The notes under the pieces: generated by a model
What the model was told of the DNA's origin: nothing
Databases searched by the model: none
Seen by the model: the letters and a program-made list of their open reading frames with translations, nothing else
Shown here: one piece after another, positions 1-64,000 of the stretch
Layout of the letters: the number at the start of each line of letters is the position of its first letter
How positions within the stretch are numbered: position 1 is the stretch's first letter
Made by a program: the position numbers and the translations under genes
Source of the DNA: Phaeosaccion multiseriatum
Lineage: Eukaryota > Protista > Ochrophyta, other classes
DNA: 64,000 nt
NCBI GenBank assembly: GCA_965112735.1
Contig: OZ218958.1
Location: forward strand, 744,001-808,000
Reading direction: 5' to 3'

Positions 1-2687
1 GAGAATGCGGTGAACGACTCAGTGTCCGCTTGGTATGGCGTCAGCGTGGGCAAGGCGGGGAAAGACGAGGAAGGCAGAGTCACCAAGCTGCGTCTGGGCG
101 GGGTGGGACTATCAGGTATCACGAGACCGCGAGAGTCACAGGAGCCGGGGCTGGGGCTGGGGCAGACACGACGAGAAGCTTTCCTTTACACCCTGGCTGG
201 GCTCACCATTCCCTGGCGTCTTTTCCTCTGTCCATACGCGGCACCCCCCCCCCCCCCCCCATCCGCTTGACCCTGCTGCTACTCTCCTCTGTCCCCTCCG
301 CCGCTGCCGTGCCTGCGCCCCTCCTCCCCTCCTGTCCGCCTCTCGACCAATGCCCCCGGAACGCACGCACACACATACCGTACACCCACACGCGCGCACA
401 CACACACACACGCGCGCATACACCCACTCAACCACACACAAACACACACAGGGCCTATTCCTGCGGTGTTGGCCGAGCTCACCTTCCTCAGTGAGCTGTA
501 CATGTACAAGAATGCCCTTTCTGGGCCCATTCCCCCCGATCTCTGCGCCATGCCGTCACTGCAGCTCCTCTACGTGGAGGGGAATCAGCTGTCGGGTTAG
601 TGCGTGGGGCTATGGCCAGTGTGTCGTAGAGTTGTATACTCTTGTCACTTTAACGGCCTATCGGGCCGTCTCTTCCTTCCTCTGTCTCTCTCTCTCCCTC
701 CCTCTCTCTCACACCCTCTCTCCTTCTCTCCCTCCCTCCCTCCCTCCCTCTCTTCCTCCCTCTCTCAGGGTCAATTCCAAGGAACATCAACTCCCTTCGC
801 AAGCTCCGAGAGATCAATGTCAGCCACAACGAACTCGATGGTAAGGATGCTTACAGTCTGTCTGCAAAGTGTGTGGAGGCGTCGGTTACATGTGGTCTGT
901 CTGTACAGTGGGCCAAGTGCATCGTTTGCGTGGGTGACACTCACTCCTTGCGAATGCACTTGAGGGACGCCATCTACTGCCATCTGTAGAACGATGATGC
1001 AAGCGTGAAGGCTCGTGCTGGCCTATCTTAGGGGTGATGTGTGCCCACTGCTCCCAGCTGAAACGCAAACTCCCCCCTGGGTGTCTCCGTGCCTGTCAGG
1101 TCCCATCCCAGAGGAGCTGGGAGACTGTTCGGAGCTGCGTCGGCTCGATCTCAGCCACAACACGTTCGAGGGTACGTAAGGTTACAAAAAGAATAGTTTC
1201 GAGGGAGGCTCTCCCTTGGTCATGCCACACGCCCCCCCACCCCCCAACCAGCACTGTCCGTCGCTGCTGCCGAAGGACGGAAGCCTACAGACAACCTACA
1301 CTACTCACATCGCTGCATCACCAACTGCTGCTGCTGCTGCTGCTGCGGCTGCGGCTTTCGAGCTCCGCGGCCTGCCACCCCCCTGCTCCCTCTGACGCCC
1401 GCACACATGCTGTGGACTGCCCCCGCCACGCTGGCGCTCTCCACTCACCCGTCTCCCCTCTTCCCCAGGCCACCTTCCGACGAAGTTAGGCCTTCTATCC
1501 AAAGTCAACTTCTTCTCCTTGGGAGCGAATCAGCTTTCAGGTGTGACGGTGTGTGTAGTGAAAGTAGCAATGCCTTGGTATGTATGTGTTTGTGTCGGCT
1601 TTGTGGTGTGTATGCATACGTGTGGCCGTGCTCGTGTATATCCGCATGTGCGTGTGTGTATGCGTCTGTGTGGCTCTCTCTCTCGGCGTGTGTGTGTGTG
1701 TGTGTGCGTACGTGTGTGCTGTGTGTGTGTGTGTGTGTGTGCGTGTGGGTGTGCACCCTCATGTCTGCGCCAGGGGCCCTTGATGCGTCAGTACAGTCGC
1801 AGAGGCACTTCGAAGCAGCATGTCTCATGTCTCATTCTGCCACTGTGGCCTTTCCTGCTCCTCCTCCCGCTGCTGCCGGACCCTGGTTACGGTTTCAGGC
1901 CCCATTCCGGCGTCCTTCGGAGGGCTCAAAAGCGCCACCTTTATCCTGCTGCAAGATAACAAGCTTTCAGGTCAGGGGAGTGTAAGGAGGCATCGTTTCT
2001 GTACACTTGACACACCACACACTTGCTTTCGTTCTCTCCTGATCAAGTACTCAATTCTTGCTCTACGCCTAAGCCTTGAGGCTAGTTGGTTGATACTGAA
2101 ACTCCCCCATCACTTTCATGACAACCCACCCACCCACCCCCACACCCCTGGTTGCAGGCATGATACCGAGGGGGATATCAGAGCTGACAAGGCTAAAGCA
2201 CCTCAACCTCAGCAAGAACGGCGCGCTCTGCCACAACCCGGGCCTCCTGACGACGGAGGAGGGCTTGGAGGCATGGCGGAAGGAGGAGAGAGAGCGGGCT
2301 GTGGAGGAGGAGAGGGTAGAAGCAGCAGCAGCAGCAGCAGCAGGAGGAGCAGCAGCAGCAGCGGCGGCGGCGGCGTCGGCGATAGAGGCAAAAGCAGTAG
2401 TAGTAGTAGCAGCAGCAGCAGCAGCAGAAGCAGTAGCAGAAGCCAAAGCGAGAGCCGCACCCATGTCACCTCTTGTCAACGCTGGGGAGGGGGAGGGGGT
2501 GCTCCTGAAAGAGGTCGGCAGTGCTGGCCCCTCCACGGCACAGGTGTCCCCACTGGACCCCGAAATTGCTCCCCTTGGTGTGGGGGAGAAGAATCACACG
2601 GCCATCGGAGGAGTTTCGGGGTCATCGACAGCAGCAGCAGTGGCGCCTCCTGTGGCGGGCAGTGGCGGGTGCTGTGTGTGCATGTAG
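1..2687 (+). CDS. Leucine-rich-repeat protein (plant-type 24-aa LRRs), 5' end outside window; C-terminal CaaX (GCCVCM*)
   Basis: Exons <1-115, 452-595, 769-840, 1100-1171, 1469-1540, 1899-1970, 2158-2687, all GT-AG and phase 1. Spliced: WYGVSV..GRVTKLRLGGVGLSG|PIPAVLAELTFLSELYMYKNALSGPIPPDLCAMPSLQLLYVEGNQLSG|SIPRNINSLRKLREINVSHNELDG|PIPEELGDCSELRRLDLSHNTFEG|HLPTKLGLLSKVNFFSLGANQLSG|PIPASFGGLKSATFILLQDNKLSG|MIPRGISELTRLKHLNLSKN..., matching LxxLxLxxNxLSGxIP. Confidence 0.92.
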
Positions 2688-3140
2688 GATGTGGCTGAAA
2701 TTGTAACGGCCTTGCATGCAGGAGACGTGGCTGATAACGGCCTTGCTCATCCAATGCCATCTGCGCCGTACCGCCCACATTCGGCTGATAGCTGCTGACA
2801 ACTGCTAATGGACGGGCCAGTAGTAGGTAGTCCGTACGCTTATACGAAAGCACCGATTTCTCTTGCAGCCTGGAAGACATGAACACGGTCAGATATGTGC
2901 ACACTTCATCTCTGAACCCGAGCTTTAACCTGCCAAAGTACATGTAGCCAAACAGTTAACAAGGTCTGCCGCAATGGAATTGAAGAGTCCGAATGGCCCC
3001 CGAGCAGTCGAGGCTGTGGCGTTGAGAGAAGAGGCTTGCTTTGCACTAGTTTTCATACAACTAACGGCTTCCTCTTACTTTATCTTACATGAGAATACAT
3101 GTACAGTCGCTTCTCTGACTCCTCTATTTTCCATTCCTTC

Positions 3141-3962
3141 TCAGTAGTCGCCATCCCAGCAAACAAAGCCAGCAAAAAAGGCCACATTGAGACACGCGAA
3201 AATCCGAAACCCCAGGGGGACTACTGTATCTACCCCGGCCTCCTTCTCCGCCCCATCCTGCTTCTCCTGCAGCTGCCGCTCGATGCCTTTCACCATTTCC
3301 TCCAACTTGAACGCAGCGGAGCGCAGTTCGGCGACGAGGGTTGATTTATCCGCATCTAAGAAGCGACCACCCTGGTGCTGATGCAGCTCCCTTTTGGCGT
3401 CCTGGAGAAGACCCCTCAGGCGCCCCGAGGCCTCGACAGCGGTAAACAGGCCAGGAGGCGAATCCCCCCTGCCGCCGCCTGACCCCCCCGCCCCCCCCTC
3501 TCCTCCTCCTCCTCCTCCTCCTCGTCGTCGTCCTTGCTCTTCTTCTTGTTTTGTGCCCAACAGCTCTATCTTCCCCTCCTCCTCCTCTCCTCCTCCCCCT
3601 CCCTCATGTTGCTGTTGCACCGGCTGCCCAATCGAAACCCTTCGGAGCGTCCATAGAAGATATAGTACAAGGTGGAAGAGTACCATCGCGATCCCCACAG
3701 CGATCGACAGGTAATCAAATTCATCGTCATCAAATTCACTGTCCACCAAATCTGGTATCCCTCGGCCCGTTAGAGTGCCGCCGCAAACACAGCCAATCAT
3801 GGCCAGAATGTCATGGAACAGCGTCGCCCCCAATTGAAACCTGAAAACCCAGGGCCCGATAGGCCAACGCTTCTGCTGCTTCGCCAACGTCCTACAAGCC
3901 ACACCAAGCCTCCCCTCTGTTTTTTTGATCGCCCTCATCCCCTCCTTCACCTCCATCATCAT
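3141..3962 (-). CDS. Hypothetical membrane protein, apparently intronless (273 aa)
   Basis: Single ORF with an in-frame stop two codons upstream of the ATG. Hydrophobic segments (LFHDILAMIGCVCGG; YLSIAVGIAMVLFHLVLYLLW; FRIFACLNVAFFAGFVCW) and a coiled-coil-like stretch. No family recognised. Confidence 0.6.
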   Translation of the reverse strand: MMMEVKEGMRAIKKTEGRLGVACRTLAKQQKRWPIGPWVFRFQLGATLFHDILAMIGCVCGGTLTGRGIPDLVDSEFDDDEFDYLSIAVGIAMVLFHLVLYLLWTLRRVSIGQPVQQQHEGGGGGEEEEGKIELLGTKQEEEQGRRRGGGGGGGEGGAGGSGGGRGDSPPGLFTAVEASGRLRGLLQDAKRELHQHQGGRFLDADKSTLVAELRSAAFKLEEMVKGIERQLQEKQDGAEKEAGVDTVVPLGFRIFACLNVAFFAGFVCWDGDY

Positions 3963-4358
3963 ATCTTATCCGCGATGCGCAGCAAAGCACAGCTGAGACG
4001 CAGCTCGACTCGGAACCTCTCTCGCTAGACACTAGCTCTCAATAAACTCTGGGCTTCCATCTTCTCTTCTGTTCAAGCGCTTCTCGCTCTTTTTTCCGCA
4101 AAAAGTTCTTCAAACCCCGGGGTGGACGGCATTTCTTGACTTACGTGTCGATGTGATCGTTACGCCCCCTAAACACCCTTTTGAGCTGTGAGTTGAGTGA
4201 GGTAGATAAGATAGAGCGCCAGGATAGCAGCAGACGATACGGGTGTGGGAAGGCCTTGAGACCACAAGAAGAGGGAGTAGCTTAGCCTTGAGGGGCAAGA
4301 AGGAAGGGAGGAGGAGGGGGGGGTGGGAAGGAAGGGGAAAAACCCAGGCTGCTCGACC

Positions 4359-6211
4359 ATGGACAGAGACGCATCTAACCTGTATCCCCGGAGCGTACCG
4401 TCGTCTCTACTGAAGTTCGATGCACCCATCTTCGCTGGCATTGAGAGTAATGGAGGCGCGCGGATGGGGGGGGGGGGCGCAGGGGGTAAGGGGAGGGTGC
4501 AAGGGGCGTCCCAGCTGGACGACATGCTCAACAGCATGCTGCCGCCGCGAGAGTGGACGGAGGAGACAGGGACTTGGATGCAGTACGTGAGTAAGGACCC
4601 CTCTACTCGGCAAGACGTCATTCGGTTACAGGAGCAGCTCGACACCAAGCTGATGGAGAGGCAGGCCAGGGAGACAGGAATCTGTCCCGTGAGGGAGGAC
4701 CTTTACTCTCAGGCCTTTGACGACCTCATCAGACAGGTATGTGTGAATTTGTGTGTGTGTGCGCGCGCGCGTGTGTGTGTGTGTAGGTACCAGTGCTAAG
4801 GTGTATTTGAAGCCAGTAGGAGCGTAAAAAGAGCCCTGCTTTCTCCCACTCCCCTCCATGCCAATTCAACGAGCACCAAGAGGGAGGGTCAGAGGGAGCC
4901 AGCGAAGCACCGCTTACCTACTGCCTCCGCGTTGCCCACTTTCACCGCTGGCATTTCACGCTATCCGTAAACACCTTCACTGGATTCTGCAAACAGGTGA
5001 CCATGGACGGGCCCGAGAGGGGGTTGCTCCTGTTGCGGGTGCGGGATGAAATCAGCATGACCATTGATGCGTACAAGACACTGTACGACAGCTCCGTCAC
5101 CTTTGGTATCAAGAAGCAGCTGCAGGTGTGAAGATATTGTAGGATTCAGTAGTCTATGTACCGTGCCTCGCATCTCCTCTCTCTGGTCTTTCTGTTTCGT
5201 TCTTCCTTCATTTGCACCAACTTGCTTCTCTCAATCTCTACCCCCCCCCCCTTCTTCCTCTCTCCCGCTCTCTCTCTCCCTCTCTCTTCCCCTCTCTCTC
5301 CCTGCAGGCAGAGGAGGGGATGGGGGAGATGCAGGAGGAGATTGAAGAGCTGGACACGGCCAAAGCGGCCCTAGAGCACGAGGTGAGCTGCAGCAGCTGG
5401 CTGTACAGTTGGGAGATGAGGATTTTTGACATAGTGGACATGATGGCAATTACGACTGCAGCGTACACTGTGCGGTGTCTGTGGTGATGATGGAGTGGTG
5501 GTGGCGCTCATCCGGCTCAGTGTTGCAAGAATGAATGTGTTTTCAGCTTCATAGGTATTTTTGGGCATGGAAGGGAAAGGGCGTGACGCACACTTTCCGG
5601 GGAGAGACGATTCCCCCCCTCTCACTCACTCACTCACTCACTCACTCACTCACTCACTCACTCACTCACTTACCTTCTCTCACTCACTCACAACCACTCC
5701 CATTCCCCTCTCATTCCATCTCATATACTCACTTACACGCTCACTTACACGCTCACTTCCTCACTCACTCACTCATTCACTCATTCATTCACTCATTCAC
5801 ATACTCATTCACTCATTCACTCATTCACTCACTCACTCACTCACTCACGCACTCACGCACTTACCTCCCCAACCACCCATTCACCCACCCACCCACTCAC
5901 CCGCCCTCCACCAACCCACTCATCCACCCACCCACCCACCCACTCACCATCCCACCAACAAACCCCACCCACGCCACCCACGCACCCATTGACCACGCCC
6001 ACCCACGCGCGAACGCACGTACTCTCTCGCCCCACTTGATGTCCGCCCGCAGGTGAACGAGTTGCGCAACAAGGTGGAGGTGACAGAGAAGCGCGAGAAC
6101 GAGCGACGCGCCGTGCTGGACAAGAAGCGCAAGGAGGAGCTAGACTTCCTAAAGTACCAGGGGCAACACCTCGACTCCTTCCTGAAGCAGATCGGAGGGG
6201 GCAAGTCATGA
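4359..6211 (+). CDS. DNALI1: Axonemal inner-arm dynein light intermediate chain p28
   Basis: Four exons splice to ..LNSMLPPREW..RQDVIRLQEQLDTKLMERQARETGICPVREDLYSQAFDDLIRQ|VTMDGPERGLLLLRVRDEISMTIDAYKTLYDSSVTFGIKKQLQ|AEEG..|VNELRNK..EELDFLKYQGQHLDSFLKQIGGGKS*, the p28/DNALI1 signature. Confidence 0.95.
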
Positions 6212-6429
6212 GCGTGGCGGTGGGGAGTCAGTCCGCTTACTAAGTTGGAGTGAGTGAGTGAGTGAGTGAGTGAGTGAGTGAGTGAGTGAGTCAGTCAGTC
6301 AGTCAGTCAGTCAGTCAGTCCGTCAGGACGTCAGTCTGGCAGGCAGTCAGGCATGTAGTCAGCCAGTTGATCAATAAGGTGATGATTGCACCCCGTCTTT
6401 TTTTCCATATCCTAAATATCTCTAATAAT

Positions 6430-6479
6430 CGACCCCTGACGCACTATCGCCCACATTCTCGATAGCGGATAGTGCGTCA
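6430..6479. repeat. Palindromic dispersed element, copy A
   Basis: TGACGCACTATC (6437-6448) and GATAGTGCGTCA (6468-6479) form a perfect 12-bp inverted repeat, preceded by CGACCCC. The core CTATCGCCCACATTCTCGA is identical to 8941-8959. Confidence 0.75.
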
Positions 6480-6507
6480 AACTGGAAGTGTGTGTCAGCG
6501 GTCGAAG

Positions 6508-7469
6508 ATGGAAGGGTTGGTGCTCCAATCACATCACAACTGGGTGTGTTGCTTCTGCTATCCTGGTCTGCTCCTCCCCTCCCCTCATGACGCGTTCTTA
6601 AAACGCTACTGCTGCTGGACCATGCTCTTGGAGCTCGTCAACTCGCTGGGGTGGACTTTTCTGGGCACGGAGGTGCTGGTGAGAGGCAAGAGCGTCGCTC
6701 TCCATCGCTCCCTCCAAGTGCTCCTCCTTACCCTCCTCACGTGCAACATCTTGCTGTCGGACACTGTGCTGTCCTGGATGGGGGGGGGTGAAGGCACACG
6801 CAGTAGCAGCACAAGCGACGGCGGCAGAGCGGGAGGAGGAGGAGGGGCAGAGGGGCAGGTCGAGGGAGGAGGAGGAGGAGGGCGGGGTGGTTCCTCCTCC
6901 TTCCTCTCAATCCTCCTCTCTCCTCTTCGCAGGGTGGGCGCTGTAAAGCGGGGCCTCCAATCGCTTCTCTCAACCCTTGGAGACTGGTTAGGGCACCGCT
7001 TTCTCATCACGCTGGGGGGTGCGCCCATCCTCATCACCCTCATCTTCGGTCTTTGCCTCAGCAGAGGCTACAGCGCTCGGCTGTGGCCGCATGGTGTGTC
7101 TCTTGGGGTATTTGTTACCGCCATACTGTACAGTCTCCTCTGGATGCTCGGCGTGGGCGGGAGCGGGGCGGGTGGAGCCGGCGCCGCTCACCCTGCTGTG
7201 CTCATGGCCTGCCTCGTGTCGCTGAGCTTTGGCCTCTTGTGCTTCTGGGACGTCCGCCGCTTCAAACACATCACCGCCGTCGACTTTCTCATTCAGGTGC
7301 GGCCCATGGTTTCCTTCTGATGTGGGCGTCTGGGCAAAGGCTCGGTAGGCAATGGGCTAGCTTTTTTTTTAGCGCTGTTACGTTTGGGTAGGGAAGTAGG
7401 CGCGCTGGCTACCATTTTTGTTTGTTCTTTCACCTCTGTCTAACAACACTGCCTAAATGTTCTCTCCCT

Positions 7470-7506
<37 letters not shown>

Positions 7507-7984
7507 ACACACTCACCCGCTCACCTACTCACTCAATCACTCACTCGATGTCTCCCTATCTTTGCACTCTCTCTTTTTGTCTCTTTCTCACATCTTCTCT
7601 CTCTTGCTCGCTCACCCACCCACCCACCCACTCACCTACTCACCCCACCTCTCGCTCGTCCTCCCTCCCCCCATCAACCAGGCGGCCCTCTCCTTCGTAT
7701 TCCTCCTCCCCCTCCTCCCGTGGATGGCGGTGCTCATCAGCACAGTCTTTTTTATCTTCGTCAAGTTGCTCGAGTTTGTTCACGTTGACCCCCACATCCT
7801 CAACTCATCCATCTACTACGGCACGCTGTACGGACCCTTTGTGTCTGTGTACTGGGATATCAAGCGACGCTGCAGTAGTCGAGAGAGTCTGGCGGGCCAG
7901 CTACCCACCACCTCGGCAAGTGCGGCAGCTGCTGCGGAAGCTCGCGCGACCCGACAACAAGGAGGGGGTGACAAGCAAACGTGA
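6508..7984 (+). CDS. Uncharacterised multi-pass membrane protein (2 exons)
   Basis: Exon 1 6508-7297 ends ..VDFLIQ|GT; exon 2 from about 7682 reads AALSFVFLLPLLPWMAVLISTVFFIFVKLLEFVH..IYYGTLYGPFVSVYWDIKRR..*. Several TM-like segments; the intron is SSR-rich like the others in this window. Confidence 0.75.
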
Positions 7985-8934
7985 GGGAGAGGGACTCATG
8001 CGAGAGAGCAGAGAGCAGAGGGCAGAGAGTAGCACAGAGGAAAGAGTGGGACCCCAAACTGTGCACGGTGTGGGCGTCCGTCTTTCTTGGGTTTCAACTG
8101 AATCTCTTCGTTCTACTACAAAAGTGGCTTAGTGATGGCTGTGTCACTGCCACCTGCTTCCCAAGGGAGGCCTCTCTCCGGAGAGAAGGGCTCTCCGCTG
8201 CACTGCCTTTTTCGACGGGGCTGAGGTCTCTTGTGTGCTGTTGGGCTACTCCTGCGCAGGCGCAAATGGCAGAAGCAAGTTTGATTCATCGGCCCGCATC
8301 TGCGTGGCATCGAGCCATGAGGCGTGCATAGGAGAGCAAGATTGATCCATCGACCCATCATCTGCTGGCGATGGAGCCACCCCCCCCCCCCTCGAAAGGC
8401 AGCAGCTAGAAGAAGCCAAACAGTCCAGCCAGAAGTGGAGGAAGGAAGAGTTGGGAGGTTTTCATCCTGCCAGTGGATACTCCGTTGCAAGCGACAAGCG
8501 GAGGGCAGACAGGGAGTGGCATGTGCTGCTACCGCTGCCCGGGACCAGTCCACAAGGCGAGGCCGACTTTCGGAACGATGGCACTTCACGGTGTACGTAC
8601 GATAGAGGGGGGGCTTTGGAGGAAGGGGCAGCCAGCTTAGGCGATGGAAAACGCCGCAATAGAGCGACGCCTCGGCGTGTACTTGGAACCCTTCGGAGAT
8701 GGGAGGGAAGGTGTGGTATGCACGGAGAGAGTTCCCTCCCCTCCGGCAGCGCTACCCGCATGCCATTCGGGCAGTCTCTGCTCTGGAGGGGTCTCGTTGT
8801 TTGCCACCCGCCGCCAAGGGCTGACTCTCAAGGGTCTGACCAGAAGCCGCCGAAGGGGAGGGGTGGGGGCGGGGGCTGTAGTTCTTTGGCCTCCCAGCAG
8901 TAGAGCAGCGCTGATTGAAAGGAGGAGATTGATT

Positions 8935-9097
8935 AACGCGCTATCGCCCACATTCTCGACAACGCGCTATCGGCCGCCGGCCGATAGCGGATAGCGGATC
9001 GGCTGGCGCCGGCGATAGCGCATAGCGCGCCGACTGGCGCCGGCGATAGCGGATAGCGTACCGGCGATAGCGGATAGCGGATAGTGTGCAGGGGTCG
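8935..9097. repeat. Palindromic dispersed element, copy B (GATAGCG-rich, ends CAGGGGTCG)
   Basis: 19-bp identity with 6444-6462; near-perfect palindrome CGCTATCGGCCG-C-CGGCCGATAGCG at 8965-8989; repeated CCGGCGATAGCG(GATAGCG); terminal CAGGGGTCG at 9089-9097. Confidence 0.75.
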
Positions 9098-9400
9098 CGC
9101 CGAAAAAAAAAAAAAGAAAAAAAATTGAATTGAATTTGAAGATGAAACCGAAAAACCGACCTGAAACTTCGAACTGTTTTCTTTTTTTTTCTAAGCAGAC
9201 GAGCGACTCCACAAACAAAAAAACAAGCATACAAGACAAGAACAGAAAGACAAGAACAAGAACGCGCGACCGCACCACCAACACACAACAAGGAAGGAGA
9301 AGAAGAGTGCTGAGACACGCCAGACTAGAGACAACGCAGGCGCGTGCGGACAGAAGGACGAAGAACCAAATACCCCAACTTCAAGTCAGTTGTTGAACAG

Positions 9401-10808
9401 ATGAGTGTCGTGATGACCGAGGCCCCCGTCTGCGACGCGGGGACTAGACTTCACTCGCCCAGTGCCATGCTAATGAAGCTCACCGACATCGACCACATGA
9501 ACGACTTCAACGGTTAGTGTAGGGGGGCAGAATGAGGGAAAGAAAGGGGGAACTATATGAGCCTAGCCCTCTTGACTCATTTCACTATCCCTCCTCGTCC
9601 GTCCCTCGGGAACCCATGGCCCACGGTGTCCTGGATCCCATATTGTTGCTGCTGCTGCTGATTCTGCCGCTGCAGACGTCGTTCACTTCCTGAAGATTTA
9701 CTTGGACGACATCGTCAACGAGTAAGTAGCTCAACTCTTGTATGAGCAGTCTTCTGGCGTTGTTCTCTCCTCTTCTTCCTCTTGTATCTTTCGGCTGTCT
9801 TGTATCCTTCGTATCTCTTGCTCTCGGACATGCTTCCTTCTCCCTCTCTGCTCAGCCTCAGCCTCCTCGTGTGCTTTCTCGCCGCAGGATCTTCATTTCC
9901 CCCGCAAGATCTTTTTCTGCTTTTTTTCCCTTTTGCTTGCTCAACCTCCTCGGCCGTGTGCTTCCCCACTGCAGTATCCCCTCTCTTTCTCTCTCTCTTC
10001 TCTACCCTCTCCTCTCTTACTCCAGCATCTAACCCCCCCCCCCCTTCTTCGCCTCTCTCTGTCATTGCCGTATCTTTCTCAAATTCTCTCTTTACCCCCT
10101 TCCTCCCTCACCCCCCCCCGATCTCTCTCCACCCCTTCTTCCTCTCGCCATGAACATCACCACAGGGTGCACGGCTTCCACAAGCTTCTCATCGACGACG
10201 GAAAGGTCCAGCTGAACTGCCCCCCCGTCCCGGAGGACCGCGACACCCATGGCGGGCTCCTTATCCGCACCATCAGCGAGGGAGAGGAGAAGGCTGGAGG
10301 AGGCCTCCGTCTCAAGAGAGAGTAAGTAGCTGGCCTGTTTGTCTGTCTGCGGGGGAACGGGCGGTGGTAGCTAAGGTAGCCTGCTGCAAGGGACGTCATC
10401 ACAGTCAGTCACAGTGGCACAAGAGTGTGGTAAAGGAGCTGCTCCTACTGCTGCTCCTGCTGCCCGTTCTTCCTTTCCAACGCGGTAAAGCTTCTGCAGT
10501 ATACACACATCTCGACGTCCTTTGTACTTGGTCCTGACTCGCGCTTGCCTCCTCCTGCCTCTTTGCTTCCGCCCTCCATCCTCCTACTACACCACTCCTA
10601 CCACTCCTCATCCTCCTCACCCCCACCCTCCACCCCCTTCAGGTTTAAGGTGCATGACCTTGGCGAGGTAGAGCACCAAGACGACCACTCCCTGCACCGC
10701 ATCGAAGTGAGGTGCGACGTTGTCGCCGCCCCGGAGGAGGAGGGCGGGCCCATGATTGAGAAGGAGGAGAAGGTCGTGTTTCAGCTCAGGCGCCACAAGA
10801 CCAGGTGA
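9401..10808 (+). CDS. Small uncharacterised globular protein (4 coding exons)
   Basis: Phase-consistent splicing gives MSVVMTEAPVC..LMKLTDIDHMNDFN|DVVHFLKIYLDDIVNE|VHGFHKLLIDDGKVQLNCPPVPEDRDTHGGLLIRTISE..LKRE|FKVHDLGEVEH..RIEVRCDVV..VFQLRRHKTR*. Strong donors (GTTAGT, GTAAGT twice); GC3-rich codons. Confidence 0.78.
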
Positions 10809-11337
10809 AGAGAGACTCTTCTCTCATCTCAGCTCATCTTAGTACAGCACCCAAGGCGCTACTGCTGCTACTACTACTGCAACGATGGGTTTACGTCCGC
10901 CTGGACTTGGCTTTCCACGGGGCCGGGGAGCGAGGGCTATTCATATATATAGTATATTGTGGTTTGGTTTGGTTTGATAGAAGAAAGTGAACAAAAAAAA
11001 GGCAGGAAGTCAAGTACAGCCGCGAGGTAGTGGTAAAGGATTGGAAGAAGGAAGAATAGGGAAAAAAGTACAAAAAAAATATTATAGTTTAATAGATTTG
11101 TTGTTGATGGGGATGTTTCTTCTTGCTTGTCCCGCAGCTGCGACCGCAGAAGAGCTTCGGAGAGCTGCTACCGAAGAAGAGCTTCTGTGTAGGGGGAGGG
11201 GGACCAGAAGAAGGGAGAAAAAAGAAAAAAGAAAAAACAAAATGATGGTTTCCGCGTCGGTACTTTGGTTTGTTTGACCCCTCCCCCGTCCCCCTCCCAC
11301 TCCCGCCGCAAAAGAGAAGCGGCAAGAGAGAGAAGAG

Positions 11338-12603
11338 ATGTCTCTGGCTCCCATCTCCCACTTTTTTATTCTCTCCACGAGGGGCGACTCCATCATCAGC
11401 AAGGATTACCGCGGAGACAACACCCTCGCAGAGAAGGACACGTTCTTCAGACAGGTAGAGAGGTGGAAGAAAAGGAGAAGAGCAATGCAATGCAGAGTAG
11501 GCTTTTGCATTGTGCAGTGGAGTTCTCCACTGTAACTCCACTGTGGTCGTTTGCGTACGCTTGGATGCTTTCACCATTTTACGTGGCCTTTTCTCTCCCT
11601 CTCTCTGACGACCCTCTGATCAGCCTCCTCCTTTATATGCCAGCGCCTCTGGTTTTCTCCTTTCAACAATATTTCCTAACTTTTAATCTCCTTCGGGATC
11701 AGTGGAGTCTGGATGGTGTACTCCTACTCCCTCCTTCCTGCTTCCTTCCCACAGTACTGCAACAACAGCCCAGACTTAGCACACCTCCCCCCCCACCTCC
11801 AAACCTAAATGGCCCTCTCAGGTGAAGTTCAGTGAAGATGGAGACCCCCCTCCGGCCCTCAACATCTCGGGGGTGAACTACGTGTACATTAAGAAGAACG
11901 GGCTCATCTTCGGCGTTACCACCAAATGGAACTGCTCTCCCACCATGTATGTGGCACTGCTCAGCAGCCTCGCCCGGGTCTTCAAGGACTACTGCGGCGT
12001 TCTGAGTGAGGTACGTAACTACTTACCTTGCACCTCGTGTCAAGTGTGTCAGCACGTCAGCGTGTGTGCGTGGTCGTTGTCGGTTCGGACGTACAACGTC
12101 GTGAACCATCTCCTTTACGACATCACTGTTCGGCCCTTTCTTCAGGCAGCAGCAGCCACAGCCCCTCACCCCGCACACACCTGCATCACCAGCTATGTAT
12201 CAATCCACCCGCACGTCCTTTCCCTTAAGCACCCCTCTGCTAGGCAATCCGCCCCGTCCCCCCCCCTTCTCCGTCTCTTCACCCGCCGCCCCCTTGCCCG
12301 ACCTTCCCCATCCTTTGTTGGCCCCCCTGTCGGCGAACATACGTTATAAACGCACTGAAGACGTGTACTATGGATAGAGTGATATATAACGTACCGGGCA
12401 CTCATTAAAGCTCAATCAATCTAAGCGCCGTCGTCCTTTCTGCCTCCCTCCCTCCCTCCCTCCCCTTGGTCTGCACTGCTCGCCTCTCTCTATGACAGGA
12501 GGCCATTCGCAAGAACTTTATCCTGATCTACGAGCTGCTAGACGAGATGCTGGACTTTGGGTATCCGCAAAACACCAGGTACCCAAGCACTACCACACAC
12601 ACA

Positions 12604-12634
<31 letters not shown>

Positions 12635-15600
12635 GCACGGGCGCAGGTGCCCTTCCCTGCTTATACCAACCCCCCCCTTCCTCTGTAGTGTGGCCAGAAG
12701 GCCTTTTTTAGATATCATCGTCATACTTGCTTGGCCTTTCTCTCACCATTTTCCGTCATGCTCCCACTCAATTCTTTCGTCTACCGCATCCCTCTGTTGT
12801 CTCTTTCTTCCTCTCTCTCCATATGCTCCCTTCCCTCTCTCTATTTCTCTCTCTCGTCCCTTAACATTCGGGACCCCCCCACCCCTCCTATTTCTCCCCC
12901 CCCTTCCTCTCCCTTCCCTTCCCCTCCTTCTCCCCTCCCTCCCTCCCTTCCACACTCGCCTCACCCCCCTCCCCTCCCCTCCCCTCCCCTCCCCAGCTCT
13001 GAGGCTCTGAAGGCGTGTGTGTACAACGAACCACTGCTTGTCGAGTCAGCCAGACACAAGCGCCTGTCCTCGCACCTCAAGACCAAGACCACCCCTTCCT
13101 CGTCAGTGCACAAGCCTATTTCTCTCCCCGGCCGCAACAGAGGTCAGTGCAACGTGTCATGGTACGGAACTATCGTCGATCGGTCAGCACGCCTCCCTCC
13201 TCCTCCTCCTCCTCCTCCTCCTCCTCCTCCTCCTCCTCCTCCTCCTCCTCCTCCTCCTCGCCCCCTCTCTCTATGCTCCACCACTGCCACAACCCCCCCC
13301 CTCCCCCCTTGCTCGGTGTGATTGACTTTCCCTGGCCTCTTCTCTCTCTCTCGTGTCCGTAGTGGGTGGAGCCATGGCAGCAAACAGCAAGCAAAAGAAT
13401 GAGATCTTTGTGGACATTCTCGAGAGGCTCAACGTGCTCTTCAGCCCCACTGGACAGGTAAGGTGGTATATAAGGTGGTACAAAAGGTGGTAGGTAGTAG
13501 GGGGTAGTAGAATATCGGCCAACCCTCCCTCCCTCCCTCCCTTCCTTCCTTCCTCCCTCCCTCTCTGCCTCCCTCCCTCTCTCTCTCCCTCTCACCCTCC
13601 ATCTCTCCCTCCCTCCCTCCCTCCCTCGCTGCCTCCCTCGCTGCCTCCCTCCCTCCCTCCCTCCCTGCCTCACTCCCTCCCTCCCTCCTCCCTCCCTATC
13701 TTTTCCCTTTGCATTGTACTTACTGCACACAGGTGGTGAACAGCACCATTGACGGCTGCATCCAAATGAAGTCATACCTCAGCGGCAACCCCGCCCTTCG
13801 ACTCGCGCTGAATGAGGACCTTGTTGTGGGCAAGGGGGGGGGTGACTTTGGCTCTGTAGTGTTGGACGATTGCAACTTTCACGAGTGTGTGCGCTTGGAT
13901 GACTTTGAGACGCAGAGGCAGCTGAGCTTCGTGCCTCCCGATGGTGAGCGAAGGGGGGGGTGGAGGGTTGGTGGAGGAGAGGAGAGGAGGGGAGGGGAGG
14001 GGAGAGGAGGAGGGGGGGATGGGAGAGGGAGGGAGATGAGAATGGGAGAGAGGGGAGATGGAAGGAGGGGAGAGGGGAGAGGGGAGGAGAGAGGGGAGGG
14101 GAGATGAGAGAGAAGAAAGAGAAGAGGGGGTTGGGGGAGGGTAGGGGCTGAGGGAGCGGAGGGGAGGTGAGAGAGGGGAGGGGGGATGGGAAGGAAAGGG
14201 AGGGAGAGGGAAGAAGTAGAAGGGGAGTGGAGGGTGGAGGGAGAGAGGAGGCATATGGAGAAGAAGAAGAGGTGATGGACGGTGCCGCCGCCCTATCTGT
14301 TTTTGAAGCACTGAGGGCGGACATGCGTTTGCATTTGAAACTGAAACTGAGCAGCGTCGGTCGGCGCCTTGAGCCGTGTGGTTTCCGAGCAGCGCCACTC
14401 AGTCAGTTTTTTGTATAGAGAGAGGGGGAGGAAGGGAGGGAGGGAAGGAGGGAGAGAGAGAGGGAGACGGAGGAAGGAGGAAGTAAGAAGCACTTTGTCC
14501 ATCGGTATCATGGCATGCGTAGTCACCCCTGCCCCCTCTCTCCCCTCCATCCACTGCCTTCTACCCTCATCTGTCTACCTGCATAATTGCAGGCGAATTC
14601 GTGGTGTTGAACTACCGAATGACGGGAGAGTTCCGCGCACCGTTCCGCGTCTTCCCCTCCATCGAAGAAATCTCCGCCACCATGATCGAAGTCACCCTCA
14701 CTGTCCGTGCAGACATCCCCGAGGCGAACCACGGAGCCGGGGTTAGGATTAAGGTAAACGTGCCCCGAACAACCAACGGGGTGGGTTTGACGGTGGACGG
14801 AGGAGCCAAGGCCGCGGCAGGAGGAGGAGGTGAGAGGGAGGTAGGCAGGGAGGCAGGGAGAGAGGGAGGGAGAGACGGAGGGAGAGACGGAGGGAGGGAG
14901 GGAGGGAGGGAGAGATGGAGGGAGGGAGCGCCAAATACACGTACGCACACACACCCATGCACGCGCTCACCACTACCCTCCACTGCCTTCCTTCCACTGT
15001 CCTCCACTGCCCTCCACTACCTTCTGCTGCCTTCCACTGCCTTCCGCCCAATCAGGTGTGCCTGAGTACAACGCTACTGACCGCGCTGTGCTGTGGACCA
15101 TCAAAAAGCTGCCCGGCGGGAGTGAGCTGACTCTGAGGTAAATGCGTGCGTATCTTCATGAGTACGTGTGTACGTGTGTGTATAAGTGTATATATATGTA
15201 TGGAAATGCGAGTGCGTATGCGTATTGGCGTGTTTGCGTGGGTGCATGGGTGTGTGGGTGCGTGAGTGCGTGCAGAAGTCCTTTGTTTGTCTAGTCTTTT
15301 GTGTCAGACGGCCTTCTCCTGCGGCGGGGCGGGGTGGCTTCCCGCACTCACTGACCCATGTGTCATTGAAGGCAATATATCAACAGCGTCATCTTCCTCC
15401 TCCGCTCTTCTTCCCCCTCATACTTCTCTTTTCCCCCTCCTCCTCCTCCTCCTCCTCCTCCTCCTCCTCCTCCTCCTCTTCCTCCTCCTCCTCCTCCTCC
15501 TCCTCCTCCTCTTCCTCCTCCCTCCCTCCCTCCCTCCCTCCCTGCTGCCTACTCCCCCAGAATGAAAATATCGCTGTCCGCCCCCTCCACCTCCTCCACC

Positions 15601-16573
15601 CGGCGCGAGATCGGCCCTGTGTCCCTACATTTCGAAATCCCCATGTACAACGTCAGCAACCTTCAGGTGGGTATACTATGTCAATGGGTGGGAAGTGTGT
15701 CAAGGGTTGGTACAGTATGTCAGTGGGCGGGGGGGGGGTGCGGATGTCAATGGGTGGGTGTAGAATGTCATTGGGCGGGTGAATTGAATGGATGAGTGGG
15801 TGGTTGGGTTGGGTTGGTGGGTTGGTGGGTGGGTGGGTGGGCTGGGACCCTCCTCAGCGCGTACATCGATGTAGATAAGAGAGGCAGCGGCTCGTATCCT
15901 CCACTAGCCCCCCCCCCCCCCCCTTCCCTCCCTTTGTGTATCTCTCTTTCTTTCTCTCTCCGTGTCTCTCTCTGTCTCTCTCTATCACTCTCTGTTTCTC
16001 GCTCTCCCTCCCTCTTGCTCTGTGTGTCTCTCTCTCCCTCTCTTCCCCTCCCTCTCTCTCTCCCTCTCTCTCTCTCTCTTCCTCCCTCTCTCCTTTTCCT
16101 TCTCTCCATCGCCCACCTCTCTCTCCCTATCTTCAATTCACCTCGAGCCCCCCACCCATATGCCTTGAAATGAATCAACCCTAGAGACTCTCAGCACGCC
16201 ACACCTACTGCCCTCCCTCTCTCTATGTGTGTCTCTCTCCCTCTCTTCCCCTCCCTCTCTCTATGTGTGTCGCTCTCTCTCTCTCTTTGTCTCCCCCCCC
16301 CCCCCTACCCCTACCCTTGACCCCGTCGCCAACCCCTCTCAACATATGGCGTGGTGGTGTGCCCTTGAACAAATCGCAAATCGCTCCCTCTTTCCCTCCC
16401 TCCGTCCCTAACCCCCTCCCTCCCATCCATTCATCCCCACCCACCCACCCACCCACCCACCAACGTGCCAGGTTCGATATCTGAAAATCGAGGAGAAGGC
16501 CAAGTCCTACAATCCATATCGATGGGTCCGATATGTGACACAGAGCTCCTCCTACGTGGTTCGGATAGCCTAA
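11338..16573 (+). CDS. AP4M1: AP-4 adaptor complex subunit mu
   Basis: [31 protein letters not shown]|[14 protein letters not shown]|[26 protein letters not shown]|..[16 protein letters not shown]..|[46 protein letters not shown]|EFVVLNYR..|[19 protein letters not shown]|[25 protein letters not shown]; mu4-type motifs. Confidence 0.95.
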
Positions 16574-19106
16574 GCCCCTCCTTGCTGCAGGGCGACGGCT
16601 GGACTGAAGTCAGCCGAACGCTGTAGAGGGTGCAACTGGACTGAAGTCAACGAAGGAGCGAACAATCGAACACCGATGGATTGGGGGGTCGAAACTGGTG
16701 GACTCGCTTCGCTGCCGTGTCTACGGAGAATCCGATGCCTTCTTCTAATGCCCATGGCCGGGTCTGCTTCTTGCCCGACAAGCCCCGCTGGGGCTGTGTG
16801 GCTTGGGGGTGGTTGTCTCCCACTGGCACTGGCTCAATGACTCGGCTCGCTCAGGAGGCCTCACTGACAAGGTCGCTGGCTGGCTCGCTGCCTGACTGGC
16901 TCAAGTCACTGAGTGTTCTCGCTCACTGCGTCAGCGTCACTCTCTGATTGGCTGGACCATCGCTTGCATGGTGGCTCCCAGTGGCCAGACCGACAGCTGC
17001 CGTGAGATGGCTCCCCATGCACATACACTACGCTCTTTCCGGGAGTGGAGGGGGAGAGATAGACAGAGAGACAAGGATGGAGAGGAAGAGAGAAAGAGAG
17101 AGAAGGAGCGGTTTACGAGGGTGGGACTCCACCTGCCCCTCGTGCTCTTACCCGATCCCTAGCGCTGAGTCGCTGCTTGCCGATTTCTCGGCCGACAGAC
17201 GGACATGGTCGGCGAGACTGGGCCCTGATATCCTGACTATGGTACCTTACGCCCTTGGCCAGCTCCGTAGCTGCTGTCGTACGGTCGTGGTAGTGAAAGT
17301 GAGCAAAGGGGAGCCCGGACGCACTGCTTCCTGCACAAGGGGGGAGTTGCCACGCACGCACACACACACAGACACAATTCCCTTTTATACATATACTCTT
17401 CTTTCCCCTCGCTCTCTTCTTTTTCTCTCTTTGCCGTGCTAAAGTGGGCGGCAAGGTTAAGTACTGTCGCAGGAAGGAAGAAAAAGAGTAAAGTCGAGCT
17501 CGAGTTAAAAAATAGTGCCACGTTGCCCCCGGGGGAGCCTCTGGTTTTTGGCAAAATGTGAGTAGAGTGGGTAAAAAGACAACGCTGCGCCGCAAGCTAG
17601 AGAGGGAGACAGGGGACAGGCACACACGGTGAGTGACAAGAGAGTGAGGGCTATCCGTACATATCCGTCTGAGGTGGTGGCGTGAGGGCTGGGTAGAGAT
17701 AGTGGAAGGAAGGCTAGCTGTCTTTCGTCGTTGGGGGGGCAGTCGTAGCGGAAGGAGACGGCAAGTGTGTAACACAGAGGGGGAGATGACCAGGAGAAAG
17801 CAGTGGGGCGTGTTCCCCTTGGTCTGTTGGTTCTACATGCAGAGTCTGGAGGCGGGGCATGCTGACTGGGGGGCATAGTTAGGGAACGCGGAAGGGGGGA
17901 AAGTTGGAGACTTGGGGATGACTTAAACTGCAGGGCAGAAATTGGGAAACGTGTTTTCTCATTGTCAGGGCGCAAGGTCGGCGCCAGGGAAGGGTAAATG
18001 CATACGCACCATCTTGTGATGCTTCCATTGCCGAGCATCGTAGAAGCTGGATGTTCCGCAGTGTTCCGCTTGGGTCGTTTGCAATGGAAAGGTGTTCCAT
18101 GGGAAGGAGGTGGTTCCGTTCTTCCTGCTGTTCTTGGCGGCCACCAAGGAGCGTAGAGAGCAGTACCGGTTGCGTAGAAGAAGGGCATGATGTGGGGGCT
18201 TGTGATTTGTAGCGTATTGAGCCTCTGTCGGGTTTTTTTACTCCTGTATGCCCTGACTTGGTTGCACGATGTGATGCTGCACAACACGTACGCCTGACGG
18301 CAAATGAGCATAGGGATGTTTTTTCGAGGGGAAAGCAGGCTGCATAGTAGATGCACACGCTACCCGAAAGGATGTGCGGCTTATTCTATTTGTTTTGCTT
18401 TTTTTGCTCCCTTTGTGCTCTTTTAAACGTCTGTTGGACGGCGCCCGCCGCGCCCAGTGCATAGCTGATGCCCCCCTCGCTCGACCGTGTGCCTGTCGTG
18501 CGCCATGCCTACATTGCGCAACACTCACTCGTCTTATTACCGTCCCTGCCTTCTTCCTTGTGGCCTATTTTGTTTGGGGTAGCATCTCCTTTTGAGTGTG
18601 ATACATTGTACGTGCGTGAATGAGCACGTGAAGCAGCTCCCTCGCCCTTCTGACCACTTTTTCTGCGAGAGCGTCCGTCCACACTACCCCGTGTATTTTT
18701 GTTCGTATTTTCCAACCCCCTCTTCGCGGAGACAACTCACCGCAAGAGTATGTCTGCCTGTCCTCACTCCTCGCGCTCTTGTGTCTTTTTTTGCCCCTCC
18801 CCCCCCCCACACACACCCCCACTTTTTGGTGCTGTTTGCAGGCGCGGAGTCTGTTTACCTGGTCAGGACAACACCACCCTTTCCTGCTGCTCTTTGCAGC
18901 GCAGGAAAGAGGGAGGGGGAGGAGGGGGGAGAGCGAGAGGGAACGGGAACGGAGGCACACTCTAGTCTCCTCTCCTTTCGGAGAGAGCGATAAGCCCACC
19001 GAGGGTGGCCCGCTTAGTGCACCAACATGTGCATGTGCTAGCGAACACATAAGTCTGTCTTGGGGGAGAGTCCCCGGGGGGACGCTCGGCCAGTGACGGC
19101 AAGAGG

Positions 19107-21455
19107 ATGAGCGGCGGCCCCGTTGCCAGCATGGTGAGCGTAAGTGCGGACGTGGTTGGACTTGGAGCGGGAGGGGCCCAACCAGCAGCAGCTGCAGACA
19201 CGGCCGTGGTGATCGGCGGAGAAGGTTCGAGTTCGACGTCTCCAGCTGTTGCCTTTCCGACGGCGACGGCGACAACAGCAGCACCAGCAGCAGGTGGTGA
19301 TACAGCAGCAGCGACGGATGGGACCTCGGAGACGAGCCCTAGCCCAGGCACAAGCGATGCGACATCACAACTGGCAGCGCCGGCAACAGCAGCAGCAGAC
19401 ACAGCACCAACAGGAGCAGAAGGGGCGGAAGTTGGTGGTACAGCTGCGGAGGTAGCGGTCGCTCCGGCAACGGCGGCTCCGGCAACGGCGGCTCCGGCAA
19501 CAGCAGCGACAGCAGCAACAAAACCACCGGGACCAGACGGGAGTGCGACACCTGCAGCCTCCGCTGCTTCTGTCGCTGATGCGGCTCAGCCTGGGGCACC
19601 TACACCCCAAGCCGACACAGCAGCACCAGCACCAGAAAGCGCAGACGCCGCTGTTGCCTCCGGGGCCATTCCAGATGTCTCAGGAGCATCAGCAACAGAA
19701 GCAGCAGCACCACCACCCCCGTCAACATCATCACCAGATGCAGCGTCGGGGGCGGGCATGCCTGCTGTGGCACCAACGACTGCGGCCATGGACCCCGCAC
19801 CTTCCCTTGCTGGTGTATCACCAACTGCAACAGCAGCCACGCCGGCAGACGGCGCCGGAGGTGTCGCGGGAGTGGCAGGGGGTGAGGGCGTGAAGGTGGA
19901 AGAAGCCACTTCTACCGCTGCAGCGACCGGCCCCGGCCCTTCTTCAGCCCAATCCCCGACCGGGGAGACAATTGTGGCCCCTGGTTCGAGTCCTGCTGCT
20001 GCGGCAGGAGGGGTGGGGTCGGTGGCGGCTGTGCCCGCAGCAGCGACAGCCGCATCACCGGCAGGAGGTGGTGATACACCGACCGGGTTGGTGCCAGGAG
20101 CAGAGCTGACCGCGCCGTTAGTAGCACCGGCTGCAGTACCTACAGCGGACGGAGCTGCAACTGCAACAAGTGGGAGTGGCGCCTCGACGGCCACCCCCAC
20201 CCCACCACCATCGGCCGCCACCGGAACTGCTGGGGCCCCGGCACTACCTGGGTCCACCACTGCAGCCCTCACGCCCGCGGCAGCTGGTTATACAGCAGCA
20301 GGAGCAGCAGGAGCAGCAGGAGCCGCAGCAGGAGCAGCCCCAGCTCTCCTCGCGGCGTCTACTGCTCCTGTTCAGCCGACGCAGCAGGCAGCGAACGGAG
20401 CAGCAGCAGCAGCTGCTGTTGCAGCAGCAGGGGGGGCTGTGGGAACCGGGGCTGGGGCTCCGGGGGCTGGTGCGGCGACACTTGCGAGCGCCGTGCCATC
20501 CGGAGCAGTCCCAGGGGGGGTGCAGCCGCTGCCCACAGCATCGCCACTGCAGCAGCAGGTACGGTACTTTACATGAGTAAAAGGAAAGGGGTTGAGGGGG
20601 GGAAGGTTGCGGGGAGAATGAGTGATTTGCTGCATGGCACTGGGCGTGGGACATGCCCTCCTCCTCCTCCTCCTCCTCCTCCTCCTCGTCGTCGTGGTCG
20701 TCCTCAGGGGTTGTGACCATATGGCGTGAGTGGGGGGGGGGTGTCATGAAGGAATGTGGTGGTGGTAGTGTGCTGTTGAGTTGGGTTCAGGCGGCTTGTC
20801 GTCGTTTTTTTTTGTGCAGAGATTTCCCCCCTTTTTTTTATAGAAACATTCTCCCTCCATGTATGTGACACGTGTAGTGTTTTGAGGCAGAAGCATCCAG
20901 CCAACCGAACTACCAACCACTGCAACCATTTTTTATGCTCTTGCCGCATGCTTATGGCTCGTACACCCCCTCTCCTCTCTCCGACGATGACGACTGGCAC
21001 AGCCGGTTGAGCAGCCCCAACAGTTGCTCCAGCAACAACCACAGGTTAATAACGGGCAGCCGCAGGCAGCAACGCAGCAACTCCAACAACAGCAACTGCA
21101 GCAGCAGCAGCAGGAGCAGCTATTCACCCAGCAGCAGCAGCAGCAGCAACAACTCCAACAACAGCAGCAGCAGCAACAGCAGCAACAGCAACAGCAAGTG
21201 GCAGCTGCCCATCAGCAGGCGCACGCGCAGGCCGCACAGGCGCAGGTTCAGGCGCAGCTTCAGGTACAGCAGCGACAGGCCGCATTGGTACAGGCGCAGG
21301 CTCAACAGAAGACGGGGCAGTTGGGCGTACAACAGTCGCCGGGTGTTGGTGCCGCTGCTACTACTGCTCAAGGCGCCCCTGCCGCCAGCCAGCCGCAGCA
21401 GACACAGCAGCAGGCACAGCAGCTCCAACAGCAGCAACAGCAACAACAACAACAA

Positions 21456-21489
<34 letters not shown>

Positions 21490-22198
21490 CGGTGCCTCGG
21501 CTTGTGGGCGGATGGCAGTCCAACGACGACATTCCTGAGCGCAAGAAGATCCTCGCCAAGATTGTCAATTATCTTCAGCAGCGCAAGCCCCAGGCCGGCC
21601 CCGAGTGGATCAAGAAGGTTCCTCAAATGGCCAAGCGTCTCGAAGACTCCCTTTACCGCAACGCCGCTTCCTACCTTGAGTACTGTGACATGAACACGCT
21701 CCGTCATCGCTTGCAGCAGCTCGCGCTCAAGCTGGGTAATCGCGCCACCGGCAAGGGCGGCCCCGCTGCTGCTGGGGTTGCTGGGGCGGCCCCTGGGGCG
21801 GGGGGGCAACAGGTGGCAGGGGGTGTCAGGACAGGCGGGCAGCCTGGGGGCGTGATTACCGGCCAGCCGGGAGCAGGAGGTGTGGCTGGGGGCACCGCTG
21901 GTGCTCCTGGGACGGCTTCAGGCCCCGTGGTGGCGCCTGGAGGGCTGGTGACGGTCAAGGCTCAGCCTCAACAGGCCGGGCAGCAGCTGGGCATGAACAG
22001 GCTGCCGGGGCAGTTGGGGACTCTGCCGTTGGCGACGGCGGGGCAGCAGCAGGGAGGCGGAGTCGGGGTAACCACGACCCCCGGGGGGATGCTTGTGGGG
22101 AGCGAAAACGGGGCTGCCAACATGCTTGGTGCGGGTGCTCCGCAGGGACAAGGGCAGCAGGCACAGCAGTTGGCGATACAGCAACAACAATTGGCGAC

Positions 22199-22234
<36 letters not shown>

Positions 22235-25200
22235 CAATAACCCAGTAGCGGTTGACCCCCCTAAGCGATTCGTCAACATGTCGGACATCAACCCCTTGAT
22301 GTCCACTGCACCCAGCAAGGGCGGGGCAGCGGTGGCAGGAGGGGCGAGTACCACCACCGACGGTATGAATATGGCGGGCGGGCAGGGGGGTCAGGCCCAG
22401 CAGCAGCAACAGCTTAGGGCCCAGCAGGCGGCGTTGCAGCAGCAGCAGCAGTTCCAGCAGCAAGGCATTGATGTCAAGGGTGCAGGAGGAGCAGGACAGG
22501 CGCAGCAGCAGCAAGGAGGGCTCGTGCCAGTCAAGCAGCAGCCACAGGACGGAGCCGTCGCAGGTGCGGCAGGAGGGCAGCAGCAGCAGGGGCAGGGGCA
22601 GCCACAGCAACAGCAGACGCCACAGCAGCAGCAGTACACCGAGAACCAGCGGAAACAAGCCCTTCGCCAGCAGCAGCAGCGCCTCCTCCTGCTGCGACAC
22701 GCCTCCAAGTGCGACGCGGAGAGCGGCACTTGTAAGGTGACTCAGCACTGCGCCGGCATGAAGAAGCTCTGGAAGCACATTGCCGAGTGCAAAGATCAGA
22801 ACTGCAGCGTCGCGCACTGCGTTAGCTCCAGGTGCGTGTGTTTCAGTGTGTGGGTGCGTGCGTGCGTGGGTGCGTGTACGTATGTGTGGGTGGGAGGGAG
22901 AGAGGGAAATATGCGAATGGTTGTGTGTGTGTATTTGGATGTTCCAAGTGGGTAGTGGAGAACCGCCCCAAGTCCCATCTGGCTTCAGTGCATTGCCTTG
23001 CGGATGGCACAGCTTCTCGCGCTTCGCCCAGCCTCCAGACCTCCCCCCCTCCTCTGATCTCCCTCTCCCCCCCCTGTCTCTCCCCATATGACTCTTCTTG
23101 GCCCTATAAGGTTCGTGCTGAGCCATTACCACCGGTGTAAAAACGTCAAGTGCGCCGTTTGTGCTCCGGTAAGAGAAGTCATTCAAAAGAGTCACAACAG
23201 GGCCTCCAAGAACCACACTGCAGTCACGGGAGGAGTTGACGCGTCATGGGGAGGCAATGGTATGAAGCCAACGGCGGGGCTAACTCGGGAACAGCAGGCG
23301 CAGCAGCAGCAGCAGCAGCGCAAGGCTATTCAGCAGGAGTTGGAGAGAGCAGCGGAGGCAGCCAAGATTACGCCTCAGCAGCTGGCGGCGATGAGTACGG
23401 CGAAAAAGTCGGAGTTGCTGCAGCAATTCCGCGCTCAGAACCATTTGCAAAAACAGCAGCAGCAGCAGCAAATTGCGCATGTGCAACAGGCCCAGCAGCA
23501 CCAAATACACAACCAGCAGCTGCTCAACGGCGGCACGGTCAGCGGGGCAGGCGGGGTTGGGCTCAATGGTGCGACCAATAGTCAAATCCCCCCTGCACAG
23601 CTGCAGACTGTCATCCATCACCTCATGAATCAAAAGGGCATGAGTTTGCAGCAGGCCCAAGCGCAAGCACCCAAGCTCATCCAAGCCCAGCGGCAGAGGG
23701 ACCAAGCTGGAAACGCGCTGCAGCAGCAACAGGCGGCGCAGCAGCAAGGGGCGGCGGGCTTCCCACTCGGGCAGCAGCAGGGGTTGGCGCAGGGTGTGGC
23801 AGGGAAGGGGGCGAAGGGAAAGGGAGGCAGGAAGGGCAGCAAGGCTGGGGGCGGGCGGGGGGGGAGAAGCGGGGCAACGGCAGGGGGGGCGGCAGCAACC
23901 GCGACACAGGGAGGCAGAATGGGGCGAGGTGGGATGGTTTTGGATGGGAGTCCGGAGGCCATGGGGGGAGGGAGCGTGTTGAAGGGGAGGGGCGGCGGCG
24001 CCAATGGGGTGCGGTTAAATTCAGGCTCCTTGGATGGACAGCCCCCTTCTAAGCGATCGCGGGGGGGTGCAGGGGGCCGAGCAGGAAGCGCTGGCGGTGG
24101 CTTTGGCCCAGGGGGGAATCTGATGGGAGGGCAGCAGATGGCAGTCGGTGGGGGTGGAGGTTACGGCAATAATGGGGTGGGAGGAGCGGCAGGAGCAACG
24201 GGAGGGGGAGGTAACTGGGCAGGAGGTGCGGCCGGAATGCAGCAGCAGCAGCAGTTCGCAGGCGGGGCTGGGCAGGGAGGAGGCGCCAATGGACTCCCCT
24301 CGCCGAGGGTACTCAGCAGTTCTACCGTACAAGTGGTGCGGGGTAGGCCAGGGGTGGCCAAGCCGCAAGTGCAACGTGCGGACGGGAAGCTCACCGCGGC
24401 GGAAGACTGTACCTCACTCGTGGACGCCTTCACTGTCACGCAGATCGAGGACCACTTGAGGAGTCTGAGCACAGGGTGAGTGAGTGAGAGAGTGAGTGAG
24501 TGAGTGAGTGAGAGAGTGAGTGACTTGAGGGAGTGAGTGAGAGAGAGAGTGACTTAAGGGAGTCGGTGAGTGAGTGAGTGAGTGAGGGAGGGAGTGGGTG
24601 AGTGAGTGAGTGAGAGAGAGAGAGTGAGTGAGTGAGGGATAGAGTTGAACAAGGCAAAGTGGGGCAGCCAGGCAGGTGGGCAGGTAGACAGGCAGCGGGT
24701 TGATCTTCTTCTTTTGAACACCTGGTCCTCCCTGACCATGCCACCTTGACTTGACTTGACACCCGGTACTGTACTGTACTACACGTGACTGACCTCCTCC
24801 TGCCACCTCCGGCGGCCTCGCCCGACAATCCTCCGCCACTTCCTGACACCAGGCTGCACCTGACCAAGGAGAGCATCAAGGCTTATCTGCACCCTTTGCT
24901 GAAGAAGGTGTTCGATCACCAATTCTCGTGGGTATTCGCCACACCCGTAGACCCCGTGGCTCTCAATCTGCCCGACTACTTTGAGGTACGTACGATTTCC
25001 GTACGATTACGTGTTTTTTTTTGTTTTTTTTTGCTGGTCAGGTGTTCGAGACCCCCATACCTCTCCCTTCACTCAGTCATTCACCCACTCACTCACTCAC
25101 TCACGCACACACGCCCAATCACCCACTGGCTACCTGCCCATACGCCTGCAGGTGATCCGCAACCCGATGGACCTGGGCACTGTGAAGAAGCACCTTGAGA

Positions 25201-28200
25201 ACGGCGTGTACAGAGACATTAAGGACTTCGCTGCGGAGGTGCGCCTCACATTCGACAACGCCATGGCATACAACCCAGACGATGGAGAGGTGAGTGCCAG
25301 TGTCATGGAAGGGTACATAGGGGTACGTAAAGGTTATACATGCACATGGAAACTATTTCCTTAGAAACGGGTTACCATCATGTATTAACCTTCTCCTCTC
25401 CTTCTCTGCTCTGCTCTGCATCTATGTACGTACGTACGAACGCACACACACACACGCGTACAATCGCACAAAAGGTGTACCCGGTAGCCCAGCAGATGAA
25501 GCAGCAGTTCGAGATCGACTGGGCGCAACTCCTGCAAAACATCGACGCGGACGAGGAGAAGCGCAAGAAGGACGGAGAGTCCTGCATCCTGTGCGGCTTT
25601 GGACAACTCAACTTTGAGCCCATGACTTACTACTGCAACGGACCCAACTGCAACGGGCAGCGCATCCGTCGCAAAAGTCACTATTACACAGACAGCAGCA
25701 ACAAGTATCACTGGTGTCAGCAGTGCCATGGAGATCTCAAGGACGGACAGGTGGGTGGGTTTGGGTATATGGGTTTTTGGGGTGGGGTAGGGTGTGGGTG
25801 GGGTGGAGTGGGTGGGGTAATGCGGGGGTGGGGCAAAGCATGCCCTGTGGTGTGTGTGACTCAACTCCACGTGAACCCACTGCCCAGGGGCTACTTCTGA
25901 AACTGTATCCGCACACACACTCACGCACACACCCTCACCCTCTCTCTCTCTCTCCCCACACGCCAGCCCATCGCGCTGTGCGAGGTGACTCTGCAGAAGA
26001 AGGACTTGAGCAGACGAAAGAACGACGAGACGCACGAGGAGCCCTGGGTGGAGTGCGACCAGTGCAAGCAGTGGGTGCATCAGATCTGCGCCCTCTTCAA
26101 CACCAGACAGGTGTGTGGTGTGTGGTGTGTGGTGTGTGGTGTATCACCAACTTGTGGTGCTGGACTGTATCGCTGCTGTGCGGGCATATATCCGTATGAC
26201 CGACTGCTGTGCTTTACGCTCGCACCTGCTTACTGACTGGAGCTTTAGCATGACCTGACGTGTTTTTGTTGCGGTCAGGATAGGCTTCCATTCCATGGCG
26301 TTATGTGTGTATGTACCCCGACGTGTTTTTCGCCGTTCGCGCCTTCAGTAGCGGGGTGATTGTCAAAATCGGGGCAGAGAAAATACAAAGCCCGCCGGGT
26401 AACCGCCTGGCAGGGTAGGGCTTGGTTCATGTCTGACAAGCGGGATTGTCGCCCCTCCTCGTGGGGGGTGACAACGTATCCATGCCTGTCCTATTCGAAG
26501 CGCAAATTCTTGTTTCTTTTGTTCTTTCTGTCAAAAGGCTTTTTGTGTCCGACCATTTGCCATGTGTTAGGAAAGAAGCCCTGATCCTCGTCTCCCTTCT
26601 TCCTCTCTCCCTCCGTCCATCCGCTGCCATCCCTCCCTCCCCCCTATATACCCCAACCTCGACCCCTATATACCCCAACCCCACCTACTACAGAACACGC
26701 ACGACCAAGCCGCGTACACATGCCCCAAGTGCATCCTGCACAACCGCCGTGTGTCGGGCAACCTCAACCCCACGGCCCACAAGCTCTGTGCCAAGGACTT
26801 GCCGCACACGCCCTTCTCTAAATACCTCGAGGACAGGGTGCAAAAGATGCTGCAGGCGGAGTATGTAAAGCAAGCCAAGAGGGATGGCGTGCCCATAGCA
26901 CAAGTGGAGAAGGCGGGCACGCTGTACATTAAGCAGGTGCGTGTGGATGCGTGTGGATGGGTGTGGATGCGTGTGTGTGTGTGTGTGTGTGTGTTTGTTT
27001 GAGTATACTCTCTCTGTCCTGACACCCCTCTCTCTGTCTTGTCCTGACACCCTCTCACTGTCTCTGTCCTGACACCCTCTCATTCTCTCCTGACGCCCTC
27101 TGTCCTGATACCCTCCCTCCCTCTGTCCTGACACTCAGGTGTCTAGCCTGGACGTGAAGCATGTAGTGCGGCCCAACATGTTCAAGCGTTACAAGAAGCT
27201 GTACCCCGACTTTCCCATGGAGTACCCAGCCAGGAGCAAGTGTGTGCTACTCTTCCAGGTGAGAGGGGCAGAGGGAGAGGGTGCAGGAGGGGGAGGGTGA
27301 GAGAAATGAAGGGAGGGAGGGAGAGGAGAGGGAGAGGATGTGGCAGAGGAAGAGGGAGAGGAGGTGCCGGAGGAGGTACCGCAGGAAGTTGAAGCCGAGG
27401 ACGAGCGAAGGGCTCACGCTTTCTTCGATATTAAAGGGGCCAAACTAACCAAACGCTGCTGCTGCTCTTCCTCCTCATATGTACCCGTGTCCCTGTATCC
27501 CTATATCCCATCCCAGGACTTGGACGGCGTGGACGTGCTTCTCTTCGGCATGTACGTGTACGAGTACGGCCACGCCTGCCCCGTCAACAACCACCGCCGC
27601 GTCTACATCTCGTACCTGGACTCTGTGCATTACTTCCGCCCTCGTCAGTACCGCACTGCCGTGTATCACGAGACGCTAGTGGCCTACCTGGAGTACGTGC
27701 GGCGGAGGGGCTTCCACACGGCGCATCTGTGGGCCTGTCCACCGCTCAAGGGGGATGACTACATTCTGTACTGTCATCCCGAGGATCAGAAGACTCCCAA
27801 GGACGACCGTCTGCAGCAGTGGTATGTGACCTTGTTGGAGAAGGCCAAGGAGGCAGGGGCGGTGATGACAATTGGCAATCTCTATGACGACTACTGGAAG
27901 GACGACAATGACGCCTCTAGCCTGCCCTACTTTGAGGGTGATTATTGGGTGGGTGAGGCAGAGAACCTCATTAAGGATATTGAGGATGCCGCTTCGGACA
28001 GCAGCAAGAAGGGGGGTGACGCGGGCAAGAAGGGAGGGACTTCGAAGAACAAGACCAAGAAGAAGAACAACAACAGGGGGGGCAGGGGCGGGGGGGGGGG
28101 CAGGGACAAGCCAGGGGCGGATGGGAAGCACGGGAGCAGCGATGCGCTGATGCAGAGGCTTGGGGAGATTATTGAGCCCATGAAGACGGGCTTCCTTACG

Positions 28201-29261
28201 GCGGCGCTGCTGCCTGACAGTTTCAGAATAGAGTGTGCCGAGCGGAGGCACAAGGAGGTGGCGATCACCAAGGCGAAGGAGACGGTGGCGGAGATGCAGG
28301 GGAGGGGGCAAACGCCGGAGCCGAGCTTGGTGGCACTGGCAGACACACCTATTGCCAAGGATGAGACGGACGAGCAGGAGGAGCGGATGGAGTGCGAAGA
28401 TTTTGACACACGCCAGGCCTTCCTCAACCTGTGCCAGGGCAATCACTACCAGTTTGACCAGGTCAGACGTGCCAAGCACAGCAGCATGATGGTTCTGTAT
28501 CACTTGTGCAACCCCGACGCACCCAAGTTCCTTCCCGTGTGCTCGGGCTGCTCCAAGGAGATACACACCGGCACCAGGCATCGCTGTGAGGTACGGAGGG
28601 AGGGAGAGAGGAGATGGGGAAGGTGGGCGGGGAGGGATATGGACACAGGGAGGAGGGAAGGGAGGGAGACCCTCTGCACTCAGTTCTCCGCCTCTTCATT
28701 CCTATTCGTGTCAACATTCTGCACGTCAGTTCTAACCCCTCTTGCTCCCTCTCTCTGGTCTGCCCTCTCTCTCTCTCTCTCTTCTCCGACCTCTTCTCTC
28801 TCTGCCTCTCTCCCCCTCTTCCGAGCACAGACGTGTAACGACTTTGAGCTGTGCAGTGATTGCGTCGGCACCGTCTCGCACCCCCACCCCCTCAAGGCTC
28901 AGGCTGTGAGCAAGGCGACAGGCACGAGCCAACCGCAGATGACAGAGGCCCAACGCGCAGAGAGGAAGCGCACCATCGCTCTGCACATGAAGCTGCTCAT
29001 GCATGCCTCCACGTGTAAGAACGCCGTGTGTCCGTCTGAGAACTGCTCTCGCATGAAGAACCTTCTGCAGCACGGGGCCACCTGCCAAGTTCGCACCTCG
29101 GGAGGCTGCCATGTGTGTCGCCGCATCTGGGCGCTGCTGCAGATCCACGCTCGTCAGTGCAACAGGTGAGTGAGAGAGAGAGAGGGAGGGAGGGGAGTTG
29201 AGGGGGGCGAAAGGGTCGGCCGGACGGTCTGGAGAGGAGTGGACTGACTGTGAATCGAGTG

Positions 29262-29324
<63 letters not shown>

Positions 29325-29721
29325 CCCTCCGTTCCTCGAGGGGTCCCTTCCTCTGTCAATGAGCTTCCTCTGTCAATGAGGAAGACGCAGTTTAGTTTCA
29401 AACACACACGCTCACGCACAAGCACAAGCACACAACGCACACACACACACACACGCACACACACACACGCAACACACGACACAACAAAAGTCTGACTTTC
29501 ACTCGCTCGACCTTGCCTCTTCTTCTCTCTCGCTCCTTCTCCACGCACGCGCGCACCCACGCAGACCCAAGTGTGAAGTGCCCAAGTGCAACCTTCTTCG
29601 CGAGCACATGAGGCAACTTGCGCAGCAGCAAGCGCAGATGGACAACCGGCGGCGGCAGGCCATGAACGAGTTCTACAGAGACAGAAGACTGGCGGCGGCA
29701 GGGGGGGGCGCGCCGTCATAG
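19107..29721 (+). CDS. CBP: CBP/p300-type histone acetyltransferase (KIX-like, TAZ, bromodomain, PHD, KAT11 HAT, ZZ, TAZ2)
   Basis: Ala/Pro/Gly and poly-Q N-terminus; KIX-like [17 protein letters not shown]; [19 protein letters not shown]; bromodomain [21 protein letters not shown]|[11 protein letters not shown]; [20 protein letters not shown]; [43 protein letters not shown]; ZZ CSGC..CE|TCNDFELC; TAZ2; stop TAG 29719-29721. Start codon less certain. Confidence 0.95.
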
Positions 29722-31445
29722 CATTTGTGTCTTGGGGCGCCAGGGGGCCGGGCCGCAATTAAGCAGCAGCACAGCAGCAGCAGCAGCAGCGGCAGCAGCA
29801 GCAGCAGTAGCAGTTGGTTATATGGAGGACCCGAGGTGTGCGTGTGTCTTTGCGCCGTTGTGTGTATATACGGCCATGCTCCGCATCCTTCAGCAGGACT
29901 AGGAAGGGACAGCGAGCAGCAGGCAGTAGGAGAGGATCGGATCGGCCTCTCCCTACTGGTGGAGGGGTGTGGTCACGGTGTGGTCACTCACCTTCTCCAT
30001 GTTCCACTCCCATCCCGCCTTCCACCCTCTGTGGATGTCCTCAAGGGAGGGAGACGACGAGGTGATGTGACGGCGCACATGCACGTACCGACCGCTCTAC
30101 AGAGGAGCCACTCCGAGCCTTTTGTCCTTTTGGTCAGGTCAGACACAGGGTACCGGGGGGGGCACCGGGTAGACGGAGGTCCTGTTTCTGCGGAGGCCAG
30201 TTTAGGCTGTGGTCAGAGATACACCTGCAGAGACCAAGGGCTGTGGTCAGAGATAGTCACACATGTTACCGTGTTGGATGTGTATTTTAGACAGGGAGGG
30301 GGGGGGCAGCGGAGTATAATACCATTAGAACGTAGTGGGGGTTTTTGTGTAGGGAGAGGGGTGGACAGGAGTGGAAGAGGGAGGAAGGGAGATAGGGGGA
30401 GAGGGAGAGGGGAGGACAGTGGTGGAACATGTGAGGCCCGAGAGAGAGGAGAGAGCAGCCGAGCAAGCAGCAGCGCCCTTTTCTCGTGGGGGAGGAGGGG
30501 GGGGGGTGTTTTGCTCGAGTTGGGCACTTTGGTACAATGTCTGCAATGGGCAAGACAAGACCAGGCATGAGCAGACAAGACCTGATTGGCTATACCTAAG
30601 CAGCTCACGGTGAGAGAATTGAGACCGATCCAAGCGCCGAGGAGGGCATCCGAGCGAAGCATGGAGGAGGATCGAGTCAACGACCGGAATTTCCTCATTG
30701 ATACTAATCCTAAATTTATACAGTCTTTCTTACCAAGCGCTCTGAGCGAACCCACTCCCATGGATTAGGGGTGTCATCTTACGTGTGACTCTTTGACTTC
30801 TCTCCACCCGCTGCTTCCCAAACGAATGCCGAACAAGAGCTGCCCCTCTTGCGCCGCTCGAAGCGTATCATCGTGCTGATGCTAAAAATACTTACATATT
30901 CTACTTAGTGGCTTGCTGGCTAGAGAATAGCCACACCTTGCTTACATCGCTCCAGCCCCTCTGAGCGGCCACCAGCCGCGCATTGATGCTTGCTCAGTGG
31001 TGCCTGCGGAATCGCTTCGGCAGCAGCACCTCGTCCCCCAGCCACACGGAAGGCCTTCCTCTTCTTGGCTAGCTACACGAGTGCCGCCGGGCTGCTTCCC
31101 CCCTTCTTCTTCGCGCCCACGAGCAGCTCGAGAGCAGCAGCCGCAGGACGAGTGGCGGTGTGCGGCTTCCTCGCTCCTCGCATTCCTCGCTTCCTTCTTG
31201 CCTCCCAAGGGCGCCTCCTCTCCTCCTCCTCGCGGCCATCGCGGGGGCGGGGCAGGGCGCCTTCCTGAGTGGTGCCTCTCTTCTCAGTCCTCTCCCTGCT
31301 GATGCGTGCATGCCGTTGATTCACCCCGCCCCCCCCCCCTCGCCTGTTTATTCGACTCCTGTTGCGCTGTTGGACTCCCCCCCCCCCCCCCCGGAACGCT
31401 ATTAGCTATTGATGCGTGCCAACGGACCTATGGCGCAGCTTTCGG

Positions 31446-31484
31446 CGATAGCTCAATAGCGCAATAGCGCATCAGGGGTCGATC
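31446..31484. repeat. Dispersed element, copy C (ATAGC repeats + CAGGGGTCGAT)
   Basis: CGATAGCTCAATAGCGCAATAGCGCATCAGGGGTCGATC has the same ATAG(C/T)GC..CAGGGGTCG end as 9080-9097 and as the reverse complement of 6430-6448. Confidence 0.6.
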
Positions 31485-31804
31485 GAGCTTATCACACTCT
31501 CCAACGCGGCAGAGCTTCCCCTGTGTTCCGTGCGGAAACGTAACCGTTACCGTTACGCGGACATCACTGTGGATCGACTCTTTAAGCACCCTTCAACGCG
31601 GCAGAGCTTGCTTTCTCTGTGGCCCCTGAGCCACGCACACACGCACACACCGCCTCCGATGGTTTGCTTCTGTCAACCTTCAACGCAGCATCGCTTCCTT
31701 CCTGGCTGTTGACTTGAGCCCCAATGTGGGACATTGCACACACCACAGAACCACCTTGCTCGGCCCGCTTTTGACATCCTTCTACGCGGTATGAGCGGTT
31801 CAAG

Positions 31805-32249
31805 GGTCTGCCGGCTTGTGTTCACACCTTCCAGCCAGCTGGTCTGCTGGCTTGTTCACACCTTCCAACTAGCTGGTCTGCTGGCTTGTTCACACCTTCC
31901 AACTAGCTGGTCTGCTGGCTTGTTCACACCTTCCAACTAGCTGGTCTGCTGGCTTGTTCACACCTTCCAACTAGCTGGTCTGCTAGCATGTTTACACCTT
32001 CCAACTAGCTGGTCTGCTGGCTTGTTCACACCTTCCAACCAGCTGGTCTGCTGGCTTGTTCACACCTTCCAACTCGCTGGTCTGCTGGCTTGTTCACACC
32101 TTCCAACTAGCTGGTCTGCTGGCTTGTTCACACCTTCCAACCAGCTGGTCTGCTGGCATGTTCACACCTTCCAACTAGCTGGTCTGCTGGCTTGTTCACG
32201 CCTTCCAACTAGCTGGTCTGCTGGCTTGTTCACACCTTCCAACCAGCTG
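31805..32249. repeat. 34-bp minisatellite, 12 full plus 2 partial copies
   Basis: Unit CCTTCCAACTAGCTGGTCTGCTGGCTTGTTCACA starts at 31827, 31861, 31895 ... 32201, 32235 (exact 34-bp period), with few substitutions and no spacers. Confidence 0.97.
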
Positions 32250-32700
32250 ACTAGTTGGCTCATGGTCAAAGGTCAGCACCTGGCTTCTCGCCTCTGGCCG
32301 TTCGTCGCTGCAAAGGGGGGTGGGGGGGAGCTTCACCGGAGGCCTGAGAAACCCTGCCTGGCGCCCGCTGCTCATGTGTATCTTCCTATCATTCATCGGC
32401 GTTGATTCTTTTGTTCCGCGGTGGGGGCGGACCAAAAGGAGCAGCCCAATTGCCTGAGGAACTAGGTCGGCTGTCTGCCCATATGCTTACCGCTGCGACC
32501 ACTGTTGCTGGGGCTGCCCTTGACCCATGCAATGCCGCTGCTGCCCTTGCCCTGCCTGCTTTTGATTGAGGGGTTGGGTGGCAGGCACCTTCTCGTTCTC
32601 CGCTTGGCGACGACTTGTTGCAAAGGCTATACCACCACCCCCTGCCCCTTCTCCATCTCCTTTTCTCAGCACTGATAGCTTGCCCAATGCTTGTAACTCT

Positions 32701-33266
32701 CCTCCTCCTCCTCCTCCTCCTCCTCCTCCTCCTCCTCCTCCTCCTCCTCCTCCTCCTCCTCCTCCTCCTCCTCCTCCTCCTCCTCCTCCTCCTCCTCCTC
32801 CTCCTCCTCCTCCTCCTCCTCCTCCTCCTCCTCCTCCTCCTCCTCCTCCTCCTCCTCCTCCTCCTCCTCCTCCTCCTCCTCCTCCTCCTCCTCCTCATCC
32901 TCCTGCTCCTCCTTCTCCTCCTCCTCCTCCTCCTCCTCCTCCTCATCCTCCTCCACCACCACCACCTCCTCCTCCTCCTCCTCCTCCTCCTCCTCCTCCT
33001 CCTCCTCCTCCTCCTGCTCCTCCTCATCCTCCTCCTCCACCACCACCACCTCCTCCTCCTCCTCCTCCTCCTCCTCCTCCTCCTCATCCTCCTCCACCAC
33101 CACCACCTCCTCCTCCTCCTCCTCCTCCTCCTCCTGCTCCTCCTCATCCTCCTCCTCCACCACCACCACCTCCTCCTCCTCCTCCTCCTCCTCCTCCTCC
33201 TCCTCCTCCTCCTCCTCCTCCTCCTGCTCCTCCTCCTCCTCCTCCTCCTCCTCCTCCTCCTCCTCC
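32701..33266. repeat. (CCT/AGG)n trinucleotide tract, about 570 bp, with CAT/GCT/CCA variants
   Basis: Pure (CCT)65 at 32701-32895, followed by recurring blocks containing CCT-CAT-CCT..(CCA)4; overlaps the end of the minus-strand REC gene. Confidence 0.97.
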
Positions 33267-33745
33267 TCTCGGACAGATAGCTCCGGAGCACCTCCCTATT
33301 GGCTTTGCGCCCTCCACGTGGTAGCCCTCCAGAATACCGCGAAAGGCATTCACATCCAGAGGCTTACGCAGAACATCAAGGGCTCCTGCATCAAGGCAAA
33401 CATTATACAGGTCCTCTCCCTCGAGGCCGGATATCACCACCACGGGAACATCGGATAGAGGTGGGCCGTAGTCTCTAAGGGCTTGCATAAGCTCGATTCC
33501 GTCCATCTGAGGCATCACAATGTCCGTCAGCACAACACTGAATTTGTACTTGTCCACATTTCTGCAGAGGGGAGGGAGGGGAGGGGAGAGGGAGGGAAGG
33601 AAGGAGAGAGGGGGGGAGGGAGGGACGGAGGGAGGGAGGGGAGGGGAGGGGAGGGGAGGAAGGGAGCGAAGGCTGGATGGTGAGTGTACAGCCGATTCTA
33701 GAAACAAGCAAAGCCAAGCACAACGACACTGCCTGACATCGATGT

Positions 33746-33788
<43 letters not shown>

Positions 33789-35407
33789 AACAGCACACAC
33801 ACACGCACACATACACGCACACATACACGCACACGCACACACACACGCAAACACACATACACACTCACACACACGCACGCACACACACGCACACACACAC
33901 GCATACGCACACACGCACACACACCTCATCATGTCCAGCGCCTCTCGTCCGTTGCTCGCCGTCTCCACCGGGAACCCAAGCGCCTGGAGCTTCCTCCTCC
34001 CAATAGTGAGCGACACATTTGAGTCCTCGACCAGCAACACGTTGATCTTAGCCGCGGCAGCTGCGGCGTCTTGCTTGAGCTGGAGGTAGTGAAGGGCCAT
34101 CTGCTTTCTGCGCTTCTGGGCCCTTGACATGTGGGATGTTTTGTGCTTGCCCCTTCCTTTCTTCTTGCTCTTCTCATTTTCCTTGTCATTCTCCGTCTTC
34201 TTCTTCTTGTCGTTCTCGTCTTTTTCCACATCCTTCGCTTTGCTCTTCTCCCTCTTGTCCCCCCCCTCCCCCTCCCCCTCCCCCTCCCCCTCCCCCTCCC
34301 CCTCCTCCTCCTCCTCTCCCTGCTCCTGCTGCTTCGTCTCGACTGTGATGTCACTGCTGCTTGTATCAGTGCTCATCTCTGACGGAGTCGAAGGCAAGTC
34401 CTTGCACTCCGCCGTCATCTTCTTCTCCACCCGCTCCACAAAGCTCAGGCGGCTATTCGTCACCGCTGCTGAGGCCTTGTGAGCTGACATCACGACGTGA
34501 AGTAGACGGTCCCCTACCCGTTCAATGCTGCTCTCCTCCTCCTCCTCCTCCTCCTCCTCCTCCTCCTCCTCCTCCTCCTCCTCCTCCTCCTCCTCCTCCT
34601 CCTCCTCCTCCTCCTCTTCCTCCTCCTTCTTCTTGTTCTTCTTCTTGTTCTTCTTCTTTTTGCTCGCACCTAACTCCCCGCCTTCGGTTCCATCCTCCCT
34701 CTCCTCCTCTGGTCCGTCACTGTTGTCTTCGTCGGTGTAATTGATGCCATCCTCCTCCTCGCTATCATCATCATCCATACTACCGTTGCTATCGTCGCCA
34801 GTCGTGCCCTCGTCGTCGTCCTCCTCCTCTTCGTCGCCATCGACACCACCATCACCAACGCCTCCTTCCCTTCCATCGCCCTTGTCGTTACCACCAGCAG
34901 CAGCAGCAGCACCACCACCACCACCACCCTCGGCTAAGGCAGCAGCACGGGCAATCTCCTTGGTGAGATCAGCATGATGAGGCAGGGCGCCTTCGCTCCT
35001 CCCCTTCTTCCTCAACCTCCTGCTCCGCCGTCTCTCCGCCGCTCTTGCCTCCTTCTCTTGCCGTTTCTTGTTCTTTTCCATGCGCGCCTCTTTCCTGTGC
35101 CGAGCCATCGCATTGATGCGCTTCCGCTCCTCCTCGTCGTACTCGTGGGCGTCTTGGATGGTGTTGATTGCTTCGAGCATGTCGCCGAGCAGGTCTGAAA
35201 AGAACCGTTCCGTCGCCTCCTCTTCTTCGATCCCCGTATCCCTCGCTGTTGCTGCTGCTGTTGCTTTCGTTGCTGATGCTGCTGGAAATGATGCTAGTTT
35301 CTTCGTACTGGACTGCTGTATCCTTGACACATGCAATGGTGCTAATACTGCTCCTGATCCTGTTCGTGCTCCTGCTCCTGCTCCTCCTGCTGTTGTCGTC
35401 GTCTTCG

Positions 35408-35443
<36 letters not shown>

Positions 35444-38055
35444 TTTGCCCCTGTCCCTGATAGTATCGACACTGTGGCGAAGGGTCGTGCTCTCCTTCCT
35501 CCTCCACGAGGGTTTCCGAATCGTCGTCTCTCCAATACCAAATCACGCGCTTGCTCTCATCCAAGAGCACAAGACCCATGTTGGAAACCATCGTAACCCC
35601 CTCGGGACTCCCCGGGGGGATTCCCGATCCCTGGGAGCGCGGCGCCGCTGCTGCTGCTGCTGCTGCCGCCGTCGTCGGAGAGAGTGGCAGCTGCTCTGCT
35701 GCAGCTGGCGCCTCTTGGGGTGAAGCTACTTGCGAGTATGGCGAGACAGAGGATGATGATGGCCATGATGGTTGAGCTGGTTGCCCGGCGGCGCGCTGTT
35801 GCTGCTGCATCACCAACTGCTGCTGAGCCGACGGAGAACGTGTGGGGCCATCGATGTGTGAGAACCCCGGGGGGGAGGGGAGGGATGTAAGATGAACACA
35901 AACACGCAACAAAAAACACACATTCACCCACTCTAGACGTACCTCGCTTCTCTCCTCCTTCGCCCCCTCCTTCGTCTGTTCCTTGCTCGCCTCTCCCTCT
36001 TGTCCCTCTTCCTCGTCCTCCCCCTCGTCCTCCTCTTCCTCCTCCCTCGGTGGTGCTCGAAGATGTCCTCCGACATACATGAGTGACGTCACCAGCTTGT
36101 CACTATCGCTGAGAAGCCCGTACTTGAGACTCAGGCGGCGTTGAATGGTCTCCAGCACGTGGGGCGGATGTGCTCCCACCGCCAGGACCTTCGTGTCATA
36201 GGCATCGAGGGCGAGGACCCTGAGAGTGGGTGGATGGATGGGTGGGTTGGTGGGGTGGGTAGATAGGCAGGCAGGTAGATACGTAGGTAGGTATGCAGGT
36301 AGATACGTATGTATGTATGTAGGTAGATAGGTAGATAGGTAGGTAGGTAGGTAGGTAGGTAGGTAGGTAGGTATCCAGGTAGATACGTATGTAGGTAGGT
36401 AGGTAGGTAGATAGGAAGGAAGGAAGGAAGGAAGGAAGGAAGGAAGGAAGGAAGGAAGGTAGGTATGGAGGTAGGTACGTACGAATATGTGGTGCGGGCA
36501 AAGTCGAAGTCAGGTGGAATGGGTGCAAGGGTCGGCGAATGTGTTGGAGTGTTTCGGGAGCACTCCCTCCACACGTGCCATTGAGGGCAACCGAAACTCA
36601 CGTGCGATTGAGGGCAACCAAGAGCTTCTGTGTGTGATAGTCGAGAGCAATTTTTGTGTCAAGCAGCACGTCAATCACTGTGTCCGCATCATCATCGCCA
36701 CCCTGCTGTTGTTTTTGTTGACTTCTTCCTCCTTGCCCGCCGTCCGTGTGCTCCCCTCCGACTCCTTGCTTGCCGTTCCCCGATGGTCCTCGGTGATGCT
36801 CTGCTGCTGCTGCTGGTGGTGGTGAGGCGCTGGAAGGCAAAAGGGAGGGGGGTAGGCATGTGAAGAACGCCAGCAGGAGCTGAGGAAGGAAGGAAGGGAG
36901 GGAGGGAAGGAGGGAGGGAGAGAGGGGAGGGAGGGAGGGTCTTTAGCCAATCATTAAAGAAGGGATATTGGACAAGAAACCAAAAGACCAGAAAAGATAC
37001 ATAGATAGAGAGAGAGGTGAGGGGACGGAGAAGAGCGAGAGGCAGGGAGGGACATCCGATAATCAGGGAAGGGAGAGACGTTGGGGGGGGGGTGAGGCAA
37101 GTAAGGACTCATAGACAACCATCCCCTTGTCCTCTACGCGCAGCCCCAGCAGGGGGGCCTACAGCGATGGCAGTTCGTGGTCAGAAGGGCAAGGACGGGA
37201 CCGTTGGACCTTTCACGACGGACCACAGGGAGCGAGTTGAGAGGAGAAGCGACAGCCTCCTCCCCCCTGCCGGAGTCTCTCTCTCTGCCTCTGTCCATAT
37301 GCCTCCACCCATATACCCCTACCTCAGTCTCTGCCTCTGACTCTGCCTCTCTCTGTATCTCTGCGTATGTCAGCCTGGAATCCCCCCCCCCCCCCGCTCC
37401 TCGAATCCGCTCCTCCCCCCCTCCTTCTACCTCTATCTCTACTCTCCGTTCTCACCTTCTCGCCGTTGGGATGCTGATGCAGGACAAAATCGTTCCCTCT
37501 CTCATCTTTCAGAGAGAAATCCCTCGCTGGCTGACCAAGTTTAACCTTCACCTCCGACGGCCGAGGAATCATCGACCTCCTCCTGGCGGCAGGCAGAGCC
37601 GTATTCTTATTCTTGCTTACAACGCCGATGTGAGACTCTGGCTCTCCAGATGAACCCCGTATCGGAAACGCAAGAGGCTGTCGCCCAACACTAGAGGCTT
37701 GCCCCGGAGCTTGCTTGACGATGACGGAAGCTCCTCGCGGCTTCTCAGTGAGCTTCACGACATCCTCAGTCCTGTGCTCATGGAAGGTTGCGGCCTTTAC
37801 GAGCTTGCGCTGCCTCATCTTTAACCCACCGCCGCTGGTCGTATTAACATTGGGTGGTGGTGCACCCAGGAACCGAAAAGTCCCCTGGGGGGCTACTTCT
37901 GCGCCGCCCCCGGGGCCATCCGCACACACGGCCCCGGGGTAGGGTGAGGAGAGCTGCCCGTCGCCCTCTTCTCCAACTACGCTACTGGCAAGCACTACAC
38001 GAATCGGGGAGAGTGGTTCTAGCGTCGCAAGTGCCTCCTCCTCCTCCCCCTTCTC

Positions 38056-38106
<51 letters not shown>

Positions 38107-39349
38107 GTGGTGGTGGTGGTGGTGCCGCTGCTTCTCCTTCTGTTTCTTGCTCTTCTTGTTGTCCTCCTTCGTCTTGTTCTTCTCCTCCTCTTCCTCCACA
38201 ACCACCTGGGGCCTCCGACAGTGTCGCTTGAGCGCTTGAAGCACCTCTTCCTTTCGCATGGGCTTATGCAGCACATCGAGAGCTCCCTGAAGGACGATCA
38301 ATAGAGAAAGGCTTCAGCACACACACGCAAGACACACACAGGCATAAACACGCACACACACACGCACGCATACACACACATCGACTCACCATTGCTAAGC
38401 ACTTCTCCGCCGCCCCTGTTTCGTCTACCCCACTCAGCATGATGACGGGAATCTTCCGCAAGCAAGGGTTCTCTTTGATAACGGTCAGCACCTCCAAGCC
38501 GTCCATCTCAGGCATGATGATGTCCAGCAAGATGATGTCCACCTGAGGGACCCATCCAGCGCCACCACTTGACCTCGCGATGGACATTGCACTGGACGCC
38601 AGGCTCGTAGGAGCTTTTGGAGAGAGGCCTTGCTCCGATTGCCGCTCACCAGTCTCCGCGACAGCGACAGACCTGTTGCGACCAAGGCGACGAAGGAGGG
38701 CAATCCCTTTTTCGCCGCTCGATGCTGTCTCCACAAGAAAGTCTTTCCCGAGAATACGAGTGGCAAGTTTGCACGCTACTATCGAGTCATCGATTATAAG
38801 AAGCCTCGTCTTGGAAGGATCGGCCCACTCTTCGTATTCCGAGCCCCACTTCCACTCTCCCTGGTCTGCCGCTAGCGGGCTGTCCCCCGCTTCCCCCGAA
38901 GCTAAGGAGGACCCCGACGACGACGACGACGACGAGGAGGAGGAGGAGGCGGAGGAAGAGGACGAGGAGGGTCGGCGAGGGAAAGAGTCGTCCGCCTCCG
39001 TACCTATCGTACTGGTGCTCCATGACTGAGCCCTCCTTTTCGTCGAATCCCGCTTCAGTATGAAAGGCTGATTTCGTGGGGACGCGTTGATCTCCCCGTT
39101 TTCTTCTTCTTCTTCTTCTTCTTCTTCTTCTTCTTCTTCTTCTTCCCCATCCTTGCCCTCGTCGACCTCCTCCTTGCCCCCTTCTCTCGTGTCTTCCCTC
39201 GTTATCTGACTTATCGTCCTCCCTCTCTTCCTACTCCCCTCCCTGCCACTGGTTCGATAATACGAGGGCGCAGCGGGGATTCGAAGAGGCATACTAACAC
39301 CTTCACGACCCGTGCGGCCTACAAACATTGTCTTGGCCGTTGCCGCCAT
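33144..39349 (-). CDS. Dual-receiver response-regulator protein with a central degenerate AhpC/TSA (peroxiredoxin-like) domain
   Basis: Exons 39349-38390, 38286-37456, 36879-36602, 36219-35943, about 35822-33925, 33561-33144. REC1: [30 protein letters not shown]..|[12 protein letters not shown]2: NVLLVEDS..|..[30 protein letters not shown]. Middle: [23 protein letters not shown]|LLLAFFTC..|..[41 protein letters not shown]. Confidence 0.85.
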
Positions 39350-40218
39350 ATCGTCAGGGGGATATGTGGCTCTTTAAATATTTCTCTCTTTTCCCTATCC
39401 CCCACCCAGCCCTTTCAAAAAAAAACAAGAATTTCTGTAACGTTCTATCCGAGGGCGGTTCCCAGGGGGTCCACCAGTTTGCGCTTGCGGATTTGCACCG
39501 GAGAGTAAAGGGGTGCAAAAGCAAAACAAAAACGTGTTTTTCAGAGGTGAGTGAGGGGAGAAGGGATGCCCTTGAGCTGTTCGAGTAGAAGACCTTGCGA
39601 GTGCCCGGCCGTGCTGGTATGCATCCTTCCTTGCTCCGCCGCTCTTGTCTCGGGGGGGCTTCTCACTTCGCTCCCGCGCCCCGCTGGACGGACGTTCCCC
39701 GGCGACAAAGTAGTTTGGCGAGCAGCAGTGGCCGCATCCGCCCCGACGAAGCAGCAACCAATGCATGGCATTGTTAGCAAGCACTGGGGCCGTTTCGCAC
39801 ACATGTCCACGCACGCGAGTCCGCACACGCGAGGCTTGTGGAATCATTTGGGGGGCTTGGTGACGCTTCCATTTTTGCCCACCAGCGTCACCGGGTGGCA
39901 AGGGGCTACGTGCGAGGGAGAGCAGAAAATACAGGGGGGCTAGAGAGCTGCATCTCGGAAGAGAGCAGCTTTCCTGGTGTCCCCCATCTCTCTATCCTGC
40001 CGTCGCTCGTACTTTTCAGGAAGATTCTCCGCGAACCCATCCTTTCGCAGCTTGCTATTTGCGTCATGTCCTTGCTTCTTGGTCTCATTTGCGTATCTTC
40101 CCTCTGTCCTTTGCTCCTTGTCTGACTTACACCCATCTAATTGCCTGCATTTCCCACAATTGTCTTGATTATTCCTCAGCAGGCCAACTCTTGATACCGC
40201 CATCACACGCGCCTCATC

Positions 40219-43200
40219 ATGTCAATGCAACCCAAGCAGTGGGTGACCGAGCCCCATGAGCTCCTGGAGCCCAAGATCGGCACTGGGGAGGTCGCCGGTA
40301 GGACGCCCACGACTGTCATGGCGGTGTTCAAGGCGACGGTGGAGAAGTTTGGGGACAGGAAGGCTCTTAGCTACAAGGTGAGAGAGAGACAGAGAGAGGG
40401 AGGGTCAAGAGGAGGAAGAAGAAGAAGAACAATAAGAGGGAAGAAGCACGGAATGTGTACTGACGCCATACCTGCTGACTGGAAGAAGCTTTCTCTGACT
40501 TCTCCTATCCCCACACAGCTCGCTCACCCACGGAGCTGCTGTGCTTGCTTCCTAACGTCGACCCCAAGCCCCTTACTCTGGACTCTTTTCCTTTCTTCGC
40601 GTTGCCCTCACTCACCTACTCACTCACTAACGCATCTCCCCTTCCTTCTGCAACCATCTGTCTCTGTTTGTTCATCTACCCGCTGCGGTGCCACTGCCGG
40701 GCCACTGCCGTGTCAGATCCCGAAGGAGGATGGGTCGGTGGTGGGGGTGGAGTGGACACACTTGACCTGGAAGGAGTACTACGCTCAGGTGTGTGTGTGA
40801 GAGAGAGAGAGAGAGGGAGAGGGGCGGGGGAGGGAGGGAGGGAGAGAGGGAGGCCAAGTAGGGTGGGAGGGACACAAGACAGAGCTATTCGCCCATAGAG
40901 ACCTGACAATGGGTGGGTGTACACAGTACAGAGTGCACGCCAGTCCTTGCGGGGATGGGAGTGGGACACGTGTCAATGGATGGATGCCTGTACCGTGCCT
41001 ACCTCCTCTCTCAATCCACAACTTCGCTTTACCTATTTCTTCTCGTCGCCAACCGTATAACTAACCAACCAACCAACCAACCACCCAAACCCCCGTCGCT
41101 CCCAGTCTCTGGCCTTTGCTAAGTCGCTCGTGAAGGGCGGTTTCGCGCCTCACCGCTGCACCAACATCCTGGGCTTCAACTCCAAAGAGTGGTTCATTGC
41201 TAACATGGGCACCATCGCGGCAGGGGGCATCGCGGCAGGCATCTACGCCACCAACCTCTCCGAGGTACGATCCATGAGCGATACATAACCATACATAAAC
41301 ATACGTAGCGTAGCAGAGAGGGGGAGGTGTATCGGCAGACATCTACTACGTCAACAACCTCTCCGGGACACGTTACGTTATGTAACCTTAAATAACCACT
41401 CCGTGTATATGCGTGTGTGTGTTGCCCGTTGTCCCTCTCTCTCTCATCTCTCTTGCTCTCTTTCCCCTGCCCCCTTCCCTCTCCCCTGAACCCCTCCCTC
41501 TCCTGCCCCCTCCCTCTCCTGCCCCCTCCCTCTCCCCTGCCCCCCTCCCTCTCCTGCCCCCTCCCTCTCCCCTGCCCCCCTCCCTCCCCCCCTCCCTCCT
41601 CTCCCTCCCTCCCTCCCTCCCTCCCCTCCCTCCCCTCCCTCCCGTCCCTCCCCTCCCTTCCTCTCCCTCCCTCCCTCCCCTCCCCTCCCTCCCTCTCTCC
41701 CTCCCTCCCTCCCTCCCTCCCCCCCTCCCTCCCCTCCCTCCCTCCCCTCCCTCCCTCCCTCCCTCCCTCCCTCCCCTCCCTCCCTCCCTCCCCTCCCTCT
41801 CTCCCTCCCTCCCAGGCGTGCAAGTACATCTCGGATCACTCCGAGGCCGAGGTGGTCATTCTGGAGGGGCAGGCGCAGCTTGACAAGTACAAGGGCATCG
41901 CTAAGGACCTCAAGAACCTCAAGGTGTGGCATGTGTACTCCAACCAAAGAGTCGTTGTCATGTGTGATGCCATGTGCTTTTTCCCCGGTTGGGGCCAGGA
42001 TTTGTTGTTGTGAAATTGAGCTCAACCTCTTGACATTCTTCTTGGGGTGTTTCTCCCCTTCCCTCAATCCCTCCCTGCCTCCCTCCCTCCCCTTCCCAGT
42101 CGATCGTGGTGTACAACATCGCCTCCATCCCCTCTGACCTGGACATTGGCGTCCCTGTCTACACCTTCGATGGCTTCCTCAAACTTGGGGCAGAGGTGGA
42201 CGACGCCACCATGGAGACACGCATCTCAGACCAGAAGCCCGGCCACTGCTGCTCCCTCATCTACACCTCCGGCACCACAGGCCCACCCAAAGCCGTCATG
42301 ATCAGGTGCGTTGATCAGTCTGTGTGTGTATGTGTGTATGGGTGTGTATGGGTGTGTGTACGTGTGGGTTTGTGTGTGTGCGTGTGGGTGTGTGTATACG
42401 TGTGTGGGTGGGTGTTTGCGGGTATGTTCGTGTGGGTGGGTGGGTGGGTGGGTGGGAGTGTGTGTGGGGTGGGTAGGTGGGTGTGGGTGGGTAGGTGGGT
42501 GTGGGTGGGTAGGTGGGTGTGGGTAGGTGGGTGTGGGTGGGTAGGTGGGTGTGGGGTGGGTAGGTGGGTGTGGGTGGGTAGGTGGGTGTGGGTGGGTAGG
42601 TGGGTGTGGGTGGGTAGGTGGGTGTGGGTGGGTAGGTGGGTGTGGGTGGGCAGGTGGGTGTGGGTGGGTAGGTGGGTGTGGGTGGGTAGGTGGGTGTGGG
42701 TGGGTAGGTGGGTGTGGGTGGGTAGGTGGGTGTGGGTGTGTGTGTGGGGGGAGGGGTCTGGGGGTTGGGGGCGGGGTGCGTGCTCTGTGTGTCTTGTCTG
42801 TCTCTCCGTCTCTCCCTCTCCCTCTCCCTCTCTCTTCTCTCACACACACTCTCTCTCTTAATCTCCACCCATTGGCTGCTCTCCCTCTCTTCCTCCCTCC
42901 CTCCCTCCCTCTGTGAACTATACAGCCAGGACAACATTACATGGACAGCAAACACGCTGCTGAGCATGTACCCCTTCGACCACACCGAGAGGGTCATCTC
43001 CTACCTCCCCCTCAGGTAGTTGCAGTGGGGTAGGGTAGGGTAGAGGTAAACCCTCTGTCCTGACACCCCTCTCCATCTGCTCTGACACCCTCTCTCTCTC
43101 TGTCTCTGACATACCTGTCCTGATAACCTCCCTCCCTCCCTCTCTCTCTCCCTCTCTCCCTCTCTCGCCCATCTCCCTCCACCCCCACGGGCCCCTCCAT

Positions 43201-43293
43201 ACGCCCATATGCACCTCCAGCCACATTGCGGCCCAGGTTCTGGACATGCACGGTCCTATGTTCATCGGCGGACAGGTAAAGCATTCTCTCCCT

Positions 43294-43328
<35 letters not shown>

Positions 43329-45529
43329 TGGCTCTCCCTCTCTTTCCCCCTGTCTCTCCCTCTCTGTACCTCTCTCTCCCCCTCCCCCCTCTTCTCTCTT
43401 CTCTCACTCCCTCTTTCGCTCTGCCCGCCTTCCCTGCCTCTCTCTTATTACCCTCTCTCTCGCTCCTCTCCTTCTCCCTCCCCCTCTCTCTCTTTCACAC
43501 ACAAACACTGTCTCTCTCTTTCACACGCACACACTCTCTCCCTCTGTATCTCTTTTATACACACACACTCTCTATTTCATACACACACTCTCTCTTTCAT
43601 ACACACACACACTCTCTCTCTCTTTCTCGCTCTCTCTCTCTTTCTCTCTCTCTCTTTCTCTCTCTCTCGCTCTCTAAGGTGTTCTTCGCACAGCCCGATG
43701 CCCTGCGCGGCTCTCTGGGGGCAACTTTGAAGGATGTGAAGCCCACCATCTTCTTCGGAGTGCCCCGAGTGTGGGAGAAGATCTACGACAAGATGCAGGT
43801 GGGTGGTATGTCAATGGGTGCGTGGGTGCGTGGAGTGGGTGGGTGGTGGGGTCCTTCCTTCCCCTCCCTACCCCAACATAGTGCTCACCCTGTCCCTCTC
43901 TCTCTGTTTGTCTGTTTTTCTATCTGCCTGTCTGTCTGCCTGTCTGTCTGTCTGTCTGTCTTGTCTCTTACCTCCCTGCCTCCCTCCCTCCCTACCTCCT
44001 TACCTGATGTCAGGATGTGTCCCGCTCCACCAAGGGAGTAAAGAAGAAGATTGCGACATGGGCCAAGCGCAAGGGCTCAGAGAAGAGTGCCCTTCACCAG
44101 TACGGAGGGGGGGATGGGGCGCCCTGCGGTTACGGCATCGCCAGCGGCCTTGTCTTCAGCAAGATCAAGGTACAGCAGTTGGTGGTATGGGCAGAAGGGT
44201 AGGGGTGGGGTTGAGGTAGGATGGGGAAGGAGGAGACACAGGGAGAGACAGGGTGAAGGGGGCGAGCCGGCCTGCTTGGTCCGCATGTCTATCCTGCCTG
44301 TCGAACGTACCTGTCCGTCTGTTCGGGCGTGGGTGCGATTGTGTGTGCTTCACTCCGTGCCACGCCACTCTCTGACGTGTCTTTTGTCATTTTTGTCCTC
44401 TCTCTCCCTCCCTCCCTCCCCCTCTTCCTCCCTCCATCCATCCCTCTCTCCCTCCCTCCCTCTCTCCCTCCCTGAATCACCAACACCAACACATAGGCTG
44501 TGTTGGGCCTAAACGAGACCAAGGCGTGCTTCACCGCCGCTGCCCCCATCAGCGTGGAGGTGCTCAAGTACTTTGCCTCCATTGACATTCCCATCTACGA
44601 GGTTAGTGTGTGTGTGTGTCTCCCTCGTTTTCTCCCCCTCTTTCGCTCTCTCTCCCTCTCTCTGTATATAGGCTGTATATCTGTTTTCTCTCTCCCACTC
44701 TCTCCATCTCTCGTCTCTCACTCCGTTGCATTGACATTCCCATCATGAGGTTCATCGGTCTGTCTTTTTCTTTTTTTCTCTCTCTCGTTCCTCTCCCTTA
44801 CTCTCCCCCTCTCTTCCCTCTCTTCCTTCTCCCTGCCCACCCAAAGGTGTTCGGCCAGTCCGAATGCACTGGCCCCCAAACCGCCAACACCATCGACGCG
44901 TGGAAAATCGGAACGTGTGGAAGGCCCATGATCGGCACTGAGAGCATGATTGTGCCTGAGAACGGAGAGCTTTGCTACAGGTACAGGGGCGTGCAGCTGT
45001 ACAGACACCCTTACTTACCCTTACTTACCCTTACTCCCCTCCTCTTCGCCGCATTTGTCATTGTCTTTTGTCTTTGTGGGCGGCTGCCTCTGTGTACACG
45101 GTAACTGCACACTGCTAACTGCTAACCAGCTGCCAATGCCAACAACAATTGCAACTCAAACTGATTACAGGGGCCGCCACATCTTTATGGGGTACATGCA
45201 CGACCCCGATAAGACGAAGGAAACCATCGATGGGAAGGGATGGATGCACTCAGGGGATGTTGTCAAGTTTGACGACGACGGCATCGACGGCATGGTGAGC
45301 CATACGTGGAGAGGGAGTGATGAGCGAGTAGTTAGTGATGAGGAAGGAAGTGGGGGAGGGGGGGGGGGGGCAGAGGGAGGGAGCGTCGAGGGTATGGTCA
45401 GTCATCAGAGGAGGTGTGGGGGGGCTGGGCAATAGGAGCGATGTACACATGTAGAGAGAGAGAGAGAGGACCTTAAAGCAGTTCCAAACACGTTCCCTCC
45501 CTCCCTCCCTCCTCCTCCTCCTCCTCCTC

Positions 45530-45561
<32 letters not shown>

Positions 45562-46722
45562 TTTCCTCGCCTCTGTCAGGTTGGGCCCAGCGGATTCATG
45601 AGCATCACAGGACGCATCAAGGAGCTGATCATCACCGCAGGAGGAGAGAACATCCCGCCGGGTAAGTTAGGCAGTTGGCGATACACTACAACAGTTGTTA
45701 TTCCCCCCTCTCTGTCCACCCTCGTTCCTCTCTACTCTCTGCTCCTCTCCTCCCTCTACCGCTCATCGTATCTCTCCCATCTCTCTCTCTGTGTGTGTGT
45801 GTGCGTGCGTGCGTGTCCATGCAGTGCTGATCGAGGACCAGTTCAAGAAGGCCATGCCCGCCATCTCCAATGCGATGGTCATCGGAGACCAAAGGAAGTT
45901 CCTCTCCATTCTTCTCACCCTCAAGGTCAGTGAGAGAGGAAGAGAGGGGAGGAGGAAGGGAGTAAGCGCATGGTCTAAGGACGCATAAGCACGTACAGAA
46001 AACACACCCGCACACGTACATGCACACTTTTGCCCGCATACACACACTCATACTTCACACACACCCATAATCGCCCTCCTCCTCCTCCTCCTCCTCCTCC
46101 TCGTCCCCCTCCTCCTCCTCCTCGACTGGCGACGGTGGGAGCAGGTGGAGATGGATGAAGAAGGTTCTCCGACCGACAAGCTCACTGGCGACGCTCTGAC
46201 CACGAGCAAAGAGATAGGCAGTGTCGCCACAACGGTCAAAGAGGCGATGGAAGATCCGCTGTGGACCACTTACCTTGACAATGGCATGAAGGCCGCCAAC
46301 AAGGCCACCACCAGCAGGGCTCAAGAGGTGAGGGAGTTGGTGATCTAGAGGGAGGGAGGGAGGGAGGGAGGGAGGGAGGGAGGGAGGGGGAAGCGAGAGC
46401 GGAGAGTACGAGACAAGAGAACGAGAAGAGAGACATGGATGATGGCGAATGGAGGGGGCGATGCGGAGGGAGTAAGTACCCCATCAGCCACACTCACTAA
46501 CACCCATCACACACCGGCCCACCCATTCTCCCTCGTCATTGTTGGACATATATATAACCGTGTCGTCAGGTGAAGAAGTGGGCTCTGCTGACTGACGACT
46601 TCTGCGAGAGAGGCGGGGAGCTGACGCCGACCTTGAAACTGAAGCGGGGCCCCACCGCTGCCAAACACAGCACTGTGATTGAGGGAATGTACGCTCCAGC
46701 CCTGCCGGCAAGCAGCACGTAG
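40219..46722 (+). CDS. ACSBG: Long-chain fatty acyl-CoA ligase, bubblegum (ACSBG) type
   Basis: NILGFNSKEWFIANMGTIAAGGIAAGIYATN; AMP-binding CCSLIYTSGTTGPPKAVMI; ISYLPLSHIAAQ; PTIFFGVPRVWEKI; FGQSECTGP; GRHIFMGY; WMHSGD; ITGRIKELIITAGGENIPP|VLIED; GELTPTLKLKR; stop TAG 46720-46722. Confidence 0.93.
42470..42736. repeat. 18-bp G-rich intronic minisatellite (GGGTGGGTAGGTGGGTGT)n
   Basis: About 14 tandem copies inside an ACSBG intron, with dense GGG runs on the sense strand. Confidence 0.9.
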
Positions 46723-47019
46723 TAAGGCAGTGAAAGTGAGGGTGCTGCTGCTGTTCTCTACTGTGGTACGGGTGTGCGTGTGTGCGTGTCACCGCTATCA
46801 GTCAAGTGTCAAAGCAGCAGCAAGAAGGATCTTGAATTGAAGCTATGCGAACGAAGTGATATCAGTAGTGATGGAGCCAGTGGAGGGGACCATAACAAGT
46901 GGTGGTAGGGTGAGGTGAGGTGAGGTGAGGTGAGGTGACTCAAAGCGAGGCCGAATGGATTGAGTGGTGAGCCCCACACACACCACTGCCAAACGGCGAA
47001 TGTTTTTCTTCGCACTACA

Positions 47020-47079
47020 CAGAGTACTACCGTCTACAGTTCGTCTGTGCAGAGTACTACAGTCTACAGTTCGTCTGTG
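47020..47079. repeat. 30-bp direct tandem duplication between convergent 3' ends
   Basis: CAGAGTACTAC(C/A)GTCTACAGTTCGTCTGTG, two copies. Confidence 0.85.
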
Positions 47080-47203
47080 TCGCGCCGTTAGGTCAAGGCT
47101 TCGTTTTGTTTTTTTGTCCCCTTTTCTCTCCAAGGATACATTTTTTTTTTCATTTTTTCATTATATATTACATGACGATTTTCTACAGTATATATAAATC
47201 TTT

Positions 47204-49863
47204 TTAACCGCTGCATGTGTAAACGCTATTCACGCTGACGAGCTCCACACGATAGATGAGCGTCGCGTCCGGTGGTATGCCGCGCCGCTTCAGGCCGTTC
47301 TTTCCGTACCCGAGCACCGGTGGGATGTACACCACTCGCCGTTCTCCGGGACACATGCCCACCAAACCAAGGTCCCAGCCGGGAGGGAACTGCCCTGCTC
47401 CCTGCTTGCCAAGCACAAGGTAAATGGTTCCGTCACCGCCACGACCCTGCACCTGGATCGAGGGAGGGAGGGAGGGAGGGAGGGAGGGGAGGGGAGGGAA
47501 GGGGGGGGGATGGGGGTACAAAAAAGGGTGAGCTTGAGAGCTCACAATCTCTGGTCCCACCGCCATCTTTTCCTCGGCTCTCGGTGGTGCCAAAACGGGC
47601 GAAACGAGTTTGAGAGGCGTCATGAAACACCCCTCCCTTCCCTTTAATAGCACAGCACAGCACACCTTCACACTGACCTCCTTGCCGTTGATCTTAACCA
47701 TGGAGCCGTCAAAGATGGTGCCATTCTCCAGTGCGCCTTGATACTTAATCTCCAACAGATCCCCTCGCTTCGCCCCTCCCTTACAGCCCGAGGAGGAGCA
47801 AAGGGGCGACGGCCGCGCTTGCACCACGCGAAGCACCTGCTCAGACTGTCCTGCGCCGGCCACCGCCGGAGCTACTTCTGTGGATACTTGCGGCTCTCCA
47901 CTCTCATCCTTCTTGTCGGAGAAGGAGCGAAGGAGTTGAGTGAATTTGCCCGGGTCGCGAAAGACAATACTGAGCGGCCGAGGAGCCGCTTGAATGGCAG
48001 CCTTGACCTGGAATTTGAATTGAAGCAAACAAGGAGAGGAAAGCAGAGCAGAGGAGGAGGAGGAGGGGGTGGGGGGGGGGGGTTGGTTTCCTGGGTGTTG
48101 GTAGGTGGGTGAGTGGGTGAGAATGGGTGAGTGAGTGAGAATGGGTGAGTGGGTAAGTGAGAGAGAGAGTGAGTGAGTGAGTGAGTGAGTGAGTCAGTGA
48201 GTGGAGGTAAATTCCGCGATTTCAGAGCGTCTGACGCATCGGCGAGTAGGCTCCCTTTTCGGCCTTTTTGAGCAGAGAGAGAGAGAGAGTCGAGGTTGTT
48301 CGTCCCTCGTCGCTCGTTGCTACTCCAATCCACAGTCGGTGGATGAAAGAATGAATGAATGCAAGACTTGATAGCAGGGCCTTCCTTTCTCACTCGCGTT
48401 GACGAGCGAGAAACCCTTCAATCCAATCCAATCTACAGCCCAAGCATTTCGACTGCAAGGGTGTAATGACTCTGGCCTAAGCGAGCCTCTCTAGCTACGC
48501 TTTCTTACGAGGGAAGGTGTGCAAGGCCCTCCCTGTAATCCCTCCCTCCCTCCCCCCACCTCTCTCTCTCTCTCTCCTCCCTCCCTCTCTCTCTCCTCTC
48601 TCTCTCTCTCCTCTCTCTCTCCCCTGCTCGTACCCTCATCTCCGATGGCTGTTGTGCGTACTCTGCTTTTAATACCCCACCTAACCCCCCCCCCTCCTAC
48701 CTCCCTAACCCACCTGGGGTCCACTGAGCCGCTCCACAGGCTTTCCATCAACGGTCACCACGACCAAGTTCGGTCTAATCTCTCTCTTCGTCTCTGCTTC
48801 CCCCCCCGGGATGACTCTCTTGATGACCACGCGGCTGCTGTCCTGCAGCGAGAGGATAGAGTAAAAATAGGGTATGTACAGGGTATTATAAGGTGCATTT
48901 AGGGTATAGTGTATACATAGGGTATGGGGGGGTATAGGGTGTGCGGTTTGGGGCATAGGGTGTGGAGGGGTCAACGGACCACGCAGGCAAGGTGGGGAGG
49001 CGAGAGGAGATGAGTAGATGCTTTACTACAAGTCGAGGCCAGGAGATGAGTAGATGCTTTACTACAAGTCGAGGCCAGGAGGCTGCCACTGTGCTGCTGC
49101 ATGCACGTTCCGACGGGGACACAGATAGGCATACAGAGTCACATCTACCACGAGTCAGTCGTACTTTAAATAATACTTTAATAATTTTAATAACGTAGTG
49201 GAAGAAGATGTAAGAATAGGAAAGACTACATGTAGGTACGTACCTGCAACATGAGCTCATCCAACTCAATGCCCAGGGCTGCCTCCTTGAACACGACTTC
49301 AAACTCGTCGCTCGGGAGGGCGGCGGCGGTGGTGGTGGCGGGGGCAAGTGTCCCACCCAGACAGGCAAGGGAGAATCCCAGTGCAGAAACCAACATTCCC
49401 CTCCTCGTAGCAGGGGCCGCTGCAGCAGTAGCAGCAGGGGTGTCTGGAGTGGCAAGTGGGGAGCGATGTGTGCTTGGTAAAGACGGGTGGCGCAGGGGCG
49501 GCTGGGAAGAGGCGGACTTTCTTCTGCGTCGAAGTCGTTGGTGATGCCGAGGCGCGGATGGGGTGGGGCTTGCATGCATTCTGAATAGAAGGAGGAGCAG
49601 TGGTTCGGAAAAGCAGGAGAGGAGGAAGGGCGAATCATGTTGACATCGATTATTCTTCGTTCCTTCGACGCGTTAGAGGTCAGACTCCACGAGGGTTGGC
49701 GACAGTCGACTCACCTGGCGTTCATGTCGCGCTGCTTGGTCTTGCCGCTCGATACTTGCCCGAAGAGGGAAGCGTGGCCGTATGGATGTAGAGGAGGTGT
49801 CCCGGGCCCGACAAACGCTGCTACTGCTGGGCAGCAGGCGAGGCAAAGTGCTGCAAACCTCAT
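47204..49863 (-). CDS. PDZ-domain + FKBP-type peptidyl-prolyl isomerase with tripartite plastid/thylakoid-lumen targeting
   Basis: Exon 1 (not in the ORF track) from ATG 49863: MRFAALCLACCPAVAA/FVGPG..MNAR|MHASP..ATRRGMLVSALGFSLACLGG..AAA; PDZ-like EFEVVFKEAALGIELDEL..|..VVIKRVIPGGEAE..VVVTVDGKPV..|VKAAIQAAPRPLSIVFR; FKBP AKRGDLLEIKYQGALENGTIFD..|..GWDLGLVGMCPGERRVVYIPPVLGYG..GIPPDATLIYRVELV. Confidence 0.88.
49005..49076. repeat. Perfect 36-bp tandem duplication in an intron
   Basis: AGGAGATGAGTAGATGCTTTACTACAAGTCGAGGCC, two copies. Confidence 0.9.
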
Positions 49864-50198
49864 TTGGTGTGTTTCGTGTTTTCCGTCTATTTCCTTTCTT
49901 TCTGACGATGTGCTCCAATCTCCAATCTGTGAATGAAGCGCCCCTGCTGGATCCCTGTTGCGCGGTGTGACCTACTGAATGAGGCGGGGAAAGCACAGGT
50001 GCACGGTAGGGCCGCAGAGCACCGAATATGCGGAAAGGGATGAGGACGGTTGGCCTGAGCGATACAACTGTAGATGCGAGAAGGATAGAGAGAAAAGGTT
50101 TCTTCACACGTTGTTCATTCACTGCTTCATGGTTGGCTCAAAAACTTCTGAAACTGTCTTCTTCAAACAGGACAGAGCGCCTGGGCAAGGGGGTCTAG

Positions 50199-52915
50199 AT
50201 GGTGATGGCAGAGATGCTGCAGCACCCCCCAGCAGTAAAGGAGCCCCAGCAACAGCAGCAGCCCCAACAGAACAGCGCGCCAGAGAACAAGGAGCCGGAG
50301 ACATGGGGCCAGATGATGAAAGAGTACAACAGGTCCAAGACCAAGCTACCATGGGAGGCCAAGGGACTCAAGGCTCCACAGCCGGTCTATGTGAAGACCT
50401 ACGACGTCAGTCGGAAGGCCCGGGAGGTGGACCCTGTGTTGATGCTGCACAGAGACCCGGCCAAGGAGGCTGCTGCACGGGAGAAAGAGGTGAGAAACAA
50501 GAGAAATAATTTTTTATTTACTCTGCCTCATGTGGTGTTCTCGTATACGCAATACTGGGAAGGGCTGTGTAGCGCGAGGTCGGGGGGGTAGGCAAGGAGG
50601 GGGTTGTCCAAAGCGGAGGGGGGAGGGGGGCCTTGCGTGGAACGAGCCTTCGAAGCGAGCCAGGCCAACTCTCTTCTCAAACCCTCTGCTACTAATCTCA
50701 GTATCCAATACTCTCCAATACCATAGTCTGCATATGATGTTCCCTTGGGGATGTATCAATCTCTGTTCTCTGTTTCTGTTCCGGCCTTGCAGCTGAACAA
50801 GCCCAGCACACCACTCGCCTCAAGAACGCCCGGACTTGGCTAAATTAATCGGATAAGTATCCTCCTCGGCCCGATGTGGTGACTTTCACAGGTGAAGCGA
50901 CAGGCGCATACCATTGCTCAGGCTCGGAAAAAGCAGCTGCTCGTGGAGCAGAAGTTCAACTTGATCAATCACCAGCTGCAGAGTAAGGACGAGGCACAGG
51001 GAAAGAGTGCCGCGGAGACTAAGCTCGCTGCTTTTATCCGGCGGCCGGACACAAACGTGCGCTATAATATTATCAACCACGTGCGAACCGAAGACGCGGC
51101 CAAAGTAAAGACAGTGTACGGGAGTAAGGCGGAGGAGGAGGAGGTGGAGCAATGTCGCCGGAATCTGCAGGCAGAGGAGGAGATGGAGATACGTAAGAGC
51201 AAGTTGATGAGCCACAAAGCTAGAGAGGCGGACATTATTAGCAACCGTTTCATCGAGGATCACGAGGGAAAGGTGGCAAGCGAGAAGCAAGAGGTCCAGC
51301 AGCACGTGGAGGAGGCGTTTTGGAGAACGCACGACTACGACCTTCTGGCCGGTGTGTTTTACAACAAGGAAAAGGAGAAGCAGTTCCGCCAAACTCGCAG
51401 AAACCTCATGAAAATGCAGGGGAGGGCCCAGCGGCACCGTCTACCGCCCTCCATTCGCTATGGAGAGGGACAGATTTACAACATCATTAGTAAGGATATC
51501 ATCGATGCGGATAAGGAGGGAGCCTACGGTGGCGTGGGTGCGCGGGGCGTTGTCAAGAAGGTGAAGGGGAGAGAGTTCTTTGAGCAGAGCGTGGCGGATA
51601 GGGTGCGACATGCGGTGATGGCCGACCAAAAGTGCCTCAACAGGACCTCAGAGGAGCGATATTACGAGGTGGGTGGGGGGGAGGGGCTGGTTTGATGGGT
51701 GGATGGGTTGGTGGGTGGATGTGAGCGGGTAGGTGGAAGGGTGGAAGGGTGGAAGGGTGAATGTGGGATGAGATGGCACTAGATGGGCACCAGTGTGCGC
51801 TCACCATTTCCTTCAATCTCACTCTCACTCTCACTCTCAAGTCTCTCTCTCCCTACTCTGCCTACCACTCTGAGTGTACCCTACCTCTGTATCTTTCTTC
51901 ACGGCCTCCCTTCATTCTGACCCTTTTTCCTGCCTTCCTACCTATCTACCTACCTACGTACATACCTACCTACTACCTACCTACCCACCTCCCTCCTTCC
52001 TTCTTCCTACCTACCCACCTACCTACCTGCCTACCTTACTGACACACTAATTGAGCAGAACCTGAGGAAGGGCTACAACATCCTCAGCGGAATATCCTTC
52101 ACGGGGCGGGAGGGCGAGCCGCCAGCCAAGCCGAGGAGGCCTCTCGGATGCAGCACGGTTTGGTCGCACTTGCTGCAGCAGGGGCCGGAGAACGACACCC
52201 TGAGGTGAGGTAGGGGGTTGTCGGTTGGTTGGTCGATTGGTTGGTCGGCTGGTCCGTTAGTTGGTCGGTACGATGGCGTTGTGAGGGAGACACAGCCCAC
52301 GCAAGCGCAAAAGTAAAATCCCATACGCCCATCCCAAGCAAAAGAGGGGCTGACGAGGCGTTCCGCTCATTCCATAATGAAAACTACATACACTCCATCA
52401 GACCCCCAACGGCCCTTCCCCACTCTCCCTCCACTCTCCCTCCACTCTCCCTCCACTCTCCCCTGCTGAATGGCCTTTTGGGACCCGTTTTTGCCCTCGT
52501 CAGTCGAGCCTCCGACGGCGGCGGCAACAGGAGAAAGCCCCGCGATCTGTCCGGCGCCTCCGCTGACGTGGGGAGGATGGCTTCAGATGGATGTCCTTAC
52601 CCTGCGAGTAGAGGTGCGACAGCAGGCCAGGCCGATGGAGGAGGACGGAGGGGGGGCGGGAGCCTGGGGAGGGGGAGGGAGGAGGAGGCGGAGGAGGAGA
52701 ATGGAGTCTGTCGGTGCACATGGTCGGCCAGGAGCGGTAGAAGCAGCACCGCTTCTGCCGCGCCCATGAGAAGGGGCAGAGCGACATCAGCAGCTGTTGG
52801 TGATACAAGAGGAGTGGCAGCAGCGGCACCACCGAAGGTCCCCGCGCTCAATCTGCAGCCCCAGCAGGCGCCGTCCAGTGGGTCACAAACTGGTGTCAGG
52901 ACAGGAGGTTTCTAA
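50199..52915 (+). CDS. Uncharacterised charged/helical protein with repeated [YF][ND][IL][IL][SN] motifs; possibly flagellar
   Basis: Exons about 50199-50489, 50892-51668, about 52056-52204, 52504-52915. Motifs FNLINH, YNIINH, ADIISN, YDLLAG, YNIISK, YNILSG; ends VPALNL..VRTGGF*. Function not recognised. Confidence 0.75.
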
Positions 52916-53691
52916 GGTTCTTTGCCTGAGAAGTTCGAGATCGACTGTGCGTTGTGCATGTCGAACAGACATAGGGAAGACGCTCGAGCGGTGCGCAATT
53001 TTATAATTATTAAATTGAAACTTACGGCTCAGAGTACCAATTTACGAATTTACTCAAAAGACGGGGGGAAAGCGAAGGAATGCTTTGAAGCCATCAGGGG
53101 CGACTGAGGTGGCTGATGTAGTGATGAGAGAGAAGAAAAAGAAAAAGCCCCTTCCATAGTCGAGTTCCAATGTCGAGGAATCGATTTCAATTTCCAATTT
53201 CAACTCTCCTCGCTTTCCACTCCTCCTCCCCCATTTTTATTACAAGAGGTTTGAAGAAGCTCTTGCAGAGCAGAGCAAGACACACAGACCAGCTTGCTAC
53301 ATACACCCACAACCCACCCACCTCCCTTCCCACTGGTTGCACGGCAAGCGATTGCCACTTTACCTTTTCAAACACAACCTTCCGCTTCGGAGTTTGAACT
53401 CAAACGGACAAGGGGAGACGATAAGGAGCAGCGGGGGCGGAGGCGGAGCAGGGCTCTCCACAACAATTGCCGCTGAGGTGGGAGCGCTTTGCACGAAGGG
53501 CATTGTTGCTTTGGCTTGAGGAGCAGCAGCAGCATAGCGACGCAGGACAGCTCACTCACAACAGGTCAGGCGTAAAGTGAGCTCCGCAGCAGGAGGCGTT
53601 CTTTCGGAACAGGGCCACGGTGGTTATCTGTCAGCCCTAAAGAAGCAGTAGAGGCAACGGGGAGAGCGGCGGCAGGGGTGTAGGCAGCAAA

Positions 53692-55199
53692 ATGGCCAGT
53701 GTCAACGTGACGAACATTGCGGTGCTGGACAACCCGTCTCCCTTCACCAACCCCTTCATGTTCGAGGTCACCTTCGAATGCGACCGCCCTTTGCAAGAAG
53801 GTAGGTGCGCCGCGTATGCTGGGGTAGTACAGAACGTCGTTCTCTAGTGGGGGATGGGCGTCATGAGGTGAAGAGAGGGAGAGAGCGAGGGGCTGCGTCA
53901 ATTTCGAATTACTGGCACCACCGTGAGGCGACGCCTCTTCTCTTCGGAGGGCGTGCGTACACTGTTCTTGGTTTGGTTTGTCTTTCCTCACGTCCCCCGC
54001 TCTTTTGAAGACTGTACTTTGTCGCCGTCTGTCACTGCCTCCCTCACCCTCACCCCCTCCCTCTCCCCACACCCCCTCCCGTCCCTGCGATACTTTGCAT
54101 CCACAGACCTAGAGTGGCGCGTGGTGTATGTGGGTTCTGCGGAAGACAGTCAGTACGACCAGGTGCTCGAGGACGTCATGGTGGGGCCCGTGCCGGCGGG
54201 AGTCAGCAAGGTGCGTGCGAACCTTTCTTGCCCTTGCGTGTGTCTGTGTGTCTGTGGGTCTGCCCTACCGCCCCCCGCCCCCCCCCACTCTATCTCTCTC
54301 TCCCTCCCTCCCTCCCTCCCTCTCTCTCTCTCCCTCCTTCCTTCCTTCCTTCCTTCCTTCCTTCCCTCTCTCCCTCCCTCTCCGCTTCCGTCGCCGTCTC
54401 TCTCTCTTGTACGTTATCTGCGCTTGAGGAATGCTTTTCCTTGGCTTGATATACTGGCTTCTCCCTCCGACCGTTCTTTCCTCCTTTCCTCCCTCCCTCC
54501 TTTCCTCCCTCCTCTCTTCTTCCCTCCCTCCCTCCCTCCTCTCTCCCTCCCTCCCTCCTCTCCTCCTCCCTTTCTCCGTCTCCTTCCTTCCCTACTTTCT
54601 GCCTACATACGATATACGCCCTCCCTCCCTCGTCTCTACTTACCACCCCCCCTCCCCAACAACACATGCCTCCACTCCTTCACCCCTCCCTCCCTCCCTC
54701 CACTCTCACCGCACAGTTCGTGCTTCAAGCAGAGGCCCCGGACTCCAGCAACATCCCCTACGAAGACCTCATCGGAGTAACTGTAGTGCTCATCACGTGC
54801 TCCTTTCGCTCTCAAGAGTTCCTCCGAGTGGGCTACTATGTCAACAACGAGCACGTGGACCCCACCATCAACCACTTGCTCGCGGAGGGCAACCCTGCAC
54901 CTCCGGGCATCCACGTGGATCAGTTGGTGAGAAGTGTGCTGCACGATAAGCCCAGAGTTACTCGCTTCCCTATTGAATGGGAGTCCGTGGGGGGCGGGGG
55001 TGGGGCAGTGTCGAGTGTGGGTGTGGTGCCGGAGCAGACTACTTCTTCCTCGTCGATGGACTCGGCCGTGAGTGCGAGTGCGAGCAATGGATCGATAGCA
55101 GCAGGAGCAGCAGTGGCAGCCGCATCAGAGGGAGCCGGAGCAGGGGCACAGTTGCAGGGCGAGAGATGGCAGCAGCAGCAGCAGCAGCAGCAGCAACAT

Positions 55200-55237
<38 letters not shown>

Positions 55238-55577
55238 TCAACAGCAGCAGGAGGGGTACGCCGCACATGACCCGATGGATGCTATGGAAGAAGATACAAT
55301 GTCGGAGGATGAGGAGGAGGACGAGAGCAGACACGACGACGACGACGACCATCATCATCATCATCATCACAGTAGCAGCAGTAGCAGCGGGGGAAGGCAG
55401 GCCGGCAAGATCCCAGTGAAAATCCTGGACGATGATGACAGTGGGGGAGGAGGAGGGGGAGGGGGAGGAGGGGGGGGGCACAGCCTGATGGGCTTTGGGT
55501 CGGTGGCGAACGGTCGCAGTAGCACCCTCCCCCCGCACTTTCCCCACTTTTTGTCGGGGCCGGCCTTGAGCTGCTGA
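53692..55577 (+). CDS. ASF1: Histone H3-H4 chaperone ASF1
   Basis: MASVNVTNIAVLDNPSPFTNPFMFEVTFEC..|DLEWRVVYVGSAEDSQYDQVLEDVMVGPVPAG..|FVLQAEAPD..GVTVVLITCSFRSQEFLRVGYYVNNE..KPRVTRFPIEW, followed by a low-complexity tail. Confidence 0.97.
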
Positions 55578-56853
55578 TGGCTGGGCTGCTGGCCTGCTTT
55601 GCATGTGCCTGGCTGGAAGGACGGAGCGAAGGGAGTAAAAAGGGAGTAAGGGAGGGAGGAAAGAAGAAAGTAGAGATGGAAGGAAGGCTTCCCCACTGTA
55701 CCCCTCGTCAGAGAGCGACGAAGGGGGGGGGGGGGGGGGAGGGCGAACTCGGCTTAGCCCCCAGCGCCATTTGGGATGACTTGATAGGGCGGCAATGAAG
55801 ACGATGTGCTGACTGGGTACAGACAGAAGAGAAAAGCACTGCACATACCATGTCGTACAGCCGTATGCGAATATCAAGCACCTCATGTATGAAGAATGAA
55901 GGAACGGTCGGAACGAAAATAATACTACATAATAGACGAAGGAAGAAGAACATGAATGGCCGCGGAGGTAGATGGTCCTGCTTTGGGTAAGTCATTGAGG
56001 AGAAACGCGCTAATGCAGGAGCTTACGGGTGCCAACAGCAACGGCCCTCCACGAGCGGAGCAGGCGTGGATAGACACCCCTGGCCTGGCCCGGTAGGTTG
56101 CAAACCATCCCAATGAGGATTTCAGCCTCGGCCAGAGTACAATGGTAGAGAGGAAGAAGGACTTGGACCCCCAGTGTTACCCTCCCAGCCGATACAGTAC
56201 TGTAGCCAGTGTTCACTTCGTCGCTGCTAGGGGTGAAATAATTAGCGTCCTCCTCGAAGCTGACGTACTCGCAACTGAAGGAAAGCCCTCGGGAGGCCGT
56301 CAGGCCATCCTCGCGCAGAAGGAACCTTTCCCCTCTCTGCTTGGTCGCCCCACTTAAGCTGAAAGGAAAAGACTGCTACATGATCGTAAAACTCGGAACA
56401 GTTTCAGTATTACTTCGAAGTACATCATGATTACAACGGGACGGTGCTTGGCTGGGTCTCGATGCGAGCTCAGCAAGGAATCACGGGGTGGAAAGGAAGG
56501 AGGGAAGGAAGGAAGGAAGGAAGGAAGGAAGGAAGGAGGCTGTACACACAACCGCATGCCATCCCGACCTTCGCACAACATGTCATACCCCATCTGCGCA
56601 AACTAATGAACAATAATAATACCAGGTCTAATAATTTCCCTCCCCTCACGTATAATATGTACAAGTATACATACATCGATGAAACAGGCGGTCCTCTGTC
56701 TCCCCTCTCAGCCCCTGTACATGGAATGGAAAACTTGCGGTCCTCTCTCACCTCTCTCTCCCCTCCGCCCTCTCTCTCTCTCCGCCGTCCATAGGAATGT
56801 CCTCTCCCTCCCTCTCCCCTGTCCTCTCTCTCCCCTCTCTCCCCTCTGCCAAC

Positions 56854-58414
56854 TCAGGCCCTGGGACTGTACATGCGTAGCACTGCCTCGTACACAGTAA
56901 AGCTGCAAGCGTGACTCACGATGGAGCTCGCCACCACCGCGTGCACGCCTCGGTAGAACCCACTCATGCCCAAGTGCTTGTACACTGCGAGAGCCACCTC
57001 GGTGGCCCCGCTGGGCACCAACGACTGCTGACCCTGCCGCCGAAGTGTCGACCATAGCAGCATCTCTTCCCCCGCGGCTCGTCTGCTGCCATCTAGCCAC
57101 CTCGCCTCTCCATCCTCTTCCTCCTCCTCCTCCTCCTCCTCCTCCTCCTCCTCCTCCTCCTCCTCCTCCTTCCCCTCCGCCGCCGCCGCCGCCGCCGCCG
57201 CCCCGTCCTCCTCTGTGCTGTCTTGCTCAAGTTGTTCCTCAGAGCCGTCACCACCTCCGACGGCGACGGAACACTCTTCCCTCCGGCGGCGCTTAGCCCC
57301 CATCCGAAGGCGAGGTTGATGACTTTCCTCCCCCCTCACTCCCACTGCTTGTACGGCGTCAGTATGAGCAGTAGCAGCGGTGGCAGCGCCCCCCCTCCCA
57401 CCTCGCTCCTGCTCTTGCTCTTGCTCCTCCTCTTGGCCGCCACCGCACCAATAGCCGGCTTGGAGGATGGTCTTGACGGCATCCACTGGGAAGAATGACA
57501 AGCAACACACTGCCCCCGCCAGCCCACCCGCCAGGAAGGGGGGCAGAGGGAAGCAAAAGGGCGACCACAAAAGGTTCAGTAGCGCGCCCATCAAGCCCCA
57601 CCAGTACGTGCAGCTCAGGAAGCTGGGGCCGTTACCAGCACTACTACTACTGGTAGTAGTAGTAGCACTGCTGCCATTTGTGGTGCTGCTGGTGCCTCGC
57701 TTGGTCAGTCGCTGAGGAAGAGACTTCATACCCACACTACCCGCCGCGGAGGCCGCTGTGGCAGCCGCCGTCGCTGCTACTGCTCCTCCTGCCGGTTCGT
57801 GAACGGATGGCAAGACCGCAACGGCGACGACGAGGAGTATGGGGTGTCAGGACGTCATTCAGAAGAGAAAATGGAAGAGGAGAAGCAAGAAAAAGCCAAA
57901 GCAGTAGAACCCCCACCCCAGCCAGCTACGTTTCCACGTCGACATATTCATTAGTCACAGAGAGAGACGGAGCGAGAGAGAGAGTGCAAAAGAGAGAGAG
58001 AGAGAGTGCAACGCACCGCGAGTACACCATACAACTGTACCTGAGGCCACCGCCGCCGTCGCCGAGGCCGCCACCGTAGCCGTGGCTGACGCTGCAGCCG
58101 TCGCCGCCTGTGCCACTCTGGACCCATGCAAGGCCGCTGCGGCGAGAGTCGCTGAAGCCGCTGCTGCCACCGCTCCGGACAGAGCGGTACCGAGTGCGGC
58201 GGCGGCCGTGCCAAAGGTGGGCAGCACGATGAGAGGGGCTGGTGTGGAGCCGTGCTCTCCGCCCCTCAAGAGGTGGTACACCACAAGGTACAGGGCGGAA
58301 CTTGGGGCGTCTCTCAGCACCGTCAGAGACAGCCCCTTGTACAAGCCGACTCGGATACCGTGCTGCCTCCAGAGCCGTCGCAGGCAGCTAAAGAAGCCAC
58401 CGTCACTGCTGCCG

Positions 58415-58477
<63 letters not shown>

Positions 58478-60545
58478 TTTCTCTCCCCTCTTGTCTCGTT
58501 CAACCACCCGTCACCCTCACTGCCCTCCCCGTCTTCCCCTCCAGCCGTTGTGGCCGCCCCTCCTGCCCCTGCTGCTGCTGCTGCTGCTGCCCCTGCTGCT
58601 GCTGCTTCTGCTGCTGCCCGCACCTGCTGCTGGGTCTGCTGCTCCACCTTCACCCTCTCCAAGGGGCAGGTGAGCAGAGCTGTAACCGCCCCGCTGCACA
58701 GGGAGGCCAGGGTCCATTCTGCCAGCCCTACGCATCTCAGTCCACGCATCAGGCCGCTGCTCAGCGACACGCTTCCCCACGCCCTGTGAGGCGAGTATGT
58801 AGGTAGGCACGCACGTGGAATCGGAAACAGCAACGAGAGAGAAAAACAACTGCGTTAGAGAGGGAAGGAACCGCAAACAACGATCCAGCGCCAACGATTT
58901 TTTTCTTGGAGTTGACTTGAAAAACAAAACAATCGACCCTGTTTGCCCACTGCCTGCCTCAGATACACAACGCCCACCCAGCGCACGCACGTACACACAA
59001 AAGCAAGCTCGCACACAAGCACACACCTCGCTTTGGCCAAAAGTGCGAGGAAGACCCTGAGGAAGAAGAACGCCGCGGCCTTGACGACTCCCTGGGCACA
59101 CGAAGCTCCCACCACTCCCGCATACAGAGAGCGCCAGCCCTTTGTTGGTAGGGGGGGGAGGGCGAAGGTATCGAAACGTTGTACCCCATACACATACACA
59201 CACACAGAGAGAGAGAGAGGGGGGGGGAGAGAGAGAGAGAGAGAGAGAGAGAGGAAGAGAGGAAGAGAGAGAGAGAGAGGGGAAGAGAGGAAGAGAGAGA
59301 GAGATGAGTCAGGTCGACAGCGGCCGGGATAGAAGGAGGGCTGTGTCACAAGAGGTCCAATGCGAAGGTGAATACGAGGCGTCGCTCAGTTCATTCTCCA
59401 CAACTCACCCACTGACTGTCTTGTCCTTCGCCTGCGGGTGCTGTCTTTGCATCGATTTCGGAGCCGTCACATGCTCTGCAGCCGCCGCTGCTCGCATTGG
59501 CGCCACATCCACCACTACCACTACTACTACGGCTACTGCTGCTGTTGTTGTTGTTATCCTTGTTGGAGGTGCTGCCAACACTGCTGGTAGATGCAGGATT
59601 CCCTCCTCCCCAGCCCCCCCAGCCGCCGAGCTGGCTGCGAGTCTTAATGCTGTCCAATGGGAAGGAAACAACACACCCCGCGACACCTCCCATAGCGACG
59701 GCGAAGAGATACCACGGCAGAGGCACGTCCTCTCCTTCGATCATCTTCGAAAGGAGGGCAGGGCAGGAGGGCACGCGACAAGGGGGCGTGGGATATGGGC
59801 CGAGTGAGAGGAGAACACTGCGTACAAAGACTCAAGAGAGAGAGAGAGAGAGAGGGGGGGGGGGGGGATTGCAGGCGAAAGCACATACACACACACACAC
59901 ATACATACAAGTCCACCCATCCCCTGCGCGAACCTCAAAGCTGTCTTCAGGACGGACACCCAAGCCCCAGCCTCCCCTCCTTCGCGTAACCGCTGCCGCT
60001 GTCCCTGCTGCGACTGCCGCCACTGCCCCGCCGACAGCACTGACGGCACCATAAGTCCAGTCCAGGACAAGCCCGAACATGGCCGTCCACCAGCCCCAGA
60101 CCCACTCGCCCCATTGGCTCCACGAGGTGCTAATGCTCTGACCAGCTTCAGCTTCAGCGTCTCCCGCGCCATTCCATAGCGTGACGGTGAGGGCGAAGCC
60201 TCCCACTATCAGCAAAGGGAGAAGGGCGGACATGAGGCCCTCGTCATCATCGCACAGGGCCGCGTAGTGGTGGTCCTCCTTCTCTTCCTCCTCCTCTTCG
60301 TCGCTACTGTCCTTTGCGTCGGAGTCCTCGTTGATGCCGAACCCAAACGGAACCCCTTCGCTCAGGGGACTCACCAATGCCCCCTGAAAGCGACCCATGT
60401 TCTGGGGATGCGTGTACTTCTCCTCCTTCTCGGGGATGGTGCTCAGCTGCCGTCCTCGCTCCTCCTCCGTACGCAGTTTCTCATGCTCTTTGCGCCGCCG
60501 CTGACTAGCCTCCCGCCTGGCCTTGTATCTCTGCAGAGCGCCCAT
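56854..60545 (-). CDS. Mitochondrial carrier (SLC25) family protein with long N-terminal extension; amino-acid/carnitine-type contact point
   Basis: Three Px[DE]xxK signatures (FPLDSIKTR, CPLERVKVE, FPVDAVKTI) and three G.R.LY.G motifs (GWRSLYAG, GIRVGLYKG, GMSGFYRG); LRDAPSSA in helix 4; about 5 exons. Confidence 0.88.
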
Positions 60546-61232
60546 GGTGGATCAAGGTGGATCAAAGCAGTAGCCCTCGCATAGAATCAGTCCTCGTGGC
60601 CTTGTCTTTTGCCAAAAGAGCTCTTGTTCGCTCGTGTTTTCAGCGAGTGATTTGGTGAGTTGCTGTGCTCCCTGTGCTCTCCCCCTGCTGCCGCGCCAGT
60701 GTTTCACTCCCTCTCAGAATTATCTCGACTGCCCTTCGCCTTTCTAGGACGAGGGATTTCCCGCTGCTGCGGACCCTAAGCTGTGGGATATGCTGCAAGA
60801 CCCACCCCTGTTAAATTGGGGGGAGGAGAGGCCGGCCCTTGGGCCCGTTGATCCCCTCAGTTTCCAAAGGCTCATTCACCTACTCTCTCTCGCTGCTACT
60901 CTCCACACAGTGTGCGCAGACTTTGCTGATAAGGCATCCAGTGTCCCTTTTACTCCTCCCTGCCCACCTCATTGAACCCTGGGCATCCTCGGCCCCCCCC
61001 GCGTCATCATCGCCAATGAGAGTTTGCGCTTGAGGACGCCCAGTTTTAGTTTTAGTTCTTTCGGATTTCCGTCGAACTCGTCGATCAACAGCAACAGCTA
61101 AGAAGCAGCCGAACCCCTTGCGCTTAGGCCTTAGTGTGCTCTGTGGAGAATCCCCCGTGCGTGAAGGGCGGAAGGTGTAAGAGAAGTCAGTTCGAAACAG
61201 ATAGGGGCGGGGGGCTGCGAGGCGTTGGCACC

Positions 61233-63294
61233 ATGGAGGACTCGAGCGAGGATGCCGTAGTGCAGTTCGTCGCCGTCACCAGCGCGTCTGCAGAAGAGGC
61301 TGCCAGATTCCTCGAGGTGCGTAGGAGGATCTTGGGTCCGGAAAACCGTGTGTTGAAGCCGCCTCCTCACGCCAGAGAGCAGGGCATCCCCCCCCCCCCC
61401 CTTCTGGGGGGAAAGGCACTATTTTTTGTCTCGCTCTTCTTCTTCCCCAGTACCTCGTACCAAATACATGCGTAGTCCCTGCGCATGTCGTGGGTCATGC
61501 GGCGTGTCCTCCCTGTGTGGCATTACGGTGGCGTTGGTAACGTGGTTGTTTGCCCCCCCCACGCAGGGAGAGTGAGAGAGGAGGGAGGGCGTGGTGTTAG
61601 GCGTTCTCCTTTTCGAGTGGAGGGGACAATGGGAAGGTGCTGTGACTCGTGTCTGGCCAGGAGCACAGCTCTGCTCCCGACCCACATGTCCTCTCTCTCT
61701 CCCCCCACCTCCAACTCCCAAGCCGTTTGTCTCACTGTCTCACACTATTTGTTCATCATGTCGAAATCAACTTCCCCCTCCTTGCAGATTGCGAATGGCA
61801 AGCTGGAGACCGCGGTCAGAATGTTCATGGAATACGGAGCAGGTGCAGCAGCAGGGCGGGACGGAGGAGGAGGAGGAGCAGGAGCAGGAAGAGGAGCAGC
61901 AGGGACGGGCACGGGGAGACCTGAAGATGACCCCTCGCATCCGGACTACGTAAGACCCCCAGACGCGAGCAAGATGCAGCGACTGATGGATGTCAGCCCC
62001 GGCGGCGCGAGGCTGTATGGGGGCATGCACGGCTCCACGGTACGTACCCTATACCCTCATGCGTTACCGCCTTGGCTCTGTGTGGAACCACTGTAACCAC
62101 TGTCCCTTCCACCCTCTTCTCCCTGCTCTCAAACCAATTTGTGTACGTCCTGCTCCTCACTGAGTTATGTACCCCCGCATCCTCCCTCCTCCCTCTCGTC
62201 CCTCTCCTCCTCCCTCTCCTCCTCCTCCTCCTCCTCCTGCTCCTCCTCCCCCTCCTCCTCCTCCTCCTCCTCCTGCTGCTGCTGCTGCTGCTGCTGGTGG
62301 TGGTGGTATATATATATACCCCCTTAGGTGGATCCATTCAGAGACTTTGGTGACGAAGCGCGTCAGTTTAATCGGTGGACGCAAGGGTCTGAAGACAGCA
62401 GCAGCTGTGGCGGCGGTGGCAGCAGCAAGGGCGGCACAGGGGCAGACTCCGACAAAGCAGCGAAGCTCTCTGTCATGTTCGCACCACCCACGGGCCTCAT
62501 CTTCTCAGGGCTCTTTGCCCAGGCCAGAGAGAGGGGCAAGCAGGAGAAGAAGTGGCTCCTTGTGAACATACAGGTCAGGGAGTCAGTCACGGAGTCGGGG
62601 TGTAGGGTGAAAGGTGTTTTGTACTTCGGAGTATGAGTTTCGGGGGGGTCCTCGTGCCATTGTGGCAGCGGGAAGAGAGACAGAGACAAGGCAGCGGTCA
62701 CCCGCTCCTCCAAGAAAGTGAAACTGAAACTGACCAGCCATGGCATTCTCTTGTCCGTGCTTGCATAAGCTGATGTCTGTATCGTACTCCACTGCCTCGC
62801 TCATCAGGGCCAGTCCGAATTCGACAGTCACAAACTCAACAGAGACACGTGGAAGGACGAGACGGTCGAGGCAGTGGTGCGGGCAACCTGTTTGTTCTGG
62901 CAGCAAGACAGTACCAGTACTGAGGCACAGGTGAGAGGGAGGGGGGTGTAGAGGCTTAAAGGGTTGGTGATTCGACGCCATTTGTGATCCACCCGTCCAT
63001 CACCCCACACGGGCGATGACTCTTTTTAGAGAATTCAGAATGGAATGTCCGGTGGACGCAAATGACTACTCTTGAGGGACAGAAAGAAAGAGGCAGTGAG
63101 AGACAGAGGGAGAGAGAGGCAGAGAGAGAGGCACAGGGAGAGAGAGGGAGAGAGAGCGGGCAAGGGGGCGGAAGGGCGTGACATTGGGGGCCAACCACCA
63201 CCCACAGTGGCCTTCACAGCAGGGGCCCGCAACAGCCGTGAGCGAGCCTGCGAGGAAATTCCTCCCCATGCTGCTAAGGGCTTCTCTCTCTCCC

Positions 63295-63337
<43 letters not shown>

Positions 63338-64000
63338 TTCATGTCTATATCTCACTCTCTATCGCTCACACCCACCCACACATGGTTCGCGCTCCACCCC
63401 ACCCCCCCCTCCGCCCCTCCACTGCCATCCTCCAGCTCTACTGCCAGCGCTACAACGTGACGGAGTTTCCTCACATTGCCCTGGTGGACCCGCGAACGGG
63501 GAGAATGATGTGGTACAACAAGCCAGCCGAGGGCAAGACGGGCTTTATGAGTGCAGAGGAGATGGTTGAGAAGGTAAGGGGGGTGGAGAGAGGCAGTGGA
63601 GAGAGAGGCAAGCAAAGCAATGAAGGGGGGTGGAGAGACGCAAGCAAGGCAAACAAAACAAAACAGGCAAAGGCCCGGGTGAGGGTGCTAAGCAGGCAAG
63701 CAAAGGGGGATGGGGTTTCCGACATTCCTGTCCTCACTTTTCGAAGGGTTGTAAACATACTTTTTGTGGATCCTGGTCTTGCGTCACTTTTCGAAGGGTA
63801 GGTGAGTATGTAGACATACTTTTTGCGGGTCCCGGTCTCTTGTAGGTAGTCTCAGGTGAGTTGGAGAAGGGGGGAGGGGGGGGGCGTTGTCACTTCCCGT
63901 CTTGCTTGGAGTGTTACTTGTTATTCATGTACACTCAGGCATGTGCTTCCCCCCCCCCCTACTTCCCTTCCCTTGACCTCTCTGTGTCTCTCTATGCTTT
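61233..64000 (+). CDS. UBXN7: UBX domain protein 7-like p97/Cdc48 adaptor (UBA-like + UAS), 3' end outside window
   Basis: MEDSSEDAVVQFVAVTSAS.EEAARFLE|IANGKLETAVRMFME (UBA-like); VRPPD; LSVMFAPPTGLIFSGLFAQAR..KWLLVNIQ|GQSEFDSHKLNRDTWKDETV..FWQ..|..RYNVTEFPHIALVDPRTG (UAS). Last visible exon ends at 63573. Confidence 0.9.

Follow-up and report, generated by a model that had tools for sequence, protein, structure and literature searches.

Can a peroxiredoxin-like domain lie between two response-regulator receiver domains in a single algal protein, and, if so, what might it do there? The question is raised by a minus-strand locus in the window, the stretch of 64,000 nucleotides of Phaeosaccion multiseriatum DNA that was analysed here as a whole. 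To our knowledge, the two-component signalling of photosynthetic stramenopiles is little characterised, in brown algae and raphidophytes and probably in other groups as well, and the downstream partners of their histidine kinases are uncatalogued. The histidine kinases themselves have already been catalogued (PMC6324907). The initial annotation of the locus proposed a peroxiredoxin fold that lacks its catalytic residues and is flanked by two intact receivers. The structural part of that reading, namely, the domain order, the lost catalytic residues, and the intact receivers, is upheld by the present analysis, but the cysteine of an FFTC motif does not prove to be a conserved feature of the family.

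Results

The spliced model of the gene runs on the minus strand from 39349 to 33144 and comprises six exons, which together encode 1553 amino acids followed by a single terminal stop. As had been proposed, exons left separate in the ORF track can be joined in compatible phases, and all five modelled introns, read from the sequence, are bounded by GT..AG; the peptide strings quoted in the initial annotation are all present in the spliced translation. Upstream, the gene is bounded by an acyl-CoA synthetase gene of divergent orientation (from 40219), and downstream by repeats below 33144. Exon A (38390-39349), which is supported by its ORF and translation, by Pfam, by alignment with CheY, and by tblastn with the relatives P0007 and P0055, starts with the ATG at 39349 and encodes a low-complexity N-terminal region and, from approximately 38809, receiver 1. 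Intron 1 (38287-38389) interrupts this receiver ahead of GALDVLHKP, and joining its flanks restores the K-P motif of strand beta5. Exon B (37456-38286) contains the end of receiver 1 (38286 to approximately 38221), a linker rich in His, Gln, Glu, and Lys, and, in its tail (37551-37456), the first peroxiredoxin-like strands with the motif G-x-x-A-x-D-F-x-L-x-D. Exon C (36602-36879), beyond intron 2 (36880-37455), supplies strand beta3 (LLLAFF), Thr-Cys, a low-complexity insert of approximately 65 residues, and helix alpha2. It is followed by intron 3 (36220-36601), which is in phase 2 and rich in tetranucleotide repeats, and by exon D (35943-36219), where Pfam, tblastn of P0007, and the profiles place beta4-alpha3-beta5-alpha4 of the peroxiredoxin-like domain (36219 to approximately 36063, including GLLSDSD) and where an acidic insert begins. 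Homology supports the proposed junctions 37456/36879 and 36602/36219 because profile alignments cross both ungapped, the latter within a single profile domain.

A putative intron 4 (35823-35942; 120 nt, GT..AG) is in frame and stop-free, its retention would also leave the frame open, and the putative junction 35943/35822 falls in frame within a low-complexity insert. Exon E (33925-35822) encodes a Gln/Ala/Ser-rich insert, the beta6-beta7 piece (35585-35532), a possible C-terminal helix proposed from the family alignment (35219-35145), a low-complexity linker of approximately 360 residues, and the first half of receiver 2 (34049-33925). Intron 5 (33562-33924), which is rich in (GT)n and CCCT repeats, interrupts receiver 2, and its removal yields an uninterrupted domain. 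The second half (33561 to approximately 33315) lies in exon F (33144-33561), as indicated by the CheY alignment and by tblastn of P0007, whose receiver 2 is 47% identical over this region, and is followed by a poly-Gly tail and the stop codon (33146-33144). The fold is thus broken in several of its loops by large low-complexity inserts, of which some could be unrecognised introns.

We assume that one mRNA covers the whole locus. The receivers and the peroxiredoxin-like exons might instead be carried by two or three transcripts, split, for example, in the 360-residue linker, which is very long and repetitive. Matches of RNA runs to the locus are confined to GAG-type repeats (run X4 is genomic DNA, and genomic contigs cross the putative intron 4, as expected for DNA), and an annotated Heterosigma protein, P0009, is mis-modelled and illustrates how easily such loci are misread. 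However, an open frame of 1011 residues joins exon D, the whole linker, and receiver 2, and the regular, phase-compatible junctions also speak for one gene. The same domain order is found in one ORF in the transcripts P0007 and P0147 and in the contig P0055, and both receivers of the window protein match those of P0007 position by position. We therefore regard a division into separate genes as unlikely.

Both receivers are recognised by Pfam Response_reg (PF00072) above its gathering score of 30.2 bits: receiver 1 scores 47.4 bits with exon A alone (E 2.4e-12), and receiver 2, in exons E/F, scores 63.1 bits (E 3.3e-17). In alignment with Escherichia coli CheY, the positions of D12/D13, D57, T87, and K109 are occupied by D, D, D, S, and K in receiver 1 and by E, D, D, S, and K in receiver 2. 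Receiver 1 has the pair DD in beta1, a 46-residue insert in the alpha2-beta3 loop, the phospho-Asp in LLDIIMP, the Ser in MLSG, and the K-P in GALDVLHKP; the corresponding motifs of receiver 2 are LTDIVMP, VISG, and LRKP. The alignment agrees with the earlier description of the acidic pair, phospho-Asp, Ser, and KP motif, and, at the level of sequence, the two domains carry every residue required for Asp phosphorylation. The same positions are kept in the receivers of the relatives (six of six). Over the four large ORFs of the locus, Pfam returned Response_reg and low-complexity noise but no HisKA/HATPase_c, HPt, or DNA-binding output domain, in agreement with the initial annotation, and a kinase, HPt, or DNA-binding domain was likewise absent by Pfam from the relatives.

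The middle region had been described as collinear with the BCP/PrxQ AhpC-TSA consensus. Taken singly, its pieces are weak: AhpC-TSA is the sole Pfam family matched by the head of exon D (E 0.052; profile positions 56-97 of 124), and the 13.9 bits reached by the window domain alone are below the gathering score of that family (PF00578; 26 bits). The best PDB sequence match of the exon-B tail, the N terminus of 3u5r, is not significant (E 0.65), and a phmmer search of PDB with exon D gave nothing but a repeat artefact with polyubiquitin. These values would suit a resemblance made up of short motifs chosen by eye, but profile tests that left the inserts in place gave significant and collinear matches. 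A profile of eight diverse bacterial BCPs matches the full spliced protein with E 4.3e-4 in two collinear blocks (amino acids 567-603 and 694-735), the first of which straddles the exon B/C junction; among 66 inter-receiver linkers searched with the BCP profile, that of the window protein ranks second (E 7e-5). A profile built from three relatives only gives 26.0 bits against the window region, whereas none of 2000 shuffles exceeds 5.3 bits, and its top match among 1850 stop-to-stop fragments from both strands of the window is the fragment with exons D and E (E 0.0014). The family profile places its domains at amino acids 678-740 (exon C start into exon D) and 862-885 (exon E). In addition, relatives with the same flanking receivers exceed the AhpC-TSA gathering score and are predicted to have a BCP/PrxQ fold. 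A chance resemblance is contradicted by the BCP-profile, linker-ranking, shuffle, and fragment tests, and we consider it extremely improbable. The sequence comparisons thus show the middle domain to be homologous to peroxiredoxins, from which a peroxiredoxin fold is inferred, even though the domain shares just 18-27% identity with its relatives. With Pfam matches to both receivers and the profile matches between them, the proposed order of receiver, peroxiredoxin-like domain, and receiver is confirmed.

An exhaustive search for the REC - AhpC-TSA - REC architecture showed that it extends beyond the window. At least four other organisms have conserved it within one ORF, and P0007, P0147, and P0055 show it in this form. 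In P0007, Pfam detects both receivers and, between them, AhpC-TSA with E 9.8e-12 and 45.3 bits, above the gathering score; AhpC-TSA is detected in P0147 with E 1.6e-4 and is the sole match in P0055 when the domain is run alone (E 0.057). The hhalign comparison of the family with BCPs gave a probability of 97.8% and E 7.6e-13. An AF2 model of the P0007 domain (pTM 0.73) has BCP, PrxQ, and AhpE structures as its top Foldseek matches (E 8e-12 to 1e-8). A genomic locus of Heterosigma akashiwo encodes the N-terminal motif and, between receivers 1 and 2, the peroxiredoxin-like domain, of which at least the C-terminal half is present. The three-domain order therefore occurs in other marine eukaryotes, including at least one raphidophyte. 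The receivers of the window protein are each closest to their counterparts in P0007 (45% identity for receiver 1 and 46% for receiver 2). The relatives begin with Met-Gly and share a conserved N-terminal helix, and the window protein has neither.

The PxxxTxxC motif is absent from the window protein and from all relatives aligned. At the peroxidatic site, the window protein has F-F-T-C, and the insert of approximately 65 residues follows directly after the Cys; P0007 has Ala and Ser in the columns of the peroxidatic Thr and Cys and no Cys in that loop. The catalytic Arg expected before strand beta6 is replaced by Asn in the window protein (SNMG), P0007 (ANLG), and P0055 (PNLG), and only P0147 retains it. 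The family alignments thus agree with the loss of both features that had been deduced by manual alignment. In the window protein, P0147, P0055, P0018, and P0043, the loop that follows beta3 contains a Cys close to the usual active site. This could be taken to mean that catalysis is retained, with the domain working through the FFTC Cys as an atypical 1-Cys peroxidase or thiol oxidoreductase and being switched by receiver phosphorylation. The Cys residues of the members, however, fall in different alignment columns; those of P0147 and P0055 are near the peroxidatic position but out of register, approximately two residues from that of FFTC. With the Thr missing throughout, the Arg replaced in three members, P0007 devoid of the Cys, and a long insert adjoining that of the window protein, retained catalysis appears quite improbable. 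Some redox chemistry may remain in P0147 and P0055 because P0147 keeps the Arg and both have a Cys near the peroxidatic position.

Loss of function of a different kind would be expected if a former REC - peroxiredoxin - REC gene were decaying while it fills with repeat expansions. The window protein does have at least four low-complexity inserts in the fold, in addition to the insert in receiver 1 and the poly-Gly tail, and the missing N-terminal motif and low identity to the relatives point the same way. On the other hand, 1553 codons remain open with clean splice sites, the receivers keep all their phospho-site residues and the peroxiredoxin fold its core motifs in strands and helices, and repeat-rich linkers are also found in the brown-algal paralogues P0024 and P0056. 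We give such decay very little credence.

Discussion

The explanation that we favour, and consider likely as a whole, is that one multi-exon gene encodes a soluble protein of the response-regulator type in which receivers 1 and 2 enclose a degenerate BCP/PrxQ-type domain and, after it, a long low-complexity linker. Phosphoryl groups would reach the protein from hybrid histidine kinases by way of HPt proteins. The pseudo-peroxiredoxin domain may be a non-catalytic module that offers a surface for binding or dimerisation or for the sensing of thiols or peroxide; this surface might become available according to whether the receivers on either side are phosphorylated, or it might bias their phosphorylation in turn. 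The initial annotation likewise suggested that the domain may sense redox state or a ligand, or may serve in dimerisation or output, under the control of two phospho-inputs. A broader and rather doubtful proposal is that such proteins form an undescribed class of algal signalling integrators in several photosynthetic stramenopile lineages, in which the silent fold is a sensor of thiol or peroxide state or a docking site for an active peroxiredoxin or thioredoxin and so couples redox state directly to the His-Asp phosphorelay via both receivers; several relatives start with Met-Gly, and N-myristoylation would then put some of these proteins at a membrane.

Together with its relatives, the locus defines a conserved type of response regulator whose sole non-receiver domain is a predicted peroxiredoxin fold without catalytic residues. 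Judged by its residues, the domain is plainly a pseudoenzyme, and it is a concrete candidate for linking the phosphorelay physically to redox signalling in algae. Present gene models overlook the domain, as in the mis-modelled Heterosigma protein, and we found no paper describing the architecture, in keeping with the earlier remark that it is not known as a characterised system.

The domain shares with BCP/PrxQ proteins (AhpC-TSA, PF00578), such as E. coli Bcp and Sulfolobus Bcp4 (PDB 3hjp), the predicted succession of the beta1-beta2 hairpin, beta3, alpha2, beta4, alpha3, beta5, alpha4, beta6-beta7, and probably alpha5, along with the motifs G-x-x-A-P-x-F-x-L, LLSD, and hhhhD..g.h..W. It differs in having no in-register peroxidatic Cys or Thr and Asn in place of Arg, and, whereas BCP/PrxQ proteins stand alone, it lies between two receivers and, in the window protein, is broken by long low-complexity loops. 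PleD (REC-REC-GGDEF) also has two receivers per chain, the second of which is a degenerate adaptor, and the PleD family model is the best partial NCBIfam match of P0007 and P0147, via the receivers only and far under the cut-off. In contrast to PleD, both receivers of the window protein keep their phospho-site residues, another domain separates them, and there is no GGDEF or known output domain. In fungal peroxide-sensing systems, namely, Mak2/3-Mpr1-Mcs4 with Tpx1 in Schizosaccharomyces pombe and Skn7 with Tsa1 in Saccharomyces cerevisiae, parts of the His-Asp phosphorelay are tied to a peroxiredoxin in oxidative-stress signalling, and the peroxiredoxin there is an active enzyme on a chain of its own. 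The present case differs in that a predicted peroxiredoxin fold free of catalytic residues is fused between the receivers.

The closest named relatives of the receivers are brown-algal proteins with a REC - low-complexity linker - REC organisation, P0024 (Ectocarpus sp. 12 CAN0155565.1) and P0056 (Nemacystus decipiens g5119.t1). They resemble the window protein in that both of their receivers look phosphorylatable and the linker is rich in repeats, and receiver 2 of P0024 is 50% identical to that of the window protein. The BCP profile matched neither protein over its full length, and the P0056 linker gave no match to this profile or to that of the family. Their relation to the window gene is one of paralogy rather than orthology. 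P0056 has a Met-Gly start, followed by the N-terminal helix motif.

Gene structure and receiver domains

The ORF track and the raw sequence give a six-exon model on the minus strand, composed of exons A (39349–38390), B (38286–37456), C (36879–36602), D (36219–35943), E (35822–33925), and F (33561–33144), in which all five introns are of the GT..AG type and phase-compatible. The spliced coding sequence of 4662 nt encodes 1553 amino acids and has one stop codon, at its terminus, and every peptide quoted in the initial annotation was found in its translation. A single open frame of 1011 amino acids in the ORF track extends from exon D to the first half of receiver 2. The junctions 37456/36879 and 36602/36219, as well as the inclusion of exon C, are supported by homology because profile matches run across both. 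The B/C junction (aa 597/598) is crossed without gaps by a match to a profile of bacterial BCPs (aa 567–603) and by a match to the profile of the family, i.e., of proteins with the same REC–Prx-like–REC order (aa 566–603), and the joining restores a strand, LLLAFF, that is aligned with VMLVFF of the relative P0007. The C/D junction (aa 689/690) is spanned by a family-profile domain at 678–740. The third junction, 35943/35822, is in frame inside an acidic, Gln-rich insert, and splicing there is putative. The only matches of three RNA-type runs (RNA or metatranscriptome) to the locus were GAG-type repeats near 36005–36045; run X4 is genomic DNA, and its contigs cross the introns. A near-perfect GGA/GAG triplet repeat of ~700 bp (32600–33300) runs into the 3′ end of the gene, where it encodes a poly-Gly tail, and unrelated metatranscriptome reads matched the locus because these repeats attracted them.

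Pfam recognized one Response_reg domain in exon A (2.4e-12) and another in the frame of exons E/F (3.3e-17). Alignment with E. coli CheY places D, D, D, S, and K of receiver 1, and E, D, D, S, and K of receiver 2, at CheY positions 12, 13, 57, 87, and 109, respectively. The presence of these pocket residues agrees with the earlier reading that both receivers look phosphorylatable. As was also proposed there, Pfam detected no kinase, HPt, or DNA-binding domain in the large ORFs of this locus. The idea that the linker contains a bZIP-like basic region (~aa 1015–1055) was rejected because the bZIP invariants were missing on inspection and the region had no Pfam match. Receiver 1 carries a Ser/Ala/Gly-rich insert of 46 amino acids in its α2–β3 loop (exon A, 38560–38700 on the minus strand), which is found in no relative and could be either a real loop or an unrecognized in-frame intron.

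Peroxiredoxin likeness and fold of the middle domain

Piece by piece, the sequence signal of the region between the receivers is weak but specific. When the 53-amino acid head of exon D was compared with 24,736 Pfam models, AhpC-TSA was the sole match (E 0.052, 13.9 bits), located at profile positions 56–97 of 124, which is the place expected for that part of the fold. The best PDB sequence match of the exon B tail was the N-terminus of an uncharacterized protein, 3u5r, with a nonsignificant E-value of 0.65. A polyubiquitin match of exon D, obtained by phmmer against the PDB, was dismissed as a repeat artifact. With the inserts removed, the core gave one collinear blastp alignment with E. coli Bcp, comprising 121 columns (23 bits; pairwise E-value of 0.001). 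Because the removal of the inserts was a choice guided by the hypothesis, tests independent of it were also run. The BCP profile used for them was made from eight diverse bacterial BCPs, i.e., that of E. coli and seven plasmid-borne ones, the latter being used because a scan of genome contigs with E. coli Bcp gave near-identical enterobacterial genes only and was useless for building a diverse profile. Against the full spliced protein with its inserts kept, this profile gave two collinear matches, aa 567–603 and 694–735, with an E-value of 4.3e-4, and thereby bore out the collinearity with the BCP/PrxQ-type AhpC-TSA consensus claimed in the initial annotation. The same profile ranked the inter-receiver linker of the window protein (1033 aa) second among 66 linkers of receiver proteins (E 7e-5). 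A profile of the three relatives described below, searched against all 1850 stop-to-stop fragments from both strands of the window, put the exon D+E fragment at the top (E 0.0014). The extended family profile gave the real region a score of 26.0 bits, and the highest score in 2000 shuffles was 5.3 bits. Finally, alignment of the family with the BCPs by hhalign gave a probability of 97.8% and an E-value of ~1e-12, with the window sequence in or out.

The fold was approached through P0007. An AlphaFold2 model of its residues 290–465, based on a 9-row alignment (A2), had a mean pLDDT of 71.8 and a pTM of 0.73, and its strands and helices follow the peroxiredoxin order. The top entries of a Foldseek search of the PDB with this model were all peroxiredoxins, including Sulfolobus Bcp4 (3hjp, 8e-12), PrxQ from Aeropyrum and Sulfolobus, and AhpE and BcpB from M. 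tuberculosis. An ESM Atlas feature search with the P0007 domain pointed to AhpC/TSA and Redoxin clusters, which serves as a lead only, and the same search with the 53-amino acid piece of exon D was uninformative. Direct recognition of AhpC-TSA by Pfam in exon D is weak; by homology with P0007, whose model matches BCP/PrxQ proteins, the middle domain of the window protein probably has the peroxiredoxin fold.

Catalytic residues

In alignments with the eight BCPs and in the hhalign output, the peroxidatic motif PxxxTxxC was found in no family member. The Thr and Cys columns are occupied by Ala and Ser in P0007, and in the relatives P0147 and P0055 a Cys stands three positions ahead of the peroxidatic column (PTIFC and PTIYC, respectively). 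In the window protein, F-F-T-C directly follows the strand and is itself followed by a low-complexity insert of 65 amino acids. The position of the catalytic Arg before strand β6 is occupied by Asn in the window protein (SNMG), P0007 (ANLG), and P0055 (PNLG), and Arg is kept there in P0147 alone. Because PxxxTxxC is absent and the catalytic Arg is replaced with Asn in the window protein, the reading of the domain as a pseudo-peroxiredoxin holds. The Cys of FFTC did not prove to be a conserved feature, given the Ser of P0007 at the Cys column and the out-of-register Cys of P0147 and P0055.

Relatives with the same architecture

An exhaustive HMMER search with receiver 1 yielded 150 receiver proteins with identities of at most 49%. 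Among these, the window core and then a small profile selected P0007 (621 aa), P0055 (629 aa), and P0147 (771 aa) by their inter-receiver regions. Word-indexed protein searches, one with the 1011-amino acid ORF, in which low-complexity words swamped the result, and one with receiver 2, found no orthologue of 556–1769 amino acids; a search of this type with the P0007 domain recovered P0007 alone. A metagenome scan with the family alignment, for which the patterns used were generic, gave ordinary bacterial peroxiredoxins only. In P0007, Pfam detected two Response_reg domains, AhpC-TSA (9.8e-12, 45.3 bits against a gathering score of 26, profile positions 2–122 of 124), and also Redoxin (8e-7). 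P0147 matched AhpC-TSA (1.6e-4) and Redoxin (3.9e-4), and the domain of P0055 alone had AhpC-TSA as its sole match (0.057). MMETSP/JGI transcript contigs carry P0007 as a complete ORF, P0147 is found on several transcript-like contigs of ~2.5 kb from JGI and Logan, and a 4.6-kb Logan contig contains P0055 as an uninterrupted ORF. Because each is one ORF, the three domains form one protein in the source organisms. Their coding GC contents are 40–47%. Domain identities are 18–27% between the window protein and these relatives and 44% between P0147 and P0055, and receiver identities are 31–46%. Each receiver is closest to the one in the same position in the other proteins, an argument for an ancestral three-domain order.

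P0009, which is closely related to P0007, is a partial protein of 367 amino acids from the raphidophyte Heterosigma akashiwo (CAM9946608.1; named from the source). A tblastn search with P0007 found two segments at its genomic locus, L104:2461–4430 (GCA_964200215.2, contig CAXMZW020001945.1): the first contains a Met-Gly N-terminal motif and receiver 1, and the second contains the C-terminal half of the Prx-like domain and receiver 2 (E 6e-92). Because this half of the domain is recovered from the genome, the annotated P0009 lost the domain by mis-modeling of a full gene; the N-terminal half is apparently encoded between 3373 and 3600, in other frames.

Among named proteins, the closest receiver relatives of the window protein are P0024 (Ectocarpus sp. 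12, CAN0155565.1) and P0056 (Nemacystus decipiens g5119.t1), which consist of a receiver, a repeat-rich linker rich in Gly, Ala, and Pro, and a second receiver. P0024 and the window protein share 50% identity in receiver 2. Because neither P0024 nor P0056 showed a Prx-like domain, these brown-algal proteins are paralogues; the domain might have been lost in the paralogue lineage or skipped by the gene models. These relationships would agree with a source of the window among brown algae or their close kin. Two more divergent proteins, P0018 (L102:1501–3801; GCA_024449855.1) and P0043 (L103:1501–3762; GCA_024449835.1), have ~180 amino acids between two receivers, and this middle region was unrecognized by sequence methods. 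Its low-confidence AF2 model (pLDDT 59, pTM 0.60) has a thioredoxin-like element order and structural matches to ResA, Sco, GPx, and peroxiredoxin at ~4e-6, which gives a lead toward a wider family. A Cys in LLLP-G-R-C, right before the long helix, is conserved in the pair.

Discussion

The present analysis establishes two intact-looking phospho-acceptor domains together with a conserved peroxiredoxin-like domain that lacks the catalytic residues. A search of the full-text literature on receivers or response regulators and peroxiredoxins, including those of diatoms and brown algae, found no description of the architecture, in line with the statement in the initial annotation that it is unfamiliar as a characterized system, and no NCBIfam model covers it. 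P0007 already carries automatic Pfam tags for both families, so that the databases see the architecture though it is undescribed. REC–pseudo-peroxiredoxin–REC is a real and conserved response-regulator architecture with a pseudoenzyme core that has apparently yet to be described.

In eukaryotic His-Asp signaling, response regulators receive phosphate from hybrid kinases via HPt proteins. Thirteen histidine kinases have been catalogued in Ectocarpus (PMC6324907). Given this relay scheme and the kinase catalogue, the window protein would act as a terminal or intermediate response regulator, with the pseudo-peroxiredoxin domain as its sole candidate effector, and phosphorylation of the receivers might expose or hide a surface of that domain. 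The domain would most likely provide a non-catalytic binding or dimerization surface; sensing of thiols or peroxide would be a more speculative role.

Met-Gly starts are common to P0007, P0055, P0147, P0056, and the L104 locus and are followed in these relatives by a conserved helix of ~30 amino acids with the pattern F..h...Y..hK..G. A start of this kind resembles an N-myristoylation signal, and its combination with the helix suggests, at the level of sequence, that these relatives may be associated with membranes. The window protein is without this motif, and a search for an upstream exon encoding it gave nothing convincing, the best candidate (E 0.21) being 13 kb off and past a neighboring gene. 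The receiver gene is bounded upstream by a multi-exon long-chain acyl-CoA synthetase-like gene (40219–46000, plus strand), assigned by eye from AMP-binding-type motifs, which is divergently transcribed with ~870 bp between the start codons; because it begins at 40219, only these ~870 bp are left for the 5′ end of the receiver gene. Its introns are rich in GGTGGG and CCCT-type repeats. Downstream of the receiver gene, the triplet repeats are followed by a p300/CBP-type acetyltransferase-like gene, represented by a 609-amino acid ORF (27340–29169, plus strand) in which an acetyltransferase core, a ZZ finger, and a TAZ2 finger were discerned by eye, and an intron is apparently read through in the middle of this ORF.
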